Source of the DNA: a virus
Taxonomy: Duplodnaviria > Caudoviricetes
DNA length: 64,000 nucleotides
Virus record (IMG/VR): IMGVR_UViG_3300032219_002227
Location: 64,001 to 128,000 of that record
Strand: one strand, 5' to 3'
The stretch's first letter is position 1; each line of letters starts with the position of its first letter. Positions 1 through 64,000 of this stretch are shown piece after piece. The notes beneath the pieces were generated by a model. The model was not told where the DNA came from and ran no database searches. It saw nothing but the letters and a program-made list of their open reading frames with translations. The position numbers and the translations under genes were made by a program.

Positions 1-145
1 GAAAGTAATTTATGTTAAGAAAACAAATGAATGGTTCGCATTTTTATTCAATAATGATAATACTAGAGCAAACGGTATTAATGATAATAAAGTTGAAGTA
101 AAATTGATTGAGCAAATCACAGGTTTTAAATTTAAAGCTAAATAA
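1..145 (+). CDS. 3' end of probable DNA/RNA non-specific endonuclease (partial)
   Basis: Frame 2 reads KVIYVKKTNEWFAFLFNN...VKLIEQITGFKFKAK*, resembling the C-terminus of NucA/EndoG-family nucleases. Confidence 0.5.
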   Translation, partial: KVIYVKKTNEWFAFLFNNDNTRANGINDNKVEVKLIEQITGFKFKAK

Positions 146-184
146 GATTCATATATTTATTGATACATTAATTTAATAAAAAAA

Positions 185-526
185 ATGAAAAAGCAACTTA
201 ACGAAATTAAAAGAATGCAGCAGTTAGCGGGGCTGTTGAAAGAAAATCAAGGAATAGTATATAGTAAAAATGATTTACCTGATGCTACTGACCCGGATTT
301 TCATGATGATTTATATTATGCTCTCAATAAATTAAGAATTTATACTAGAGATCAATACATGTCAGATGCTCCAAAAGAAATGGAACTTGGGTCTGAAGAG
401 TGGATGGATTTACTTTCAAATATAACTGGAAAGGATACTTACGGTGATGAACTTGATGATACTGATAATAAAATGGCAATGTTAGTTCAAAAAGCATTAG
501 AAAACATGGGATTTGATGTTTATTAA
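185..526 (+). CDS. Putative head-internal protein with N-terminal NEIKRMQQLAGLLKE tag
   Basis: ORF; motif shared with 43176, 41390 and scaffold C-terminus; TATTTAT upstream at 154-160. Confidence 0.6.
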   Translation: MKKQLNEIKRMQQLAGLLKENQGIVYSKNDLPDATDPDFHDDLYYALNKLRIYTRDQYMSDAPKEMELGSEEWMDLLSNITGKDTYGDELDDTDNKMAMLVQKALENMGFDVY

Positions 527-576
527 AATAAACACTAAATAATAAAATAAAGAGTCTTTGTAAGAAGGCTTCTTTA

Positions 577-600
577 GTCAGGACAGATATTGTATATTTA
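577..600 (+). promoter_or_regulatory. Early-type promoter GTCA-N12-TATATTTA (first of >20 copies)
   Basis: Same two boxes with 12-nt (sometimes 11-nt) spacer recur before most genes from 0.6 to 11.8 kb and at ~29530, 42357, 44509, 45106, 46786, 48721. Confidence 0.8.
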
Positions 601-619
601 ATTTAAATAAATAAAAAAT

Positions 620-805
620 ATGGCTATCCAAACAAAAGATGATGCTCAGAGCAAAGCAGACCGTAGAGTAGACAATTCATTTTTTAGAAAACCAAAACAA
701 AAACCACTTATTGAACGTGAATTTAGTGAGTTATATACTTTGGCTGAGCAATTTGAATGGATTAAATTAAAGAAACAACAAAAAGAAAGACAACAACTTA
801 AATAA
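620..805 (+). CDS. Hypothetical early protein
   Basis: ORF directly after promoter and A-rich leader. Confidence 0.65.
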   Translation: MAIQTKDDAQSKADRRVDNSFFRKPKQKPLIEREFSELYTLAEQFEWIKLKKQQKERQQLK

Positions 806-806
806 T

Positions 807-1001
807 ATGACTACAAACGCCGAAATGTATCTTAAATGTATGAGAATTGAAGCGTTAGTTGCTTCAATGGTATTAGCAGGTATCACTGATAATCGTAAAT
901 TAGTAGCAGTAGTTGATGAACATTTCCATCCAACAACAGAATGGGAACAAGAAATGTTTAGTGAAGCTATTATTTATACTAAGCAGGGTATCTTGAATTA
1001 G
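807..1001 (+). CDS. Hypothetical early protein
   Basis: ORF coupled to previous gene. Confidence 0.65.
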   Translation: MTTNAEMYLKCMRIEALVASMVLAGITDNRKLVAVVDEHFHPTTEWEQEMFSEAIIYTKQGILN

Positions 1002-1056
1002 GAAGGCAAAGTAAAGTATTTATATTTAATTATTAAATAATTAAAAAATAAAGGTT

Positions 1057-1830
1057 ATGCAAACAAATTCAATGATGACTAATGCAAGTTACACATTAGA
1101 TCAAATCAAAACAATGGCTCCATCAGTATTTACAACTGAAAAAGCACCTCACCTTACAGACAAGTATATCCAAACTCCAACGTCACGCGTTGTAGAAGAT
1201 TTAATGAGTTTAGGTTGGGAAGTAACTAAAGTACAAGAAGTTAAAGCTCGCAAAGGCAAAGGATTCCAAAAACATATGATCGTATTTCGCAACCCAGAAA
1301 TTATGATTAAGGGTAAAGACGGAGATGATTCATTTCCACAAATTCTACTCACTAATTCGCATGATGGTAAAGCAGCGTTTAATTTTAGGGTAGGTATTTT
1401 TAGATTAGTATGTAGTAATGGTTTGGTTATTAGTGATGCAGATTTCAATAATGTATCAATCAGACATATCAATTACACATTTGAATCACTGCAAGCTAAA
1501 GTAGCAGAAATGATTGCTAAATTACCTAACCTAGTTCAGAAAATTAATTTATTTAAATCAACTGAACTAACTGAAGCTCAAATGGCTGATTTTGCTCAGA
1601 AAGCGATGCAATTGAGAACTAAGGAGCGAGTTAATATTATGGATGTACTTACTGCTGATCGTCCTCAAGATGCAGGTAATGATTTATGGGTTGTATTTAA
1701 TAGAGTACAAGAAAAATTGACTGGTGGTTCATATAGAGCTGGTAAACGTAAAGCACGTTCAATTAAGAATTTTGATAAAGATATTAAATTAAATGAACAA
1801 TTGTTTGAATTAGCTGAAGCATACCTTTAA
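1057..1830 (+). CDS. DUF932/DUF945-family phage protein
   Basis: Motifs LLTNSHDGKAAF, GIFRLVCSNGL, IRH, DLWVVFNRVQE. Confidence 0.85.
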   Translation: MQTNSMMTNASYTLDQIKTMAPSVFTTEKAPHLTDKYIQTPTSRVVEDLMSLGWEVTKVQEVKARKGKGFQKHMIVFRNPEIMIKGKDGDDSFPQILLTNSHDGKAAFNFRVGIFRLVCSNGLVISDADFNNVSIRHINYTFESLQAKVAEMIAKLPNLVQKINLFKSTELTEAQMADFAQKAMQLRTKERVNIMDVLTADRPQDAGNDLWVVFNRVQEKLTGGSYRAGKRKARSIKNFDKDIKLNEQLFELAEAYL

Positions 1831-1908
1831 TTTAAAGTAAGGTTAGGGGTATCAAAGCCCCTACCTTATATTTATTTAAATTAATATTTATGATAAAAAA
1901 GAAAACAA

Positions 1909-2106
1909 ATGGAAATCAAAGACATTCTAAGTGAACTAATCACAGCATCAACAAGTGTATTTAATGAAAAAGGTCAACCTGAAAACTTTGATCTAGAAGA
2001 CCTTATCTCAGCATTAGAAAGCTATTATGAAGAATTAGATGAGATCGGTGAATTTTATTTTGCTGATGATGAGGAAAGATATGATTTTGATGAATATGAA
2101 GATTAA
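1909..2106 (+). CDS. Small acidic hypothetical protein
   Basis: ORF after stem-loop promoter; D/E-rich. Confidence 0.65.
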   Translation: MEIKDILSELITASTSVFNEKGQPENFDLEDLISALESYYEELDEIGEFYFADDEERYDFDEYED

Positions 2107-2119
2107 TTAAATCAAAATT

Positions 2120-2398
2120 ATGAATAATAGAAATCAACATCGTTTGCTTAATGAAGACCAAATTCAAAGTATTACAGAACAATTTACTCAGGATTTAGCT
2201 AAATATCTCGATGAATCAGCTGATACTTTAGTTGATCATTATTTAAGAGATGATGCTGAAGGATTATTTGAAATTGTAAGTCAATGGATTGAAATAGCTG
2301 AAGATAAAGTTATTAAAGAATTAAATACCCAAATTAGTGAAGATCAATTTAATGGTCAAAATGAAGATGATATATTTTATCCAAGTTATGAATTATGA
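2120..2398 (+). CDS. Small acidic hypothetical protein
   Basis: ORF. Confidence 0.65.
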   Translation: MNNRNQHRLLNEDQIQSITEQFTQDLAKYLDESADTLVDHYLRDDAEGLFEIVSQWIEIAEDKVIKELNTQISEDQFNGQNEDDIFYPSYEL

Positions 2399-2937
2399 AT
2401 ACATTAGTAATACACCCCGATGATCGCTCAACTGACTTTTTAAAACCTATCTATAAAAATATTACAGCAACTGTAATAACAGGAGGTATTAGTAAAAGTG
2501 ATGTTTTAAAAATGATTTATGAACATGATCGTACTATAATGATGGGTCATGGATCTCCTTGGGGTCTATTTAGTTTAGGTAAATTTTTGGACAGTGGTAG
2601 TTATATAATTGATAACGATATGGTTCATATTTTACTTCAAAAGAAAGAAAATATATTCATTTGGTGTAATGCTGATCAATTTGTTAAACGCCATCAATTA
2701 AAAGGATTTTATAGTGGTATGTTTATTAGTGAGACAAGTGAAGCTAATTACTGTGGATTACCTGGTACTCCACAAAAAGTAGTAACTGAATCAAATGATT
2801 CATTTGCCCAATTGTTAGGTGAAGTGGCTAATTTGTCTGTTAGAGACGCTTATAAGCATGTTTCATCTAAATATAAAATATTAGCTGAAAGTAATTCTGT
2901 GGCAAATTATAATTCACAACGCTTATACTTAAATTAA
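2395..2937 (+). CDS. Hypothetical protein (GHG...IWC motifs)
   Basis: ORF with ATGA overlap; MMGHGSPWG and FIWCNAD could be a His/Cys peptidase-like pair (speculative). Confidence 0.7.
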   Translation: MNTLVIHPDDRSTDFLKPIYKNITATVITGGISKSDVLKMIYEHDRTIMMGHGSPWGLFSLGKFLDSGSYIIDNDMVHILLQKKENIFIWCNADQFVKRHQLKGFYSGMFISETSEANYCGLPGTPQKVVTESNDSFAQLLGEVANLSVRDAYKHVSSKYKILAESNSVANYNSQRLYLN

Positions 2938-3057
2938 TATGCTAAATAAACATAACATTAATAACGGAGATGATTACGCTGATTTGTTGATTAAAGATAT
3001 AGGTTGGCAAAGTAAAGGCTATATATTCAATGTAAATAAAAATTAAAAATAAAGGTT

Positions 3058-3414
3058 ATGAAAAAAATTACAATTGAGCAAGCTAGGGAAACTATTGAGA
3101 ATTCATTTAGTACTATCTATTCCAAGGATGATGTGTTAGCAATTTTGAGTCATATCAAGGTTGAATCTGAACCACTTGAATCAATTATTAATATTACATC
3201 TGAGCAGTATAGTGATTTAGCAAGTAATATTGCTCGCAATGTTACTAAGGCAATTGAGGATATGGAATGTATTAATGGCTGGGATTTAACTATGAATTAT
3301 AACGAAGTATCAGTGGATCAAATTGAAGTTAATGAAGTTGAGATTGAAGAAATTGTTGAGGATACAATTAATAAATGGGTAATTGATATAAAGGAAGATG
3401 ATTGTGGTTGTTAA
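3058..3414 (+). CDS. Acidic hypothetical protein, paralog of 11033..11329
   Basis: WDLTMNYNEVSV vs YDLEMNYREVEL. Confidence 0.7.
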   Translation: MKKITIEQARETIENSFSTIYSKDDVLAILSHIKVESEPLESIINITSEQYSDLASNIARNVTKAIEDMECINGWDLTMNYNEVSVDQIEVNEVEIEEIVEDTINKWVIDIKEDDCGC

Positions 3415-3471
3415 TTAGCTTGGGTAGGCAGCGTAAGCTGCCTACTTTTATTTTAAATAAAAAATTAAAGT

Positions 3472-3708
3472 ATGAGGTATACAGAACAAGACAACAACCA
3501 CTTAGCAAACACAGCGTTCATTATTGGTTACTATGAATCTATGCTCAAAGTAACATTGAAGGAAATTCAAGAAGGTAATACAGATTTTGTTAATATTAGT
3601 ATTCCAAGACTAATTGAGAAAACACTTAAGACTTGTGGTGCTGTTTGGGAACAACGATACGATAAACATTGGAATGATACACTTAAAGAGTTTAAGGAAG
3701 CAGAGTAA
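3472..3708 (+). CDS. Hypothetical early protein
   Basis: ORF after stem-loop promoter 3424-3450. Confidence 0.65.
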   Translation: MRYTEQDNNHLANTAFIIGYYESMLKVTLKEIQEGNTDFVNISIPRLIEKTLKTCGAVWEQRYDKHWNDTLKEFKEAE

Positions 3709-3739
3709 ATATTGTATCTTTATTTCAAATAAAAAGGTT

Positions 3740-4135
3740 ATGAAAAGAATGTATAAAGTTAGATTCAATCTTGGTAAAGGAAAGAACTACATGAAGTGGA
3801 AGGTAGAGGGTCCGGATGGAATTGGTCGACACACAATTAGTTACTACAATCCAGATGAAGTTGAAATTGTAATGCATGAATGTCAACTAAAGAATCAAAA
3901 GAAAACAGCAGAGAAAATATTAGCAGGAGCACACAAAACTGTTTGTGCTTGGATTAAATGTACAGCAGTTGATATACAACAACCTAATACTACACCTTGT
4001 GATGATTTTATTCATCTAAATTACAATCCTAGAGTATTACCTCATTGGTTTATCGATAATGGGGAAAATGCAGATGGAATGGTTATGGAACAAATTGTTT
4101 CAGTGGGTAGAAAATTAGCTGGGAAGTCAAAGTAA
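3740..4135 (+). CDS. Hypothetical protein (start moved to ATG 3740)
   Basis: AAAAAGGTTATG leader as in neighbouring genes. Confidence 0.7.
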   Translation: MKRMYKVRFNLGKGKNYMKWKVEGPDGIGRHTISYYNPDEVEIVMHECQLKNQKKTAEKILAGAHKTVCAWIKCTAVDIQQPNTTPCDDFIHLNYNPRVLPHWFIDNGENADGMVMEQIVSVGRKLAGKSK

Positions 4136-4169
4136 TTATTATACATTTATTCAAATAAAAATTAAACAT

Positions 4170-4412
4170 ATGGCTAATATGAGTTATTGCAGATTCGAAA
4201 ATACACTTAGAGACCTCAGGGATTGTTACAGCAACATGGATAATGATGATTTGAGTAAATCAGAGTTTTACGCACGTAAACAAATGATTGAGTTGTGTTG
4301 GGATATTTATCAAGAATATTGTAATAATATTGATGATGAGTTTGAAGATGAAGATGAATTTGATGAGGATCACCATAGCAGTATTATGTATGGAGTAGAT
4401 AACAATCAATAA
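4170..4412 (+). CDS. Conserved phage hypothetical (MSYCRFENT motif), acidic tail
   Basis: MANMSYCRFENTLRDLRDC N-terminus recognised from other large phages. Confidence 0.7.
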   Translation: MANMSYCRFENTLRDLRDCYSNMDNDDLSKSEFYARKQMIELCWDIYQEYCNNIDDEFEDEDEFDEDHHSSIMYGVDNNQ

Positions 4413-4430
4413 AATTAAAAAATAAAGGTT

Positions 4431-4715
4431 ATGCAAGACATTAATTATCCAGTTGGGTTCACTATTTTCAAGTTAGAGGAAGATAAAGAAGAGTACACTA
4501 TTACAGGTAATCTAGCTAAGGAATATCGATTTAGAGATTTTGATGGTGCTTATGATCTTGAGGAGTATATTCAAAAGCATATAGACTGTTCAGGTATTGA
4601 CTTTGATTCAGAGTATTGTCAGTTTTTTGCTTACACTAAAACTGTAGAACGAGCAGAACAATTTGTTGAGGATACAACTGCTTGGTTTAAAAAAGTAAAG
4701 GAATTAGTAGATTAA
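4431..4715 (+). CDS. Hypothetical early protein
   Basis: ORF with AAAAATAAAGGTTATG leader. Confidence 0.65.
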   Translation: MQDINYPVGFTIFKLEEDKEEYTITGNLAKEYRFRDFDGAYDLEEYIQKHIDCSGIDFDSEYCQFFAYTKTVERAEQFVEDTTAWFKKVKELVD

Positions 4716-4758
4716 GGTGGCAAAGTAGTAATCATACATTTATATAAATTAAAATGTT

Positions 4759-4890
4759 ATGAAAAATATTGAATTGAAAATCAAACGCAAAGAAATGGTT
4801 GCCGCTGGTGCTTATGATGGACGTTATAAGCAACGTGTGGTGACAGATAAGAAGAAACAAGCTAATAAGATGTGGGCTAGGGCAAAGTAG
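4759..4890 (+). CDS. 43-aa basic protein (not in ORF track)
   Basis: MKNIELKIKRKEMVAAGAYDGRYKQRVVTDKKKQANKMWARAK between two promoter copies. Confidence 0.65.
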   Translation: MKNIELKIKRKEMVAAGAYDGRYKQRVVTDKKKQANKMWARAK

Positions 4891-4925
4891 GGATAATATA
4901 TTTAATTAAATAAAAAATTAAATTT

Positions 4926-5141
4926 ATGAATTGGATTGAATTACGTCCTATCTTACGTGAACGATTTGGTCCACACCGTTTTTATTTTTACAACGACATT
5001 TACAAAACAGGAAATCGTCGTGTTAAAATAAGTTGTTATTCCATTAGACGAGAAATGTATAATTTTATTAAGAGTTTAGATGTGAATATTAATGTTAAAT
5101 TTTATAAAGATTATTACATAACTATACATTATGAAAAATAA
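4926..5141 (+). CDS. Hypothetical early protein
   Basis: ORF after promoter. Confidence 0.6.
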   Translation: MNWIELRPILRERFGPHRFYFYNDIYKTGNRRVKISCYSIRREMYNFIKSLDVNINVKFYKDYYITIHYEK

Positions 5142-5262
5142 AATAAACCTCCATAAAATGGAGGAATTGGGCTTCTTTATAGTAATGGCTGTAGTGTCAA
5201 TTATTATTGGAATGACTATTTTGGTTGGTGTAATTAAATTAGTAGATTTATTGAATAAATAA
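5131..5262 (+). CDS. 43-aa single-TM peptide (not in ORF track)
   Basis: ...LGFFIVMAVVSIIIGMTILVGVIKLV... fills the gap between genes. Confidence 0.5.
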   Translation: MKNKINLHKMEELGFFIVMAVVSIIIGMTILVGVIKLVDLLNK

Positions 5263-5268
5263 ATAAGT

Positions 5269-5478
5269 ATGACAGCACAAGAAAAAGCAATTAAGTTAGT
5301 CTCAATGAACGAGTTAATAGTGTTAGCAGAAACAGGACATAAGCTAACATTTGATGAACGTAAAGGTATTGCTAAACGACAAGCAATTGAAACTTGTAAT
5401 GAAGTATTAGGGTTTATGGGTGCGGATCGTGGTTATTCATTTTGGGTTGAAATTAAACAAGAAATTGAAAAACTATGA
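5269..5478 (+). CDS. Hypothetical protein
   Basis: ORF; MTAQEKA...FWVEIKQEIEKL resembles small Bacteroidota-phage proteins. Confidence 0.65.
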   Translation: MTAQEKAIKLVSMNELIVLAETGHKLTFDERKGIAKRQAIETCNEVLGFMGADRGYSFWVEIKQEIEKL

Positions 5479-5807
5479 GTGGAGGAAGATTTAATTATGA
5501 TCAACGAAGGATAGGATATATAGCCGAAGCTATTATTGATGAGATAAATAAGAGTGGTAGGAAAAAAACTAGACAGGAACTTAAAGATGAGCGTTGGCAT
5601 GATGATGATTGGTATAAGAAGTATCCTGAAGACCTTTACCACTACAAATATCCAGATGAAGTAATTGCTAAGTTTAAGGATGCTGTTAATATATTAAACA
5701 TAGCAGAAGTGTATGCTCAAAGGGTAGATTGGTTACTATCAGGGGATGATGGTGAAGAATCATTCCTTAAACGATTAGATGAAGATTTAGAAAAACTAAA
5801 TAAATAA
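5475..5807 (+). CDS. Conserved phage hypothetical (MSGG..NY...DWLLSGDDGEE)
   Basis: ORF with recognisable motifs, ATGA overlap. Confidence 0.7.
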   Translation: MSGGRFNYDQRRIGYIAEAIIDEINKSGRKKTRQELKDERWHDDDWYKKYPEDLYHYKYPDEVIAKFKDAVNILNIAEVYAQRVDWLLSGDDGEESFLKRLDEDLEKLNK

Positions 5808-5810
5808 ACA

Positions 5811-5999
5811 ATGACAGCAAAAGAAATAGAAAAATTAGCCGAAACACAATGGGAAGGATGTCATCATTGTGATGAGAATGATAAATACTTTTGGATTAAG
5901 GGATATGTAGTGGGTTATTTACATGCTAGAGTAGATAGTATAGAAAAACAGATGGAAGCAAGTCGTGCTAAGATAGCAGAAATGTTAATTAATAATTAA
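5811..5999 (+). CDS. Hypothetical protein
   Basis: ORF. Confidence 0.6.
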   Translation: MTAKEIEKLAETQWEGCHHCDENDKYFWIKGYVVGYLHARVDSIEKQMEASRAKIAEMLINN

Positions 6000-6004
6000 A
6001 TAAT

Positions 6005-6205
6005 ATGGATGTAGCAGCTGGAGATACAATAAAAACACAGGTGGGTGGGCCATATAAGGTTATTAGCGTTAAGGATAATTTAGTAACGTTTAAAATGAAA
6101 AACGGTATTGGAATGACCATAACACAACACGTTACTGAGTTAATTAAGAATGTAGAATTACATTGTGAATATAGTGGATTACCATCAGTTAAAGCGTATG
6201 AATAA
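6005..6205 (+). CDS. Hypothetical protein
   Basis: ORF. Confidence 0.6.
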   Translation: MDVAAGDTIKTQVGGPYKVISVKDNLVTFKMKNGIGMTITQHVTELIKNVELHCEYSGLPSVKAYE

Positions 6206-6274
6206 TAAATTTAATATATACAAGTTAGAGAAATTAGGTAAACGATAAATCCAGTAAATAATAATACGCGTGAT

Positions 6275-6433
6275 ATGAATGCAAGTAATGTAGTTATGTT
6301 GTTAGGTTGGTTTTTTTTAGCAGTAAGTTTTGTGTGGCCGAGGGTTAAATGGGGAGGGATCGTAGTAAAAATCGCGTTTTCTGCGCTGAGTACCGGGTTT
6401 TTTTTAGCAAACATGATATATACTTTTGTATAG
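6275..6433 (+). CDS. 52-aa two-TM membrane peptide (not in ORF track)
   Basis: MNASNVVMLLGWFFLAVSFVWPRVKWGGIVVKIAFSALSTGFFLANMIYTFV. Confidence 0.5.
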   Translation: MNASNVVMLLGWFFLAVSFVWPRVKWGGIVVKIAFSALSTGFFLANMIYTFV

Positions 6434-6761
6434 TAAGGGTGGAAAACAAGTGTAATGTGGGGATATGTGGGTTTTGTGCAAAGTAATTTTTTAGTCAAAT
6501 GGTGTGATAGTATGTGGAATGATGTTAATGTATGTAGTTAATGACTGTGGTGATAAGGGACTTCATGTTGCATGCCAAGCCAAACTTTTTTTTCCAAAAT
6601 AGTATATATTTTTTTATGCGCCAACTAATCAATTTTGTTTGGGATTTGTGTAAGTTGATTTTTGCTATTTTTTGTTTAAATTTTTTACTCAAGCTTTTTT
6701 TTCACATAAGTTTTTTTTAGGCAAAATTTTTTCCTAAATTTAATTTATAAATTAATTAAGT

Positions 6762-6839
6762 ATGATGTACATTATTATTTTTATTATGCTGTGGGCCATT
6801 AATGAGAATATCATCAGGGCACACAACACGAAAAAGTAA
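6762..6839 (+). CDS. 25-aa hydrophobic micropeptide (not in ORF track)
   Basis: MMYIIIFIMLWAINENIIRAHNTKK, directly after its own promoter at ~6720-6742. Confidence 0.4.
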   Translation: MMYIIIFIMLWAINENIIRAHNTKK

Positions 6840-6888
6840 ATTTTTTCTCGGCGAAATTTTTTCCTAAATTTAGTTTAAATTAAGGGCT

Positions 6889-7458
6889 ATGAAATTAGTA
6901 GAGAAACCATGGCGGTACGGAACGTACCTCGCCTATGAGGAGGTAGAACCAGAATTTTTTCCCACCGAGAAGGGGGTAAGGGTGTTACCTGCTCCTTTTT
7001 ATTATGAGAAGAAATTGTATTTTGAATTAAAGAAAATTTACACCCCGGGGGAGAAAAAAACATTTCCTGATGGGGGATATGAAGTAGTTGATATGAGTGG
7101 GGGTATTCGTTCCTATAACTTGGACCAAGTGATTATTCACCCCAATGTTTTGCAGCATAAGAAAATGGTTGAGAAGATAACTCGCAAATCAGAAAAGCAA
7201 GCTAAGCAACGTGAACGAACACTCAAAAAGATTGCCCGTGAAAACAAACCCAAACATGGAAGGAAAGGACGTCCAGCGCTTGATCCTGCTGTGAAGGCTC
7301 ACAGAGAAAATATTAAAACAGCAACGCAGGAGCGTTCTGGAGGCAAGCGGGGACGTCCACCTCTAAGTGATGAAGCTAAAGCAGCTAAAGCCGCTAGTGA
7401 TATAGCTCGGAAGACACGTTCAGGAGGAAAGCGAGGTAGACCTAGGGTGGCCAAGTAA
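6889..7458 (+). CDS. Basic protein with three AT-hook-like (K/R)GRP motifs
   Basis: GRKGRP, GKRGRPP, GKRGRPR. Confidence 0.7.
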   Translation: MKLVEKPWRYGTYLAYEEVEPEFFPTEKGVRVLPAPFYYEKKLYFELKKIYTPGEKKTFPDGGYEVVDMSGGIRSYNLDQVIIHPNVLQHKKMVEKITRKSEKQAKQRERTLKKIARENKPKHGRKGRPALDPAVKAHRENIKTATQERSGGKRGRPPLSDEAKAAKAASDIARKTRSGGKRGRPRVAK

Positions 7459-7491
7459 ATATCATATATTTAATTATTAAAATTAAAACGT

Positions 7492-7698
7492 ATGTTAACA
7501 GCTTATCAACGCCAGTTATTTAGTGATTTAGTTAATTTAAATTGGGAAATTGATCACGGTAATTATCCATCAATAGTTACAAATGCACTTGTAGAGCAGT
7601 ATTGGAAGATAAAGGAGGAATTAATGGATGATATGGGTAGGGATGAGTATAATAATTATGTTAATGGAATGAAACAAATGTTTGCCCCGGCTAAATAG
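7492..7698 (+). CDS. Hypothetical early protein
   Basis: ORF after promoter. Confidence 0.65.
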   Translation: MLTAYQRQLFSDLVNLNWEIDHGNYPSIVTNALVEQYWKIKEELMDDMGRDEYNNYVNGMKQMFAPAK

Positions 7699-7723
7699 GG
7701 GCTCTATTATACACGAGTAGAGG

Positions 7724-7756
7724 GGGTATGATCCGTTAGGATCGTGCCCTTTTTTT
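7724..7756 (+). terminator. Intrinsic terminator
   Basis: GGGTATGATCC-GTTA-GGATCGTGCCC followed by T7. Confidence 0.8.
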
Positions 7757-7759
7757 CTA

Positions 7760-7848
7760 GACACGACTTGGGCTTCGGGTGTAGCCTACCTTTGATTTAG
7801 CTCCAGGAACCAATTAGTTCCAGCCCGTCTTAACTATTCTCATAAGTG
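7760..7848 (-). ncRNA. Candidate structured small RNA on the minus strand
   Basis: Reverse-strand promoter copy GTCG-N12-TATATTTA at ~7877-7854; downstream folds as a three-way junction; only a 9-codon ORF. Confidence 0.45.
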
Positions 7849-7944
7849 ACAACTAAATATAATATAATAATCCCGACCACCTAGTCTCTATTTTTTATAA
7901 TGGTCAGAATATGTTTCGTATATTTAATTATAAAATTAAAAATT

Positions 7945-8208
7945 ATGAAAGTAAAAGATTTAGTTAAGTATTTAGGAGAATTTGATCCGGAAACAGAGGT
8001 ATTAGGTATGTGTACTGATCCAACAAACTTCACCTACAAATCACCTATTCAATCAATTGAATTTGATAGTCCATTTGATGATAGTGGTTATAGTAGTGTT
8101 GATGGATCAGAATTAGATTGGGATAAACATTATTATGAAGACGAAGATATGGATGAACCAAAATATATTGGTCCAAAAGTTGTTTTATTAAATTTAGGTG
8201 ATGTGTAA
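7945..8208 (+). CDS. Acidic hypothetical protein (MKVKDL... family; start moved to 7945)
   Basis: Upstream extension is translated promoter; similar N-terminus to 10114. Confidence 0.7.
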   Translation: MKVKDLVKYLGEFDPETEVLGMCTDPTNFTYKSPIQSIEFDSPFDDSGYSSVDGSELDWDKHYYEDEDMDEPKYIGPKVVLLNLGDV

Positions 8209-8266
8209 ACATCACTTTTTTTTTGTCACAATATGTTTTGTATATTTAGTTTATAAAATTAAAATT

Positions 8267-8506
8267 ATGAAAAAGCATTACACATCTAAATTAATTGAAA
8301 TTACAAACACCATTTTTTCCGCCACCGATTTTTTATCAGCTAAACATTTACTGACCGAATTTATCGAAGGTACTCAAGTTAAAAGCAAAAATAAAATGTT
8401 GTTTGATGTTAAAAATTTAAGGACGCTTCATCAGGTGCAGCGTTACACTGCAAATGCGCTTTTAAAATTTGAAGGTTTAGGTACAACAGAAACAAAGGCG
8501 GCGTAA
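8267..8506 (+). CDS. Hypothetical early protein (start moved to 8267)
   Basis: ATG after promoter and AAAATTAAAATT leader. Confidence 0.65.
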   Translation: MKKHYTSKLIEITNTIFSATDFLSAKHLLTEFIEGTQVKSKNKMLFDVKNLRTLHQVQRYTANALLKFEGLGTTETKAA

Positions 8507-8555
8507 TAATTTCGTATATTTAATCATTAATAAAAACACAAATAAAAAAAAGGTT

Positions 8556-8795
8556 ATGAACAACACAGAAACAAAATCAAAAGGTCGTCCAGTAGTAGAA
8601 AATTCAGCTCGTCAAATGCGCCTCGCGGCACGCGCCACAAGGGTAGCCGCCGGGGGTGAAGTTAAAAGGGGCCGTCCATCAAACCCAGAATCAGCTCGCC
8701 AACAACGCCTAGCTGTTAGAGCAAGTGGGGTTACGGTTAAAAGAGGTCGCCCGAAAATGGAAAAGCAAGAAGTAGAAGCTACTGTTGAGGCCTGA
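8556..8795 (+). CDS. Small basic protein with AT-hook-like repeats
   Basis: KGRP...SARQMRLA / KRGRP...SARQQRLA / KRGRPK internal repeats. Confidence 0.75.
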   Translation: MNNTETKSKGRPVVENSARQMRLAARATRVAAGGEVKRGRPSNPESARQQRLAVRASGVTVKRGRPKMEKQEVEATVEA

Positions 8796-8849
8796 AAAAT
8801 AAGGTAGGTGGTCAAAAATGATCACCTACCTTTATTTAAATTAAAATGT

Positions 8850-9032
8850 ATGGAAAAAGTTTATAATTACGTTACTGAATTTTTGTTTGGGGTTAGGGTA
8901 GAAGGTGAACCAATTGATATGTCACTTCCTAAACCACAAGATGTATCACCGAATGTTGATCCATTATTTTTTGAATGGTGTGAGGAATTTAAAGTCGGAT
9001 GTCAGTTTAAAAATAAACCTACCTTTTGGTAG
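8850..9032 (+). CDS. Hypothetical early protein (start moved to 8850)
   Basis: ATG after stem-loop promoter 8801-8834. Confidence 0.6.
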   Translation: MEKVYNYVTEFLFGVRVEGEPIDMSLPKPQDVSPNVDPLFFEWCEEFKVGCQFKNKPTFW

Positions 9033-9076
9033 GCTAAATTATTTTTTTATATTTAATTAATTAAAAAATTAAAAAT

Positions 9077-9481
9077 ATGGCAACAAGATCTTACATCGGA
9101 ATTAGAAACACAGACGCCTCAGTTGATTACATTTATTGTCACTTTGATGGTTATCCAGAACACAACGGTAAAATTCTTAGGGAACATTACTCAAATATTA
9201 ATCGAGTAAACGAGTTATTGAAATTAGGTGATTTGAGTGTGTTGGGACAATTTATTGGTGAGAAAATGGATTTTGATAAGCGAGTTAGAGATACTTGTCT
9301 GGCGTATGGTAGAGATAGAGGTGAATCGAATGTAGATAAAAAGAATGGTGATTATGATAAGTTGATTACCGATCAAAGTGTTGATTATGTGTATGTGTTT
9401 GATGGTGATTATTGGGAGTGCCACAGCACATGGAACCCAGAACTAATTAATTTATACAATATGGAACAACAAAATAGCTAG
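9077..9481 (+). CDS. Conserved phage hypothetical (TRS.IG...YCHFDGYP...YGRDRGE)
   Basis: Motif pattern recognised from large phages. Confidence 0.75.
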   Translation: MATRSYIGIRNTDASVDYIYCHFDGYPEHNGKILREHYSNINRVNELLKLGDLSVLGQFIGEKMDFDKRVRDTCLAYGRDRGESNVDKKNGDYDKLITDQSVDYVYVFDGDYWECHSTWNPELINLYNMEQQNS

Positions 9482-9507
9482 TCATACTTTTAATTTTTAA
9501 TGGTTAC

Positions 9508-9536
9508 GCCTGGGGTTTCTACCCCGGGCTTTTTTT
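9508..9536 (+). terminator. Intrinsic terminator just upstream of the C-free cassette
   Basis: GCCTGGGGT-TTCT-ACCCCGGGC then T7. Confidence 0.8.
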
Positions 9537-9582
9537 CATTATGGCCAAAATTAATTGTTTATATTTATATAAATTAAATTAT

Positions 9583-9774
9583 ATGAGAATATTAGATGGT
9601 AAGGAAATATTAGATTTTGAAGGTATATTTATTGAGTTTAATGATGATGGAGTTGGAATGTTTTTGAGTGAGGATAAAAATTTAGATTTTGGTGAGTATG
9701 AGACTTGTGGTGATAGTGGAGAAGTTGAATTAGAGGGAGGAAGAATAATAAAGTGGGGAATATTATATGTTTAA
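9583..9774 (+). CDS. Acidic 63-aa protein; gene has one C
   Basis: Own promoter 9544-9567; no Ala/Pro/Gln/His, one Thr. Confidence 0.7.
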   Translation: MRILDGKEILDFEGIFIEFNDDGVGMFLSEDKNLDFGEYETCGDSGEVELEGGRIIKWGILYV

Positions 9775-9823
9775 TATTTGTTTTATTAGAATTAATTATG
9801 TATATTTATATAAATTAAAATGT

Positions 9824-10060
9824 ATGATTAAAAGTAATTATGATTTGGTTTTAGAAGTAATTAAGAATTATGAAAGTGAAAGAATATTAAATGATTTTAA
9901 GATTATTTTTATTGAGGGTGAGAATATAAGTAAAGAGGATTTTTGGAATTTTAATTATAAGTATATTGATGATATAAGTGAAGAATATTATATAAAATTA
10001 AATTGGAAGTATATTGAAAGTGAAGGTGATGAAAGTATATTTGATGGAGTTATGTTTTAA
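9824..10060 (+). CDS. Acidic 78-aa protein; gene has no C
   Basis: TATATTTA box at 9801-9808; no Ala/Pro/Gln/His/Thr. Confidence 0.7.
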   Translation: MIKSNYDLVLEVIKNYESERILNDFKIIFIEGENISKEDFWNFNYKYIDDISEEYYIKLNWKYIESEGDESIFDGVMF

Positions 10061-10113
10061 ATTAAATTAAATTAGTCGAAATTAATTTATTATATTTATT
10101 AAAATTATAAGTT

Positions 10114-10305
10114 ATGAAGGTAAAAGAATTAATTAGTTTGTTAAGTGAAATGGATAGTGAATTGGATGTATTAGGTGAATTTGATAGTGATGGTGATGGG
10201 TTTATGATTAAGGTAGAAGTAGTAAATGTAGAGGAGGGGGATGGAATTGATGATGTTAATTATAATGATGATAGAAGGTATTGTATTATTAAATTAGATT
10301 GTTAA
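10114..10305 (+). CDS. Acidic 63-aa protein (MKVKEL... family); gene has no C
   Basis: Promoter GTCG-N12-TATATTTA at 10075-10098. Confidence 0.7.
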   Translation: MKVKELISLLSEMDSELDVLGEFDSDGDGFMIKVEVVNVEEGDGIDDVNYNDDRRYCIIKLDC

Positions 10306-10379
10306 ATTAAAATTAATTAAAAAATATATAGGTGGTCAGAAATGATCACCTACATTTATTAAAATTAAAAATTAAAATT

Positions 10380-10544
10380 ATGGAATTGAATTTAAAGGAT
10401 GTAAATGATCTGTATTATGTAGTAGGTAGAATGATGCAGATAAATAAGAAGGATAGGATGTTTATTAGTGATGAGGAATTAGAAGCATTAAGTGAAAAAC
10501 TGGTTGAATTAATTGAGGTAAAATATGAGGAAGAAAATTATTAA
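10380..10544 (+). CDS. Hypothetical early protein (start moved to 10380)
   Basis: ATG after stem-loop promoter; C-poor. Confidence 0.6.
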   Translation: MELNLKDVNDLYYVVGRMMQINKKDRMFISDEELEALSEKLVELIEVKYEEENY

Positions 10545-10601
10545 ATAAACATAGGTGGCCAGGAATGGTCACCTATATTCAACCTATAAAATTAAAACAA
10601 T

Positions 10602-10790
10602 ATGGAACGTACAATCATTAGAACCAAGTATTTAAACGTATCATTAGTGCCAGGTGTATTATTCGGAGTACTGTATGAAGATCAGGAACTAGGTATAGGT
10701 ATAGGGCCAGTAGCACTAACGATTAAATTATTCAATTTCAATCGTAGACGTAAAGTAACTAAATCCAAGTACGATATAGAGGTATTTTAA
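10602..10790 (+). CDS. Hypothetical early protein
   Basis: ORF after stem-loop promoter. Confidence 0.6.
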   Translation: MERTIIRTKYLNVSLVPGVLFGVLYEDQELGIGIGPVALTIKLFNFNRRRKVTKSKYDIEVF

Positions 10791-10861
10791 GGTTAGTAGT
10801 AATAATAAAACGGAGTGGGGCAAGGCCCCATTCATATATTCAACCTATAAAATTAAAACGT

Positions 10862-10984
10862 ATGACAACATTTGACTTATTCATCCAGAAATTTCAGCTC
10901 GGACTTGCTATTGTAGTTTACTTAGGTGTAATGTTATTGTTTATTGATTCAATATTACCTAAAAAGAGAAAAATAATAAAGTAA
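10862..10984 (+). CDS. 40-aa single-TM peptide (not in ORF track)
   Basis: MTTFDLFIQKFQLGLAIVVYLGVMLLFIDSILPKKRKIIK after its own stem-loop promoter. Confidence 0.55.
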   Translation: MTTFDLFIQKFQLGLAIVVYLGVMLLFIDSILPKKRKIIK

Positions 10985-11032
10985 TAGTAGTCAAAATTAA
11001 ACACGTATATTCATCTTATAAAATTAAAACAT

Positions 11033-11329
11033 ATGACAAAGAAACAATTGTTAGAAAAATTGAACAGCTCAGAAGAATTAGTAAAGATTGCTTACGTACC
11101 AGTTTCTGAAGTAATTAATTGGGTAAATGAATTAGATGAAGCCGATACTGAGGTATTTAGTAATTTGGTAAAGGAAATAGCAAGTGAAATTGCAGACCAA
11201 GGTTTGGATTTGATTGAAGATTATGATTTGGAAATGAATTACAGGGAAGTAGAATTATCAACTGTAACGTTAGATGAGGGTAGGATAGAAAGAGCAATTA
11301 AAACAGCAATTAATAATTCCAGAGATTAA
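11033..11329 (+). CDS. Acidic hypothetical protein, paralog of 3058..3414
   Basis: Shared DL.MNY.EV motif. Confidence 0.7.
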   Translation: MTKKQLLEKLNSSEELVKIAYVPVSEVINWVNELDEADTEVFSNLVKEIASEIADQGLDLIEDYDLEMNYREVELSTVTLDEGRIERAIKTAINNSRD

Positions 11330-11400
11330 AATTAATTGCTAAAAATGGATATGGGTGGCCAGAAACGGCCACCTATATTCATGTTATAAAATTAACACGT

Positions 11401-11724
11401 ATGACACAGTTTCAACAAGCATTAATCGCAGCATCAGAAAGTAAGTTAAACACACCAACCGTAGGTACATCAAGCGGTAACGTTGATTATTTTGGTTACC
11501 AGTTAGCGGTACACAAGTACAATTTAGGGATAATGTCTCTAGGGATGAAATGCCGTAGTATCACATTCACCCAAATTAAAAAGTACTATGGATTGACAGG
11601 TAGGACAGCTAAGGAATGCTTACCTCAAATGGAGCAGCTGATGAAACAGTATAAGGTAGCGCTTCAAGGTTACGGTGATGAAAGTATAGTTGAGGTAATG
11701 GATATGAATTCCAGAACCAATTAA
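11401..11724 (+). CDS. Hypothetical early protein
   Basis: ORF after stem-loop promoter. Confidence 0.65.
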   Translation: MTQFQQALIAASESKLNTPTVGTSSGNVDYFGYQLAVHKYNLGIMSLGMKCRSITFTQIKKYYGLTGRTAKECLPQMEQLMKQYKVALQGYGDESIVEVMDMNSRTN

Positions 11725-11783
11725 AACAAAAACGGGGTGGGCGCAAGCCCATCCCTATATTTAACTCAATAAAATAATAATAT

Positions 11784-11921
11784 ATGAATATGGTTAACGA
11801 AATAATGAGCGAAGCAGGGTTAGCGATAATAACCGCGGTAGCGATATTGATGTATGCAATGATCGCCAAGCCGGAAAGTGATATCACGTTTGATGAGATC
11901 GACCGCGCGAAGCGCGGTTGA
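11784..11921 (+). CDS. 45-aa single-TM peptide (not in ORF track)
   Basis: MNMVNEIMSEAGLAIITAVAILMYAMIAKPESDITFDEIDRAKRG after promoter 11740-11763. Confidence 0.5.
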   Translation: MNMVNEIMSEAGLAIITAVAILMYAMIAKPESDITFDEIDRAKRG

Positions 11922-12060
11922 CGAAAGTGCGAGTGATATCGATACGGTATCGATCGATAGCGATCCGATAGCGATATGATAGCGCACTGCTCCCATCCCA
12001 ACCGCGGTCCATCGACGGCCCGGGAGCGGCCCGGTAAAAAAATGACGTATTCTCGACTCG
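11878..12060. repeat. GC/CpG-rich palindrome and short-repeat island
   Basis: Tandem CGAT units, TAGCGAT repeats, CGGCCCGG x2, inverted repeats 11899-11921 and 11938-11954. Confidence 0.75.
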
Positions 12061-12136
12061 CAACATATCTTTTACCATCGACAATATATACGCATATACT
12101 TTCACATTTTGTCAATATTTATAACAAACATATAAT

Positions 12137-12457
12137 ATGAAACGCATAATTTTAATTTTAAGTATTATTTTTACATTATCGGGTTGTTTATCATATAGAG
12201 AAGTACCTACTAGTTATCGCTCTTTAAGTCCTTTTTATCCATATTTATATGACCCGATATACGATCTTTATCCAAATCCTTACTTATACCAACGCCCACG
12301 TACTATTATTATTACTCCAGCGCCTAGACCTAAAGTTTATTACAAACAAGAACCACGTAGGAATGCATTTGGTCCAACAGCACCACCATCAGCACCACGT
12401 CCACGTCCTCAGCAAGCTCCAATTCGTACGTTCCCAAAACGCGATAACGAAAAATAG
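12137..12457 (+). CDS. Pro/Tyr-rich lipoprotein
   Basis: MKR + hydrophobic stretch + LSGC lipobox; TATTTATA upstream. Confidence 0.7.
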   Translation: MKRIILILSIIFTLSGCLSYREVPTSYRSLSPFYPYLYDPIYDLYPNPYLYQRPRTIIITPAPRPKVYYKQEPRRNAFGPTAPPSAPRPRPQQAPIRTFPKRDNEK

Positions 12458-12521
12458 TTTAAACCCATTTTAACCCACTTTGCAATATTTCAAAGATCTT
12501 TTTTAATAACCTCTTTTATCG

Positions 12522-12695
12522 ATGAAAAAGTATATACAAGACGAAATACTATTAACTAAAGAAGCTATCGCAGAACATATATTAAGACAACGTATCGAAC
12601 AAGCTAACCGCTATGGTCTTACGTTGGAAGAGTTTATGCAAGCCATTGTTGAGGGTAAAACCATTACCCCAATCTCTGGTTCAATATCAAGCTAA
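12522..12695 (+). CDS. 57-aa hypothetical protein (not in ORF track)
   Basis: MKKYIQDEILLTKEAIAEH...SISS*. Confidence 0.5.
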   Translation: MKKYIQDEILLTKEAIAEHILRQRIEQANRYGLTLEEFMQAIVEGKTITPISGSISS

Positions 12696-12742
12696 TATCC
12701 AAAATTTGCCTGTCAAAATAATATAATTAATTTCCAGGTATT

Positions 12743-12967
12743 ATGAAATTAATAACACAAAAAGAAATTAAGGATTATATAGAACTCCCAGATAATGGAG
12801 ATCCATTTCGTATACGACATGCGATTGCGTTTACATTAACTCCTATAGATGATGAACCTGGATGGGAGAAAGTTACATACTATGGATCTAAGTCAGGTCC
12901 TAATTATCAATATATTTCTCATACACAATACGGTACTCGTGTTCGTGTTAATTATAATAAAAAATAA
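12743..12967 (+). CDS. Hypothetical protein
   Basis: ORF. Confidence 0.55.
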   Translation: MKLITQKEIKDYIELPDNGDPFRIRHAIAFTLTPIDDEPGWEKVTYYGSKSGPNYQYISHTQYGTRVRVNYNKK

Positions 12968-12970
12968 GTT

Positions 12971-13156
12971 ATGAAAAAGTTTATTAGTAATTTAGTAATG
13001 ATTATTGGTCATTTATTTTTTGTAGTGATACATTATTTTTCAATTAAAATTAATGGGATAGATTGGTTTCAATTTTTTTCGTTTGCTATTATTCATGGAT
13101 TATGGTATGATTTTTATTTAGATTATTTAAAAAATCGTATATACGGATCGAAGTAG
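12971..13156 (+). CDS. Small membrane protein
   Basis: Two hydrophobic segments. Confidence 0.55.
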   Translation: MKKFISNLVMIIGHLFFVVIHYFSIKINGIDWFQFFSFAIIHGLWYDFYLDYLKNRIYGSK

Positions 13157-13210
13157 TAGAAGTGATAGCCGTAATGCTATGGAGATAGAAATTTAACATA
13201 TTTATCATAG

Positions 13211-13747
13211 ATGGTATTTAAAATTAAAATGGAAGATAAAGCTGCTTTTTTAAATCGTATGAAAGATACGATTAAAAGTAGTCAAATTAAAGATAATGAA
13301 TTAGAAGATTATTTTGAAGTCACATCTAATAATCCTAAACAAATAGAAAATATTGAATTAATTCTAAAACAATCCCCAAAAATTAACACAATAAAAGAAA
13401 TGAAAAATAGACTAACTAGAAGCGAATTAAAAGAAATGGTTCGCCAACAATTGAAAGCTACTTTAGCTGAGAAAAAGAAAGCAGACGATAAAAAAAATAA
13501 AATTGATGAAGAAGTTACTACTGGTGCTGAAATGGCAGCTAAGCAAATGATGGGTGCTATTTCAAGTGGTGATCCATTTTGGACTGGTGTAGCTCTTGTA
13601 GGCGCAGTAGCTACAGGTTTTATTGCTGGCCCTAAAGTTATTCAAACAATTAAAGGTTACTATCAAGCATTAACTCGGAAAGATCCAGCTAAAGCTGAAA
13701 AATTAAAAAATACAGCTGAACAGGAAGGTTTAGATGTAGGAGTATAA
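13211..13747 (+). CDS. Putative virion protein with internal LKEMVRQQL..LAE tag and a hydrophobic helix
   Basis: ORF; late-type box upstream; terminator downstream. Confidence 0.65.
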   Translation: MVFKIKMEDKAAFLNRMKDTIKSSQIKDNELEDYFEVTSNNPKQIENIELILKQSPKINTIKEMKNRLTRSELKEMVRQQLKATLAEKKKADDKKNKIDEEVTTGAEMAAKQMMGAISSGDPFWTGVALVGAVATGFIAGPKVIQTIKGYYQALTRKDPAKAEKLKNTAEQEGLDVGV

Positions 13748-13772
13748 ATTTAACTATTTATTATATTGAAGT

Positions 13773-13804
13773 AGGGTATCTTGAAAAAGATGCCCTATTT
13801 CTTT
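13773..13804 (+). terminator. Probable intrinsic terminator
   Basis: AGGGTATCTT-GAAA-AAGATGCCCT then ATTTCTTT. Confidence 0.65.
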
Positions 13805-13916
13805 GGAAATCCAAATTTTCTTTAGTAACTTATAACTACGAAAGTTAGTTAGTTAGGTTAGAGTAAGAGACGACGAGAAACGTAAAACGTCGTATATTTA
13901 TATATAAACATATATT

Positions 13917-14117
13917 ATGCGTTATAAAAACAATGTATTAGATAAGTTGACACAACTAGAAGCAGCTGCTAATAGAATTCAACTTCAAGTTAATAGAAAT
14001 ATGAGTCAAGAACAAGTTTTAGAATCTGTTGATATGCTGAAAGAACAGATTGAAAAAACTCGTGAACTTATTTCTTTAGAAGGTGATGATTTTGAACAAC
14101 AATTTGCAAACAGATGA
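13917..14117 (+). CDS. Hypothetical coiled-coil protein
   Basis: ORF. Confidence 0.65.
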   Translation: MRYKNNVLDKLTQLEAAANRIQLQVNRNMSQEQVLESVDMLKEQIEKTRELISLEGDDFEQQFANR

Positions 14118-14386
14118 TTTGGGCTTGGATTTTAGGAATACATCTTACTGAGTTAGTTGCTGTTGGTATATTTCTACTTGTTAGACGTAATAATACGCTT
14201 GAGAAGGCTGTTATACAACAACAGCAATATCTTGATGCTATTAGTATTATTATTCAAAACTCTCAACAAAAATTAGATGAACTGGATGAAATGGGAGCTT
14301 TTAGATCTGATGATGAAGTAGGTACTTTCTTTAAAAATCTAAAAGAAATACAAGACATACTTAACGAGTTCAATACTAGAAAATAA
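14114..14386 (+). CDS. Membrane-anchored hypothetical protein upstream of late sigma
   Basis: N-terminal TM, GAFRSDDEVGTFF motif. Confidence 0.7.
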   Translation: MIWAWILGIHLTELVAVGIFLLVRRNNTLEKAVIQQQQYLDAISIIIQNSQQKLDELDEMGAFRSDDEVGTFFKNLKEIQDILNEFNTRK

Positions 14387-14439
14387 TTTGGTTATGTGAT
14401 TTCCTTTTATTATATTGAGATTAAAATTTAGAAATCACT

Positions 14440-15213
14440 ATGTCTTATTTTGATAATTACGGTGCTGATATATTTGCTGATGAGAAGATATCATTAACTA
14501 AACGAGGTCAACCACGTAAACGTAAACCAAAAGAACCTCGTATCTATTTCACCCAGGATACTGAAGATGCTATTGTAGAATATTTAGCTACTGTTGATAC
14601 TTCTGAACGTAATCGTATTTATAACGAGCGTATTGAATATGGCTTTTATAAACTAGCCGAAAATATTATTCATACGTTTAAATTCTATTACACAGATACT
14701 GATACTATTGAAGAGCTAAAACATGAAGTTATTACTTTCCTATTGGAAAAATTACACTTGTATAATCCTTCTAAAGGCAAAGCATTTTCTTACTTTGGCA
14801 CTATCGCCAAACGCTATCTTATTGTATATAATGAAAACAACTACAAGAAACTTCAGGAACGTGCTGATGTGGATGAGTCTGATGAAGATCAGATGCAGTT
14901 ATATGAGAATGATAAAAATTTAGAGAATCTATTTAATGAAAATAATTTCATGGATCAGTATATTCGATATATTGATACTCATATATACAAATTATTTCCT
15001 AAAAAACAAGACGCTCAAACAGCCGATGCAATTGTTGAATTATTTCGTAAACGTGAAACGTTAGAAATATTTAATAAGAAAGCACTATACATTTATATTC
15101 GTGAAATAACAGATGTATCAACACCTCAAATAACTAAAATAATTAAAAAATTAAAAGTAGTATACGTTCAACTATATAATGACTACTATCAACACGGGTA
15201 TATAAGGATTTAA
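14440..15213 (+). CDS. gp55: T4 gp55-like late-transcription sigma factor
   Basis: YF...KLAENIIHTFKF...LLEKLHLYNPSKGKAFSYFGTIAKRY matches gp55 region-2 pattern; precedes structural genes. Confidence 0.75.
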   Translation: MSYFDNYGADIFADEKISLTKRGQPRKRKPKEPRIYFTQDTEDAIVEYLATVDTSERNRIYNERIEYGFYKLAENIIHTFKFYYTDTDTIEELKHEVITFLLEKLHLYNPSKGKAFSYFGTIAKRYLIVYNENNYKKLQERADVDESDEDQMQLYENDKNLENLFNENNFMDQYIRYIDTHIYKLFPKKQDAQTADAIVELFRKRETLEIFNKKALYIYIREITDVSTPQITKIIKKLKVVYVQLYNDYYQHGYIRI

Positions 15214-15242
15214 TTATTTATATTTATACGCAAACACAATTT

Positions 15243-15632
15243 ATGGCTAATTTTGATGATGTTACTATATTCGGTAATACATCACTATCAGACCTGTTTA
15301 AGCAAATACATAGGAATAATAAGGATGTTGATAAACAAATTAACGAATTAATCGATACCCTTAAACCTATTGCTACTTCTAATGCAGGTTCCGCAGTGAT
15401 GTTAATGCCTACTGTTAAAGATTTAATTGATGTTAACGTTAAAAATAACGAACAATTAATTAAAATGGCAGGTATAGCACAACGTGCTACTACTGCTAAT
15501 GCTACTCAAGATACTAGTTTTATCGATATGGATGAAATTAATGCTTTGCTTGAAGAACAAAATATAATTAAAGAGCAAGGACAAAAATTACTTGAACAAG
15601 TTCCGCAACAACAACAACTTGAAAGTAAATGA
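15243..15632 (+). CDS. Hypothetical helical protein (possibly terminase-small-subunit-like)
   Basis: ORF after late box; function is a guess. Confidence 0.6.
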   Translation: MANFDDVTIFGNTSLSDLFKQIHRNNKDVDKQINELIDTLKPIATSNAGSAVMLMPTVKDLIDVNVKNNEQLIKMAGIAQRATTANATQDTSFIDMDEINALLEEQNIIKEQGQKLLEQVPQQQQLESK

Positions 15633-16807
15633 GTATAAAAGTAAGAGATAACTTATCTTCTATAGTCACATCTATAGGAAAAAATAATTATACTTCTCCT
15701 AAAAAAACACAAGTAGGAAGAGTGTACGGTGTAGTTACTACTGAAAATACTCCTACAAAGGAAATGTTTGAAAAAGCTGGAGGATTTGGAGCTATAGGAA
15801 CTATATTTTATTTAGACTATGATATAGCTAAAACTATCACAGGTAGTATAGATGCTTCTTTTCTTGAATCTTGTAAGGTAGCTAAACCTGTATATCCTCA
15901 ATTTCAATGTTATCCCTTACTAGGAGAATTAGTTTATTTAGTAGACTTACCATCATCTGTATCTCAAGTATCAAATTTATCTTCTCAAAAATACTACATT
16001 ACTAGTGTTAATCTCTATAATAATCAACAGCAGAATTCTCAACCAGCAAACAATGATGCTAGTTTAGGTCTTACTTTTTCACAAAACTCTGATATTAGAC
16101 CTTTACTTCCTTTTGAAGGAGATAATATAACATCTGCTCGACAGGGTGCTGCTTTAAGATTTAGTACTACTACTAAATTATATAATGATTTAAATAATTG
16201 GAGTTCTATAGGATCAGAAGATAGTCCTATTACTATATTAACAAATGGATTAGCATATCAAACTGGAAGTCAATATTATGTCGAAAATATAAATAATGAT
16301 CTTTCTTCAATATACCTTACATCAACTCAAAACATTTCTTTAAAAACAGATAAAAATGGAGTTTTAAATAATCTTACTAATCCTTTAAATACATCTGATT
16401 ATTTTGGAGCTCAAATAATTTTTAACAGTGATAGAATCACTATTAATTCTAAAGTAGATGATGTAATGATATTTGCTACTAAAAATATAGAAATTAATAC
16501 TAAAAATATTATTAATTTAAATGCAGATGAGCGTGTTCATTTAAATGCTAATACTATATTTTTAGGACCATATAATAATACTAATACTCTTCAGCCTGTA
16601 TTATTAGGAAATAATACTATAGATTTACTTATACAATTAAATAAAACTTTAACTAGTCTTGCTAGTAGTTTATCTAAAACGGTTAGTACAAAGGAAGGAA
16701 CTCCTATAATATCCTTAAAAAAAGCAGGAACAGAGTTATTTGGAGATATTAAAAAATTGAATAAACTATTAAAAGATATTACTTCTAAAAAAGTATTTAC
16801 AGTATAA
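15629..16807 (+). CDS. Baseplate hub/spike (gp5-like) protein
   Basis: N-terminal OB-like YPLLGELV, beta-helix-like IIFNSDRITINSK...VHLNANTIFLG, PVLLG; upstream of gp25/gp6. Confidence 0.6.
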   Translation: MSIKVRDNLSSIVTSIGKNNYTSPKKTQVGRVYGVVTTENTPTKEMFEKAGGFGAIGTIFYLDYDIAKTITGSIDASFLESCKVAKPVYPQFQCYPLLGELVYLVDLPSSVSQVSNLSSQKYYITSVNLYNNQQQNSQPANNDASLGLTFSQNSDIRPLLPFEGDNITSARQGAALRFSTTTKLYNDLNNWSSIGSEDSPITILTNGLAYQTGSQYYVENINNDLSSIYLTSTQNISLKTDKNGVLNNLTNPLNTSDYFGAQIIFNSDRITINSKVDDVMIFATKNIEINTKNIINLNADERVHLNANTIFLGPYNNTNTLQPVLLGNNTIDLLIQLNKTLTSLASSLSKTVSTKEGTPIISLKKAGTELFGDIKKLNKLLKDITSKKVFTV

Positions 16808-18063
16808 TGGCTAATAATGTTAACATAGCGTCTGTAATTTCTCCTGATATTGTTAGTACAATATCTAAATCTTCTTCTATTAAATCTTTTGGAGCTCAAT
16901 CAAAAGATAAAAGTAAAGAAATTTTAATAGTAGGAGACCAAACAAAAACAGCTCAAATAGATAATGAACTTGATTCTTTAACTGAGAAAGAACAAAAAGC
17001 AGGAGAAGAAAAATCTAAAACTGAGCAAGAAGCGTTATACAAATTTAATACAAAACAAATAACTCAAGATCAATATAATAAAATAACAGAAGCAACTTCT
17101 GTAGCTTTATTAGCTTCAAAAGCTCTTATTGATATAAATCGAGCAAAATTACAAAAAGATAAAGATAATATAAATAATAGTCCTTATACTTTATTACAAA
17201 ATAATCAAAAAATCAATGACAATAAGATTAAAACATTAGATAAAGATATAAAAAATACAGAAAATAAATCCAAAAAAGATTTAACTAAACAAGTACTATC
17301 TAATCCTACTAAAACATTGGCTTCTTTCTTATCACTCCAGTTGTCAAATAGTCTTTCTTTATTAGTATCTCAAAGAAAAAAATTAGAAGAATTAGTAGAT
17401 CAAGTAAATCTTTATATAGATACTCAAGTTAAAGATGAAACAACAGTTACTATAGCTACTAATTTAAGAAATAATGCTATAGCCTTAATTAATAACAGTA
17501 TTAAAAAAATAGATAATATTAATAAAGTAATTAAAACTATTAATACTATTATAATTACAATATCATTAATATTAGCTATAATAGAGCGAATTCTTAGTTT
17601 ACCTATACCTGTTTTACTCCCTTTGAAAGTTGAATTACAACCTAGACTTCAAAAAATATTAGGACTTTTATCAGCAATTAGTGTTATATTATCTATAGTT
17701 TCAGTATTATTATCTGATGAAATAATTAAACTTATAGAATTAAGAGAACGTTTAAAACAAATTAGTTTAAAATTAGATAATAAAGCTTTAGATAATCTAA
17801 ACGAACAACAATTAAACGATTTATCTAATACTTTTTTACCTGTAGGAATCGGAGAATTTCCTCCGTATAAAGGATTTAATTTTAAAATTAAAGAAGAACA
17901 AAATCTACAATTTGTTGTTAAAGGTAATAAACGTCGTTATGCTGTAGCTATTGATCGTTATGGTGTAGAAGCTATTAAAAGTGAATATTCATTTACACAA
18001 GATCCAAACGATTTAATAGAACAATTAAAATTAGTCATTGATCAACAAAACTTACAAGGTTAA
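16807..18063 (+). CDS. Baseplate-region helical protein with hydrophobic hairpin
   Basis: ORF in structural operon. Confidence 0.65.
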   Translation: MANNVNIASVISPDIVSTISKSSSIKSFGAQSKDKSKEILIVGDQTKTAQIDNELDSLTEKEQKAGEEKSKTEQEALYKFNTKQITQDQYNKITEATSVALLASKALIDINRAKLQKDKDNINNSPYTLLQNNQKINDNKIKTLDKDIKNTENKSKKDLTKQVLSNPTKTLASFLSLQLSNSLSLLVSQRKKLEELVDQVNLYIDTQVKDETTVTIATNLRNNAIALINNSIKKIDNINKVIKTINTIIITISLILAIIERILSLPIPVLLPLKVELQPRLQKILGLLSAISVILSIVSVLLSDEIIKLIELRERLKQISLKLDNKALDNLNEQQLNDLSNTFLPVGIGEFPPYKGFNFKIKEEQNLQFVVKGNKRRYAVAIDRYGVEAIKSEYSFTQDPNDLIEQLKLVIDQQNLQG

Positions 18064-18075
18064 ATATTTATAATT

Positions 18076-18399
18076 ATGAACGCTAAGATATTTAAAAATT
18101 TAATTAAAGAAGCAGTTCGCGAAGCTGTTCGTGAAGAAATTGGTGTTCTTTTATTAGAACAGAAAAAACAAGAACTAAATGAAAATAAAACACTCAGTTT
18201 TACTAGTAATGATGTACCTGTAAATAACGATGCTAGAGCAGCTTTACGTGGTAAAATGGGAAGTATGTTTGGATATGAATCGTCTCAACCACAATTAAAA
18301 GTTGATACTGCTTCTGATAACCCATTTGCTGCTTTTATTGCTGATGCTGGAGCTAATATGACTGCTCATGATAGAGCTGGATTAAGAAATTTAGACTAA
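18076..18399 (+). CDS. Virion-associated hypothetical with FKNLIKEAVREAVREE N-terminus
   Basis: ORF; motif shared with other tagged proteins. Confidence 0.7.
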   Translation: MNAKIFKNLIKEAVREAVREEIGVLLLEQKKQELNENKTLSFTSNDVPVNNDARAALRGKMGSMFGYESSQPQLKVDTASDNPFAAFIADAGANMTAHDRAGLRNLD

Positions 18400-18400
18400 T

Positions 18401-18805
18401 ATGCCGATACCTCAAACGATACGAGTAAATCCACTTGATTTACAAAAGAATATTGCTATTGGGGTATCTTTACCTTTTGATAAGCCTTTTACTAGTACTT
18501 ATACTACTAAGGATCAAATAAAGTCAAATTTAATTAATTTACTTTTAACAACTAGAGGAGAAAGACTAATGAATCCTCTTTTTGGAACAGGATTAAGAGA
18601 ATTTTTATTTGAAGGTATAACTGAACTTAATATTGGAAATCTAAAATTAGATCTTATAAATAGCATAAATATGTTTATACCTGAAATTTCAGTTGTAAAT
18701 ATAGATATAACTCCTAGCTACGATTCTAACTCTATAGAGTTAAATTTAAGTTATTTATTAAATATTTCAAATACACCTGATCAAGTAACAGTACAATTTC
18801 AATAA
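18401..18805 (+). CDS. gp25: Baseplate wedge subunit gp25-like
   Basis: QIKSNLINLLLTTRGERLMNPLFGTGLREFLFE. Confidence 0.9.
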   Translation: MPIPQTIRVNPLDLQKNIAIGVSLPFDKPFTSTYTTKDQIKSNLINLLLTTRGERLMNPLFGTGLREFLFEGITELNIGNLKLDLINSINMFIPEISVVNIDITPSYDSNSIELNLSYLLNISNTPDQVTVQFQ

Positions 18806-18807
18806 TA

Positions 18808-20643
18808 ATGTCTGAAGAAAAAAATATATCATACTTAAATAAAGACTTTACAAGTTTTAAAAATGCTCTTCAGCAATATGCTAAAACTTATTTTCCTACA
18901 ACATATAACGATTTTACAGAGGCAACTCCTGGTAATTTATTTATTGAAATGGCATCTTATGTAGGAGATGTAATGTCATTTTATTTAGATACCCAAACAC
19001 AAGAAAATTTTCTTTTATATGCTAAAGAAAAGGAAAATTTATATGCAATGTCGTATGTTATGGGTTATCGTCCTAAAGCATCATATGCTTCAAATACAAT
19101 AGTTGATATATACCAACTAGTACCTTCTACAGCTACTTTAGGAATATATTCTCCAGACTATAATACATACGGTCTTATTATCCCCGCTAATACAGTTTTA
19201 ACTTCTAACAGTACTGGAACTAAATTTTTAATAACAGAAGATGTTGACTTTACTCAAACAAGTAGTGTCGAAATATCTTTTATAGATTCTAACTACTTTC
19301 TTTTTAAAAAATCAGTTCCTGCTATATCTGCAGAAGTAAAATCTACTTCAATTTCATTTCCTGGTAATCAAAAATTTGTTACATCTAATATTGTTGATAC
19401 TAATGTATTACAAATATTAAATATAACAGGAAGTGATGGAAATGTATGGTATGAAGTACCTTATTTAGCCCAAACTTCTATATATAAAAAAGTATCGAAC
19501 CCAACTTCTGCTACAGATCAAGTTCCTTATTTATTACAACTACAAAGAGCTCCTAGAAGATTCGTTTCTCGTCTCTTATCAGATAATACATTACAATTAG
19601 AATTTGGAGCAGGACTATCTCAAAATAAAACAGATTCTCAAATTATACCTACTCCGGATAATATTCAATTAGGATTAGTACCTGGAATTTCATTATTAAC
19701 TAACAATTATAATGAAGCTTCAGTAATGTTTACTCAAGAATATGGATTAGCTCCTTCTGGTTCTTTTACAGTAAAATATCTAGTAGGAGGAGGAATAACA
19801 TCTAATATCCCAGCTAACGATTTAACTACTATAAATACCTCAGCTGTATATTTTAAAAATGGTAATCCTGGAGGTCTATTAGCAACTAATGTGCTAAGCA
19901 GTGTTGTATCTAATAATCCTATTCCTTCAACAGGAGGTAAAAATGGTGATACTATAGATGAAATTCGCCAAAATGCTCTTTATGCTTATTCAACTCAATT
20001 ACGAGCTGTAACTAAAGATGATTATATTGTAAGAGCAATGTCTTTACCTTCTGAGTATGGTACTATAGCTAAAGCTTACATATCACAAGATTTATATCAA
20101 TCACCACAGCAAACTGTAGCATTTACTCAACAAAATAATCCTTTATCTTTAGATTTATATGTGTTATCTTATAATGCTAATAAACAAATAACACAAGCAT
20201 CTATTTCATTAAAAAATAATCTATCAACCTATATTAATCAATATAGAATGGTTACTGATGCTATTAATATTAGAGATGCATTTTATATTAATATTGGAAT
20301 TAATTTTGATATTACTATATTAAGTGGATTTTCTAATAAAGATGTTTTAACTAGTTGTATATCTACATTGCAAGATTACTTTAATATAGATAAATGGCAA
20401 ATTAATCAACCTATTACTCTTTCTGATGTTACTTCTAAGATTTTACAAGTAAGAGGAGTACAATCTGTTGTTAAATTAGAAATAGTGAATAAACAAGATC
20501 CTACAGGAAATACTTATTCGTTATATGGATATGACATAGCAGGAGCAACTAAAAATGGAAATGTATACCCTTCTATGGATCCTGCAATTTTTGAAATTAG
20601 ATACCCTAACACGGATATACAAGGTAGAGTAGTAACATTTTAA
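18808..20643 (+). CDS. gp6: Baseplate wedge subunit gp6-like (baseplate J family)
   Basis: YLNKDFTSFK, YNDF..PG..FIEMASYVGD, GG..DTIDEIR, QLRAVTKDDY. Confidence 0.9.
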   Translation: MSEEKNISYLNKDFTSFKNALQQYAKTYFPTTYNDFTEATPGNLFIEMASYVGDVMSFYLDTQTQENFLLYAKEKENLYAMSYVMGYRPKASYASNTIVDIYQLVPSTATLGIYSPDYNTYGLIIPANTVLTSNSTGTKFLITEDVDFTQTSSVEISFIDSNYFLFKKSVPAISAEVKSTSISFPGNQKFVTSNIVDTNVLQILNITGSDGNVWYEVPYLAQTSIYKKVSNPTSATDQVPYLLQLQRAPRRFVSRLLSDNTLQLEFGAGLSQNKTDSQIIPTPDNIQLGLVPGISLLTNNYNEASVMFTQEYGLAPSGSFTVKYLVGGGITSNIPANDLTTINTSAVYFKNGNPGGLLATNVLSSVVSNNPIPSTGGKNGDTIDEIRQNALYAYSTQLRAVTKDDYIVRAMSLPSEYGTIAKAYISQDLYQSPQQTVAFTQQNNPLSLDLYVLSYNANKQITQASISLKNNLSTYINQYRMVTDAINIRDAFYINIGINFDITILSGFSNKDVLTSCISTLQDYFNIDKWQINQPITLSDVTSKILQVRGVQSVVKLEIVNKQDPTGNTYSLYGYDIAGATKNGNVYPSMDPAIFEIRYPNTDIQGRVVTF

Positions 20644-20692
20644 TGTAAAATAATTTAGTAGTTACTATATTTATACGTAGTAATTACTAACT

Positions 20693-21790
20693 ATGGCTGT
20701 TTATAAAATATTTCCTGAAAAGAGTGCTACTCTCTATTCATACTACCCTGCCTTAAACTCAGGAATAGATGAAATATTAGAAGTTAGTACTTTCTATTCC
20801 ATTGGAGGAACCAATGATGTATCACGTATCCTTATAAAATTTCCAACTAATCAAATAAGTGACACTATTACTAGTAAAATAGCAGGAAAGTTATTTGATG
20901 TTTATTTAAAAGCATATCTCGCCAATGCATCTTCAGTTCCATTAAATTATACTTTACTTTCTCATCCTATTTCTAAAGATTGGAATAAAGGAACAGGACG
21001 ATTATCTAATTCTCCTATCACTACAGATGGAGCTAGCTGGACTTTTACTGATCAATCAGGAAGTATTAAATGGATAAATGGTGCTTTTCCTTCAGGAACT
21101 ACAGGATCTTATACAGGATCTAATGTTGGTGGTGGAACATGGTGGACTAGTTCATTATACCAATCGACTCAATCTTTTAATAATATATCTGATAAAGATA
21201 TTGAACTAAAAGTTACTGAAACTGTAAAAGCATGGAATAGTGGTTCTATTAGTAACTATGGATTTATATTAAAACATTCCTCATCTTTAGAGTTTACTAC
21301 AGCTTCTAAGTTTGAATTAAAATATTTTTCAGATAATACACATACTATTTATCCTCCTGCTCTTGAATTTAGATGGGATGATTCATTATATGCTACTGGT
21401 TCATTAACTGTATTTACTTCAAGTTTATGTGCTGTAACAATGTGGAATAATAAAGCTGAATTCCAACAGGATTCAATTCAGCGTTTTAGAGTAAATGTAA
21501 GAGATCAATATCCATCCGTAGCATTCAGAACATCGATTAGTTATGCTAATACAAAAGCATTACCTTCTACTTCATATTGGTCAATAAAAGATTTGGATAC
21601 TGAAGAAATTGTCGTAGATTATGACACTTCATATACTAAAATAAGCTGTGATACTAATGGTAATTATTTCAATGTTTATATGAATGGGTTAGAACCAGAA
21701 CGTTATTATAAAGTATTAATTAAATCTATATTTTCAAACGGAGAATCAATAGTATTTGATAAAGATTATATTTTTAAAGTTATTAGATAA
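20693..21790 (+). CDS. Virion structural protein
   Basis: Beta-rich, S/T/G-rich; late box at 20668. Confidence 0.65.
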   Translation: MAVYKIFPEKSATLYSYYPALNSGIDEILEVSTFYSIGGTNDVSRILIKFPTNQISDTITSKIAGKLFDVYLKAYLANASSVPLNYTLLSHPISKDWNKGTGRLSNSPITTDGASWTFTDQSGSIKWINGAFPSGTTGSYTGSNVGGGTWWTSSLYQSTQSFNNISDKDIELKVTETVKAWNSGSISNYGFILKHSSSLEFTTASKFELKYFSDNTHTIYPPALEFRWDDSLYATGSLTVFTSSLCAVTMWNNKAEFQQDSIQRFRVNVRDQYPSVAFRTSISYANTKALPSTSYWSIKDLDTEEIVVDYDTSYTKISCDTNGNYFNVYMNGLEPERYYKVLIKSIFSNGESIVFDKDYIFKVIR

Positions 21791-22131
21791 TGTCACAAAT
21801 ACCAGTACAAAAAACTGTATTTAATAAAGATACCTATAGTAGAGTAATTGACACCCAATTCAGTCAGTTTACTTCTCAAGGAGAAGAAGAAACTTTATCT
21901 TTTACAGTTAATGATTTTTTTGAATTATATGATCAAGTATTTTATCAAATACCTAGGGATGGAGATGCAGATTCACATCAATATATTTTACAACGTGAAG
22001 CTGATTATTTAGGAGTTAATATAAATCAAGATGATGTGCAAGCTTTATTAGATGAAATTACAACATTAAGGCAGCAATTACTTGATTCGCAAACAATAGT
22101 AAATGAGTTAACTAGGGTAACTAGACAATAA
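21790..22131 (+). CDS. Hypothetical structural protein
   Basis: Coupled ORF. Confidence 0.65.
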   Translation: MSQIPVQKTVFNKDTYSRVIDTQFSQFTSQGEEETLSFTVNDFFELYDQVFYQIPRDGDADSHQYILQREADYLGVNINQDDVQALLDEITTLRQQLLDSQTIVNELTRVTRQ

Positions 22132-25100
22132 TGGCAGAAAATATAAAAATAGTAGGTGAAATTGTTGCTACAGAGCAAATATCTCGTTATAATGAGGCTG
22201 ATCTTAATTTACTTAATCCTTTTACTTTAAAAGAAGATTTTGGACAGCTTAATGATTATATAGAATATTATGTTTATGATGCTGGTGGAAATCTTTTAAA
22301 TACTAATTATAATTATAATAGTTTTAAATTAGATCCAAGTTCTTATATAAATCCTACTAATGGTTCTTTACCTGTAATAGAAATTGATCCGGTAAAAGAT
22401 CTTCAAAATCTAGGATATACCTCAGGGGAATTTAGACCACAATATAATTTTTTTAATAATAAAGTTTCAAACCCAACTGCTGATTTATTCTTAAAAGAAG
22501 TTTCATCTGATAGAACAGAAATAAAAGTAGGCTCTACTGTTCTTACAAATCAACAAATTGAAGACGCTGCTTTATCTCTTATAAATGAATATACAGGGTC
22601 TGCTTACTTTGTTAATTATTTAATTAACTTTGGATCTAATGTACAAGCAGTAGCAGTAAATGTTGCTTTAAATAAACTTGATTCTGGCTATGAAATCTGG
22701 TTTAAACTATATCAGTCTCTATCAATAGATATTCAAGATAAATCAACATTGTGGGTTGTAGAAGAAAAAGTTAATCCTTATTTATTTAATATTAACTTAG
22801 ATAAATTAATTCTTCCTTCTACTGGATCACAATTGAGAGGTCCTAATTTTAGTATTGAAATTCCTAATCAAAATAATGTTGCTACTTCATATCAAACATA
22901 TGATGCTTTAATTAATAACATAAAGAATGTATCTTCTTCATATCAGCAATTATTAAGTATTATTACTTCTCAAAGTATAGACATTAATACAGATTATGCA
23001 GATTTTACAAACTTTGTATTTTTTAGCTCAGCTAAACAAAGATTAACAAATTTTTACGGTAAAGTAAAAGATATAGAAGATTATAGAAATAATATAAATA
23101 CTTATATTCCTTTAACTTCTAGTTATCCTAACTTAATAAACGATTATAATAACGCTACAGCTAGTATAAATAATACTATAGCTAATTTTGATGGATTTGA
23201 ATATTATTTATATTTTGAAAGTGGATCTACTTTAACATCTTCATTAGAATATAGAATTAATCCATATCCAAAAACTGGAACTCAAAGACCACTTAATTTA
23301 TTATCAACTGGTTCAAGTACTGTTTTAACTTGGTATAATGCTTCTACTTCTAGTGCTGAAAATTATGATGATTACAATCAAAATAATTTAATTTATACTG
23401 TACCTTCATTTATAAAAGATGATAATAGTAATGCTCCTTACCTGACTTTTCTTAATATGGTAGGTCATTACTTTGATAATATTTGGATTTATCTTAAAGC
23501 AGTTACTGATATTAATTTAGCTAATAATAATTTAGAAAAAGGTGTTTCTAAAGACTTAGTATATACTGTTCTACAATCATTAGGAACTAAATTATATAAC
23601 AAGTATGGTGATATAGAAAATAATCTTTATCTAGTAGGTCAAGATAGTGGTAGTGTATTATTTGATAATAATTTTACTCCTACTGGTTCTTTTTTAAATA
23701 ATATTCCTCGTAAAGATTTAGTAGCTGAAACTTATAAACGAATTTATCATAATTTACCTTTATTATTAAAAACTAGAGGTACATCTTATGGATTACAAAC
23801 TTTAATATCTACTTTCGGTATTACTGGGAGTATATTAAGTGTTAAAGAATATGGTGGTAATTTAAAGTCTCAAACTTTAGATGAATATAACAGTGATAAA
23901 GTTAGAATATTATCTAATAATATAGTAACAGGAAGTGTTTTATCTCCTCATATTAGTTTACAACAATATCCATCATCGTCTGATTATTTTAGAACTAATG
24001 ATTCTCACTACGTTGATGTTTCTTTTTCTCCTCAAACGCAAATAGATAGTTACGCCTCTACATCTATCGCGACATCAAACTCAACTTGGTCTATAGATGA
24101 CTTTATAGGAGATCCAGGATATTTATATAGTAGTTCATATGATAATTTAAATAGCCAAAGAAATACTTATTATAATTTTAATCCTTCATACTTAGATTAT
24201 GCTGGATTTATTCGCCTGATTCAATTTTTTGATAATTCATTGTTTAAAATGATAAAAGATTTTACCCCAGCTAGGGCAAATCTTTCTACAGGCGTTACTA
24301 TTAATTCTCCAGTATTAGAAAGGAATAAATTTGCCTATGCAAATCCTTCTTCTACTTCTGAAATTACTATCTATACAGGTAGTATAGATGGACCTAGTAT
24401 ATCTTCAGAATATACTGATTTATATGATGGATTAGGAGGAAATAAAATAGCCTATTATGATGGAACTATAACAGGTAGTAATATTGATTATAAAAATGAT
24501 TGGATAGCAAGAAATTTTAATCCTTATTTACTCTCTATTGGTACTATATCTGGATCTGATTTAGATATATTTACTCATTCTGAATTTAATGTATTATTAA
24601 ATAACGTTTCATCTAGTGTATTATCACTAAATAGAAAATTACGTCAACCTATATATACCGGAACTGGATTAAATTTTGTTTTAGCTGGATATTCTTCTAG
24701 TTATTTTGCCGAATTGCAAGACTCATATGAATCTTTAATTTCATATAATAGACCTAGATATGATGGAGTTAAAATAAGTAGCTTATATTATAATAATTAT
24801 ACTTCTGCTTCTTCAACTTACGAAGGAGATACATCATATGGTAAAACAGCTACTATTGATAAACAAGTAAGACAAATAGGATTATTTACAGAAATAATAT
24901 CTTCTTCTTTCTTACCTAGACGTAATAGAATATCTATAAAATATCTTGTAGATGAATTTGGCGGATTAACAGAATTAAACCAACGTAATAAACATTGGGA
25001 AGATGTACAAAGAACATTTATAGCAGGTGATAATTTAAATATATCATTATTTGATAATCAAAAATTTGGTAACCAAAAAACTACTGATGGTGATAAATTA

Positions 25101-25796
25101 ATATTCGATAGTGGATATTCATATTATCCTATTTTATATTTTGCTAGTTGTAGTGCTGATCCTACAATATATTTTGAAAACTTAGGTGGACCTAGTGCTT
25201 ATAGAGCAACAGCTAAGAATGTAAGTTCTTCTTATTCTATAAGTGGATCATCTCCATTAGGATTTCCTATAGCTGGGGGTGTTGTAAAAAATATATTTAA
25301 TTATGAAACTGAAGATTTAAGTAATGTATTTTTTCCTGGCACACTTGCTAGTTTCCCTTCATATTCTGTAGTTGAATCAGGCCAATATAATATTCAAGCT
25401 GAATTTGATGTAACGGTAACTTTACCAGATAGTGGAATAGCTTCTTGGTCTTTACAAGTATTTAAAAACAGCGATCCTACTCCTTTATTTGAAAGTGAAA
25501 ATATATACACTAATGCCTCTCCGATAATTTCATATAGAATATTATTTGCTACTGGATCTGCAGCAGGCGATGTTTGTTCTAGAGGCCCATCTAATTCAGG
25601 TGTTGCTTGGTCAAATACCCAATATCCAGGAAATGGAGATACTATTTTTACTAACTCTAGCTTAACAACCCCAGTTGCTATTACAGGGTATTTTGCACAG
25701 TATATTCCTAATATTCCTGATCCAACATATTATGGACCTACTCGTACTATTTCTGGTAATACAGTAGGAAGTGATAGTGGAGTACCTCAATGTTAA
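22131..25796 (+). CDS. Large baseplate/tail structural protein
   Basis: 1221 aa; YKRIYHNLPLLLKTRGT..GL..L..FG resembles wedge/tail-I type motif. Confidence 0.65.
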   Translation: MAENIKIVGEIVATEQISRYNEADLNLLNPFTLKEDFGQLNDYIEYYVYDAGGNLLNTNYNYNSFKLDPSSYINPTNGSLPVIEIDPVKDLQNLGYTSGEFRPQYNFFNNKVSNPTADLFLKEVSSDRTEIKVGSTVLTNQQIEDAALSLINEYTGSAYFVNYLINFGSNVQAVAVNVALNKLDSGYEIWFKLYQSLSIDIQDKSTLWVVEEKVNPYLFNINLDKLILPSTGSQLRGPNFSIEIPNQNNVATSYQTYDALINNIKNVSSSYQQLLSIITSQSIDINTDYADFTNFVFFSSAKQRLTNFYGKVKDIEDYRNNINTYIPLTSSYPNLINDYNNATASINNTIANFDGFEYYLYFESGSTLTSSLEYRINPYPKTGTQRPLNLLSTGSSTVLTWYNASTSSAENYDDYNQNNLIYTVPSFIKDDNSNAPYLTFLNMVGHYFDNIWIYLKAVTDINLANNNLEKGVSKDLVYTVLQSLGTKLYNKYGDIENNLYLVGQDSGSVLFDNNFTPTGSFLNNIPRKDLVAETYKRIYHNLPLLLKTRGTSYGLQTLISTFGITGSILSVKEYGGNLKSQTLDEYNSDKVRILSNNIVTGSVLSPHISLQQYPSSSDYFRTNDSHYVDVSFSPQTQIDSYASTSIATSNSTWSIDDFIGDPGYLYSSSYDNLNSQRNTYYNFNPSYLDYAGFIRLIQFFDNSLFKMIKDFTPARANLSTGVTINSPVLERNKFAYANPSSTSEITIYTGSIDGPSISSEYTDLYDGLGGNKIAYYDGTITGSNIDYKNDWIARNFNPYLLSIGTISGSDLDIFTHSEFNVLLNNVSSSVLSLNRKLRQPIYTGTGLNFVLAGYSSSYFAELQDSYESLISYNRPRYDGVKISSLYYNNYTSASSTYEGDTSYGKTATIDKQVRQIGLFTEIISSSFLPRRNRISIKYLVDEFGGLTELNQRNKHWEDVQRTFIAGDNLNISLFDNQKFGNQKTTDGDKLIFDSGYSYYPILYFASCSADPTIYFENLGGPSAYRATAKNVSSSYSISGSSPLGFPIAGGVVKNIFNYETEDLSNVFFPGTLASFPSYSVVESGQYNIQAEFDVTVTLPDSGIASWSLQVFKNSDPTPLFESENIYTNASPIISYRILFATGSAAGDVCSRGPSNSGVAWSNTQYPGNGDTIFTNSSLTTPVAITGYFAQYIPNIPDPTYYGPTRTISGNTVGSDSGVPQC

Positions 25797-25808
25797 AACT
25801 AACTAATT

Positions 25809-26534
25809 ATGGCTTTTACACAAACTAAAACCTTTAGTATAAATCAAAATGGTGTTTCTTTAGACATCGGAGATAAATTAATTTTTAAATTAGTTTTAGA
25901 GGGATCTTCTACAAGTAATTTTACTGCTTCTATAAGTCAAGGATCATTAAACATAGCGTCTTTAGCTGCATCTACCGGATATGCATCAACAGATTGTCCT
26001 TACTTCGATTCAAGCTCTATATCAGCATCAATGGCTTCTTCTAATAACAATATCATAACTTTAGATTCAGGTGTAACTAATTTTCATAACAATAATTATC
26101 AATTTGTACCTAATCCACTTTCTGGGTCTTTAAGTAGTTTATATGATGAATATGGAGATGTAGATTATCCTTTTTCTATTAAATCATATGATATAGCTAT
26201 AACTTATCTATCAGATAAAACATTTGTTGAATCTAGAATTATTAGTACTTCTCTTTCAGCAACTAGTCTTCTTCAATTACATTTAGATGCACCATTATCT
26301 AATTTTTATGCTACTAACTTAATATCAGGATCTTATAAAAGCTTTTTAATATTATCTAGAGTAAACGATGAAACTAACGCACATGCTGTATTTAGAAAAA
26401 GAGATGGAAAAACATCATATGGATTTATAATTCCGGATAATTTAGCTCCGGATGTATTGGCTAATATAGATACTATAACACGTCAAGTAAAACAAAAATT
26501 ATTAGCTGATCAACAAGGTAGTACATCATTATAA
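25809..26534 (+). CDS. Structural protein, possibly the split-off C-terminal part of the upstream gene
   Basis: Same frame as upstream ORF, 12 nt after its stop. Confidence 0.6.
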   Translation: MAFTQTKTFSINQNGVSLDIGDKLIFKLVLEGSSTSNFTASISQGSLNIASLAASTGYASTDCPYFDSSSISASMASSNNNIITLDSGVTNFHNNNYQFVPNPLSGSLSSLYDEYGDVDYPFSIKSYDIAITYLSDKTFVESRIISTSLSATSLLQLHLDAPLSNFYATNLISGSYKSFLILSRVNDETNAHAVFRKRDGKTSYGFIIPDNLAPDVLANIDTITRQVKQKLLADQQGSTSL

Positions 26535-26578
26535 AACTTAATTTTTTAACATATTTATAATATATATAATAAACTGAT

Positions 26579-27241
26579 ATGGCGATTTTAAATTCTGCAA
26601 CTATAACCGTAGATGCAATATTAACTACAAAAGGCCGTGAACTATTAGCTCGCAATGATGGTTCATTTAAAATTACACAATTTTCATTAGCCGATGATGA
26701 AATTGATTATACTTTGTATAATCCAACCCACCCATCTGGTTCTGCGTTCTATGGTGAAGCAATTGAAAATACACCGGTGTTAGAAGCATTTCCTGAAGAT
26801 TCACAAATTATGCGTTACAAACTTGTAACATTACCTCGTGGAACCTCTAAACTACCAGTAATTAATCTTGGATATACTGCCGTTTCACTTAAACAGGGGG
26901 CTTCATTAACAATTACTCCACAAACACTTAATTATTTAGGTGCTACAAGTACATTTGAATCTAATGGATATGTTGCTACAATTGCTGATTCTCGTTTAGT
27001 ATCTACCTTTACTGGTACAGGTATTACTACTACAACTCCAGTTTCAGGATTGAATACAACTACAGGAACTGTATTGTCAGTAACTCAAGTAGGTACTTCA
27101 TTCACATTAACCGGTACTACAATTAATACTTTGTTCGGAACTAGTTTGTCTTCTCTAACTACTACTATTACCGTGATTGGTAGAGATAGTGGTGCTAGGA
27201 TTACTATTCCTCTTAATATTTTAAAAGTATCAACACTTTAA
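26579..27241 (+). CDS. Virion structural protein
   Basis: VDAILTTKGRELLA...ITQFSLADDEIDY; late box at 26552. Confidence 0.7.
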   Translation: MAILNSATITVDAILTTKGRELLARNDGSFKITQFSLADDEIDYTLYNPTHPSGSAFYGEAIENTPVLEAFPEDSQIMRYKLVTLPRGTSKLPVINLGYTAVSLKQGASLTITPQTLNYLGATSTFESNGYVATIADSRLVSTFTGTGITTTTPVSGLNTTTGTVLSVTQVGTSFTLTGTTINTLFGTSLSSLTTTITVIGRDSGARITIPLNILKVSTL

Positions 27242-27254
27242 TATAATATAAAAT

Positions 27255-28175
27255 ATGTCATTTGTAAGATACAACCCAGAAGATCAAGTAGTAAGCTCAG
27301 AAACCGTAGTACGTGGTTTATGGAGTGGAGATACATATAACTTAGCTAATCTAGGATTCTTTACTGCTAGTTCTAATACATCTTATTATTTAAATGTATA
27401 CGATACTGCCGGTACAGCTTCATTACAGTTTGCTATTCAATATGGTAATTTACAAGGATCAGGATCTACTCCTATAAATTCTTTAGTACCTGGTAATACT
27501 CCAACTCGTATCGTATATGGAGAATATAGAAATTTAGTTTATGGAACTGAAAATCAAAACTTTGTATTTAACGGATCTGTATCAGCAAGCGGAATTTATA
27601 TTGTAAATATTGCTCGCTCTCGCTATAAAGAAAGTCTCCAACCAGGTTCTCTTGAATTAACAGTAGGTACTAGAACATTAATTGATGATAGTACAACTAC
27701 TAATTTATCTCGTTTCCTAGGTGAAAATAGATATTATAACCTAATTAGCGGAAGTATAGCTAGTGGTTCATCTAGCACAGCTGTTAATTATGGGTTTTTC
27801 TTCCCCGACATGGGTCTTCTTGTATTAGACTCTGGAAGTTTAGGAGCTAGTGTAACAGGAACTGGATCTGCAGCATTGTTTAATGCTATTAAAACGGGCA
27901 ATAACTTTAAACTTCAATCAGCAGAAACTGTATCTTCAACCTATTTCTTTACACGTGTAAAAAATAGTGAATTTAATTATACTACTAATCCATCTATTAT
28001 AGATGATAATGGTAATTTATTATATACTGCATTAATTAATAACCCACAGACATATCCAACAACTGTAGGATTATATAATGACAATAATGAATTACTTGCT
28101 GTAGCTAAATTAAGTAGACCTTTAACAAAGGATTTTACAAAAGAAGCCTTAATTAGAATCAAATTAGATTATTAA
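27255..28175 (+). CDS. Tail/baseplate structural protein
   Basis: C-terminal TTVGLYNDNNELLAVAKL (tail-collar/fibre-like). Confidence 0.65.
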   Translation: MSFVRYNPEDQVVSSETVVRGLWSGDTYNLANLGFFTASSNTSYYLNVYDTAGTASLQFAIQYGNLQGSGSTPINSLVPGNTPTRIVYGEYRNLVYGTENQNFVFNGSVSASGIYIVNIARSRYKESLQPGSLELTVGTRTLIDDSTTTNLSRFLGENRYYNLISGSIASGSSSTAVNYGFFFPDMGLLVLDSGSLGASVTGTGSAALFNAIKTGNNFKLQSAETVSSTYFFTRVKNSEFNYTTNPSIIDDNGNLLYTALINNPQTYPTTVGLYNDNNELLAVAKLSRPLTKDFTKEALIRIKLDY

Positions 28176-28178
28176 TGC

Positions 28179-29108
28179 ATGTCTTCATTCAAAAAGTTAA
28201 GCAAATCAGACGTTTCAGTCGTACCGTACTATGCTAACAAGCAATGGAGTATACCTTCTTCTTCTATTTCTAGTTATGCAACTGTCTTTGTAGGAAGTAA
28301 TGTAGCTGGAATTTTTAATCCATCAACGGATCCAACTTCTAATGGACAATATCAAAGATTAATTTACAACCAAATTAATCAATTATTTTACCAATCATAC
28401 AGTGCTTCTTTAAATACATCTTCATTAGCAAATTCAATTTATTATGAATCTGCTTCTCAACAACGTCCAACTTCCTCATACTTTATTTACAATGATAATA
28501 GTAATCTTGTAAAAAATTTCCCTACTGGATCTGGTAATCAAATAATAGTATTATCTATAGATCAAAGTACTTATGGTAATAAAATATTACCAAGATATTT
28601 CCAATTATCCTCATCTGCTAATTTTATAATAGACGACGGATACGGAAATTTAATTGATATAACCTCAGTAGCTAGTACTTATATAACTAATGGGTATTTT
28701 AATGTTGATGCTTATTTTGAAAATAGTTCTCCTGGGGTGTCAACTTATATAGGAAATATATACTATGCTCAGGGATTAGTAATTGTGACAAATCCACTTT
28801 TCTTAAATATATTTAATGAATCTACTTTAGTATTATCTTATAAAAATGAACATACTATCTATGAAAATGAAGTCCGTTGTTTAGTAAAGGAAAGTGATTA
28901 TAATTTATCGTATAATCCAACATTAGTAACTAATTATGCTAGTGGCTCTGTAAAAGATTTTGCTACTGGTTCTAATTTTTATACTTATGCTACAACATTA
29001 GGATTATATAATGACAATAATGAATTATTAGCTGTAGCTAAATTTGGTAAACCAATGTTAATGTCCCCAGACACAGACATGACTTTTGTTATAAAATATG
29101 ACACATAA
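28179..29108 (+). CDS. Tail/baseplate structural protein, paralog of upstream gene
   Basis: TTLGLYNDNNELLAVAKF. Confidence 0.65.
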   Translation: MSSFKKLSKSDVSVVPYYANKQWSIPSSSISSYATVFVGSNVAGIFNPSTDPTSNGQYQRLIYNQINQLFYQSYSASLNTSSLANSIYYESASQQRPTSSYFIYNDNSNLVKNFPTGSGNQIIVLSIDQSTYGNKILPRYFQLSSSANFIIDDGYGNLIDITSVASTYITNGYFNVDAYFENSSPGVSTYIGNIYYAQGLVIVTNPLFLNIFNESTLVLSYKNEHTIYENEVRCLVKESDYNLSYNPTLVTNYASGSVKDFATGSNFYTYATTLGLYNDNNELLAVAKFGKPMLMSPDTDMTFVIKYDT

Positions 29109-29529
29109 ATGGAAAGGTTGGGATATAATAGACCCAACAAAATATTTTGGTTTTGTTTATAAAATAGCTAATATAAAAACAGGTAAGTTTTATATTGGTA
29201 AAAAAGTGTTTTGGAATAATAAAAAACACAAACTTACCAAAAAACAACTTGCTGAACAATCAGGACCAGGCCGTAAACCAACTCACGAAGTAATTCGCGT
29301 TGAAAGCGATTGGAAAACCTATTGGGGTTCAAATAAAGAACTTCTTGCTGATATTAAACAATATGGAGAAGAAAATTTTGATTGTTGGATATTATCACAA
29401 TGCAAAACTAAAAAGCAACTCACATATTGGGAAATGCACCATCAATGTTTAAGTGAAGTTTTAATTGGTAAAAACAGAGCATACAACGATAATATATTAG
29501 GTAAATTTTTTACTAAAGACTTGTTGTAG
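29098..29529 (+). CDS. GIY-YIG endonuclease (T4 endonuclease II-like)
   Basis: GFVYKI.N..TGKFYIGKK...SDWKTYWGS...YNDNILGKF. Confidence 0.8.
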   Translation: MTHKWKGWDIIDPTKYFGFVYKIANIKTGKFYIGKKVFWNNKKHKLTKKQLAEQSGPGRKPTHEVIRVESDWKTYWGSNKELLADIKQYGEENFDCWILSQCKTKKQLTYWEMHHQCLSEVLIGKNRAYNDNILGKFFTKDLL

Positions 29530-29555
29530 GCAAGATTACTTCGTATATTGAGAGT

Positions 29556-30497
29556 ATGGATAATACAGCCTTACTATTTCTAGCAGAATCAGTACTAGGT
29601 AAGGGACAATCTACAAGTAAAGGCAATTATGCTTTTAAATGTCCTTTTTGTACTCACCATAAAAATAAGATGGAAATTAACTTACGTACAACCGAAAAAC
29701 GTGAGAATTTCTGGCATTGTTGGATATGTGGTGCTAAGGGTAAAACTCTACTTAGCCTATTTAGAAAAATTAAAGTACCACAAGATAAAATAAATGAACT
29801 AAATATTTTAGTCATCCCCGACAATACTAAAAGTATTGAATTAAGTACTATACAATTACCTAAGGAATTTATTTCATTAATTAATACAACTAAGTTAGAT
29901 AAAATATTACAAATTGAATTAAAACACGTTTTAAAATTTCTTAAATCACGTGGTTTAACTCAAGATGATATAATCAAATATAATATTGGTTTTTGTAAAG
30001 ATGGTAAATATGGAGGCCGTGTTATTATTCCTTCATATGATAATGATAAAAAATTAAATTATTTTATAGCTAGAGATTATAAAGGTGAAACACCTCAAAA
30101 ATATAAAAATCCACCAGTAGCGGCTAAAGACGTTATTGGTTTTGAACTATATATAAATTGGGATGCACCAATCGTACTTGTTGAAGGTATGTTTGATGCT
30201 CTTACTATTAAACGCAATGTAATACCTTTATTTGGTAAAGCTATACATGGTAAATTAATGGAAAAATTAGTTAAATCCTCTGTTAATCGTATTTATATTG
30301 CTTTAGATAATGATGCTAGGCGTGATGCTTTAAAACAAGCTGAAATGCTAATGTCATACGGTAAAGAAGTATATATGGTAGAAATGGAAGGTAAAGATGC
30401 TAATGAAATCGGTTTTGAAAAATTTCTTAACACAATTGAGCAAACAGTACCCTTAAACTTACATAGTTTGCTTGAAAAAAAATTACAATTAATATGA
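29556..30497 (+). CDS. DNA primase (Zn finger + TOPRIM)
   Basis: CPFC...HCWIC, LVEGMFDAL, IALDNDA, KDANE. Confidence 0.9.
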   Translation: MDNTALLFLAESVLGKGQSTSKGNYAFKCPFCTHHKNKMEINLRTTEKRENFWHCWICGAKGKTLLSLFRKIKVPQDKINELNILVIPDNTKSIELSTIQLPKEFISLINTTKLDKILQIELKHVLKFLKSRGLTQDDIIKYNIGFCKDGKYGGRVIIPSYDNDKKLNYFIARDYKGETPQKYKNPPVAAKDVIGFELYINWDAPIVLVEGMFDALTIKRNVIPLFGKAIHGKLMEKLVKSSVNRIYIALDNDARRDALKQAEMLMSYGKEVYMVEMEGKDANEIGFEKFLNTIEQTVPLNLHSLLEKKLQLI

Positions 30498-31276
30498 TTG
30501 ATAAAAACGTCAACATCATAAAAGATCCTAAGATTAAGCGCATTGTAGAGTATAGTGAAGATAATAAACAAGTAAATGTTTTAGATCAACGTTTTTATAG
30601 ACGTAATGGAGAATATTATCCTTCTGTATCTAGTATTTTAAATTATTTTCCTAAAAATAAATTTTTTCATGAGTGGCTTAAAGATGTAGGACACAACAGT
30701 GAAATTATTGCATCTAAAGCAGCATCTGAAGGTACTCAAGTACATAATGCTGTTGAGGATTTTTTAAATGGAAATGAAATAAATTGGATTGATGAGCAGG
30801 GAAATGCTAAGTATTCTCTTGAAGTGTGGAAAATGATTCTTAAATTTGCTGATTTTTGGAATACACACAAACCAGAACTAATAGCAACTGAGTACCATAT
30901 ATTTTCAGATAATCACAAATATGCAGGTACTGTCGATTTAATAGTTAGAATAAATAATCAAATTTGGTTACTTGATCTTAAAACATCTAATTCACTTCAT
31001 ACCTCTTATAATCTACAGTTAGCATCATATGCTGTTGCATGGAATGAAACGCATACTGATTTAATTGAACGCACTGGTATTTTATGGTTGAAAGCATCTA
31101 CTCGTGGTGAAGGTAAAGGGGATGCAATTCAAGGTAAAGGATGGCAACTAAAAGCTGTAGATGGAATTGCATCTAATATGGAGATGTTCCTAAAAATACG
31201 TGACATTTATGATTTAGAAAATCCTGATTCTAAACCTATTACGGAATTATTACCTACATCAGTTAAAATTGTTTAA
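30494..31276 (+). CDS. PD-(D/E)XK exonuclease
   Basis: YPSVSSIL, GTQVH, YAGTVDL, DLKTS, QLASYA. Confidence 0.85.
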   Translation: MIDKNVNIIKDPKIKRIVEYSEDNKQVNVLDQRFYRRNGEYYPSVSSILNYFPKNKFFHEWLKDVGHNSEIIASKAASEGTQVHNAVEDFLNGNEINWIDEQGNAKYSLEVWKMILKFADFWNTHKPELIATEYHIFSDNHKYAGTVDLIVRINNQIWLLDLKTSNSLHTSYNLQLASYAVAWNETHTDLIERTGILWLKASTRGEGKGDAIQGKGWQLKAVDGIASNMEMFLKIRDIYDLENPDSKPITELLPTSVKIV

Positions 31277-31321
31277 AATATTTATATGTAGGTAATTATT
31301 AAACTATGTACTCTATAAACA

Positions 31322-31606
31322 ATGTATAAAGAAATAATTGTTTTACTTGCTCAAACTTTATACAATATACTTAAAGTATTAGAAATAAAATATACATATC
31401 AAAATAAAATACCAGCGCTTTTATTAAATTCAATCTGGATAAATTTAGTAGCATTAGCATCTACATATTATGCAATTGATGATTTATTAAAAGGTAAGTT
31501 TACTGTTGTTATATTTTATGTAGTTGGTTCTGTTCTAGGAAAATACTTAGGTATGAAATTTGGTAATCCTCGTAATCAAATTTGGAAAAAACTATTTAAA
31601 AAATGA
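31322..31606 (+). CDS. Small multi-TM membrane protein
   Basis: Three hydrophobic segments. Confidence 0.65.
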   Translation: MYKEIIVLLAQTLYNILKVLEIKYTYQNKIPALLLNSIWINLVALASTYYAIDDLLKGKFTVVIFYVVGSVLGKYLGMKFGNPRNQIWKKLFKK

Positions 31607-32349
31607 CTACTTACAAAGCAATAATAGTTTCGGATTTACATTTAGGTACTAAAGACTCTAAAGCTGAGGAATTTTTAGAATTTTTAGATAACCATCCAAC
31701 AGATCTTTTAATACTAAATGGTGATATAATTGATGGGTGGGCATTAAATAGAGGAGCTAAGTGGAAAAAAAAGCACACTAAAGTACTAGGTAAAATATTA
31801 AAACTATCTAATAAAATACAAGTAGTTTGGATTAGGGGTAATCATGATGAATTTATTCAAGAATTTATAGGTTCTCATTTTGGCGGTATAGAATTTAGAG
31901 AAGATTATAAAATTGAATACGCTGAACATATTGAATATGATAATTGGGAAAGAAAATGCTACTACGTATTTCATGGTGATGTAATTGATGTATTTATAAC
32001 AAAATACACATGGTTAGCTAAAATTGGAGCTATTGGATATGATTTAGCATTATGGTTAAATAGACAATATAACAAATATCGCAAATGGCGTAAATTACCA
32101 TATCAATCTATATCTCAAAAAATAAAAAATAGCATTAAAACCGCTACTAGTTATATTAATGATTTTGAAACTACAGCATTAAAAATGGCTGAAAAGAAAG
32201 GCTGTGACGGAGTTATATGTGGTCATATACATCAACCCGAAGATAGAACTATTAATGGTAAAAGATACCTTAACAGTGGAGATTGGGTAGAAAATATGAG
32301 TGCTATACTTATTGACACATACGGAAAAATTTACATTTATAATAATTAA
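31603..32349 (+). CDS. Calcineurin-like metallophosphoesterase (LpxH / UDP-2,3-diacylglucosamine hydrolase-like)
   Basis: SDLHLG, GDIIDGW, GNHD, HGD, CGHIH, YLNSGDWVE. Confidence 0.85.
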   Translation: MTTYKAIIVSDLHLGTKDSKAEEFLEFLDNHPTDLLILNGDIIDGWALNRGAKWKKKHTKVLGKILKLSNKIQVVWIRGNHDEFIQEFIGSHFGGIEFREDYKIEYAEHIEYDNWERKCYYVFHGDVIDVFITKYTWLAKIGAIGYDLALWLNRQYNKYRKWRKLPYQSISQKIKNSIKTATSYINDFETTALKMAEKKGCDGVICGHIHQPEDRTINGKRYLNSGDWVENMSAILIDTYGKIYIYNN

Positions 32350-32496
32350 ATTATGTATAAACTTATAAATTTGTTATTAAACTTTAATACAGGGACAAAA
32401 TACAATTTTCAACGTGATATTACATGGGGTGTAATAATTATGTTATTATTATCTTTATTTGTTAATATTTATAGGTAATCATTTTGATTATCTATT

Positions 32497-34089
32497 ATGA
32501 GTTTAGGAAAATATATAGCACAATTTTTATTAGAAGACGATTTCCTTGCCGAATACTCACAAAGTATCATCAATCAATTAGTTGATAAATTTAAGCAGGA
32601 AAAACCTAATCTAGGAGTTGATACTATTAAAGCCTATATTAATCGCTTTAGCCAAATTAAAGATAGTCCTAGAGTAACTGAAAAAGATATTACTAAATAC
32701 AATTGGAAGGATTTAGAAACTGTAGTTGATGCTAACCAACCAAAGCGTATCAAAGCAGGTAAAATAAATGATGGTGAACCTAGCAAAGATGCTAATTTAG
32801 TTTATAATCAAAATGGATTAAGAATTTATGTTGGTAAAACTAAAAATGCCTGTGTTAAATATGGTAATGGTTATTCATTTTGTATTTCTGCTCGTGGTGA
32901 GGATAATATGTATCATGACTATAGATATGGACAACAAGGAACACCATATTTTGTATTTGATGATACAAAATCATCTGAACAAGATGAAAATGGAAATTTT
33001 AAAGATATAACACATTTATTAGTAATATTTATCTACCCTGATCCAAATGGAGAAATGGTTGATGGTGGTAATATGTATTCAGACAATGGGATATTATATT
33101 ACACTGTAACAACAGCTGATAATCCGGGAGAAGATCAATATTCTTTCTTTAAAAATATAGAAGATAAATATCCTAGACTTAAAGGTTTAAAAAATGTATT
33201 TCAAGGTGCAGAAATAGACCCAAAAGAAAAAGCAGAATATGATCTTGATAGAAAATATGATGGTCTATTAGGCTATATTAATGAAAGTTACGGTAATATA
33301 AATGGTAAAAATTATCAAGAAGGATTTTGGGAAAAATATAGTTTTGATACTATTAAAGGAGCTAATACTAGAATTGATGATCTTATAAATGGTAAGATAG
33401 AAATATATCGTTTTGAAGGAGAACTTAAACCCGGAATAAAAGACGACGATTACATATCCACTTATGTAGCTCAAAGGAAATCAGGAAAAGATATAAAAGA
33501 ACTGTATAAAGAATTTACTGATAGTATAGTAATAATGTTATATAGGGGACCTGATACTAATCACAATATTATAGATGATTGGATTATAACATATGAAAAA
33601 ATAGACACTACAGAAACTCCAGGGTATAAAAAATACCTTAAAGATGTTAAACAATTAGTAGATAAATATAGAAATGATTTATCTAAACTAAGGTTAATGA
33701 AAGAAGGTTTAGAACGCAAAACCAAACTAAATGAAAGCGAAACAGCTACTATAGGTGAATTTGTAAAGTATGCGATTAAAAACTTGGAAATACAAAAACC
33801 CCCACGTAACTTAACCTTCTCATACGATAATGCGGCTGCTAAGGAGAAAAGGAGTTTTGGTTATTTTGATCCAAATGCTAATAAAATATGGGTTTATGTG
33901 AAGAATAGAAATATGGCTGATATATTAAGAACATTGGCTCATGAATTAGTTCATCATAAACAAAATTTAGATGGACGAATTGATTATAAAAGTGGAGAAA
34001 CTGGTTCTGATATTGAAAACGAAGCAAACGCTAAAGCAGGAATATTACTAAGAGATTTCGGGAAACAAAATAATGAAATATATCAATAA
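32497..34089 (+). CDS. Multidomain putative head-internal protein with C-terminal zincin (HEXXH) domain
   Basis: CVKYG..FCIS domain; LNE linker; DILRTLAHELVHHKQ...ENEANA. Confidence 0.7.
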   Translation: MSLGKYIAQFLLEDDFLAEYSQSIINQLVDKFKQEKPNLGVDTIKAYINRFSQIKDSPRVTEKDITKYNWKDLETVVDANQPKRIKAGKINDGEPSKDANLVYNQNGLRIYVGKTKNACVKYGNGYSFCISARGEDNMYHDYRYGQQGTPYFVFDDTKSSEQDENGNFKDITHLLVIFIYPDPNGEMVDGGNMYSDNGILYYTVTTADNPGEDQYSFFKNIEDKYPRLKGLKNVFQGAEIDPKEKAEYDLDRKYDGLLGYINESYGNINGKNYQEGFWEKYSFDTIKGANTRIDDLINGKIEIYRFEGELKPGIKDDDYISTYVAQRKSGKDIKELYKEFTDSIVIMLYRGPDTNHNIIDDWIITYEKIDTTETPGYKKYLKDVKQLVDKYRNDLSKLRLMKEGLERKTKLNESETATIGEFVKYAIKNLEIQKPPRNLTFSYDNAAAKEKRSFGYFDPNANKIWVYVKNRNMADILRTLAHELVHHKQNLDGRIDYKSGETGSDIENEANAKAGILLRDFGKQNNEIYQ

Positions 34090-34092
34090 GTT

Positions 34093-34563
34093 ATGGATGC
34101 AATTTACTGCGATATGGATGGAGTCCTTGTCGATTTTAAAAAAGGTTATTACGATTTAACAAAGATAGATACTTCAAAATATGTTAAAGGTGATCACACT
34201 TTTTGGGCTCCGGTAGATAAAGAAGGCCCACAATGGTGGGCTAATTTAGATTGGATGCCTGATGGAAAAATATTATGGGATTATATTAAACCTTATAAAC
34301 CGCATATTTTATCATCTCCTTCAAAGAGTATATCTTCTAAAGTAGGTAAAGAGGCTTGGTGTAAAATCAATATCAACAACCAATATAAAAACTTATTATT
34401 ATACCCACGCCATGAAAAACAATTATTTTCAGGCAAATTCAGTATATTAATTGATGATTTAGAAGAAACTATTAAAGAATGGAATAAGCATGGAGGAATA
34501 GGTATCCACCATACTTCTGCTATTGATACAATTAAGCAACTTAAAGAATTAGGTTATGAGTGA
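34093..34563 (+). CDS. HAD-family 5'(3')-deoxyribonucleotidase-like
   Basis: YCDMDGVLVDF, ILSS, ILIDD, W...GGIGIHH. Confidence 0.85.
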   Translation: MDAIYCDMDGVLVDFKKGYYDLTKIDTSKYVKGDHTFWAPVDKEGPQWWANLDWMPDGKILWDYIKPYKPHILSSPSKSISSKVGKEAWCKININNQYKNLLLYPRHEKQLFSGKFSILIDDLEETIKEWNKHGGIGIHHTSAIDTIKQLKELGYE

Positions 34564-35140
34564 TAATATGTTAAAGCGTGAATTTCGTGAACGTGACGTT
34601 CAACGTATGCGAAATATTATTACTAAGGATTATACTGCTAAAACAACAACGCAAGTTGGTTATTCTAAGGCCCAAATAGACCACAAAGAAGGTGATATAT
34701 GGGAGGAGAATGATAAACAATGGACTATTAAAAACGGTATTAAACAAACAGTTACGCGCTTAGATAAATTAAAACAAACATTAAACTTACCACTGACATG
34801 CCCTAAATGTGGTAAAGCAATGAAGAACCATAACTTAAATAAAAAGATGTGGTCTATTCATAAAATGTGCTTTGATTGTGTAATTACAATAGAAACTGAA
34901 TTAAAACGCACAGGACAGTACGAAGAATATGCACGCAGTTTAACAACACGCGGTGTTAAAGCATATATTAAAGATTTAGAAGATGTTGTATTAGAATTAG
35001 CTTTAGAAGATACTAATGAAGGATTTATTACTGAACAAGGCGATATTGAAAAATGGGCTGGTAAAGGATTAGACACTAAAAAACTAACCGAAGAAATACA
35101 GGAATATATACAGAAACTTAAAGATCACATTAGTGATTAA
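34556..35140 (+). CDS. Conserved hypothetical with CxxC/CxxC
   Basis: EGDIWEE...WTIKNGIKQ, CPKC, CFDC. Confidence 0.7.
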   Translation: MSDNMLKREFRERDVQRMRNIITKDYTAKTTTQVGYSKAQIDHKEGDIWEENDKQWTIKNGIKQTVTRLDKLKQTLNLPLTCPKCGKAMKNHNLNKKMWSIHKMCFDCVITIETELKRTGQYEEYARSLTTRGVKAYIKDLEDVVLELALEDTNEGFITEQGDIEKWAGKGLDTKKLTEEIQEYIQKLKDHISD

Positions 35141-35181
35141 TATTTATAGGCAATGATTTACTAATTAAGTCAACCCTATAG

Positions 35182-35469
35182 ATGGAAAATAATATTTGGA
35201 CAGCCCTTATTACAGCTATAACAGTTTTGGGCGGAACTACAGCATTTAGATATTACGAAAGAAGAGCAATGCATCGTGAAAGAGATGAAGATTTTATTCG
35301 TCATGATTGTAAAGATCGCATATCAAAACTAGAAGCTCTATTAGAAGAATCATCAAAAGAAAAAGACGAAATGCGCCAGTTAATCCTTAAATTAACTGAG
35401 CAAGTTGCTGAGTTGAAAGTTAAGGTTGAATATCTTACTAGTGAAAATAACAAATTAAAAAAAGGATAA
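35182..35469 (+). CDS. N-terminal TM + coiled-coil protein (holin-like candidate)
   Basis: Hydrophobic N-terminus, late box at 35141. Confidence 0.55.
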   Translation: MENNIWTALITAITVLGGTTAFRYYERRAMHRERDEDFIRHDCKDRISKLEALLEESSKEKDEMRQLILKLTEQVAELKVKVEYLTSENNKLKKG

Positions 35470-35702
35470 TGTATAGTCTACTTGAACTACTTAAGCTCCA
35501 AGAAGGTCCTATAGAATACCCAGATGATCATGAACCTGGTATGCGTGTAACTAAAGGTGGTTCTATGTGTGCTAACTGTGAGTATCATGAAGCTGAAGAT
35601 AATTTATGTAATAACAAATATTGGCTGAAATGGCATGATGGTGATGCCAAAATCCCAGCTCCAGCAGATGAATATTGTTGTAATTGGTGGCATGCAAAAT
35701 AA
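35469..35702 (+). CDS. Small Cys-rich metal-binding protein
   Basis: CANCEY...C...CCNWW. Confidence 0.6.
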   Translation: MYSLLELLKLQEGPIEYPDDHEPGMRVTKGGSMCANCEYHEAEDNLCNNKYWLKWHDGDAKIPAPADEYCCNWWHAK

Positions 35703-35708
35703 TATATT

Positions 35709-36218
35709 ATGATTAAATTATTAGATATACTACATGAAAATATTATAGGTGGTGAAATTGAATGTGAAAAGTGTGGACATACATGGGAATTAGCAGACGG
35801 AGGAGACAATCCATATATTTGTCATAATAAAACATCAGGAGAAGAATGTGGATATGATAATAGTGGACAAATAGAAGAGTACGATGTTGAAAATAAACAA
35901 GATTTAAGAGAATTTATCGAGTTTATGGAGTCATATCAAGATGAGCTTAATGAAGCTGATTGTGATTGTCTGTTAGAAGCTAAATATCAAGGTCGTACAG
36001 TACCGTTAGGTAAACCAATGCGTGGTGATAGTAAGAAATTTAAAGTATATGTTAAAAATCCTAAAACAGGTAAAGTTGTAAAAGTAAACTTTGGTGCTAA
36101 GGGAATGAATATTAAGAAAAATAATCCTAAACGCCGTAAAGCATTTAGAGCAAGACATAACTGCGATAATCCAGGACCACGTACTAAAGCAAGATACTGG
36201 TCATGTAGAAAATGGTAA
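35709..36218 (+). CDS. Tagged (MIKLLDILHE) protein: Zn ribbon + basic C-terminal domain
   Basis: CEKC..CH..C; KKFKVYVK..KVNFG..FRARHNC..ARYWSC domain recognised from T4-like phages. Confidence 0.7.
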   Translation: MIKLLDILHENIIGGEIECEKCGHTWELADGGDNPYICHNKTSGEECGYDNSGQIEEYDVENKQDLREFIEFMESYQDELNEADCDCLLEAKYQGRTVPLGKPMRGDSKKFKVYVKNPKTGKVVKVNFGAKGMNIKKNNPKRRKAFRARHNCDNPGPRTKARYWSCRKW

Positions 36219-36232
36219 TATGATGTAAAAAA

Positions 36233-36550
36233 ATGATTAAACTAACTGACATACTAAAAGAAGTAAAAGAAACATTTGAAAATTTTGCTACTACTCGTGG
36301 TAAAGGTGCTGCTAAAATTGCAGCTACTGCTGAAAAGAAAGGTGGATTATCTTTATTAACATGGCATCATTTTAAAGTTAAGGCTCCATATTATAAAAAA
36401 GCTACTGAGGGTAAATTTGATAAAGAAGCTGCTAAAAAAGAGTTTGAAAAAACACTAAAAAGCATATCATTAAACATGACTCAAATAGAATTTCAACGTG
36501 AAGTTGGTCGTTTAGAGGTATTGGGTGAATTACTAATAAGAGACAAATGA
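36233..36550 (+). CDS. Tagged (MIKLTDILKE) hypothetical protein
   Basis: ORF. Confidence 0.7.
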   Translation: MIKLTDILKEVKETFENFATTRGKGAAKIAATAEKKGGLSLLTWHHFKVKAPYYKKATEGKFDKEAAKKEFEKTLKSISLNMTQIEFQREVGRLEVLGELLIRDK

Positions 36551-36957
36551 TTAAATTAACAGACATATTAAAAGAAGTATTAGAAGAAAAGAAAAAGAAA
36601 AAAGATCGATGTGCTCGTATTGCTAATCGCAAATACGATAAGCCATCCGCTTATAAATCAGGAGCTATTGTACGTTGTCGTAAAGGTAATATTTGGAAAG
36701 GATTAAAAGAGGAAATCGATCAATTAGACGAGAAAAAAAAAGAAACTCTTCATACCTGGTTTAAACGTAAAGGTGCACCTGGTAAAACAGGGGGTTGGGT
36801 TGATTGTAATACATGCCGTGAAGTAGACGGTAAAAAAAAATGTAAGCCTTGTGGCCGTAAAAAAGGTGAAACACGTACAAAATATCCTTCATGCCGTCCA
36901 ACACCTTCACAATGTTCAGATCCAGGTAAGGGTAAAAAATGGGGAAAAACTAAGTAA
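36547..36957 (+). CDS. Tagged (MIKLTDILKE) basic Cys-rich protein
   Basis: PSAYKSGAIVRCRK and WF..GWVDC..PCGR..YPSCRP modules. Confidence 0.7.
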   Translation: MIKLTDILKEVLEEKKKKKDRCARIANRKYDKPSAYKSGAIVRCRKGNIWKGLKEEIDQLDEKKKETLHTWFKRKGAPGKTGGWVDCNTCREVDGKKKCKPCGRKKGETRTKYPSCRPTPSQCSDPGKGKKWGKTK

Positions 36958-39896
36958 TGAAAAATATAGATAGATTTATATTACACGTTGTACAAAATTT
37001 ATTTCCTTTAAGTGAATATAAGGAAGGAGCATTTAATCAAATTTTAGCACATTATAAAGAAGAAGCTGAGGATAATAATATTAATATTACCGAGCCTCAA
37101 TTAAAAAAATATATTGAACTTTTTGATAAGAACAAGAAAAAGTTCATGGATAAAATAGGAACTGATCTAATAAAACCAGGACCTGGTGGTAAACTTGAAA
37201 TAGTAGTTCCTTTATCTACATTAATGAAATTAGCATCTGGTCTTTCTGGAAGTAATATCGAAGACGAAGAAGATCGAACCCTAGATGTAGTATTTCCTAA
37301 ACAAGGAGATCCTACTCCTCAAGAAGGAGAACCAGGATATAGAATGATAGTATATAATGGCAGTAAAGAAGGTAACTGTATTAGATACGGTCAAGGTGAA
37401 AAATGGTGTATAACTAGAGGTTCATATGGTAGTTATCGTTATAGAGCTGATAAAGGATACCCTACATTTTATCTAGCAAAAAATGATAACTTACCTGAAA
37501 CAGACAAAAATAGTTTTGTTGCTATCCAAGTTAGAGGTGAACGTGATGAAAGTAATAGATATGTTTATACAGATAGAAGTAATTCTCCTTATGAGTCTTC
37601 TGAAATGTCTTTTGAAGATCTAACTAGTCGAGTTCCATGGTTAAGAGATATTCCTAATTTAAAGAGTATTTTAAAATACATTCCTTTATCTTCTCAAGAA
37701 AAAAATACCCAAATATATAAAGATAAACCTGCAAGTATTAGAGACTGGATATACTTTCCAGATCTTAATACTAAACAACAATACTTAGTAGTAAGAGCAG
37801 GTAAACAAAAATTTAATGATATAAGTGATGAAAGATTTGTAAGAGATTATTTACCTGATTATCCGGATCTGGCTAGATTTTTAGCTATAACTCCAAATAT
37901 TATTAATACTGAGCTTTTATTACAATATCTAGATAAATTACCTCGTAATGATCAATCATCAGTTGTAGCTAATCTTAGAAGTAAAGTTTCTCCCAGATCA
38001 TTACCTTCAGCTGATTTATCTTTTACAGCAAAAAAATTAATAACATACAAAGATAAATGGAATCTAAGTCCAGACCAAAAAATATATGTTACAAAAGATG
38101 GTCAGTCTATTATTTTATTAACATTAGGAGATAATATTAAAATAGACCGATACACTGAAGAAAAGGATTTTCCTAATATTAAATTAAATCAACGTACATC
38201 AAAATATCTACTTGATTATCCTAATTTAGATGAAATTCCTTTAAAAAATTTAATTAAATTAGCTGAAGATGAAGTTGTTGATAAAGAATTTATTAATCGT
38301 ATATTAAATAAAGCTAAAGAAGATCCTAACTCATCTCTTATAGTTAAGTCAGTAGATGATGGTGAAATTATATTAGACTCAAATTCATTTTCTTCATATA
38401 AAGTAGGATCAGATGGTAAAATAACATCAGTACCATTTGATAATGAAGAAGTACAACAAGCTATTACTGATGTTGCTGATAATGAGACTTTTAAAGAAAA
38501 AGCTTTAAATTTATTTAAAACTAGAAATTATATTCCGACTACTGTAGATAAAAAAGGATTGTTTAATGTTATTAATTCACTTTCTTATAATGACAGAGAA
38601 TTTCAAATTGAAGGTGAAAACCCAGTAGTATTATTAACTTCTACTAGTGAAGAAATTCCTTTCTTTACTATAACTACTTCTCCTGCTAGATTTATCAGTG
38701 ATCCTAGTCCTCAAACAGTATATAACAACGCAGGAGAAACACGTGGTGGTTATAGTTTTTCTATTAATAATGAAGCAGCATCATCTTATTTTGATTATTT
38801 AAGACGAGGAAATAAATCATTTAATGATCTTGAATTAACACGTTTTTTAGGTAATAAAAATATTAGTATTGGAGCTAAAAAAACATTTATAAGAAACAAT
38901 CCTCCTACTGGTGAAAATAATGCCTTTAGAGCTATTATAAGTAATGATAGAGGTAGTGAAGAAATTTTTCTTATTGATACTAGAACGCCTAGTGATAGTT
39001 TTGTGTTATCTTCTGCTAGAAATAATTTAAAAGGTATAAATATACCTGCATCAAAAGCAAGACAAATGTTAGGTCAAGCAGCACCTGCTACTTTAGCGGC
39101 AGCTGCTGATGATCAAACTCGTAGAAGAGGTAGACCAGCAGGCCAAACAAATACTCCTCGTCCTGAACAACCAGTTGCTGTAGATGCAGGCGGCGGTGGT
39201 GGAGATATAGATGTAGCAGCTAGAATGGGAGAAGTTGGATTAGGTACTGCATTTATGCGATTACCTACATCTGATCGTAGAAGATTAATGGTGACAGATG
39301 GTGTACGTGTTAATCCTAATAACCATAATGGTAGTACTCGTCGTAATAATGTATTAGCTGGTGCTGGTAGAGTAGGACAAACAATTAAAATAGGTGATAG
39401 CTTTATTTATATTATTAGATTAACTAATCAACAGATAGTAGCATTTATCAATGTTCAACCAGTAAATAATAACTACCTATTAACAAGTAATGAAAATGGT
39501 AATGTAGTTGTTCCACTTAGTTCTCCAAGACTTCTATTACAAGCATTACAACAACGTAACTTAGCAGAAGTTCACCAATATATAGTAAATGAATATCTTG
39601 GAACATATCCAGAACATTTAAGTGAATTTAAAGAATTATTACGTAAACATATAAACGAAAAAAAGAAACAAGAAATGAACAAGAATAAATTAAAAGAAGC
39701 AATTCGTCAATTAGTAGACAAAGTGTTAACTGAAGAAATGACTAACAGTACATCAATGTCCACTGCACGAAAAATTGAAAACGACATTGAATCAGGTAAA
39801 TTAGACCCAGCTGAAGTAAAAGCCGCTGCTGAAAAAGCTGAAAAAGGCGATTCTACAGATCTAGCTATGTTAATGTTTACATACCTACAAAAATAA
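36957..39896 (+). CDS. 979-aa putative head-internal/ejection protein
   Basis: CIRYG..WCIT domain as in 32497; RRRGRP; C-terminal LKEAIRQLV..LTE tag. Confidence 0.7.
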   Translation: MKNIDRFILHVVQNLFPLSEYKEGAFNQILAHYKEEAEDNNINITEPQLKKYIELFDKNKKKFMDKIGTDLIKPGPGGKLEIVVPLSTLMKLASGLSGSNIEDEEDRTLDVVFPKQGDPTPQEGEPGYRMIVYNGSKEGNCIRYGQGEKWCITRGSYGSYRYRADKGYPTFYLAKNDNLPETDKNSFVAIQVRGERDESNRYVYTDRSNSPYESSEMSFEDLTSRVPWLRDIPNLKSILKYIPLSSQEKNTQIYKDKPASIRDWIYFPDLNTKQQYLVVRAGKQKFNDISDERFVRDYLPDYPDLARFLAITPNIINTELLLQYLDKLPRNDQSSVVANLRSKVSPRSLPSADLSFTAKKLITYKDKWNLSPDQKIYVTKDGQSIILLTLGDNIKIDRYTEEKDFPNIKLNQRTSKYLLDYPNLDEIPLKNLIKLAEDEVVDKEFINRILNKAKEDPNSSLIVKSVDDGEIILDSNSFSSYKVGSDGKITSVPFDNEEVQQAITDVADNETFKEKALNLFKTRNYIPTTVDKKGLFNVINSLSYNDREFQIEGENPVVLLTSTSEEIPFFTITTSPARFISDPSPQTVYNNAGETRGGYSFSINNEAASSYFDYLRRGNKSFNDLELTRFLGNKNISIGAKKTFIRNNPPTGENNAFRAIISNDRGSEEIFLIDTRTPSDSFVLSSARNNLKGINIPASKARQMLGQAAPATLAAAADDQTRRRGRPAGQTNTPRPEQPVAVDAGGGGGDIDVAARMGEVGLGTAFMRLPTSDRRRLMVTDGVRVNPNNHNGSTRRNNVLAGAGRVGQTIKIGDSFIYIIRLTNQQIVAFINVQPVNNNYLLTSNENGNVVVPLSSPRLLLQALQQRNLAEVHQYIVNEYLGTYPEHLSEFKELLRKHINEKKKQEMNKNKLKEAIRQLVDKVLTEEMTNSTSMSTARKIENDIESGKLDPAEVKAAAEKAEKGDSTDLAMLMFTYLQK

Positions 39897-39961
39897 GGCA
39901 ATAAATAACTTAGGTAAAATTTTATAATATTTATACACATAAACACAACAAAAATAAAATC

Positions 39962-40459
39962 ATGAATATCAACGAAGTACGCAGCATTATCCGCCAAGTA
40001 ATTGCTGAAGCAATTGAAGAAAAAAAAGGCGCACCTAAAAGTAATTTTAAGTTAGTAGAACTTAAAAAAGAAATGGAAAATTTAAGGAAAATGAAAGAAT
40101 CTTTAGGTCAATTTCAAATTTCTGAAGGCGGTGAACAACAATTTGTAGCTGAATATGCTCATATGCAAAAATTTGTTACTGAATATAATAAAATTAAAGA
40201 AGCTCACGCTCGTTTATCTGAAATGTTAGATAATCAAATTAGTGCTGTAGATACTAGAATCAAAACCGAAACTGACAAGATTAAGGAAATGATGGGTCTT
40301 ATCGAAAAAGCTAAAAAACCAACTGAAAAGAAGGAAAAGAAAGCTGACAAAGATACTTCTAAAAGTAAGCATGAAAAAGGTGAATCTGAGGAAGAAGAAG
40401 AAGAACATGATGAAGAGCCTAAACCAAAGAAAAAACCAGCCGTTAAAAAAGATAAATAA
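39962..40459 (+). CDS. Tagged coiled-coil protein with charged tail
   Basis: VRSIIRQVIAEAIEE; late box at 39928. Confidence 0.7.
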   Translation: MNINEVRSIIRQVIAEAIEEKKGAPKSNFKLVELKKEMENLRKMKESLGQFQISEGGEQQFVAEYAHMQKFVTEYNKIKEAHARLSEMLDNQISAVDTRIKTETDKIKEMMGLIEKAKKPTEKKEKKADKDTSKSKHEKGESEEEEEEHDEEPKPKKKPAVKKDK

Positions 40460-40461
40460 CA

Positions 40462-40848
40462 ATGGATAACGCTTTAATAGGACAATTTATATCAACATTA
40501 ATGTCTGCCCGTACTCAGGCACACATTTTTCATCTACAAACTCCATCATTTGCTGCTCATAAAGCATTAAATGAATTTTATGAAGATATTGTAGATATGA
40601 TTGATACTTTAGTTGAATCTTATCAAGGTAAATACGGTATTGTTGAAGGATATGGTAACGTGTCTTTACAAGAGTATCAAAGCTGTGATGGTATTATAGC
40701 TTATTTTGCTACATTAGTAATGTTCATTGAAAAGAGTAGAAGTATGATCGCTCAAGACTCATACATTCAAAACCAAGTAGATGAACTCGTTGCTTTAATA
40801 TATTCTTTACTCTATAAATTACGTTTCTTAAGTGATAAAGCTAATTGA
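40462..40848 (+). CDS. Ferritin/Dps-like protein (DUF5856-like)
   Basis: QAHIFHLQT.SFAAHKAL..FYE...D.LVESYQGKYG...QNQVDE..YKL. Confidence 0.8.
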   Translation: MDNALIGQFISTLMSARTQAHIFHLQTPSFAAHKALNEFYEDIVDMIDTLVESYQGKYGIVEGYGNVSLQEYQSCDGIIAYFATLVMFIEKSRSMIAQDSYIQNQVDELVALIYSLLYKLRFLSDKAN

Positions 40849-41581
40849 TTTAATTAATGAAGAAAAAATGACTCCTGCTCAAAAGAAAAAGCGCGGAGAA
40901 ATTTATGACAAGCTAACAGCAGACGGAATGTCTTCTAAAAAAGCAGGACCAATTGCTACATCAAAAGCTATGTCTGAAAAGAAAGGTATAGATAGAGATA
41001 AGGACGGTGATATAGATAGTGAGGATTGGAAAATAGGAAGGGATATTGCTATTAAAGCAAAATCTAAAAAAGTAAATGAAGAAAATATTCCAGCCCCATT
41101 AGCTTCTCTTTATGACTTAGTTGAAAAATTAATAGCACAAGATATTACTAAAGATGAAATATTACGAATAGTAAATTTTGCTACTGCTAAGTTAAATGAA
41201 GGATCAGACCATGAAGTATCAATGGCGGTATCTAGTTTAGAAGCAATTGCAAAAGCAATTATAGAATTAAGACAAAAACTAGGTAATGTAGAACGTAATA
41301 TTCCAGGCTGGATTCAAGATCACGTTGCTAAAGCAGAAAATTATATTGAACAAGCAGCTCAAGGATTTCATGAACTAAAAGATGATAAAATGAACGAAAC
41401 TAAAAGAATGCAACAATTAGCAGGTATGTTAAATGAAAATGATCAACCTGGTATCTATTTTGATATTGAACAAGATTTAATGCACGGTGAATTTGAAAGT
41501 ATTGATGATCAAGTTAACTATCTTCAAGATGTTATTAATTTCTGCAATGATAAAATAGCTGAATTACAAGCTAATGGATAA
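40832..41581 (+). CDS. Modular tagged protein (MIKLIDLINE; EF-hand-like DRDKDGDID; internal RMQQLAG)
   Basis: Modules separated by (L/V)NE. Confidence 0.7.
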   Translation: MIKLIDLINEEKMTPAQKKKRGEIYDKLTADGMSSKKAGPIATSKAMSEKKGIDRDKDGDIDSEDWKIGRDIAIKAKSKKVNEENIPAPLASLYDLVEKLIAQDITKDEILRIVNFATAKLNEGSDHEVSMAVSSLEAIAKAIIELRQKLGNVERNIPGWIQDHVAKAENYIEQAAQGFHELKDDKMNETKRMQQLAGMLNENDQPGIYFDIEQDLMHGEFESIDDQVNYLQDVINFCNDKIAELQANG

Positions 41582-42104
41582 AAAATTAATACTAGAAAAA
41601 TACATTAAAGTAGCAGTACGTAAAGCACTTGCTGAACAAGAAGCAATGGAAAAACGTGCTACTAAATCTATGTATTTAATATATCGTTTTCCTGGTCTAA
41701 AAAAGGTTGTAGAAGAATTAATGTCTCCTGCTTTTGGTCGTTATATTACTGAAGTAGATATTGTTGCTCCTAAACCAACAACATTTAATATTAAATTAAT
41801 TAACGAACAAGAATTTACAGTTGTATATGATGGTAGAAAAAATTACACTGCTAAAGTAGCAGGTAAAAGATATAATGTACAATTACTAAGTGAATTAGAA
41901 AGAGCATCTCAAGCGATAGCAGACTTATTAGAATTAAATTATGCTATTGAAGAAAAAGGAGCTCCTGAACCTGACGCCGGAGCTGAAGCATTTACAGCAG
42001 CTAATGCTCCAGAAGCAAACTCACCAGCAGGAGGAGAAACACCACCAGCCGAAGAACCAGCTCCTGAAATACCAGATGAAGAAACTCCACTCGCTGGAGC
42101 TTAA
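41574..42104 (+). CDS. Tagged hypothetical protein with Pro/Glu/Ala tail
   Basis: LEKYIKVAVRKALAE N-terminus. Confidence 0.7.
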   Translation: MDKKLILEKYIKVAVRKALAEQEAMEKRATKSMYLIYRFPGLKKVVEELMSPAFGRYITEVDIVAPKPTTFNIKLINEQEFTVVYDGRKNYTAKVAGKRYNVQLLSELERASQAIADLLELNYAIEEKGAPEPDAGAEAFTAANAPEANSPAGGETPPAEEPAPEIPDEETPLAGA

Positions 42105-42122
42105 TAAAACAAATAACAATTT

Positions 42123-42347
42123 ATGAAAGTACAACAGTATTTAAACGAAGTAAAAGCTACCCAAATAGCAGTAGGAAATCAATTTACTTTATCGGGAGAT
42201 ATAGGTAAATTTGTAAAAGGTGATAAAGTTGAAATAATAAAAGTAACACCTTTTGGGAATGATATAGAAATAAAACTAACTAATGAAGAAGGTACTACTG
42301 ATACCTTCTATTTAGATAAAAATGATGATTTTGAAGAATTAACTTAA
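42123..42347 (+). CDS. Small beta-barrel-like protein (MKVQQYLNE)
   Basis: ORF. Confidence 0.6.
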   Translation: MKVQQYLNEVKATQIAVGNQFTLSGDIGKFVKGDKVEIIKVTPFGNDIEIKLTNEEGTTDTFYLDKNDDFEELT

Positions 42348-42399
42348 TTTGGCTTGGGCAAAATTAGTTATTAAATTTCACTATTAATATAAGCTATCT

Positions 42400-43158
42400 A
42401 TGAGTCAGATTAAAAGGTTATTTTTTGATATAGAAACAAGTCCAAATATTGGACTTTTTTGGACTGCTGGCTACAGACAAACAATCAGTCCTGATAATAT
42501 CATTAAAGAAAGAGCAATTATTTGTATTTGTTATAAATGGGCAAGTAATGATAAAGTATATTCATTACAGTGGAATGAAAATCAAGACGATAAACAACTA
42601 TTAGAAAAATTCATAGAAATAGCTAATGAAGCTGATGAATTAATAGGTCACAATGGTGACAGATTTGATCTACCATGGATTAGAACTCGTTGTTTATATC
42701 ATAGAATTCCTGTATTTCCTAATTATACTACTTTAGATACATTAAAGTATGCCCGTTCTAAATTTAAATTTAATAGTAATAAATTAGATTACATTGCTAA
42801 ATTTTTAGGTATAGGACAGAAGACACATACCGGATATGATTTGTGGAAAAGAGTAGTACTTGAAAAGGATATAGAAGCATTAGATTATATGGTTGAATAC
42901 TGTAAAAATGATGTTGTATTACTTGAACAAGTATATAATGAAATGTCTACTTATGTTCCTGCTAAAACACACCATGGTGTAATAGCAGGCGGTGAAAAAC
43001 ATTCATGTCCTAACTGCAGTTCAGAAGATATGAAATTTTCACAGAGACGTTATACTGCATCTGGTACTCCAAGAATTCAATTACAATGTAAAAAATGTCA
43101 TACTTATCATACAATTTCAAATAAAATATATGTATCTATGACAGATAAAAACGACTAA
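42400..43158 (+). CDS. DEDD 3'-5' exonuclease / RNase H-like domain with C-terminal Zn ribbon
   Basis: FFDIETS, GHNGDRFDLP, YCKNDV, CPNC..CKKC. Confidence 0.85.
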   Translation: MSQIKRLFFDIETSPNIGLFWTAGYRQTISPDNIIKERAIICICYKWASNDKVYSLQWNENQDDKQLLEKFIEIANEADELIGHNGDRFDLPWIRTRCLYHRIPVFPNYTTLDTLKYARSKFKFNSNKLDYIAKFLGIGQKTHTGYDLWKRVVLEKDIEALDYMVEYCKNDVVLLEQVYNEMSTYVPAKTHHGVIAGGEKHSCPNCSSEDMKFSQRRYTASGTPRIQLQCKKCHTYHTISNKIYVSMTDKND

Positions 43159-43175
43159 ATAAAAATTATTAAAGT

Positions 43176-43568
43176 ATGGAAATGATAAATGAAATTAAAA
43201 GGATGCAAAAATTGGCTGGTATTCTTAAAGAACAAGACGAACCAGAACAAGAAGAAGTAGCAACTGAAGAAGCTCCAACTCCTGATCTTCCAGCTGGAAA
43301 TATTACTCAGGAACAAGCCGCTCAATTAATTAGAGATACAAAAGGTAAATTCTTTACTGTAACATTCATTAAAAAAGATGGCAGTACACGTGTAATGAAT
43401 GCTCGTTTAGGTGTTAAAGCCTACTTAAAGGGGGGTGAACTTCCATATAATCCAACAGCTAAAGGACTAATTCCAGTATATGATATGAAAGCGCGTGACT
43501 ATAGAATGGTGAATATCAATACTATTAAAAATCTAAAGATTGGTAATAACGAATATAACGTATCCTAA
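43176..43568 (+). CDS. Tagged (NEIKRMQKLAGILKE) SH3/WYL-like beta-barrel protein
   Basis: FFTVTFIKKDGSTRVMNARL...VYD...YRM. Confidence 0.7.
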   Translation: MEMINEIKRMQKLAGILKEQDEPEQEEVATEEAPTPDLPAGNITQEQAAQLIRDTKGKFFTVTFIKKDGSTRVMNARLGVKAYLKGGELPYNPTAKGLIPVYDMKARDYRMVNINTIKNLKIGNNEYNVS

Positions 43569-44518
43569 TGAAATTTTTAGATAAGATACTTAATGAATGG
43601 TCATTTCGTTGCCATGATGGAATTGTTGATGTAAATGATTCTAAAAAACTTGATATTCTAAATGAAATTCTAGATGAATATAAAATTAAAGATTTCATTC
43701 TAGAATTATCTAATACAGATCATTTTGCTAAACGTTTAGGAGAACGCGGTAACGTATTAGATATATTAAATCTAAAAGATATACCTCTTAAAGATTACAA
43801 ATTTACTGAAGTAAAAGAAAAACTTAAAACTAATATATCAGAAGAACTAGTACAGCGTGCTGATAAAGTATTAAATAAAGATATACCATCATCTGTTATG
43901 TATGATGTAGGTATAAAAATACTTAAACCTGTACTTGTAGTTGATGGTGAAAAATATCCTCTTAGATTATTTGCAAAATCAACTAAAGAAATAAAAGATA
44001 AAGAAGGTAACGTAAAAGAAGTTATATTAGTAGATAATAAAGGTACATTATATTTTGCTACTGTTGCTGATAATCACGTAACTACATTATTATTGCTTGA
44101 TAAAGAAGACGATAATGACCTATATTTCCAAATTAAAGATCATGTAGATAGAAAAAAAGGAGGAGATAAAGAAGCTAAAATATTAACTCCACCAAATTAT
44201 ATCTATGAAATTGATCTAGATGTATTAATGGGTAAAGAAAAAGAACCACAACAAGGTCCTGCTTTAATAGATCCATCTACTTTACCTTATAAAGTAAGAA
44301 CTGATTATAGAGCCGGAGCTAACTTTGAACATGAAAAGTTTGGAACAGGTAAAATAGAAACTACATCAGCCGGTTCTGGAGGTAAAGGAGATTCTAGAGG
44401 AACACTTGATTGGGTTGATGTGAAATATCCAAAACCATTCCTTAAAGGAGGTAAATTAACAAATATACGTCGCTTTGATAATATACTTACTTTAGCTTCT
44501 CCTTTGTTGGCAAAGTAA
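43568..44518 (+). CDS. Putative head-internal protein (LDKILNEWSFR N-terminus)
   Basis: ORF; ILNE/ILE sites; TDHF..R..ER after ILE. Confidence 0.65.
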   Translation: MKFLDKILNEWSFRCHDGIVDVNDSKKLDILNEILDEYKIKDFILELSNTDHFAKRLGERGNVLDILNLKDIPLKDYKFTEVKEKLKTNISEELVQRADKVLNKDIPSSVMYDVGIKILKPVLVVDGEKYPLRLFAKSTKEIKDKEGNVKEVILVDNKGTLYFATVADNHVTTLLLLDKEDDNDLYFQIKDHVDRKKGGDKEAKILTPPNYIYEIDLDVLMGKEKEPQQGPALIDPSTLPYKVRTDYRAGANFEHEKFGTGKIETTSAGSGGKGDSRGTLDWVDVKYPKPFLKGGKLTNIRRFDNILTLASPLLAK

Positions 44519-44536
44519 ATCTTATACATTTATTGT

Positions 44537-45019
44537 ATGAATATATTTTATATACACGTAGATCCAATTATTGCTGCACAACAACTTGCCGACGATCATA
44601 TCCGCAAAATGCAAATCGAATCAGCACAAATGTGTTGCACTACACATTGGGTGAATGGTGGTGAAGCACCATATAAGAAAGCTCATTATAATCACCCATC
44701 AACTAAATGGGTACGTGAATCAATTCAACATTATCGTTGGCTTGTACAACATGGTTTAGAAATTTGTAATGAATTTATTAAACGTTATGGAAAAATACAT
44801 AAAACTCAAGCAGTACTTGAATGGTGTCGTAACAATGAGCCAAATATCCCTGACAATGGGTTTACTCCTCCACCACAATGTATGCCAGATGAATACAAAA
44901 AAGACGATACTATTGTAGCTTATCGCGAATTTTATATAAAAGATAAAATAGGTATTAAAGGATTAGGATGGAAAAAATTAAATAATGCTCCTAAGTGGAT
45001 ATTTATTGAAAACATATAG
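44537..45019 (+). CDS. Pyrimidine-dimer DNA glycosylase (DenV-like family)
   Basis: MNIFY...D.H..KM.IESAQM...YK.AH.NHPST.W...PPQCMP..Y...AYR.FY. Confidence 0.8.
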   Translation: MNIFYIHVDPIIAAQQLADDHIRKMQIESAQMCCTTHWVNGGEAPYKKAHYNHPSTKWVRESIQHYRWLVQHGLEICNEFIKRYGKIHKTQAVLEWCRNNEPNIPDNGFTPPPQCMPDEYKKDDTIVAYREFYIKDKIGIKGLGWKKLNNAPKWIFIENI

Positions 45020-45094
45020 AACAGATTCATTGCCTGTTCGCTCGTAAGAGATAAAATATTGGAGTAGTGGCCCACCTAAAAGGTGGGCTTCTTT
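45019..45094 (+). ncRNA. Candidate small structured RNA ending in a terminator
   Basis: Three hairpins (45019-45039, 45041-45050 with GTAA loop, 45070-45088) after TATTTAT at 45000. Confidence 0.35.
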
Positions 45095-45146
45095 AATTTG
45101 TATATGGCAAAGTTTTTTATTAAATTTATATATTCAATTTAAAATT

Positions 45147-46538
45147 ATGAGAAGTCATCAAAGAGCAATTAGAGGATGGAATAATATGATTAATAATGCT
45201 ATCCCGGCTGAAAGTAAAATTAAAACATTTGTACCATTACCTTCACAAGAACTTAAAAAAATTGTTATTGTAGGAGCGGGTGTAGCAGGTATTAATGCTG
45301 CTACTAAATTAGTTGATAATGGTTATCCTGGAGAACTAATTACTATTATAGACAAAGGAAATAATCCACATAATCGTTTACCTGAAGAAGTAATGACAGG
45401 TATGCTTGGTGCTGGTGGTTGGTCTGATGGTAAATTAACTCACCACACAGCAATTGGAGGACAACTAAACAAATATTGTGGTGATGAGAAAGCAATGGAA
45501 TTGATGGATCAAGTTATTTCTAATTTTAGACGCTTCCATCCAAAACCAGAAGAAATATTTATGTCTGATCCACAAAAAGAACCTGAATTTATTAAACCAT
45601 ATTTTGGTTTGAGAATGTTTCCTGTATGGCATATTGGTTCTAATTTCTTACATGAGATTGCTAAATCATGGTATCAATATTTAGTTGATAAAGGTGTTAA
45701 ATTTGAATGGAATACTGAAGTGAATAATATTGACTTTAAAAATAATTACATAATAGGAGTATATAATAATAAAAATTGTGACTATTATTATGATGAATTA
45801 ATATTCGCAGTAGGCAAATCAGGTATTGATTTTGCTCAAAAACTAGCAGATAATTACAAATTACCTAATGAACCTAAATCAGTACAAATTGGAGTTCGAT
45901 TTGAAGCACCACAAAAATACTTTCAAAAATTAATTGATGTATCATATGATTTTAAATTATACCAAAAATTTGATAACGTTAGTTTACGTTCATTTTGTAC
46001 TAATAATAATGCTGCCTATGTGGCTGTTGAAGAGACTTACGGAAACATTAGCTATAACGGACATGCTAAAAAAGGTAAGGAATTTGAGAATCAAATGACT
46101 AACTTTGGTATCTTAATGGAAATTAAAGGTATTGAAGATCCATTTAAATGGAGTAGAGATGTAGTTAAAAAACTTCAATCTAATAAAACAGGATTATACT
46201 ATTCACCTTCTCGCACCCCAGCATTAACATCAGAAGGAATGACAGTATCTTCTACTCAAATAGATAATTTATCTCCTGTAAGAAAAGCAATGGGTAAATA
46301 TTTTAATTATATTGAAGATTTTATCAATGATATGAACAAAGTATTTAACTTTGGTGATGATTGGGGAATGTATATTCCTGAAGTAAAATATCTATCACCT
46401 GAACCATTAATTAATTATAATGACTTATCACTTACAGAATATACTAATGTACATTTTGTAGGAGATGCACTTTCAGCTCGAGGTATTACAGTTAGTGGAG
46501 CTCAAGGTATTTATGTAGCAGAATCACTTTTAAAATAA
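45147..46538 (+). CDS. FAD-dependent oxidoreductase/dehydrogenase
   Basis: IVIVGAGVAG, GMLGAGGWSDGKL, IGVRFE, SFCTN, FVGD..ARGI. Confidence 0.85.
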   Translation: MRSHQRAIRGWNNMINNAIPAESKIKTFVPLPSQELKKIVIVGAGVAGINAATKLVDNGYPGELITIIDKGNNPHNRLPEEVMTGMLGAGGWSDGKLTHHTAIGGQLNKYCGDEKAMELMDQVISNFRRFHPKPEEIFMSDPQKEPEFIKPYFGLRMFPVWHIGSNFLHEIAKSWYQYLVDKGVKFEWNTEVNNIDFKNNYIIGVYNNKNCDYYYDELIFAVGKSGIDFAQKLADNYKLPNEPKSVQIGVRFEAPQKYFQKLIDVSYDFKLYQKFDNVSLRSFCTNNNAAYVAVEETYGNISYNGHAKKGKEFENQMTNFGILMEIKGIEDPFKWSRDVVKKLQSNKTGLYYSPSRTPALTSEGMTVSSTQIDNLSPVRKAMGKYFNYIEDFINDMNKVFNFGDDWGMYIPEVKYLSPEPLINYNDLSLTEYTNVHFVGDALSARGITVSGAQGIYVAESLLK

Positions 46539-46546
46539 AATATATT

Positions 46547-46783
46547 ATGTCCGGAGTAAAAAAATTAAAAACAGCAGATGGTACAGTAGCTTATTATTTA
46601 GATAATAAACTTCATAATTGGGATGGTCCCGCTCTTATCCCACAAGGTAATAAACGTTTAGCAGAATATTATCTATTTGGGCTTAAAAAAACTAAAGAAC
46701 AATGGGAAGACAGTAAAAAAGACAGTAACGGAGTTCCTTTCTATAAAACATCAGCAGGTAAAGCAGCAGGCGCTCGTGTATAA
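46547..46783 (+). CDS. Hypothetical protein (LHNWDGPA motif)
   Basis: KLH..DGPA...EYYLFG repeat unit. Confidence 0.7.
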   Translation: MSGVKKLKTADGTVAYYLDNKLHNWDGPALIPQGNKRLAEYYLFGLKKTKEQWEDSKKDSNGVPFYKTSAGKAAGARV

Positions 46784-46813
46784 TGGTCAAAATAAAAAAT
46801 ATATCTTTATTAC

Positions 46814-47026
46814 ATGAAAGATAGAAAATTCACTCGTGTATATGAAGACGATGAAACTATAGAAACATGGATCTTTGATTTAGATAAATTCGACAAAGGT
46901 CCTATTTCTGTTGATATTAAATACAAAGCAGGGGCAGAAAAAAAAATAAAAGCACGTGCTAAAGATAATAAACAAGTTAAAAAAATAGCACGGCAAATGA
47001 AAAAAATAAATAATAAAAATAAATGA
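46814..47026 (+). CDS. Hypothetical protein
   Basis: ORF after promoter copy. Confidence 0.6.
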   Translation: MKDRKFTRVYEDDETIETWIFDLDKFDKGPISVDIKYKAGAEKKIKARAKDNKQVKKIARQMKKINNKNK

Positions 47027-47541
47027 GAATAGGATTAGCAGGTACAATGAGTGTAGGTAAAACTACATTAGCTAAAGTATTAGGTGAATTAGAACAATTT
47101 AAAGATTATACTATACAAACTGAACGTAGTAAATATTTAAATAGTTTAGGTATTCCACTTAATACTGATTCTACATTACGTGGTCAATTCGTATTTCTAG
47201 CTGAACGTGCTAGTGAATTACTTGCTGATAATATTGTTACTGACAGAACAATTTGGGATGTATGTTCATTTACATTATCAGCAAAATCAATAAGTGATTC
47301 TGAAAAGCGCGCTTTTGTCGAAGCAGCTATGTATCTTAGAGAATATTATGATGTAGTGATTTATGTTTCTCCTAATGGTGTTAATATGGAAGATAATGGT
47401 ATTCGTGAAACTGATTTAGATTATCGCATGAAAATTGATACTGCTATTCAAATGGCATTAGAAGAATTTAAACCTAAAAAATTAATTAGTGTAGAGGGCT
47501 CAACTGAGCAAAGAATAAATACTATATTAGCAAATATTTAA
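47023..47541 (+). CDS. P-loop NMP-kinase/NadR-like ATPase
   Basis: GTMSVGKTT, DRT..D, EDNGIR. Confidence 0.8.
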   Translation: MRIGLAGTMSVGKTTLAKVLGELEQFKDYTIQTERSKYLNSLGIPLNTDSTLRGQFVFLAERASELLADNIVTDRTIWDVCSFTLSAKSISDSEKRAFVEAAMYLREYYDVVIYVSPNGVNMEDNGIRETDLDYRMKIDTAIQMALEEFKPKKLISVEGSTEQRINTILANI

Positions 47542-47546
47542 AAGTT

Positions 47547-48716
47547 ATGGATATAATAAATGATATAAGCAAAGTTGCAAAACAACTTATGTTAAAGGAA
47601 CCTTTTTACGGAGTTTTTCTCTCAACATTAAACAAAAAAGTAGGTACGACTACTCCTACCGCTGGTGTTTGTTTAAATAACATTAATTATGAATTAATTG
47701 TTAATGAAGAGTTTTGGAACTCATTAGATAATGATAATAAAAAAATAGGATTACTTAAGCATGAATTATTACATATTTGTTTTAATCATTTGATTGATCG
47801 AGAAAATTATCCCGATCATATTTTACATAATATTGCTGCTGATATTGAAATAAATCAATATATAGACCCACAATATTATCCAACAGATCAACTTCTTCTC
47901 CCATCATCATTTCCAGAATTAAGTTTACCTGATAAAATGGGTACTAAATTCTATTATGATGCTTTAAATAAAGCTAAACAAGATGGTAGTAGCCCAACAT
48001 TAGATGGTATGCTAGATGATGATTTTCATTCAACTTGGGGAGAATTTGAATCATTATCTGAAGCAGATAAAAAATTAGTTAAAGCTCAAATCGACCATCA
48101 AATAAAAAGTATAGTAGAGTCTCAAAAAGATAGTGGTAGAGGTTTTGTACCGAATGAATTAAAAAATTATATTGATGGTTTATTTGAAATAATACCACCA
48201 TCATATGATTGGAGATCATATTTTAGAAGATTCTTTAGTTCATCCTCTAAAGTATATACTAAAAAAACACGCCGTAAATTAAATAAACGTTTCCAAGAAA
48301 ACCCAGCATTAAAAATAAAGCCAAAAAAGAAAGTATTAGTTGGGATAGATACTTCAGGATCAGTTGGTGAAAATGATATAAAGGAATTCTTTAATGAATT
48401 ACATCACATGCATAAAACAGGAGTATCAATTAATGTAGCAGAAGGGGATGCAAAAGTTCATAAAGTATATGAATACAGAGGAATGACTCCTGAATATATT
48501 ACAGGTAGAGGTGGTACAAATATGGATGTTTTTATAGACTATATAAATGAACATCGTGAATATAATAGTTTAATAATATTAACTGATGGATTTATAGGTA
48601 AAAGAGAATCCAAATCATTCAAACCAGTATTAACTGTAGTAAGTTCTAATGGTGAAAAATTAGAAACAGTAGTAGAAAATGAATGGGGAAATGTTATCAA
48701 GATAAATAAAAAATAA
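47547..48716 (+). CDS. Metallopeptidase + vWA protein (DUF2201-like)
   Basis: LKHELLH, NIAAD.EIN, IDTSGS MIDAS, GRGGT, LTDG. Confidence 0.85.
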   Translation: MDIINDISKVAKQLMLKEPFYGVFLSTLNKKVGTTTPTAGVCLNNINYELIVNEEFWNSLDNDNKKIGLLKHELLHICFNHLIDRENYPDHILHNIAADIEINQYIDPQYYPTDQLLLPSSFPELSLPDKMGTKFYYDALNKAKQDGSSPTLDGMLDDDFHSTWGEFESLSEADKKLVKAQIDHQIKSIVESQKDSGRGFVPNELKNYIDGLFEIIPPSYDWRSYFRRFFSSSSKVYTKKTRRKLNKRFQENPALKIKPKKKVLVGIDTSGSVGENDIKEFFNELHHMHKTGVSINVAEGDAKVHKVYEYRGMTPEYITGRGGTNMDVFIDYINEHREYNSLIILTDGFIGKRESKSFKPVLTVVSSNGEKLETVVENEWGNVIKINKK

Positions 48717-48764
48717 GGCGGTCGAGACTCTTATTTTAAATTTAAATCATTAAAAAATTAAGTT

Positions 48765-49949
48765 ATGTCAAATAAAACAAAACAGGTTTCGCTCAACGTT
48801 AATGAAACAAAAACGTTTCTTAAACACATTATTAACAATAATCGTTTTCTACAATCTAATAGTAAACCACCAGTTGCTGTTGAAGTAGTAGGAGATTCAG
48901 GTATTGGTAAAACATCAACTATTATTCAATTAGCAAATGAATTGGATCTTAACTTTGTTAAACTAAATCTTGCTCAAATTGAAGAACTAGGTGACTTGGT
49001 TGGTTTTCCAATTCGTCAATTTGAAGTATGTAAAGATACAAATGATTGTATTTGGATTGATGAACATGCTGTAGACGAATATACAAAACAAGGATATAGA
49101 TTTACTGGTCAAAATCGTATGAGTTATTGTCCACCTGAATGGATTAGTGGTAAATCAAATGGTGGTATATTGTTATTAGATGACTGGAATCGCGCTGATG
49201 TTAGGTTTATTCAAGCTGTAATGGAACTAATAGATAGACAACAATATATTAGTTGGTCTCTACCTAAAGATTGGCATATTATTCTTACAAGTAATCCTGA
49301 TAATGGTGAATATTTAGTTAATAGTATAGATAACGCCCAAAAAACACGATTTATATCTATTAATCTTAAATTTGATATTAATTGTTGGGGTGAATGGGCT
49401 GAGAATAGTCAAATAGATAATAGATGTATTAATTTTCTTCTTAGACATCCCGAATTAGTTAGTACAAATACTAATTCTAGAAGTATTACAACATTTTTTA
49501 ATTCAATATCTTCATTATCTTCATTTGATTCTGAACTAGGTCTTATTCAAATGATCGGAGAAGGTAGTGTCGGACCTGAATTCACTACTATGTTTACAAT
49601 GTTTATCAATAATAAACTTGATAAAATTATATCTCCAGAGACTATTATGACACACGAAAGTTTAGATTATATTATTAATACCTTAAAAGGAATTATAGGT
49701 AAAGATAAAGAATATCGTGCAGATCTAGCATCTATTATTTCAACTCGTATTATAAACTTTAGTTTGTTTTTTGCTAAAAATAATAAAATTGAAAAAAGTT
49801 TTATAGATAGATTAGCATCACTTATTAATGAAGAATTGTTTGCTGTAGATTTGAAATATAATATTGTCAAATCAATTTATAATGGTAATCAATCCTCGTT
49901 TAAAAGTTTGACTTTAAATAAAACACTTCTTAATTTTATAATTAAATAA
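48765..49949 (+). CDS. MoxR-like AAA+ ATPase
   Basis: GDSGIGKT, GDLVGFP, LLLDDWNRA, TSNP, DNAQKTRF. Confidence 0.85.
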   Translation: MSNKTKQVSLNVNETKTFLKHIINNNRFLQSNSKPPVAVEVVGDSGIGKTSTIIQLANELDLNFVKLNLAQIEELGDLVGFPIRQFEVCKDTNDCIWIDEHAVDEYTKQGYRFTGQNRMSYCPPEWISGKSNGGILLLDDWNRADVRFIQAVMELIDRQQYISWSLPKDWHIILTSNPDNGEYLVNSIDNAQKTRFISINLKFDINCWGEWAENSQIDNRCINFLLRHPELVSTNTNSRSITTFFNSISSLSSFDSELGLIQMIGEGSVGPEFTTMFTMFINNKLDKIISPETIMTHESLDYIINTLKGIIGKDKEYRADLASIISTRIINFSLFFAKNNKIEKSFIDRLASLINEELFAVDLKYNIVKSIYNGNQSSFKSLTLNKTLLNFIIK

Positions 49950-49957
49950 TAAAGGTT

Positions 49958-50965
49958 ATGTATAAAGAAATAACTAGTATAGTACAATCAAATTATGGTA
50001 TAAACAGTAATATTACTAAAACTATAAGTCCTAGTACTTCTTGGAGAGCGGTGAGTAGTCTAAAGTATATTACTAGAGAAATGATTGAAAAGTATAAAAA
50101 TATATACCAAAAAAACGCAAATAATAAATTACAAAATAATTCTACAGTACATTTTAGTCCATTATCTAACTTACCTCGATACAAATATAATAATTATATT
50201 GAAGAGAATAAATTAAATATTAAAAAAGTAAGAACTAAAGATAAAATAGATTCTTTAATAATTAGTAATACTCTAATAAATGAATATTATTTTAGTAATA
50301 TAAATACTAGAAAATACTATCTAGTACCACTATCATTATTAAGTATAAAAGAAAGTGAAAGAATTACTTCTTATTTTGTTAGAGAAGATCGAGTAGAAGA
50401 AGTTAAACAAGTTTCACCTCCATTGTATCAACAGCTAATTGAATGTCCTTCATTTACAGGAAGTATTATTGCTGATGGTTGGGGTACTACTCAAGGTTAT
50501 GCATTATTTGAATATTTTTCAACTCTTATTAATAACTATGATTTATCATCTTACAATATAATTTTTGATGAATCTATTAATAAAGAAATTAATCAAGGTT
50601 TAGTTATAGATATTGATACTTTTGACACACTATATAATATGCTGGCTAGTACTAATAAAGATAATTGGTCTTTAGCTTTAGAAATGATTGCTAATTGTGA
50701 TATTGAAGCTTCAAAACCTTATATATTATATTTAATATGGAATTTTGATTATTTGAAAAAGTTCAATAATAATAATAATTATAAATTTTGTTTAAAACTT
50801 TTAGATAAATATAGAAATATATATCATTCATCAACAATTGAAAAATTTATATCAAATCTAATCATAGTCAACCCAGAATTTAAACAAGATATATTTAATT
50901 GTTTTAAAATGCATATAAATGCGATAAATAAAAAGAATATTATACAGGAAATCAATGTTCTTTAA
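49958..50965 (+). CDS. Hypothetical protein, third gene of vWA/MoxR operon
   Basis: ORF; MLASTNKDNWSLALEMIANC. Confidence 0.65.
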   Translation: MYKEITSIVQSNYGINSNITKTISPSTSWRAVSSLKYITREMIEKYKNIYQKNANNKLQNNSTVHFSPLSNLPRYKYNNYIEENKLNIKKVRTKDKIDSLIISNTLINEYYFSNINTRKYYLVPLSLLSIKESERITSYFVREDRVEEVKQVSPPLYQQLIECPSFTGSIIADGWGTTQGYALFEYFSTLINNYDLSSYNIIFDESINKEINQGLVIDIDTFDTLYNMLASTNKDNWSLALEMIANCDIEASKPYILYLIWNFDYLKKFNNNNNYKFCLKLLDKYRNIYHSSTIEKFISNLIIVNPEFKQDIFNCFKMHINAINKKNIIQEINVL

Positions 50966-50976
50966 TATTTATTTAC

Positions 50977-51444
50977 ATGAGCAAACCAAAAACCATAGTT
51001 CTATTAAGTTGTGTTGCAACAAAATTACCAAAACCAGCACCAGCTCGTGAACTTTATGCATCACCTTTATTTAAACGTTCATTAGAATATGCATTATCGT
51101 TAAATCCTGATGATATTTTAATATTATCTGCTAAATATTATGTGATTCCTTTAGACAAAGTAATTTCACCTTATGATAAGACATTGATAAACATGCCTAA
51201 AGAAGAAGTGAATGAGTGGGGTGTTAAAGTTTTAAATATTTTAGCTAATAAGTACGACTTAGAACATGATAAATTCATAATTTTAGCCGGAGAAAAATAC
51301 AGAAAATATATTACTCCTCAAATAAAACATTGGACTGCTCCATTAAAAGGATTAAGAATTGGAGAACAGTTATCATGGTATGTTAAAAAACTAGCTAAAA
51401 AAGTGAAAGAGGGCTTTATTAAATTATTAAATTTATTAAAATAA
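50977..51444 (+). CDS. DUF6884-like protein
   Basis: LLSC..K...PARELY.SPLF...ILSAKY...PYD...LAG..Y...PLKGLRIGEQL. Confidence 0.75.
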   Translation: MSKPKTIVLLSCVATKLPKPAPARELYASPLFKRSLEYALSLNPDDILILSAKYYVIPLDKVISPYDKTLINMPKEEVNEWGVKVLNILANKYDLEHDKFIILAGEKYRKYITPQIKHWTAPLKGLRIGEQLSWYVKKLAKKVKEGFIKLLNLLK

Positions 51445-51683
51445 TGTCAAAACTAAATAAAATAATTGAACGCTATAAAGATGATGCAGATCATTTTGAT
51501 GATTTTGATGATTCAATTATAGGTGAAGTACTAGATAAATTAAATGAATCTTTATCAGTGTTAAAAGAAAACGATAACGCTGGCTATGCCCGTGCTATAA
51601 AAGAATATACAAATTCTCTTAATGGGGAGCGTAAAGAAGTTATGGAAGATTTTATAGAATATTCTAAACATTATAATAAATGA
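51444..51683 (+). CDS. Hypothetical protein
   Basis: Coupled ORF. Confidence 0.6.
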   Translation: MSKLNKIIERYKDDADHFDDFDDSIIGEVLDKLNESLSVLKENDNAGYARAIKEYTNSLNGERKEVMEDFIEYSKHYNK

Positions 51684-52630
51684 AAAAATTACAACTCCAA
51701 AATTTAATTAAAGAAGCAATCCAAGAAATATTAGGTGAAAATTTAAAACAAGATGCTAGACAAAAGAAGTTAGTAGCTATTGATGCTGAAATTAAAGCAC
51801 TCCAAGGTGATAAAGTAAATATTACTACTGGCAAAGACGATATAGGAGAATCTCGTGGTCCTATTAAATTCAAACTAGCTGATGATTACGAAAATAAAAT
51901 ATCAGAATTACCATACAATAGCTCTGAAAAGAGAATGAGATGGGTCAACGGTATTGTTGATTATGTAGAGGAAAATGGAGCAGACGATATTACCACTATC
52001 GCTAGAAAAAAGTTTAATGTTCCTCAACCACGCATAGCTGACTATGCTAGGGATATGATTAGACTTGGAATTCTAGTTCCTGAAACTGAAGGAGTAACAC
52101 CTCAATTTATGAGACCTAGAGGTGAAGAAGACGAAGAATCACAAGCAGACCTAGGCCCAGAAGGTGGTATAGAAGGAAATATGAGTGATGAAGAAGTTGA
52201 TGCTTCATTTGCAAAAACAATGGCTAGTCAAAATGATGACTTTATTGATCTTCAAGCTACTCAAAGAGCAGCAGGCAGTAGACAATCTGCAGCTAAGACT
52301 TCTTCTATGTCAGATGAAGAACGTAAAGCTTGGATGCGTTATCAAGACTTAGAAACACGCTTAAGAGGAGTTGCCAGTAACTTAAATAGAGGATCTCGTA
52401 GTAAAAATAAACCAAGTGGTGATGATATTCAAGGTGGAGGTTCGCTATATAATATACCAAGTTTGAAAGATCTTCAAACCAGGATAAAAGATGAAATGAC
52501 AGCTATTGCTTCTAAATTTCCATCAGTTGTAAAAGGTGATAAAGATTCTAAAAATGAAGCTTCAAAAGCAGAACCATTAGATGAATGGACAATTAATAGA
52601 ATGCAGTATTATGCTGGTATTAAAAAATAA
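51680..52630 (+). CDS. Doubly tagged putative head-internal protein
   Basis: N-term LQNLIKEAIQEILGE; C-term INRMQYYAGIKK. Confidence 0.7.
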   Translation: MKKLQLQNLIKEAIQEILGENLKQDARQKKLVAIDAEIKALQGDKVNITTGKDDIGESRGPIKFKLADDYENKISELPYNSSEKRMRWVNGIVDYVEENGADDITTIARKKFNVPQPRIADYARDMIRLGILVPETEGVTPQFMRPRGEEDEESQADLGPEGGIEGNMSDEEVDASFAKTMASQNDDFIDLQATQRAAGSRQSAAKTSSMSDEERKAWMRYQDLETRLRGVASNLNRGSRSKNKPSGDDIQGGGSLYNIPSLKDLQTRIKDEMTAIASKFPSVVKGDKDSKNEASKAEPLDEWTINRMQYYAGIKK

Positions 52631-52633
52631 TTT

Positions 52634-53305
52634 ATGAAAAATTTAGCGTTTGTTTTAGTTATAGTAATTTTGTTAGCTTGGGTTTTTGTAGGCAAATGTA
52701 ATTATAATGGTTTAAGTTCTGAATTTAAAGCAAAACAAGATAGTTTAAATCATACTGTGGATTCTTTAAAAGAAGATAATCATCAAAAAGACTTACAAAT
52801 AGGTGCTTTAGAACATCTTGATTATGATTTACAATATCAATTAGATCATCAAAAAACTAAAGTAATTACTATTACTAAATGGATTGATTCATCTAAAGGT
52901 AAAGTTGATACTTATTCTGAAGCAGAACTTATTACTTCATTTAATAATCGCTACCCAGAAGACACTATTACTAATCCACTTCCATTAGCACAACCCTTAT
53001 TAGTTAATGTTGCTAAAGATTTGATTGAATTAGATGGTGCTAAACAAACATTAGTAGTAAAAGATAGTGTTATAGTCTTAAATGAAAAAAGAATAGTAGG
53101 TAAAGATAGTGTTATAGTACTATTAAAAGAAAAAGATACTAATAACCAAGTAGTAATAACAGCACGCGAAAATCAAATCAAAGACTGGCAAGACCAATAC
53201 AAACAAATTGAACTCCAGAATAAAAAACTTAAAATACAAAATAAATTTACTAAAATAGGAACTGGAATTGTGATAGGAGGATTAGTATTTTTATTGATTA
53301 AGTAA
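52634..53305 (+). CDS. Spanin-like protein (N-terminal signal, coiled coil, C-terminal hydrophobic anchor)
   Basis: Hydrophobic N-terminus ending in Cys; C-terminal IGTGIVIGGLVFLLIK. Confidence 0.5.
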   Translation: MKNLAFVLVIVILLAWVFVGKCNYNGLSSEFKAKQDSLNHTVDSLKEDNHQKDLQIGALEHLDYDLQYQLDHQKTKVITITKWIDSSKGKVDTYSEAELITSFNNRYPEDTITNPLPLAQPLLVNVAKDLIELDGAKQTLVVKDSVIVLNEKRIVGKDSVIVLLKEKDTNNQVVITARENQIKDWQDQYKQIELQNKKLKIQNKFTKIGTGIVIGGLVFLLIK

Positions 53306-53327
53306 CCTTTTGCATACCCCATACATC

Positions 53328-53356
53328 AGCCTGATCGATAAGATCAGGCTTTTTTT
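53328..53356 (+). terminator. Intrinsic terminator
   Basis: AGCCTGATC-GATAA-GATCAGGCT then T-run. Confidence 0.8.
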
Positions 53357-53370
53357 ATATATTTATATAC

Positions 53371-54951
53371 ATGAGTCAAACGCAAATCAAGGAAATAATT
53401 AAGCAGGAATATTTAAAGTGTGCAGTTGATCCTGTACATTTTTTCCGCAAATATTGTTATATTAACCATCCAATCAAAGGAAGAGTATTATTTCATCTAT
53501 ATCCATTTCAGCAAGAAGTATTAAATGATTTTAGAAATAATCGTTTTTGTATTATTAATAAATCAAGACAGTTAGGTATATCAACGTTAGTAGCTGGTTT
53601 TTCTTTATGGATGATGTTATTTCAAAAAGATAAAACAATACTTTGTATTGCAACAAAGCAAGAAACAGCTAGAGGAATGGTTGAGAAAGTACAATTTATG
53701 TATGAAAATCTTCCTAGCTGGTTAAAAGGTAATCAAAAACCTATATCAAATAACAAATTATCATTTAAGTTAGCTAATAATTCTCAAATAGTAGCTACAT
53801 CAGCAGCATCAGATGCAGGTAGATCTTACGCAGTATCTTTACTATTGATGGATGAGGCTGCATTTATTGAAGGTGTAGATAGAATCTATACGAGTATTAA
53901 ACCAACAATTGCAACCGGTGGAGGAGCAATTGCATTATCTTCTCCAAACGGTGTAGGTAATTGGTTTCATAGAATGTATTCTGAAGCTAAAATAGGTAAA
54001 AATGACTTTAAAGCAATTAAGTTGCCTTGGAGTCTCCACCCAGACCGAGATGAAGCTTGGGAGCAAAGAGAAAGAGCAAACATGTCACCTAGAGAATTCG
54101 CTCAGGAGTATGATTGTGACTTTTTAGGTTCTGGTAATTCGGTAGTTGAACCTGATTTATTATTATTCTATGAAGAAACTTATATTCAAGAGCCTGTGGA
54201 ACGTCGTTTTATGGGCGGTGATTTTTGGATATGGCAGTATCCTGATTATAGTAAGCAGTATCTTGTTTGCGCTGACGTTGCTCGTGGTGATGGCAGCGAT
54301 TATTCTGCATTTCACGTTATTGATGCAACAACGTGTGAGCAAGTGGCTGAGTACAAGTCCCAAGTGGATACTCGTACTTATGGAAATATGCTGGTATCTG
54401 TTGCTGCTGAGTATAATAATGCCTTACTGGTTGTGGAAAACGCAAACGTTGGGTGGGATGTTGTTAATACCATAATAGAAAAAAATTATCCTAAATTATA
54501 TTATTCACCTCGTGCTTATGGTGAAATGAGTATGGATAAATGGTTAGATAAAATGGATAAAGAACAAACAGTTCCTGGTTTTACTACATCAACTAAAACA
54601 AGACCTCTTGTTATCTCTAAAATGGAGTCGTATATTCGAGAGAAGGCTTTTATATTTCGTTCTAAACGTTTATTAGAGGAATTACGAGTATTTATCTGGC
54701 AAAACGGAAAAGCACAAGCACAGAATGGATATAACGATGATTTAGTAATGTCATTAGGAATTGGTTTATTTACTAGAGATACAGCAATGAAATTCTACGA
54801 ACAAGGAATGGATTTATCTAGAAATATGCTAGCTAGTGTTACTAAAACAGGCTATGTAGCCGGTCCAACTGCACCTTCAGGAATTTTAAATCCATATATG
54901 ATCAATGATGGACATGGGGGGTTTGAAGACATATCGTGGGTGCTAAGTTAA
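53371..54951 (+). CDS. gp17: Terminase large subunit
   Basis: LYPFQ, KSRQLGIST, LLMDEAAF, SSPNG, FAQEYDC, ADVARG.G.DYS, DDLVM. Confidence 0.95.
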   Translation: MSQTQIKEIIKQEYLKCAVDPVHFFRKYCYINHPIKGRVLFHLYPFQQEVLNDFRNNRFCIINKSRQLGISTLVAGFSLWMMLFQKDKTILCIATKQETARGMVEKVQFMYENLPSWLKGNQKPISNNKLSFKLANNSQIVATSAASDAGRSYAVSLLLMDEAAFIEGVDRIYTSIKPTIATGGGAIALSSPNGVGNWFHRMYSEAKIGKNDFKAIKLPWSLHPDRDEAWEQRERANMSPREFAQEYDCDFLGSGNSVVEPDLLLFYEETYIQEPVERRFMGGDFWIWQYPDYSKQYLVCADVARGDGSDYSAFHVIDATTCEQVAEYKSQVDTRTYGNMLVSVAAEYNNALLVVENANVGWDVVNTIIEKNYPKLYYSPRAYGEMSMDKWLDKMDKEQTVPGFTTSTKTRPLVISKMESYIREKAFIFRSKRLLEELRVFIWQNGKAQAQNGYNDDLVMSLGIGLFTRDTAMKFYEQGMDLSRNMLASVTKTGYVAGPTAPSGILNPYMINDGHGGFEDISWVLS

Positions 54952-54982
54952 CAAATATTTATACATATAAACAACAATTATA

Positions 54983-56875
54983 ATGGCAGAAAATCAACCA
55001 AATTTTGGTTTATTTGATAGGCTAAGAAGATTATTCAGTACAGACGTTATCATTAGAAATGTTGGTGGAAATCAACTTAGAACAGTTGATATCGATAAAA
55101 TTCAAGCCTACGGCAACGTAAAGACCAACGCTCTTATAGATAGATTTACAAAACTTCATCGCTATGGCGCTAACATGCCATATAACCCAACGATGAACTA
55201 CCAAACACTTCGTATCCAGTTATACACTGATTATGAAGCAATGGATACAGAATCAATCATAGCATCTACTCTTGATATTATTTCCGATGAATCTACTTTA
55301 AAGAACGAAGCTGGAGAAGTATTACAAATTAAATCTTCAGATGAAAATGTTCAGCGTATTCTCTATAATTTATTCTATGATGTATTAAACATCGAGTTTA
55401 ACTTATGGTTATGGATTCGCAATATGTGTAAATATGGTGATTTTTACTTACATCTTGATATTGCTGATAAATTTGGAGTATATAATGTAGTACCATTATC
55501 TGTTTATGATATGGTTCGTGAAGAAGGAGTTGATCCTAAAAATCCATCTTTAGTACGTTTTAGAATTGATCCAATGGTAATTTCAAACGGCGGGATGAAT
55601 TATGCTGATTATGAAAAAGATAAAGAAGGTAAAATTACATTCGATAACTACGAAATAGCTCACTTCAGGTTATTAACTGATGCTAACTATCTCCCATATG
55701 GTAGATCATATATTGAACCAGCACGTAAAACTTATAAACAATACGTACTAATGAAAGACGCGATGTTGTTACATCGCATCACTCGTGCTCCAGAAAAGCG
55801 CGTATTTACTGTAAACGTAGGTAATATTCCACCAAATGAAGTTGACGGATTCATGCAGAAAATAATGCAGAAGATGAAGAAAACTCCATATATTGATCAA
55901 CAAACTGGTGAGTATAATTTGCGTTATAATATGATGAACATGATGGAGGATTATTATCTTCCAACTCGTGGCAATGATACCGCAACTAAGATTGATACAA
56001 TTAAAGGTCTTGAATATAATGCAATTGAAGACGTAGCATTTTTACGTGATGAAATGTTAGCTGCGCTTAAAGTACCTAAAGCATTTTTTGGATTTGAAAA
56101 AGATTTGCAAGGTAAAGCTACATTAGCTGCTGAAGATATTCGCTTTGCTCGTACAGTAGAACGCATTCAGCGTATTGCTATTTCTGAATTATATAAAATA
56201 GCACTTGTGCATTTATATGTTCAAGGATATGATGGTGAAGCATTAGCTAATTTTGAACTTTCATTAACTACTCCATCTGTTATATACGAACAAGAGAAAG
56301 TAGCGTTATGGAAAGAAAAAATTGACTTAGCTAAATCAGTACAAGATACTAACCTAATGCCTTCAGATTGGATTTATCATAATGTATTCCAATTTAGTGA
56401 AGACCAATATGATGAAATGCGTGACTTAGTAATTGAAGATAAAAAACGCGTATTCCGTTTAGCTCAAATTGAAAACGAAGGTAACGACCCAGCTAAAACT
56501 GGTAGATCATTTGGTACACCACACGATTTAGCAGCATTGTATGGTAAAGGGAGAGCAGGAATGGATACAAATAGTCCTGTCCCTGCAGGATATGATGAAA
56601 AGAAACCAGGTCGTCCTAAAGAAAAAGCATCTATTATTGGAACTCAACGCGATCCATTAGGTAAAGATAGAACAGGTAAAATAGCAAATAATACTACATC
56701 AACACCAAACGAAACTGGAGAAGGTACACCTAAAGGGGGTTCACCTCTTGCATTAACTGAGTTGAAAAAACATAAAGGACTATTTAAAGGATTTAATGTA
56801 GTTCGTAAAGAATTATCTATAGAACCTATTCAGGAATCGTCATTATTAGACGAAAAAAATATCAAGAACATATAA
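54983..56875 (+). CDS. gp20: Portal protein
   Basis: RITRAPEKRVF..VGN.P, MEDYYLP.RG, ALKVP. Confidence 0.95.
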   Translation: MAENQPNFGLFDRLRRLFSTDVIIRNVGGNQLRTVDIDKIQAYGNVKTNALIDRFTKLHRYGANMPYNPTMNYQTLRIQLYTDYEAMDTESIIASTLDIISDESTLKNEAGEVLQIKSSDENVQRILYNLFYDVLNIEFNLWLWIRNMCKYGDFYLHLDIADKFGVYNVVPLSVYDMVREEGVDPKNPSLVRFRIDPMVISNGGMNYADYEKDKEGKITFDNYEIAHFRLLTDANYLPYGRSYIEPARKTYKQYVLMKDAMLLHRITRAPEKRVFTVNVGNIPPNEVDGFMQKIMQKMKKTPYIDQQTGEYNLRYNMMNMMEDYYLPTRGNDTATKIDTIKGLEYNAIEDVAFLRDEMLAALKVPKAFFGFEKDLQGKATLAAEDIRFARTVERIQRIAISELYKIALVHLYVQGYDGEALANFELSLTTPSVIYEQEKVALWKEKIDLAKSVQDTNLMPSDWIYHNVFQFSEDQYDEMRDLVIEDKKRVFRLAQIENEGNDPAKTGRSFGTPHDLAALYGKGRAGMDTNSPVPAGYDEKKPGRPKEKASIIGTQRDPLGKDRTGKIANNTTSTPNETGEGTPKGGSPLALTELKKHKGLFKGFNVVRKELSIEPIQESSLLDEKNIKNI

Positions 56876-56911
56876 TAAATACATATTTATAGTTAGTGTA
56901 CACTATTTCAT

Positions 56912-57766
56912 ATGAAAATCAAACACAGTAAGTTTAAAAATACAGGTATCTTATTTGAGCTATTGGTTCGCCAAATTGCTTCTGATACTGTATCTAATAA
57001 AGATTCTGCTGCTATTGGATTAGTTAAAAAATATTTTGGCAAATCCGAGTTAGCTAAAGAATATAAATTATACCAAACATTAGTATCTCCTAAATCATTA
57101 AGTGAAGCTAAAGCTGAATCGTTTATTAATGTAACGCTTGAAGCTTCTTTACGTTTAAATAAAACAGCTTTACGTAAAGAAAAATACAACTTAATTAAGG
57201 AAATACGTGAGCATTATAATATTGAAGACTTCTTCAAAGCCAAAATCAATAACTATTCACAGCATGCTGCTGTATATAATTTAATTGAAGCTCATAATTC
57301 ACTCGAATTCATAGCACCTCAGCAAATTATTGAAAATAAGATTACATTATTAGAGCATATTACACGTAAAGAAGTTGATAAGGAAGGTGTTAAGGATCGC
57401 GTAATGGAAGAATATCTTAAAATGGATAAAGGCTCTCGCATATTAGCTTATCGTGTTTTATTAGAAAAGTTTAACAACAAGTACTCTACTTTATCTGATC
57501 GCCAAAAATTAATATTAAAAGAATTTATTAATAATATCACTAATACAACTAAATTACGTGAATTTGTTAATACTAATTTTAAAACTATTACTGAAGAAAT
57601 TACCCAGTTAATCCCTTCAGTAGCTGACAAGACTACTCAGATTAAATTAGCTGAAGTAACTAATTTACTTCAACCATTAGATAAAAATCAAACTGTAAAA
57701 GATGAAAATATTATTTCATTATTGCAGTATTATCAATTGATTGAAGAATTAAAAGCAGTTAAATAA
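56912..57766 (+). CDS. Conserved head-cluster protein
   Basis: KHSKFKNTGILFELL; between portal and protease. Confidence 0.75.
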   Translation: MKIKHSKFKNTGILFELLVRQIASDTVSNKDSAAIGLVKKYFGKSELAKEYKLYQTLVSPKSLSEAKAESFINVTLEASLRLNKTALRKEKYNLIKEIREHYNIEDFFKAKINNYSQHAAVYNLIEAHNSLEFIAPQQIIENKITLLEHITRKEVDKEGVKDRVMEEYLKMDKGSRILAYRVLLEKFNNKYSTLSDRQKLILKEFINNITNTTKLREFVNTNFKTITEEITQLIPSVADKTTQIKLAEVTNLLQPLDKNQTVKDENIISLLQYYQLIEELKAVK

Positions 57767-58275
57767 TGGATATTAAAGAATATATCAAACAGCTTGTTCG
57801 TGAATTGCTAGACGAAGAAACTACATCTGGCGATGCTGGTCCTTATTCTACTCCATTAGCCTTTGCTAAAAAAGGACAAGGTCCAAATGCAGCAACTAAA
57901 CAAGCACAAAGATCAGGTTGGAAGTTAGCTAAAAAACCAACTACATCTGATATAGTTGATTATAAAAAAATATTTCAAGAAGTGAAACTAAATACATTAA
58001 TTAAGCAAGAATTACTTAACGAAGTAACTTATTCTAAGTTTAAGAACGACGTAAAACATAGAACTAAATCTGAACAATTACATAAAGCTATTCGTGAAGT
58101 AAAACGTAAGCTTCAAGAAATTGATCGTATCGTAGAATATACTTCTCGTATGAAACAGGAATTAAGTTTAGATGAAGGTGGTGTTTCTTATTGGAAAACT
58201 ACTGAATCTAATATTGGAAAAATTTCTGAAATGATGAATCATTTAAATAACAAAATTAAAAACTTGCATCAATAA
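57766..58275 (+). CDS. Tagged head-cluster protein
   Basis: IKEYIKQLVRELLDEE, YSTPLAF. Confidence 0.7.
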   Translation: MDIKEYIKQLVRELLDEETTSGDAGPYSTPLAFAKKGQGPNAATKQAQRSGWKLAKKPTTSDIVDYKKIFQEVKLNTLIKQELLNEVTYSKFKNDVKHRTKSEQLHKAIREVKRKLQEIDRIVEYTSRMKQELSLDEGGVSYWKTTESNIGKISEMMNHLNNKIKNLHQ

Positions 58276-58403
58276 TGGCTAAGGGATCTAAAGGCGGAGA
58301 TGCTCGCAAAGTTACTTTTGGTAAAAGAAAAAAAAGTAAAGCACAAAAATCATTTAACAAACATGATCGTTCAGAAAAGAACTATCGTGGACAAGGAAGA
58401 TAA
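58275..58403 (+). CDS. 42-aa basic protein ending YRGQGR (not in ORF track)
   Basis: MAKGSKGGDARKVTFGKRKKSKAQKSFNKHDRSEKNYRGQGR, coupled on both sides. Confidence 0.7.
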   Translation: MAKGSKGGDARKVTFGKRKKSKAQKSFNKHDRSEKNYRGQGR

Positions 58404-58405
58404 CT

Positions 58406-59938
58406 ATGAAAAGTATAGCAAACCAATATCGTGATTTGAAAGAAGGCAAAATGTCACAATTTAATTTTATGCGTAATTTACGTATGACTATGCCTCAATA
58501 TATTACTAATGTAACTTCATTTAAAGATGCTGTTAAAATTCTTAAAAATAAGTCTATTTTAAATGAAGCTGACGTTGCAGAAATGCGTTATCAATCCTCA
58601 GGCGGAGTAGATAATCCAGGAAGAGAAGATCAATCTAATTATGACATGGATAGTTTTATTAGAGAGCTGGATAGAGAACTAGAATACTATGAAAGAGAAT
58701 ATCCGGGTCTTGTAGCTTTTGTTGATAAATTAGGTAATAATGATGAAACAAATCCTAAATATCTCGATATTACAGATAGATACTTTGACGACCCAGCAGG
58801 CGCTGCTGCTGAATTTATTACCTTATTTAATAAACAAAACATTAATGAATTAGGCCCTGACGCAGAGAGAATGGCTGGTAACCCTGAAGAAGAGGCAGAA
58901 TATAGAGCAACTGCTATTAGAAAAAAAAGTAATGATGATGAAGATGATGAATTAGATGCTATTATTAAACAAATGGAAGATGAATTAGATAGTCCTGACA
59001 AATATAAAAATCAAGACTCTGAAGATGCATTAGGTGAGGATTTAAAAACTGTTAAAGAACCAAATCCAAATGCTGGTAAATGGAGATTGATGAGTATTGA
59101 TGGAAAAAGGGCATTAGCTAATAATTTTTTTGATTCTGAAAAAGATGCAAAAGAATACGCTAGAAAAAATATAAGAACAGATTATAAAACCGTAAAATTA
59201 AAGGATGAAAGATCTGTATACAGAAATATAGATGAAAGTAGAAAGAAAAAAGAACCAAAAAAAGAATTACATCCAAATCAAATTCATCCACAAGAATTAA
59301 GGATGGGTATTAAGGTTGAATTAGAACATACCGCTGATTTAGATAAAGCAAGAAAAATTGCTTTAGATCATTTAGCTGAAAATCCATTCTACTATACAGC
59401 TTTAAAATTAGCAGGTATTGAATCACCCTCAGCTCCTAAAGTTAAAGCACCTGTAGAGAAAAAGGCTAAAAAGAAAAAAGAAACAGCTGAATTAGTCGAT
59501 AAGGATAACCAAATGCAGAAGGTAAAAATGCCTAAAATTGTTAAAGAAGTTAGGTATAATACTTTAAAAGAACCAAGTCCTTTTATGAAAGAAGTTGAAG
59601 ACTTTATTGATAATACTCTTGGTTTAAATGTTATGTCTAAAAAACTAGAATTACAAGATACTCAAGATCCAAATAGAGTACTTTTAAGATATCAATACTG
59701 GGAAAAACTTCCTAAAGAAGCTCTTGATATTTTTAAAAACTCAGATAAGTTTAAAGTTGAAGAAGATATAGATGTAGAAGAAGAAAAAGCAGATTCATAT
59801 CTTTACTTTATAGAACCTAAATCTTCTTTATCTGAAAATCATTCTCGTCTTATGGCTAAATTAGAAGCATTAGTACGTGAAGCTATTAATGAATATTATG
59901 ATGGGCGTGATAATTTAGATGCCGAAAACGAATACTAA
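58406..59938 (+). CDS. Modular head-internal protein with DUF5661-like domain
   Basis: ELRMGIKVELEHT...IALDHLAENPFYY; many (L/I/V)xE sites. Confidence 0.7.
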   Translation: MKSIANQYRDLKEGKMSQFNFMRNLRMTMPQYITNVTSFKDAVKILKNKSILNEADVAEMRYQSSGGVDNPGREDQSNYDMDSFIRELDRELEYYEREYPGLVAFVDKLGNNDETNPKYLDITDRYFDDPAGAAAEFITLFNKQNINELGPDAERMAGNPEEEAEYRATAIRKKSNDDEDDELDAIIKQMEDELDSPDKYKNQDSEDALGEDLKTVKEPNPNAGKWRLMSIDGKRALANNFFDSEKDAKEYARKNIRTDYKTVKLKDERSVYRNIDESRKKKEPKKELHPNQIHPQELRMGIKVELEHTADLDKARKIALDHLAENPFYYTALKLAGIESPSAPKVKAPVEKKAKKKKETAELVDKDNQMQKVKMPKIVKEVRYNTLKEPSPFMKEVEDFIDNTLGLNVMSKKLELQDTQDPNRVLLRYQYWEKLPKEALDIFKNSDKFKVEEDIDVEEEKADSYLYFIEPKSSLSENHSRLMAKLEALVREAINEYYDGRDNLDAENEY

Positions 59939-59939
59939 T

Positions 59940-60548
59940 ATGAAATTATTACTGATTGACCATACCCCATTTCAGCAAGCAAACCTTACCTTATTAGAAG
60001 GTAAAGGTAATAAAGATGGTTTAGTTACTCTTGTAGGTAAACTGCAAGCAGCTAACCAAGAAAATGGTAATAATCGTAAATATCCTTATAAAACTCTTAA
60101 GCGTGAAGTAGATAAATATATAGATGGTCCTATCAAAACACGTACTGCTTTAGGAGAATTAGATCATCCTGAAGCATCTGTTGTAAATTTAGCAAATACT
60201 TCTCACATTGTTACTAGTGTTTGGTGGGATGGAAATAATGTTATGGGTAAAATTCAATTATTACCTACACCTGCTGGCAACATTGCTAAAGCATTAGTAA
60301 TGGCTGGTATTCCACTTGGAATATCTTCACGCGGTATGGGTAGTGTTAAACAAATTGGAGAGGCAGTTGAAGTACAAGAAGATTTTGAATTATTATGTTG
60401 GGATCTAGTATCGGTACCATCAACACCAATGGCATACATGCAATTAGCTGAATCAAAGAAATTTAGACCCACAAAAGATTATAGTAAAGTAAATAGTTTA
60501 GTAACTGAAATTATTTGTAACCAAACAGGAGTTTGTCCTATTTGTTAA
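59940..60548 (+). CDS. gp21: Prohead protease
   Basis: N.N.RKYP, ALGELDHP, TPAG, GISSRGMGS, DLVSVPS. Confidence 0.92.
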   Translation: MKLLLIDHTPFQQANLTLLEGKGNKDGLVTLVGKLQAANQENGNNRKYPYKTLKREVDKYIDGPIKTRTALGELDHPEASVVNLANTSHIVTSVWWDGNNVMGKIQLLPTPAGNIAKALVMAGIPLGISSRGMGSVKQIGEAVEVQEDFELLCWDLVSVPSTPMAYMQLAESKKFRPTKDYSKVNSLVTEIICNQTGVCPIC

Positions 60549-60577
60549 AATAATTCACGTCTTTACATATCTACATA

Positions 60578-60585
60578 TATTTATA
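60578..60585 (+). promoter_or_regulatory. Late-type promoter box TATTTATA (representative)
   Basis: Same box before structural genes at 12116, 13895, 15221, 18065, 20668, 26552, 31279, 32466, 35141, 39928, 53360, 54956, 56884, 63497. Confidence 0.7.
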
Positions 60586-60695
60586 AGCATCCTAAATAGG
60601 TTGCTAATTCTTATGCAACCTGGGTATATTACAAACCCCCTATTAAGATTGTCTAATAATCTTATTTCCTCAATTAAATTTAAGGAGAACAATTT

Positions 60696-61793
60696 ATGTC
60701 AAACAAAGACTTATTCAAAGAGGCTATCGCCGACGCTAAAGCTGTCCGCGAAGCTGCGTTAGCAAACGCAAAAGCTGCTCTTGAAGAAGCTTTAGCTCCA
60801 GCAATTCAAAATATGATTTCTAGTAAATTACAAGAAATTGATGAAGATTTGGATGAAGTTGAAGATCTTGAAGAAGTAGATTTTATCTCAGCTAATGACA
60901 AAAGGAATGATTCTGATTTTATCAGAAAAAGAGCTATTGATGCAAGCCAAATGTCAGAAGGCGAAGAAGACCTAGAAGAAGATTTCGATTTATCTGAAAT
61001 TTTAGCTGAATTAAGTGAAGAAAATGAACTTGAAGAAGCTAAAGATAAGGATGAAAAGAAAGAAAATCTCTACGAAGATGAAGATGAAGAATCTGAATTA
61101 GAAACTGTAGGTGATTTAACCGTTGATGAATTTAAAGATGAAATCAGAGACATGATCAAAGATATTATCTCATCAGAAATGGGTGGTGGCGAAATGGCTG
61201 CTGCTGATGATGTAGTAGATGATGCTGAAGAAATGGCTGTTGATTTTAGCGATGAAACCGGCGGTGATGACTTACGTCAAGACACAGATGATGCTATAGC
61301 AAATGCTGAAGAAGATGACGAAGAAATCAACTTAGAAGAATTACTAGCTGAACTTGATTCTTTAGACGAAGCTAATGATACTGATGAAGTATATGAAGCT
61401 AAGAAAAAGAAAAAAACACCACAAGGCGAAGATAAAGAAGAAGAGATAAAAGAAGCTCTTAACACTATCAATACCCTTCGCACTGAACTTAACGAAGTAA
61501 ACTTGCTTAATGCTAAGTTACTTTATGTTAACAAAATTTTCAAGTCTAAGAACTTGAATGAATCACAAAAACTCAAAGTAATTGCTCAATTCGACAAAGC
61601 AACTACTGCGAAAGAAGCTAAAGTTATTTATGAATCTATGAGTAGTGCTATTGCAAAATCTGCTAAAAGCACAATCAAAGAATCATTAGGATTTGCTTCA
61701 AAAGCTGCTGGTATGGCTCCACAAAAACCAATTGTAGAAGTAAATGATACAGTTGCTAGATGGAAAATGTTAGCAGGTATTACTAAATTTTAA
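60696..61793 (+). CDS. gp22: Prohead core/scaffolding protein
   Basis: Highly acidic, coiled coil, between protease and capsid; EAIADAK..NAK.ALEE; NEVNLLNAKLLY. Confidence 0.85.
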   Translation: MSNKDLFKEAIADAKAVREAALANAKAALEEALAPAIQNMISSKLQEIDEDLDEVEDLEEVDFISANDKRNDSDFIRKRAIDASQMSEGEEDLEEDFDLSEILAELSEENELEEAKDKDEKKENLYEDEDEESELETVGDLTVDEFKDEIRDMIKDIISSEMGGGEMAAADDVVDDAEEMAVDFSDETGGDDLRQDTDDAIANAEEDDEEINLEELLAELDSLDEANDTDEVYEAKKKKKTPQGEDKEEEIKEALNTINTLRTELNEVNLLNAKLLYVNKIFKSKNLNESQKLKVIAQFDKATTAKEAKVIYESMSSAIAKSAKSTIKESLGFASKAAGMAPQKPIVEVNDTVARWKMLAGITKF

Positions 61794-61824
61794 TTAACAA
61801 AACCCTCAATTTAAATCGTTTAAA

Positions 61825-63429
61825 ATGAACGTACAACAACTCCTCGAATCATCTAACCAATATAAAGTGGTGATGGATGACGCTAAAAAGTTGTCAAACA
61901 AGTGGGCTAAATCTGGCCTTTTAGAAGGTATTAGATCTACTAATGACAAAAATACAATGGCTATTTTGCTTGAAAACCAAGCTAAGCAATTAGTAACCGA
62001 AGCTAACGTAACTGGCGGTACTAATAGTATGAATGGTGCTGGATACAATGCTGAGAACTGGGCTGGCGTAGCTTTGCCTTTAGTTCGCCGCGTATTTGGT
62101 GAAATCGCAGCTAAAGAATTCGTTAGTGTACAACCAATGAACTTACCTTCTGGTCTTGTATTCTATCTTGATTTCAAGTATGCTAATAACATCAGACCTT
62201 TCCGTTCTGGTGATTCACTTTACAGTGCTAATAACAGCACTAACGTAACTGATTTTGCTAACACCGCTTCTCTTTATGGTGCTGGTCGCTTCGGTTACTC
62301 TATCAATCAGTATACAGCTTCTGTTACTAATGCTTCTACAGGATCTGCTCAATGGTCTGATTTTAATCTTGATTCTAACTACTCTGCTTCTGCAGCTTCT
62401 AGTCAGTACAAGAAAATTTCTGTTCCATTACCTTCTAACTACGACGTAAACGCGGTTCGTGGATTTGTAATTGTTTCTGGTACAATTGCTGCTACTGATG
62501 TATTGCAAGCTTTCACTACTGTAACTAACAACACTGCTTCTTTCATTGTTACTGGTTCTTTAGTAGCTAGAGACATGTCTCCCGCCGCTGCTACTGTAAC
62601 ATTGTTCTACGATATCCAGAACACTCCTGAAAGTCGTGGTGATTTCGAAGATGGTAAAGCTAAAACAAATGCTCCTACCACTATCGATATTCCTTCTATT
62701 GACGTTCAGTTAAAATCTGAAGCTATCGTTGCTAAAACTCGTAAGTTGAAAGCACAATGGACTCCAGAATTCGCTCAAGATTTGAATGCTTATCATTCAA
62801 TCGACGCTGAAGCTGAATTAACTGGTATCCTTTCTCAATATATCTCTATGGAAATCGATCTCGAACTCCTTGATATGTTAATCCAAAACGCTTATACTGT
62901 TGATTATTGGACTGCTGTTAATAACAAGTCTATCACTTCTGCAGGTGTAACTTCTGATTTGGGTTACTACAACACTCAAGGTGGTTGGTTCCAAACTTTA
63001 GGTACTAAGTTACAGAAAGTTTCCAATATTATCCATCAGTTAACTTTACGTGGTGGCGCTAACTTCCTCGTAGTTTCTCCAACCGTAGCAACTGTATTAG
63101 AATCAATTCCAGGCTTTGCTACTGATGGTGATGGTGAGAAAATGGAATTCAACTTCGGTATCCAAAAGATTGGTCAGTTGAATAGCCGTTACAAAGTATA
63201 CAAGAACCCATACATGACTGAGAACGTAATTCTTATGGGTTACAAAGGTGCTCAGTTTCTTGAGTGTGGTGCTGTATTTGCTCCATATGTTCCATTGATC
63301 ATGACTCCACTTCTTTACGATCCTAATACCTTCACACCAAGAAAAGGTTTGATGACTAGGTACGCTAAGAAGATGATCCGTCCTGACTATTATGGTAAAG
63401 TATATGTTGCTGGTTTAAATACTCTTTAA
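61825..63429 (+). CDS. gp23: Major capsid protein
   Basis: LLENQ, PLVRRV, SVQPM..PSGLVF, AKTRKLKAQWTPE.AQDL.A.H..DAE.EL, APYVPL, TRY. Confidence 0.97.
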   Translation: MNVQQLLESSNQYKVVMDDAKKLSNKWAKSGLLEGIRSTNDKNTMAILLENQAKQLVTEANVTGGTNSMNGAGYNAENWAGVALPLVRRVFGEIAAKEFVSVQPMNLPSGLVFYLDFKYANNIRPFRSGDSLYSANNSTNVTDFANTASLYGAGRFGYSINQYTASVTNASTGSAQWSDFNLDSNYSASAASSQYKKISVPLPSNYDVNAVRGFVIVSGTIAATDVLQAFTTVTNNTASFIVTGSLVARDMSPAAATVTLFYDIQNTPESRGDFEDGKAKTNAPTTIDIPSIDVQLKSEAIVAKTRKLKAQWTPEFAQDLNAYHSIDAEAELTGILSQYISMEIDLELLDMLIQNAYTVDYWTAVNNKSITSAGVTSDLGYYNTQGGWFQTLGTKLQKVSNIIHQLTLRGGANFLVVSPTVATVLESIPGFATDGDGEKMEFNFGIQKIGQLNSRYKVYKNPYMTENVILMGYKGAQFLECGAVFAPYVPLIMTPLLYDPNTFTPRKGLMTRYAKKMIRPDYYGKVYVAGLNTL

Positions 63430-63465
63430 TCCGATCCATATAATTTAACCCCGTAAGGTTAAATA

Positions 63466-63495
63466 GGCCCGAGCGTAAACTCGGGCTTTTTTTTT
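63466..63495 (+). terminator. Intrinsic terminator after capsid gene
   Basis: GCCCGAG-CGTAAA-CTCGGGC then T9. Confidence 0.85.
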
Positions 63496-63523
63496 ATATT
63501 TATATATAACCAAACAATTGTTC

Positions 63524-64000
63524 ATGAAGGAACCTAATCGTGAAAGAAAAAACGACATTAAAATTATCAATGCCGTTCAGTTAAATGAAGAGCAAAAGGA
63601 AGCAAAACGATTAATAGTAGAAAACCAAATTGTTATAGTAACAGGTAGAGCAGGATCAGGTAAATCATTAGTATGTGCTCAAGCCGCCTTAGATTTCCTT
63701 AAGAAAAAACAAATTAGCTGTATTTACAATACAAGAGCAGCCATTGAAGTAGGTAAAAGCCTAGGTTATTTACCAGGAGCATTAAGTGAAAAGTTTGATC
63801 CCTATATGGAAGCACTTGTTGAAAATCTTAATAAATGTTGTTCAAATAAAAACGAAGTACCTAACCTTATAGCTGAAGAAAAAGTAAAAGCATTACCTGT
63901 TCAGTTTATTCGTGGTAAAACAATTGACGATATTTTAATTGTAGAAGAAGCACAAAACCTAACTAAAGGTGAAATGCTAGCTATATTAACTCGCTTAGGT
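63524..64000 (+). CDS. phoH: PhoH-family ATPase (partial)
   Basis: LNEEQK, GRAGSGKS, LGYLPG, FIRG.T, EEAQN, LTRLG. Confidence 0.92.
   Translation, partial: MKEPNRERKNDIKIINAVQLNEEQKEAKRLIVENQIVIVTGRAGSGKSLVCAQAALDFLKKKQISCIYNTRAAIEVGKSLGYLPGALSEKFDPYMEALVENLNKCCSNKNEVPNLIAEEKVKALPVQFIRGKTIDDILIVEEAQNLTKGEMLAILTRLG

Follow-up and report, generated by a model that had tools for sequence, protein, structure and literature searches.

Transcription from templates that lack one nucleotide is a standard laboratory method: on a C-less cassette, the polymerase needs no CTP until it reaches the first C, where it stalls (e.g. PMC9303389). In nature, selection on the composition of the coding strand has been described in bacteria with runaway transcription, where avoidance of the terminator Rho produces a genome-wide, moderate purine bias of ~54 % purine (Dierksheide et al., Nat Microbiol 2026, PMC13323073). 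Strong nucleotide skew is also known from GRINS, which are repeats inside the large PKS genes of GC-rich bacteria and have been linked to gene conversion (PMC8256042). In the T4-type phages RB49 and phi1, small genes are carried on promoter-early stem-loop (PeSL) cassettes, and recombination between the cassettes swaps genes (Arbiol et al. 2010, PMC2839356).

Here, we describe a block of three phage genes written almost without C on the coding strand. It lies in a 64,000-nt stretch of DNA (the window; all positions refer to it) from a freshwater T4-like phage with putative Flavobacterium-type hosts. Like the C-less and G-less cassettes of in vitro transcription assays (e.g. PMC9303389), the block consists of a promoter and a stretch in which one nucleotide is missing until a fixed point where it first appears; unlike the laboratory C-less cassettes, which are artificial and non-coding, it is natural, encodes conserved proteins, and is maintained by selection across diverged phages. 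It resembles GRINS in that coding sequence has been recoded to a strong nucleotide skew with shifted amino-acid usage, but it comprises whole small genes and spacers without one base, and these genes are not mutual repeats; no repeated element of the GRINS kind was found within them. The preliminary description of this locus knew of no comparable system, and our literature search likewise found no published description of natural C-free phage genes, or of conserved proteins in nature whose genes use just three bases (and hence 15 amino acids).

Composition and Layout of the C-Free Block

Per-strand base counts over 9547-10336 gave A 311, T 306, G 171, and C 2 (790 nt; C 0.3 %, G 21.6 %), in agreement with the preliminary description, which had located C only at positions 9704 and 10077. 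The background of the whole genome (173,246 bp) is 13.9 % C. The block contains C-free runs of 157, 372, and 259 nt, and the longest such run elsewhere in the 173,246-bp genome is 83 nt. When base counts were slid along the whole genome, as had been proposed earlier, the block emerged as the single tract of its kind: no 300-nt window with 8 or fewer C was present outside it, and no tract of the genome was comparably free of A, G, or T. The proportion of T increased from ~31 % in the genome to ~39 % in the block (a rise of ~7 points), and G and A were also elevated. With the amino acids held fixed, 32.5 C-containing codons would be expected among the 153 codons with a C-containing synonym, and none was seen (P about 1e-18). 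A C-free code leaves 15 amino acids usable and excludes Ala, Pro, Gln, His, and Thr; these five make up 21.8 % of the residues in the genome versus 1 of 204 in the block proteins. Chance is excluded as the source of this composition. An assembly artefact is excluded as well: Logan contigs of run X1, possibly the source sample, showed 0 differences from the block, and the same trait occurred in relatives from independent metagenome assemblies. Only four genes in the genome contain less than 3 % C, and the next lowest contains 5.4 %; the distribution is bimodal rather than graded, and the C-free genes stand apart as a class of their own instead of forming the low end of a composition bias.

The features of the block are listed in table 1. 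The three ORFs are intact, as described before, and their products are acidic (pI 4.05-4.2) and use 14-16 kinds of residue each, with the Thr of gene A as the lone representative of the five excluded amino acids. The strong terminator reported upstream was found again, as were a C-free variant element at the middle promoter and the position of the second C within a promoter element.

Table 1. Features in and around the C-free block (positions in the window)
Feature	Position	Strand	Description
Ordinary-composition paralogue of gene C	7945..8208	+	9.8 % C; P, T, Q, and H present; comparison gene
Intrinsic terminator, left boundary	9508..9536	+	9-bp G+C-rich stem (9508-9529) and T-run; closes the upstream unit
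Promoter P1 (predicted)	9543..9582	+	Upstream element GGCCAAAATTAAT, box TATATTTAT at 9560-9568, leader ATAAATTAAATTAT
Gene A	9583..9774	+	63 aa, pI 4.05; single C, in Thr codon ACT (9703-9705)
Promoter P2 (predicted)	9787..9823	+	C-free upstream element TTAGAATTAAT, box TATATTTAT at 9801-9809
Gene B	9824..10060	+	78 aa, 0 C; predicted five-helix bundle
Promoter P3 (predicted)	10073..10113	+	Upstream element TTAGTCGAAATTAAT with C at 10077, box TATATTTAT at 10091-10099
Gene C	10114..10305	+	63 aa, 0 C; derived, C-free member of a widespread family
Right boundary: conserved hairpin with promoter box (PeSL-like cassette)	10329..10359	+	First C after the block at 10337
Gene D	10380..10544	+	54 aa, C-poor: 4 C in 165 nt

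On the left, the final C ahead of the block (9545-9546) lie inside the upstream element GGCCAAAATTAAT of P1; on the right, the first C is reached 32 nt past the final stop codon of the block in the window and ~12 nt past it in the related phage L001. The C-excluding stretch runs from just past the upstream promoter element to just ahead of the next terminator hairpin, and these boundaries are consistent with a predicted transcription unit. P1 shares its box-plus-leader architecture with the neighboring small genes, nearly all of which are preceded by it between 4.9 and 14 kb, and the C-free promoter form of P2 was found again within the block of L001. The box TATATTTAT occurs ahead of late genes too; thus, the box alone cannot date genes as early or late.

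Four copies of the hairpin-plus-box element were observed in the genome (at window positions 8807, 10331, 10554, and 11354), with compensatory changes in the stem. As in PeSL systems, small ORFans lie in a hyperplastic region with stem-loop-plus-promoter repeats (promoter and terminator activity being predicted), and deletions or replacements between strains have their joints between cassettes. In contrast to PeSL, which is a vehicle of shuffling and not a matter of composition, the promoters inside the C-free block have no stem-loop, and no hairpin cassette was present inside any C-free block. The stem-loop, which needs C to form, has been lost from these promoters.

Distribution among Related Phages

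C-free blocks with different gene content, which the preliminary description had proposed to look for, were found in uncultured related phages; they are longer, with up to 1,959 nt containing one C. Gene content varies among the blocks of the window, L001, L003, and L012. Gene D, which is only C-poor in the window, has completely C-free homologues in L001, L003, and L012, and several homologues of the C-free genes, like gene D itself, keep 3-14 C. At least 10 protein families are affected, small and mostly acidic; the C-free genes of the block belong to unrelated families, and the only repeats among them are the promoters. In L019, the homologue contains 0 C in 246 nt and its neighboring genes contain 11-13 % C. 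Based on these comparisons, we concluded that the trait is tied to individual genes or cassettes and travels with them from phage to phage.

Strain-level variation gave the same picture. Single block genes are missing or replaced in strains from the same lake samples, and contigs assembled from sister samples connect 9536 with 10080, 9820 with 10079, and 10046 with 10326; stretches of the block left uncovered by runs X3 and X4 were set aside. The earlier view of a three-gene cassette thus holds for the presence of three ORFs, but these are better seen as part of a variable set. The trait is also patchy, being absent from three of the four complete relatives examined; in G001 and G003, every gene has at least 6 % C and all C-free runs are shorter than 124 nt. 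Searches against GenBank phages returned no match, either for window positions 8000-12000 (megablast) or for genes B and C (tblastn). The contrast in gene content between G000 plus G005 and G001-G003 yielded no C-related candidate gene. A dCTP-deaminase-like gene was considered as a correlate and rejected, as it does not track the C-free genes among the five complete genomes.

Selection against C

Three lines of comparison addressed how the C-free state is kept. The spacers inside C-free blocks contain 1 C in 740 nt versus 102 expected. Orthologous C-free genes have diverged by ~20 %, yet changes that make a C are almost absent: the differences comprise 320 A<>G, 234 A<>T, and 137 G<>T, with only 13 involving C, compared with 95 C<>T per 135 A<>G in ordinary genes of the same phages. 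Among strain variants from the lake samples, 0 of the 24 listed in-block differences create a C. These comparisons demonstrated, at the level of sequence, that purifying selection keeps C out of each individual site, whether synonymous or in a spacer; it must therefore act on the message or the template strand, and not on the protein or the codon usage. Since nearly all genes of this clade lie on one strand, "coding strand" and "genome strand" are indistinguishable here. Loss of particular tRNAs, which had been offered earlier as a possible cause, is rejected because non-coding spacers are purged too.

For two of the C-free families, ordinary 20-letter relatives are known, and alignment with relatives that have Pro, Gln, Thr, or Ala indicated the replacements Pro to Ser (AGT), Gly, or Asn, Gln to Leu, Glu, or Lys, and Thr to Lys, Glu, or Leu. 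In at least two families, the alignments established that the C-free state derives, by descent as read from these sequences, from ordinary 20-letter ancestors. Gene C has MDSE (with an AGT codon) where its paralogue at 7945 has FDPE, as had been reported. The C that remain in C-free genes are mostly in Thr codons, and the Thr of gene A is kept in all four homologues, suggesting that each C carries a cost that is traded against protein function.

The same data bear on a mutational origin, either through strand-specific C-to-T hypermutation (by a deaminase or coupled to transcription) or through escape from restriction by the loss of palindromes containing G or C. The 7-point increase in T and the single TCGA that is left as the sole G/C-containing palindrome of the block would suit such an origin. 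However, the ORFs are intact although CAA, CAG, and CGA would have turned into stops, the replacements are mostly not products of C-to-T change, G and A are raised as well, and the state has been kept across ~20 % divergence while adjacent genes keep a normal C<>T turnover. The marks of APOBEC-like hypermutation (C-to-T differences, stops, and decay) were not observed. A mutational origin is thus largely refuted, and we give it almost no credence; the earlier claim that the tract reflects selection and not C-to-T decay stands on the intact ORFs, the non-deamination replacements, and the divergence over which the trait was kept. The palindrome-escape explanation offered there as one option fared poorly. 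The proteins are small and acidic, as noted there. The other 172 kb keep ordinary restriction sites, AT-only palindromes abound in the block, and in L019 the trait is confined to a single gene. In addition, the genome map is circular with an assembly overlap of only 58 bp; thus, no part of the genome is known to enter first.

Proteins of the C-Free Genes

T7 Ocr, ArdA, T4 Arn, and the T4 internal proteins (IPI*) are small, acidic, variable, and needed at the onset of infection, and an N-terminal capsid-targeting sequence lets the T4 internal proteins enter along with the DNA. The block proteins are likewise small, acidic, and variable. No likeness to the known mimics was found in sequence, or in fold with the gene B model. 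Pfam and PHROG searches with the four proteins A-D gave nothing significant. The paralogue at 7945 is as acidic as the C-free gene products, which means that acidity is not peculiar to the C-free genes.

The gene B product was confidently modeled as a five-helix bundle from 14 residue types (pLDDT 91.6), and the gene C model was poor (pLDDT 62). The gene B model had no match in the PDB (Foldseek E >4; VIA Z <=5.0), and searches of the Foldseek PDB, VIA-wide, BFVD, and the ESM Atlas returned just an uncharacterised homologue. The gene B family comprises 46 clusters with 0-3 Ala, Pro, Gln, His, or Thr residues each. C-free genes of this kind are a natural experiment in the folding of proteins with a reduced alphabet.

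Relatives of gene B with ordinary composition are longer and have N-terminal extensions, which match the spacing of the MIKLxDILKE-type tags; the phage also encodes a gp21-type prohead protease. As these extensions resemble the capsid-targeting tags of the phage, and parallel the tags of the T4 internal proteins, the ordinary B relatives may arrive ready-made with the DNA. We also considered, and discarded, a capsid-tag role for the N-termini of genes B and C themselves; in B, this segment forms helix 1 of the predicted bundle.

What Could Exclude C from a Message

We tentatively favor CTP-independent transcription of proteins that are needed at once. Each C in a message is one CTP-requiring step; a C-free message could be finished under CTP shortage or in the presence of a chain terminator that poisons the pool, e.g., the ddhCTP of prokaryotic viperins, and RNA polymerase would halt only at the first C, which lies here past the last stop codon. 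In this way, the phage might secure or quicken the synthesis of variable small acidic proteins acting at the start of infection, probably anti-defence or take-over factors. The possible capsid delivery of the ordinary B relatives would be a hint that such proteins are wanted at "time zero". CTP independence or resistance to ddhCTP is, as predicted from these features, the best fit to a purge that proceeds site by site. Several observations weigh against this reading. No viperin, CTP-depleting system, or other C-directed function came to light. All other genes of the phage need C, so the small proteins would have to restore the CTP situation or act beforehand, which is a strong demand across at least 10 unrelated families. 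The block promoters do not differ in type from the promoters of the ordinary neighbors and thus give no sign that the C-free genes are earlier. Gene A needs one C, and gene D and several homologues keep 3-14, so CTP independence is not absolute everywhere; moreover, three complete relatives manage without C-free genes. A further and more doubtful proposal is that C-free messages serve as a counter-defence chassis, in which changing first-strike proteins are placed on CTP-free units and made despite a CTP pool that is removed or poisoned (by viperin-type ddhCTP or another CTP-directed system), and in which the same domains are delivered pre-made in the capsid in other lineages.

Selection at the level of RNA could also act after transcription. 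We consider it unlikely that the C-free genes escape an enzyme that attacks C in RNA, either an endoribonuclease recognizing C or a C-containing motif (the toxin in a toxin-antitoxin or abortive-infection system, a collateral RNase associated with CRISPR, or a nuclease that the phage itself uses for host shutoff) or an enzyme that modifies or edits cytidine. Most known mRNA interferases have recognition motifs that contain C, ACA-less messages are a laboratory means of escaping MazF, and a purge that is transcript-wide, site by site, and inclusive of spacers would be expected under such an attack. On the other hand, a motif-specific enzyme would spare other contexts, yet C is purged in all of them; ACA is the commonest context of the remaining C (31 % vs 15 % in ordinary genes), which disfavors an ACA-type enzyme; and the gene-content contrast gave no candidate nuclease. 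If either CTP independence or escape from C attack were true, the C-free genes would represent a new axis of the phage-host arms race, and the lack of C would offer an easy way to spot first-strike anti-defence genes in the sequences of uncultured phages.

Rho loads on naked RNA that is C-rich and G-poor; a C-free, G-rich message would thus be unbindable, and long hairpin-free multi-gene transcripts could be completed even where ribosomes lag, as is likely in Bacteroidota that lack Shine-Dalgarno pairing. Such extreme Rho avoidance is a serious but doubtful alternative. It is an established driver of coding-strand composition (PMC13323073). In the block, YC dinucleotides occur at 0.13 per 100 nt versus 4.8-6.2, G is raised, the maximum CG skew is -0.92, and the antisense strand would be an ideal Rho target; the blocks are hairpin-free units of 0.8-2 kb, and their ordinary neighbors are bracketed by hairpin-promoter cassettes. 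The likeness to the bias of Dierksheide et al. is real in that selection acts on the coding strand, including synonymous sites and amino-acid choice, C lies below G, and the driver in both cases would be what naked nascent RNA attracts. However, that bias disfavors both pyrimidines, is graded, and is general, whereas the block is all-or-none and restricted to few genes, and T, the second Rho-favoring feature, rises from 31 to 39 % in the base counts and to 39-45 % in the skew analysis of the block. By the published metric (positive C-over-G skew, 150-nt windows), several stretches of ordinary neighbors already score zero at 10-12 % C; the full purge therefore adds nothing and goes far beyond need. 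Furthermore, TC is not avoided among the remaining C, and the distribution of C content is bimodal rather than graded.

The absence of structure in the RNA is a related possibility, to which we assign a slim chance. With no G-C pairs, the message would be open, which would aid the start of translation without Shine-Dalgarno pairing and forbid internal terminator or processing hairpins. Predicted folding is weaker for genes A-C (-0.08 to -0.11 kcal/mol per nt) than for 14 neighboring genes (-0.13 to -0.25), and hairpin cassettes are absent inside every block. A single added C, however, barely alters folding, so near-total exclusion seems disproportionate, and ordinary neighbors with the same promoter and leader manage without it. 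If Rho or RNA structure were the cause, the block would mark the extreme limit of known constraints on composition.

The complementary view concerns the template, which is G-free. An unadapted polymerase could read such a template in phage DNA that carries 7-deazaguanine of the preQ0 type, or under attack of the host on guanine (e.g., by ADP-ribosylation). The phage encodes QueC (122.9 bits), PTPS/QueD, and GTP cyclohydrolase I (FolE), which are enzymes of the preQ0 pathway, as well as a PRTase, a GT2 enzyme, and a conserved 270-aa ORF beside QueC; an ADP-ribosyltransferase that looks packaged is also present. The Pfam model of TGT had no match in the phage, and an insertase is thus only putative. 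The preliminary description had offered avoidance of guanine-modifying defences as one option. Guanine-modification genes are present in the phage, but complete relatives with the same genes lack any C-free gene: each of the four complete relatives has QueC and the 270-aa ORF, and two have the PRTase, but C-poor genes are missing from G001 and G003. As correlates, QueC, the neighboring 270-aa ORF, and the PRTase were rejected, since they do not track the C-free genes in the five complete genomes. In addition, ~98 % of the phage genes are read from G-containing templates, and 7-deaza purines have an intact Watson-Crick face and are usually well read by polymerases, which counts further against this explanation. 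We regard it as improbable.

A role of the skew in the DNA itself is more improbable still. G-rich non-template strands favor R-loops, and the block could accordingly be imagined as an R-loop-prone replication origin, as with T4 oriF and oriG, or as a hotspot of recombination like that suggested for GRINS; the joints of the sister-sample contigs indicate that the region is active in recombination in the population. However, the trait follows protein families into new contexts and can cover one 246-nt gene, it is absent from three complete relatives, an R-loop needs no zero-C tract, and the repeated promoters and hairpins, which flank ordinary genes too, account for the shuffling.

The C-free genes show that selection on message or template can override codon choice and the protein alphabet across a dozen families. 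A near-C-free gene (gene 128, immuto26A_128; 5 C in 357 nt) was also observed in Flavobacterium phage vB_FspM_immuto (MW353175.1), a cultured relative whose host is Flavobacterium sp. LMO8, and provides a usable test system.

A Gene Block Nearly Free of Cytosine

The preliminary description reported a three-gene cassette with 2 C in 790 nt at window positions 9547-10336, and our recount agreed. The C-free runs inside this block measured 157, 372, and 259 nt, compared with at most 83 nt elsewhere in the genome (13.9% C genome-wide); a per-base scan of the genome found no tract lacking any other base. The three ORFs were intact as described (table), and the products of genes A-D were indeed acidic (54-78 aa, pI 4.05-4.4, 14-16 residue types). 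With the amino-acid sequences fixed and the genome's usage as reference, 32.5 C-containing codons were expected among the 153 codons of genes A-C that have a C-containing synonym, and none was observed (P ~1e-18). Ala, Pro, Gln, His, and Thr accounted for 1/204 residues in these genes versus 21.8% genome-wide. The block was identical (0 differences) in Logan's independent assembly of the sequencing run X1, possibly the source sample, and assemblies of relatives shared the property. The tract is neither an artefact nor a product of chance.

Features of the block, its surroundings, and related loci (unprefixed positions, window; L, loci of related phages; G000, genome of this phage)
Feature	Position	Strand	Remarks
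Ordinary paralogue of gene C	7945-8208
Hairpin (4 copies)	8801-8832, 10329-10352, 10552-10575, 11352-11375		GGTGGTCAGAAATGATCACC and variants, directly 5' of promoter box
Intrinsic terminator	9508-9529		Strong; block starts behind it
Gene A	9583-9774	+	Intact, inside tract
ETCGDSG motif, gene A	9700-9720		Kept in all homologues
Gene B	9824-10060	+	Intact, inside tract
Gene C	10114-10305	+	Intact, inside tract
Gene D	10380-10544	+	Next gene; 4 C
C-free stretch	L001/L002		1,665 + 293 nt, separated by a single C
C-free stretch	L003		1,475 nt
C-free stretch	L012		828 nt
32-codon ORF	L001:6931-7029		Hydrophobic peptide; inside 1,959-nt C-free block
immuto26A_128	MW353175.1 68330-68686 (L039:18330-18686)		118 aa; 5 C in 357 nt; neighbours ordinary
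Ordinary-composition gene B relatives	L026:4860-5219, L030:4944-5399, L031:1111-1746, L033:4833-5222		Longer, 119-211 aa
ART-PolyVal ADP-ribosyltransferase	G000:C1:4514-4900		Outside window; starts MIKLIDLLKE
7-Deazaguanine locus	G000:C1:5468-12239		Outside window
tRNA-Leu(TAA)	G000:C1:55806-55893		Outside window; ARAGORN
tmRNA-like gene	G000:C1:56545-56929		Outside window; ARAGORN; putative tag AEELSSFTFEDAMSFVGADYAVAA

Promoters and Block Boundaries

Nearly every small gene at window 4.9-14 kb shared an upstream layout consisting of a promoter box, TATATT(T/C)A(A/T/G), plus an A/T-rich TAAAATTAAAA-type leader, which ended 2-3 nt before the ATG. At ordinary neighbouring genes, a G+C-rich hairpin lay just 5' of the box, and the stem changes among the four copies of one such hairpin were compensatory (GTCA/TGAT, GCCA/TGGT, GCCA/CGGC); thus, the hairpin is a conserved structure. 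This layout matches the promoter-early stem-loop (PeSL) cassettes known from T4-type phages (PMC2839356), and we concluded that this T4-like phage of Bacteroidota type carries a PeSL-like cassette made up of hairpin and box.

The strong terminator described upstream of the block was found, and the last C before the block (9545-9546) fell within the upstream element of P1, the presumed promoter of gene A. The C at 10077, formerly assigned to a promoter box, was placed in the same type of element at P3 (gene C), and P2 (gene B) carried a C-free version, as had been noticed, which also occurs within a relative's longer block. Past the block, C first reappeared at 10337, in the next hairpin and 32 nt beyond the gene C stop codon. 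These positions indicated that the C-free stretch coincides with the presumed transcribed stretch.

Distribution and Origin of C-Free Genes

Loci of relatives were retrieved via a conserved 134-aa gene just upstream of the block. The C-free blocks sought there were present in L001/L002, L003, and L012 (L001, L002, and L003 being closely related to one another and not independent samples) and held other gene families, at least 10 families being encoded without C. The 246-nt gene B homologue in L019 contained no C at all, and its neighbours had 11-13% C. Co-occurring lake strains lacked genes A and B, B, or C, with joints at the repeated promoters: sister-sample contigs of the same study joined 9536 to 10080, 9820 to 10079, or 10046 to 10326, or replaced the intervening stretch (window 9536-10347), and therefore co-occurring strains differ by whole C-free genes. 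This shuffling vehicle is PeSL-like, but the C-free composition lies outside PeSL. Among five complete genomes surveyed, that of this phage had four genes below 3% C (next lowest, 5.4%), the relative G005 had five at 2.5-5%, and G001, G002, and G003 had none below 6%. The C-free state is thus a gene-wise, patchy trait. The near-C-free gene immuto26A_128 of the cultured Flavobacterium phage immuto offers a ready test system.

The gene C family is widespread, and one sub-clade of C-type proteins still has FDPE, Gln, and Thr. For gene B, a sister clade with good support (L026, L030, L031, L033) has 6-11% C and uses Ala, Pro, Thr, and Gln, which in C-free forms are replaced (Pro by Ser(AGT), Gly, Asn, Ile, Val, or Lys; Gln by Lys, Asp, Glu, or Leu; Thr by Glu, Gly, Leu, Met, or Lys; Ala by Leu). 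C-to-T deamination, already discounted in the preliminary description, was rejected because these replacements are mostly not C-to-T products and because deamination would have turned CAA, CAG, and CGA into stops. By these comparisons, the C-free genes derive from ordinary genes, but not through deamination.

Selection on the Nucleic Acid

Within the blocks (window, L001, and L003), the non-coding spacers contained 1 C in 740 nt, whereas 102 were expected from ordinary spacers of the same region (13.8% C). Explanations by tRNA, codon, or protein composition alone are therefore ruled out, including the loss of particular tRNAs proposed earlier; selection acts on the nucleic acid rather than on the protein or its codons.

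Each of 46 clusters of gene B homologues (identity down to 58%) had 0-3 Ala, Pro, Gln, His, or Thr residues, and 16 of 23 gene C clusters had none. Across 16 pairs of orthologous C-free genes (3,580 aligned nt, ~20% divergence), we counted 320 A<>G, 234 A<>T, and 137 G<>T differences and only 13 involving C, compared with 95 C<>T versus 135 A<>G in ordinary genes of the same phages. None of the 24 listed in-block differences among sister-sample strains created a C. Such conservation points to a selection against C that is old and continuing.

Candidate Causes

Every C is selected against, over whole transcription units and in few genes only, a pattern that demands a cost attached to each C of the message or each G of the template. 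As nearly all genes in this clade lie on one strand, coding strand is here confounded with genome strand. The top-ranked reading, tentatively held, is that transcription would proceed without CTP and so would not suffer from a CTP shortage or from chain termination of the type caused by ddhCTP, the product of prokaryotic viperins. It alone gives a single C strong weight and explains the position of the first C past the last stop codon; however, no sign of any such threat was seen, and the other phage genes do need C. Rho avoidance, an established force shaping sequence composition (PMC13323073), ranked second and seems rather doubtful: ordinary neighbours already score zero by the published metric, T shifts in the wrong direction in the block, the remaining C shows no avoidance of TC, and C content is distributed bimodally.

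The sole C of gene A serves a Thr codon, and this Thr is kept in 4/4 homologues. In partly purged genes, the remaining C lies mostly in Thr codons and 55% follows A; thus, C persists only at sites where the protein requires it. The only C of the 1,959-nt L001 block is likewise in a Thr codon (ACT), within the 32-codon ORF. Since ACA is the commonest trinucleotide of the remaining C, ACA-type enzymes are disfavoured under the third-ranked and more doubtful proposal, an RNase or RNA-modifying enzyme directed at C. The fourth-ranked reading, a G-free template in connection with the phage's 7-deazaguanine genes, is improbable: these genes are real in this genome, but complete relatives without any C-free gene have them too. 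Similarly improbable, and fifth, is structure-free mRNA; block genes have about half the folding energy of neighbouring genes, but one C alters folding little. An R-loop or recombination role, hypermutation, and restriction avoidance ranked last as unlikely, and the escape from palindromic restriction suggested earlier fared no better on a circular map.

The literature searched contained no account of natural cytosine-free genes, in line with the earlier statement that no such system was known. The composition goes beyond Rho-avoidance bias and lies outside restriction-site avoidance and GRINS, the skewed repeats inside PKS genes (PMC8256042); the laboratory C-less cassette is nearest in function.

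Proteins of the Block and Their Relatives

Proteins A-D matched no Pfam or PHROG family. Gene B was predicted with high confidence to fold as a five-helix bundle (pLDDT 91.6), for which the PDB gave no significant match and BFVD a single one, an uncharacterised homologue; the gene C model was poor. The gene A motif resembles GDSG of serine hydrolases, in a protein of only 63 residues.

The N-terminal extensions of ordinary B relatives show spacing like the MIKLxDILKE-type tags of this phage, or an RMQKLAGI motif, and the phage encodes a T4-type prohead protease alongside such tags. In T4, the prohead protease cuts N-terminal tags of this kind behind (L/I)-x-E. These features suggest that some phages may inject the B domain as finished protein, whereas others may synthesise it from a C-free gene; the ordinary relatives may be capsid cargo entering with the DNA. 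The MIKLxDILKE-type tag occurs on several structural-region proteins and heads the ART-PolyVal ADP-ribosyltransferase, which in this respect is reminiscent of T4 Alt, a packaged enzyme.

Genome of the Phage

The viral record is complete (173,246 bp), and its map is circular because the 58 bp repeated at its ends are an overlap from assembly. The phage is a distant T4-type myovirus with a Gp23 capsid protein, Gp20 portal, T4-type terminase, and gp21-type prohead protease; its nearest cultured relative is Flavobacterium phage immuto (portal identity 60%). The + strand carries ~98% of ORFs, and one strand holds 95-98% in 5/5 complete genomes, an unusual layout, as early and late genes of T4-type phages usually face opposite ways. 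The 7-deazaguanine locus, which has extras, encodes QueD, a conserved 270-aa ORF with no match to the TGT Pfam model, QueC, FolE, a PRTase, a GT2 glycosyltransferase, and a dCTP-deaminase-like gene. Elsewhere in the genome, ARAGORN predicted tRNA-Leu(TAA) and a tmRNA-like gene.
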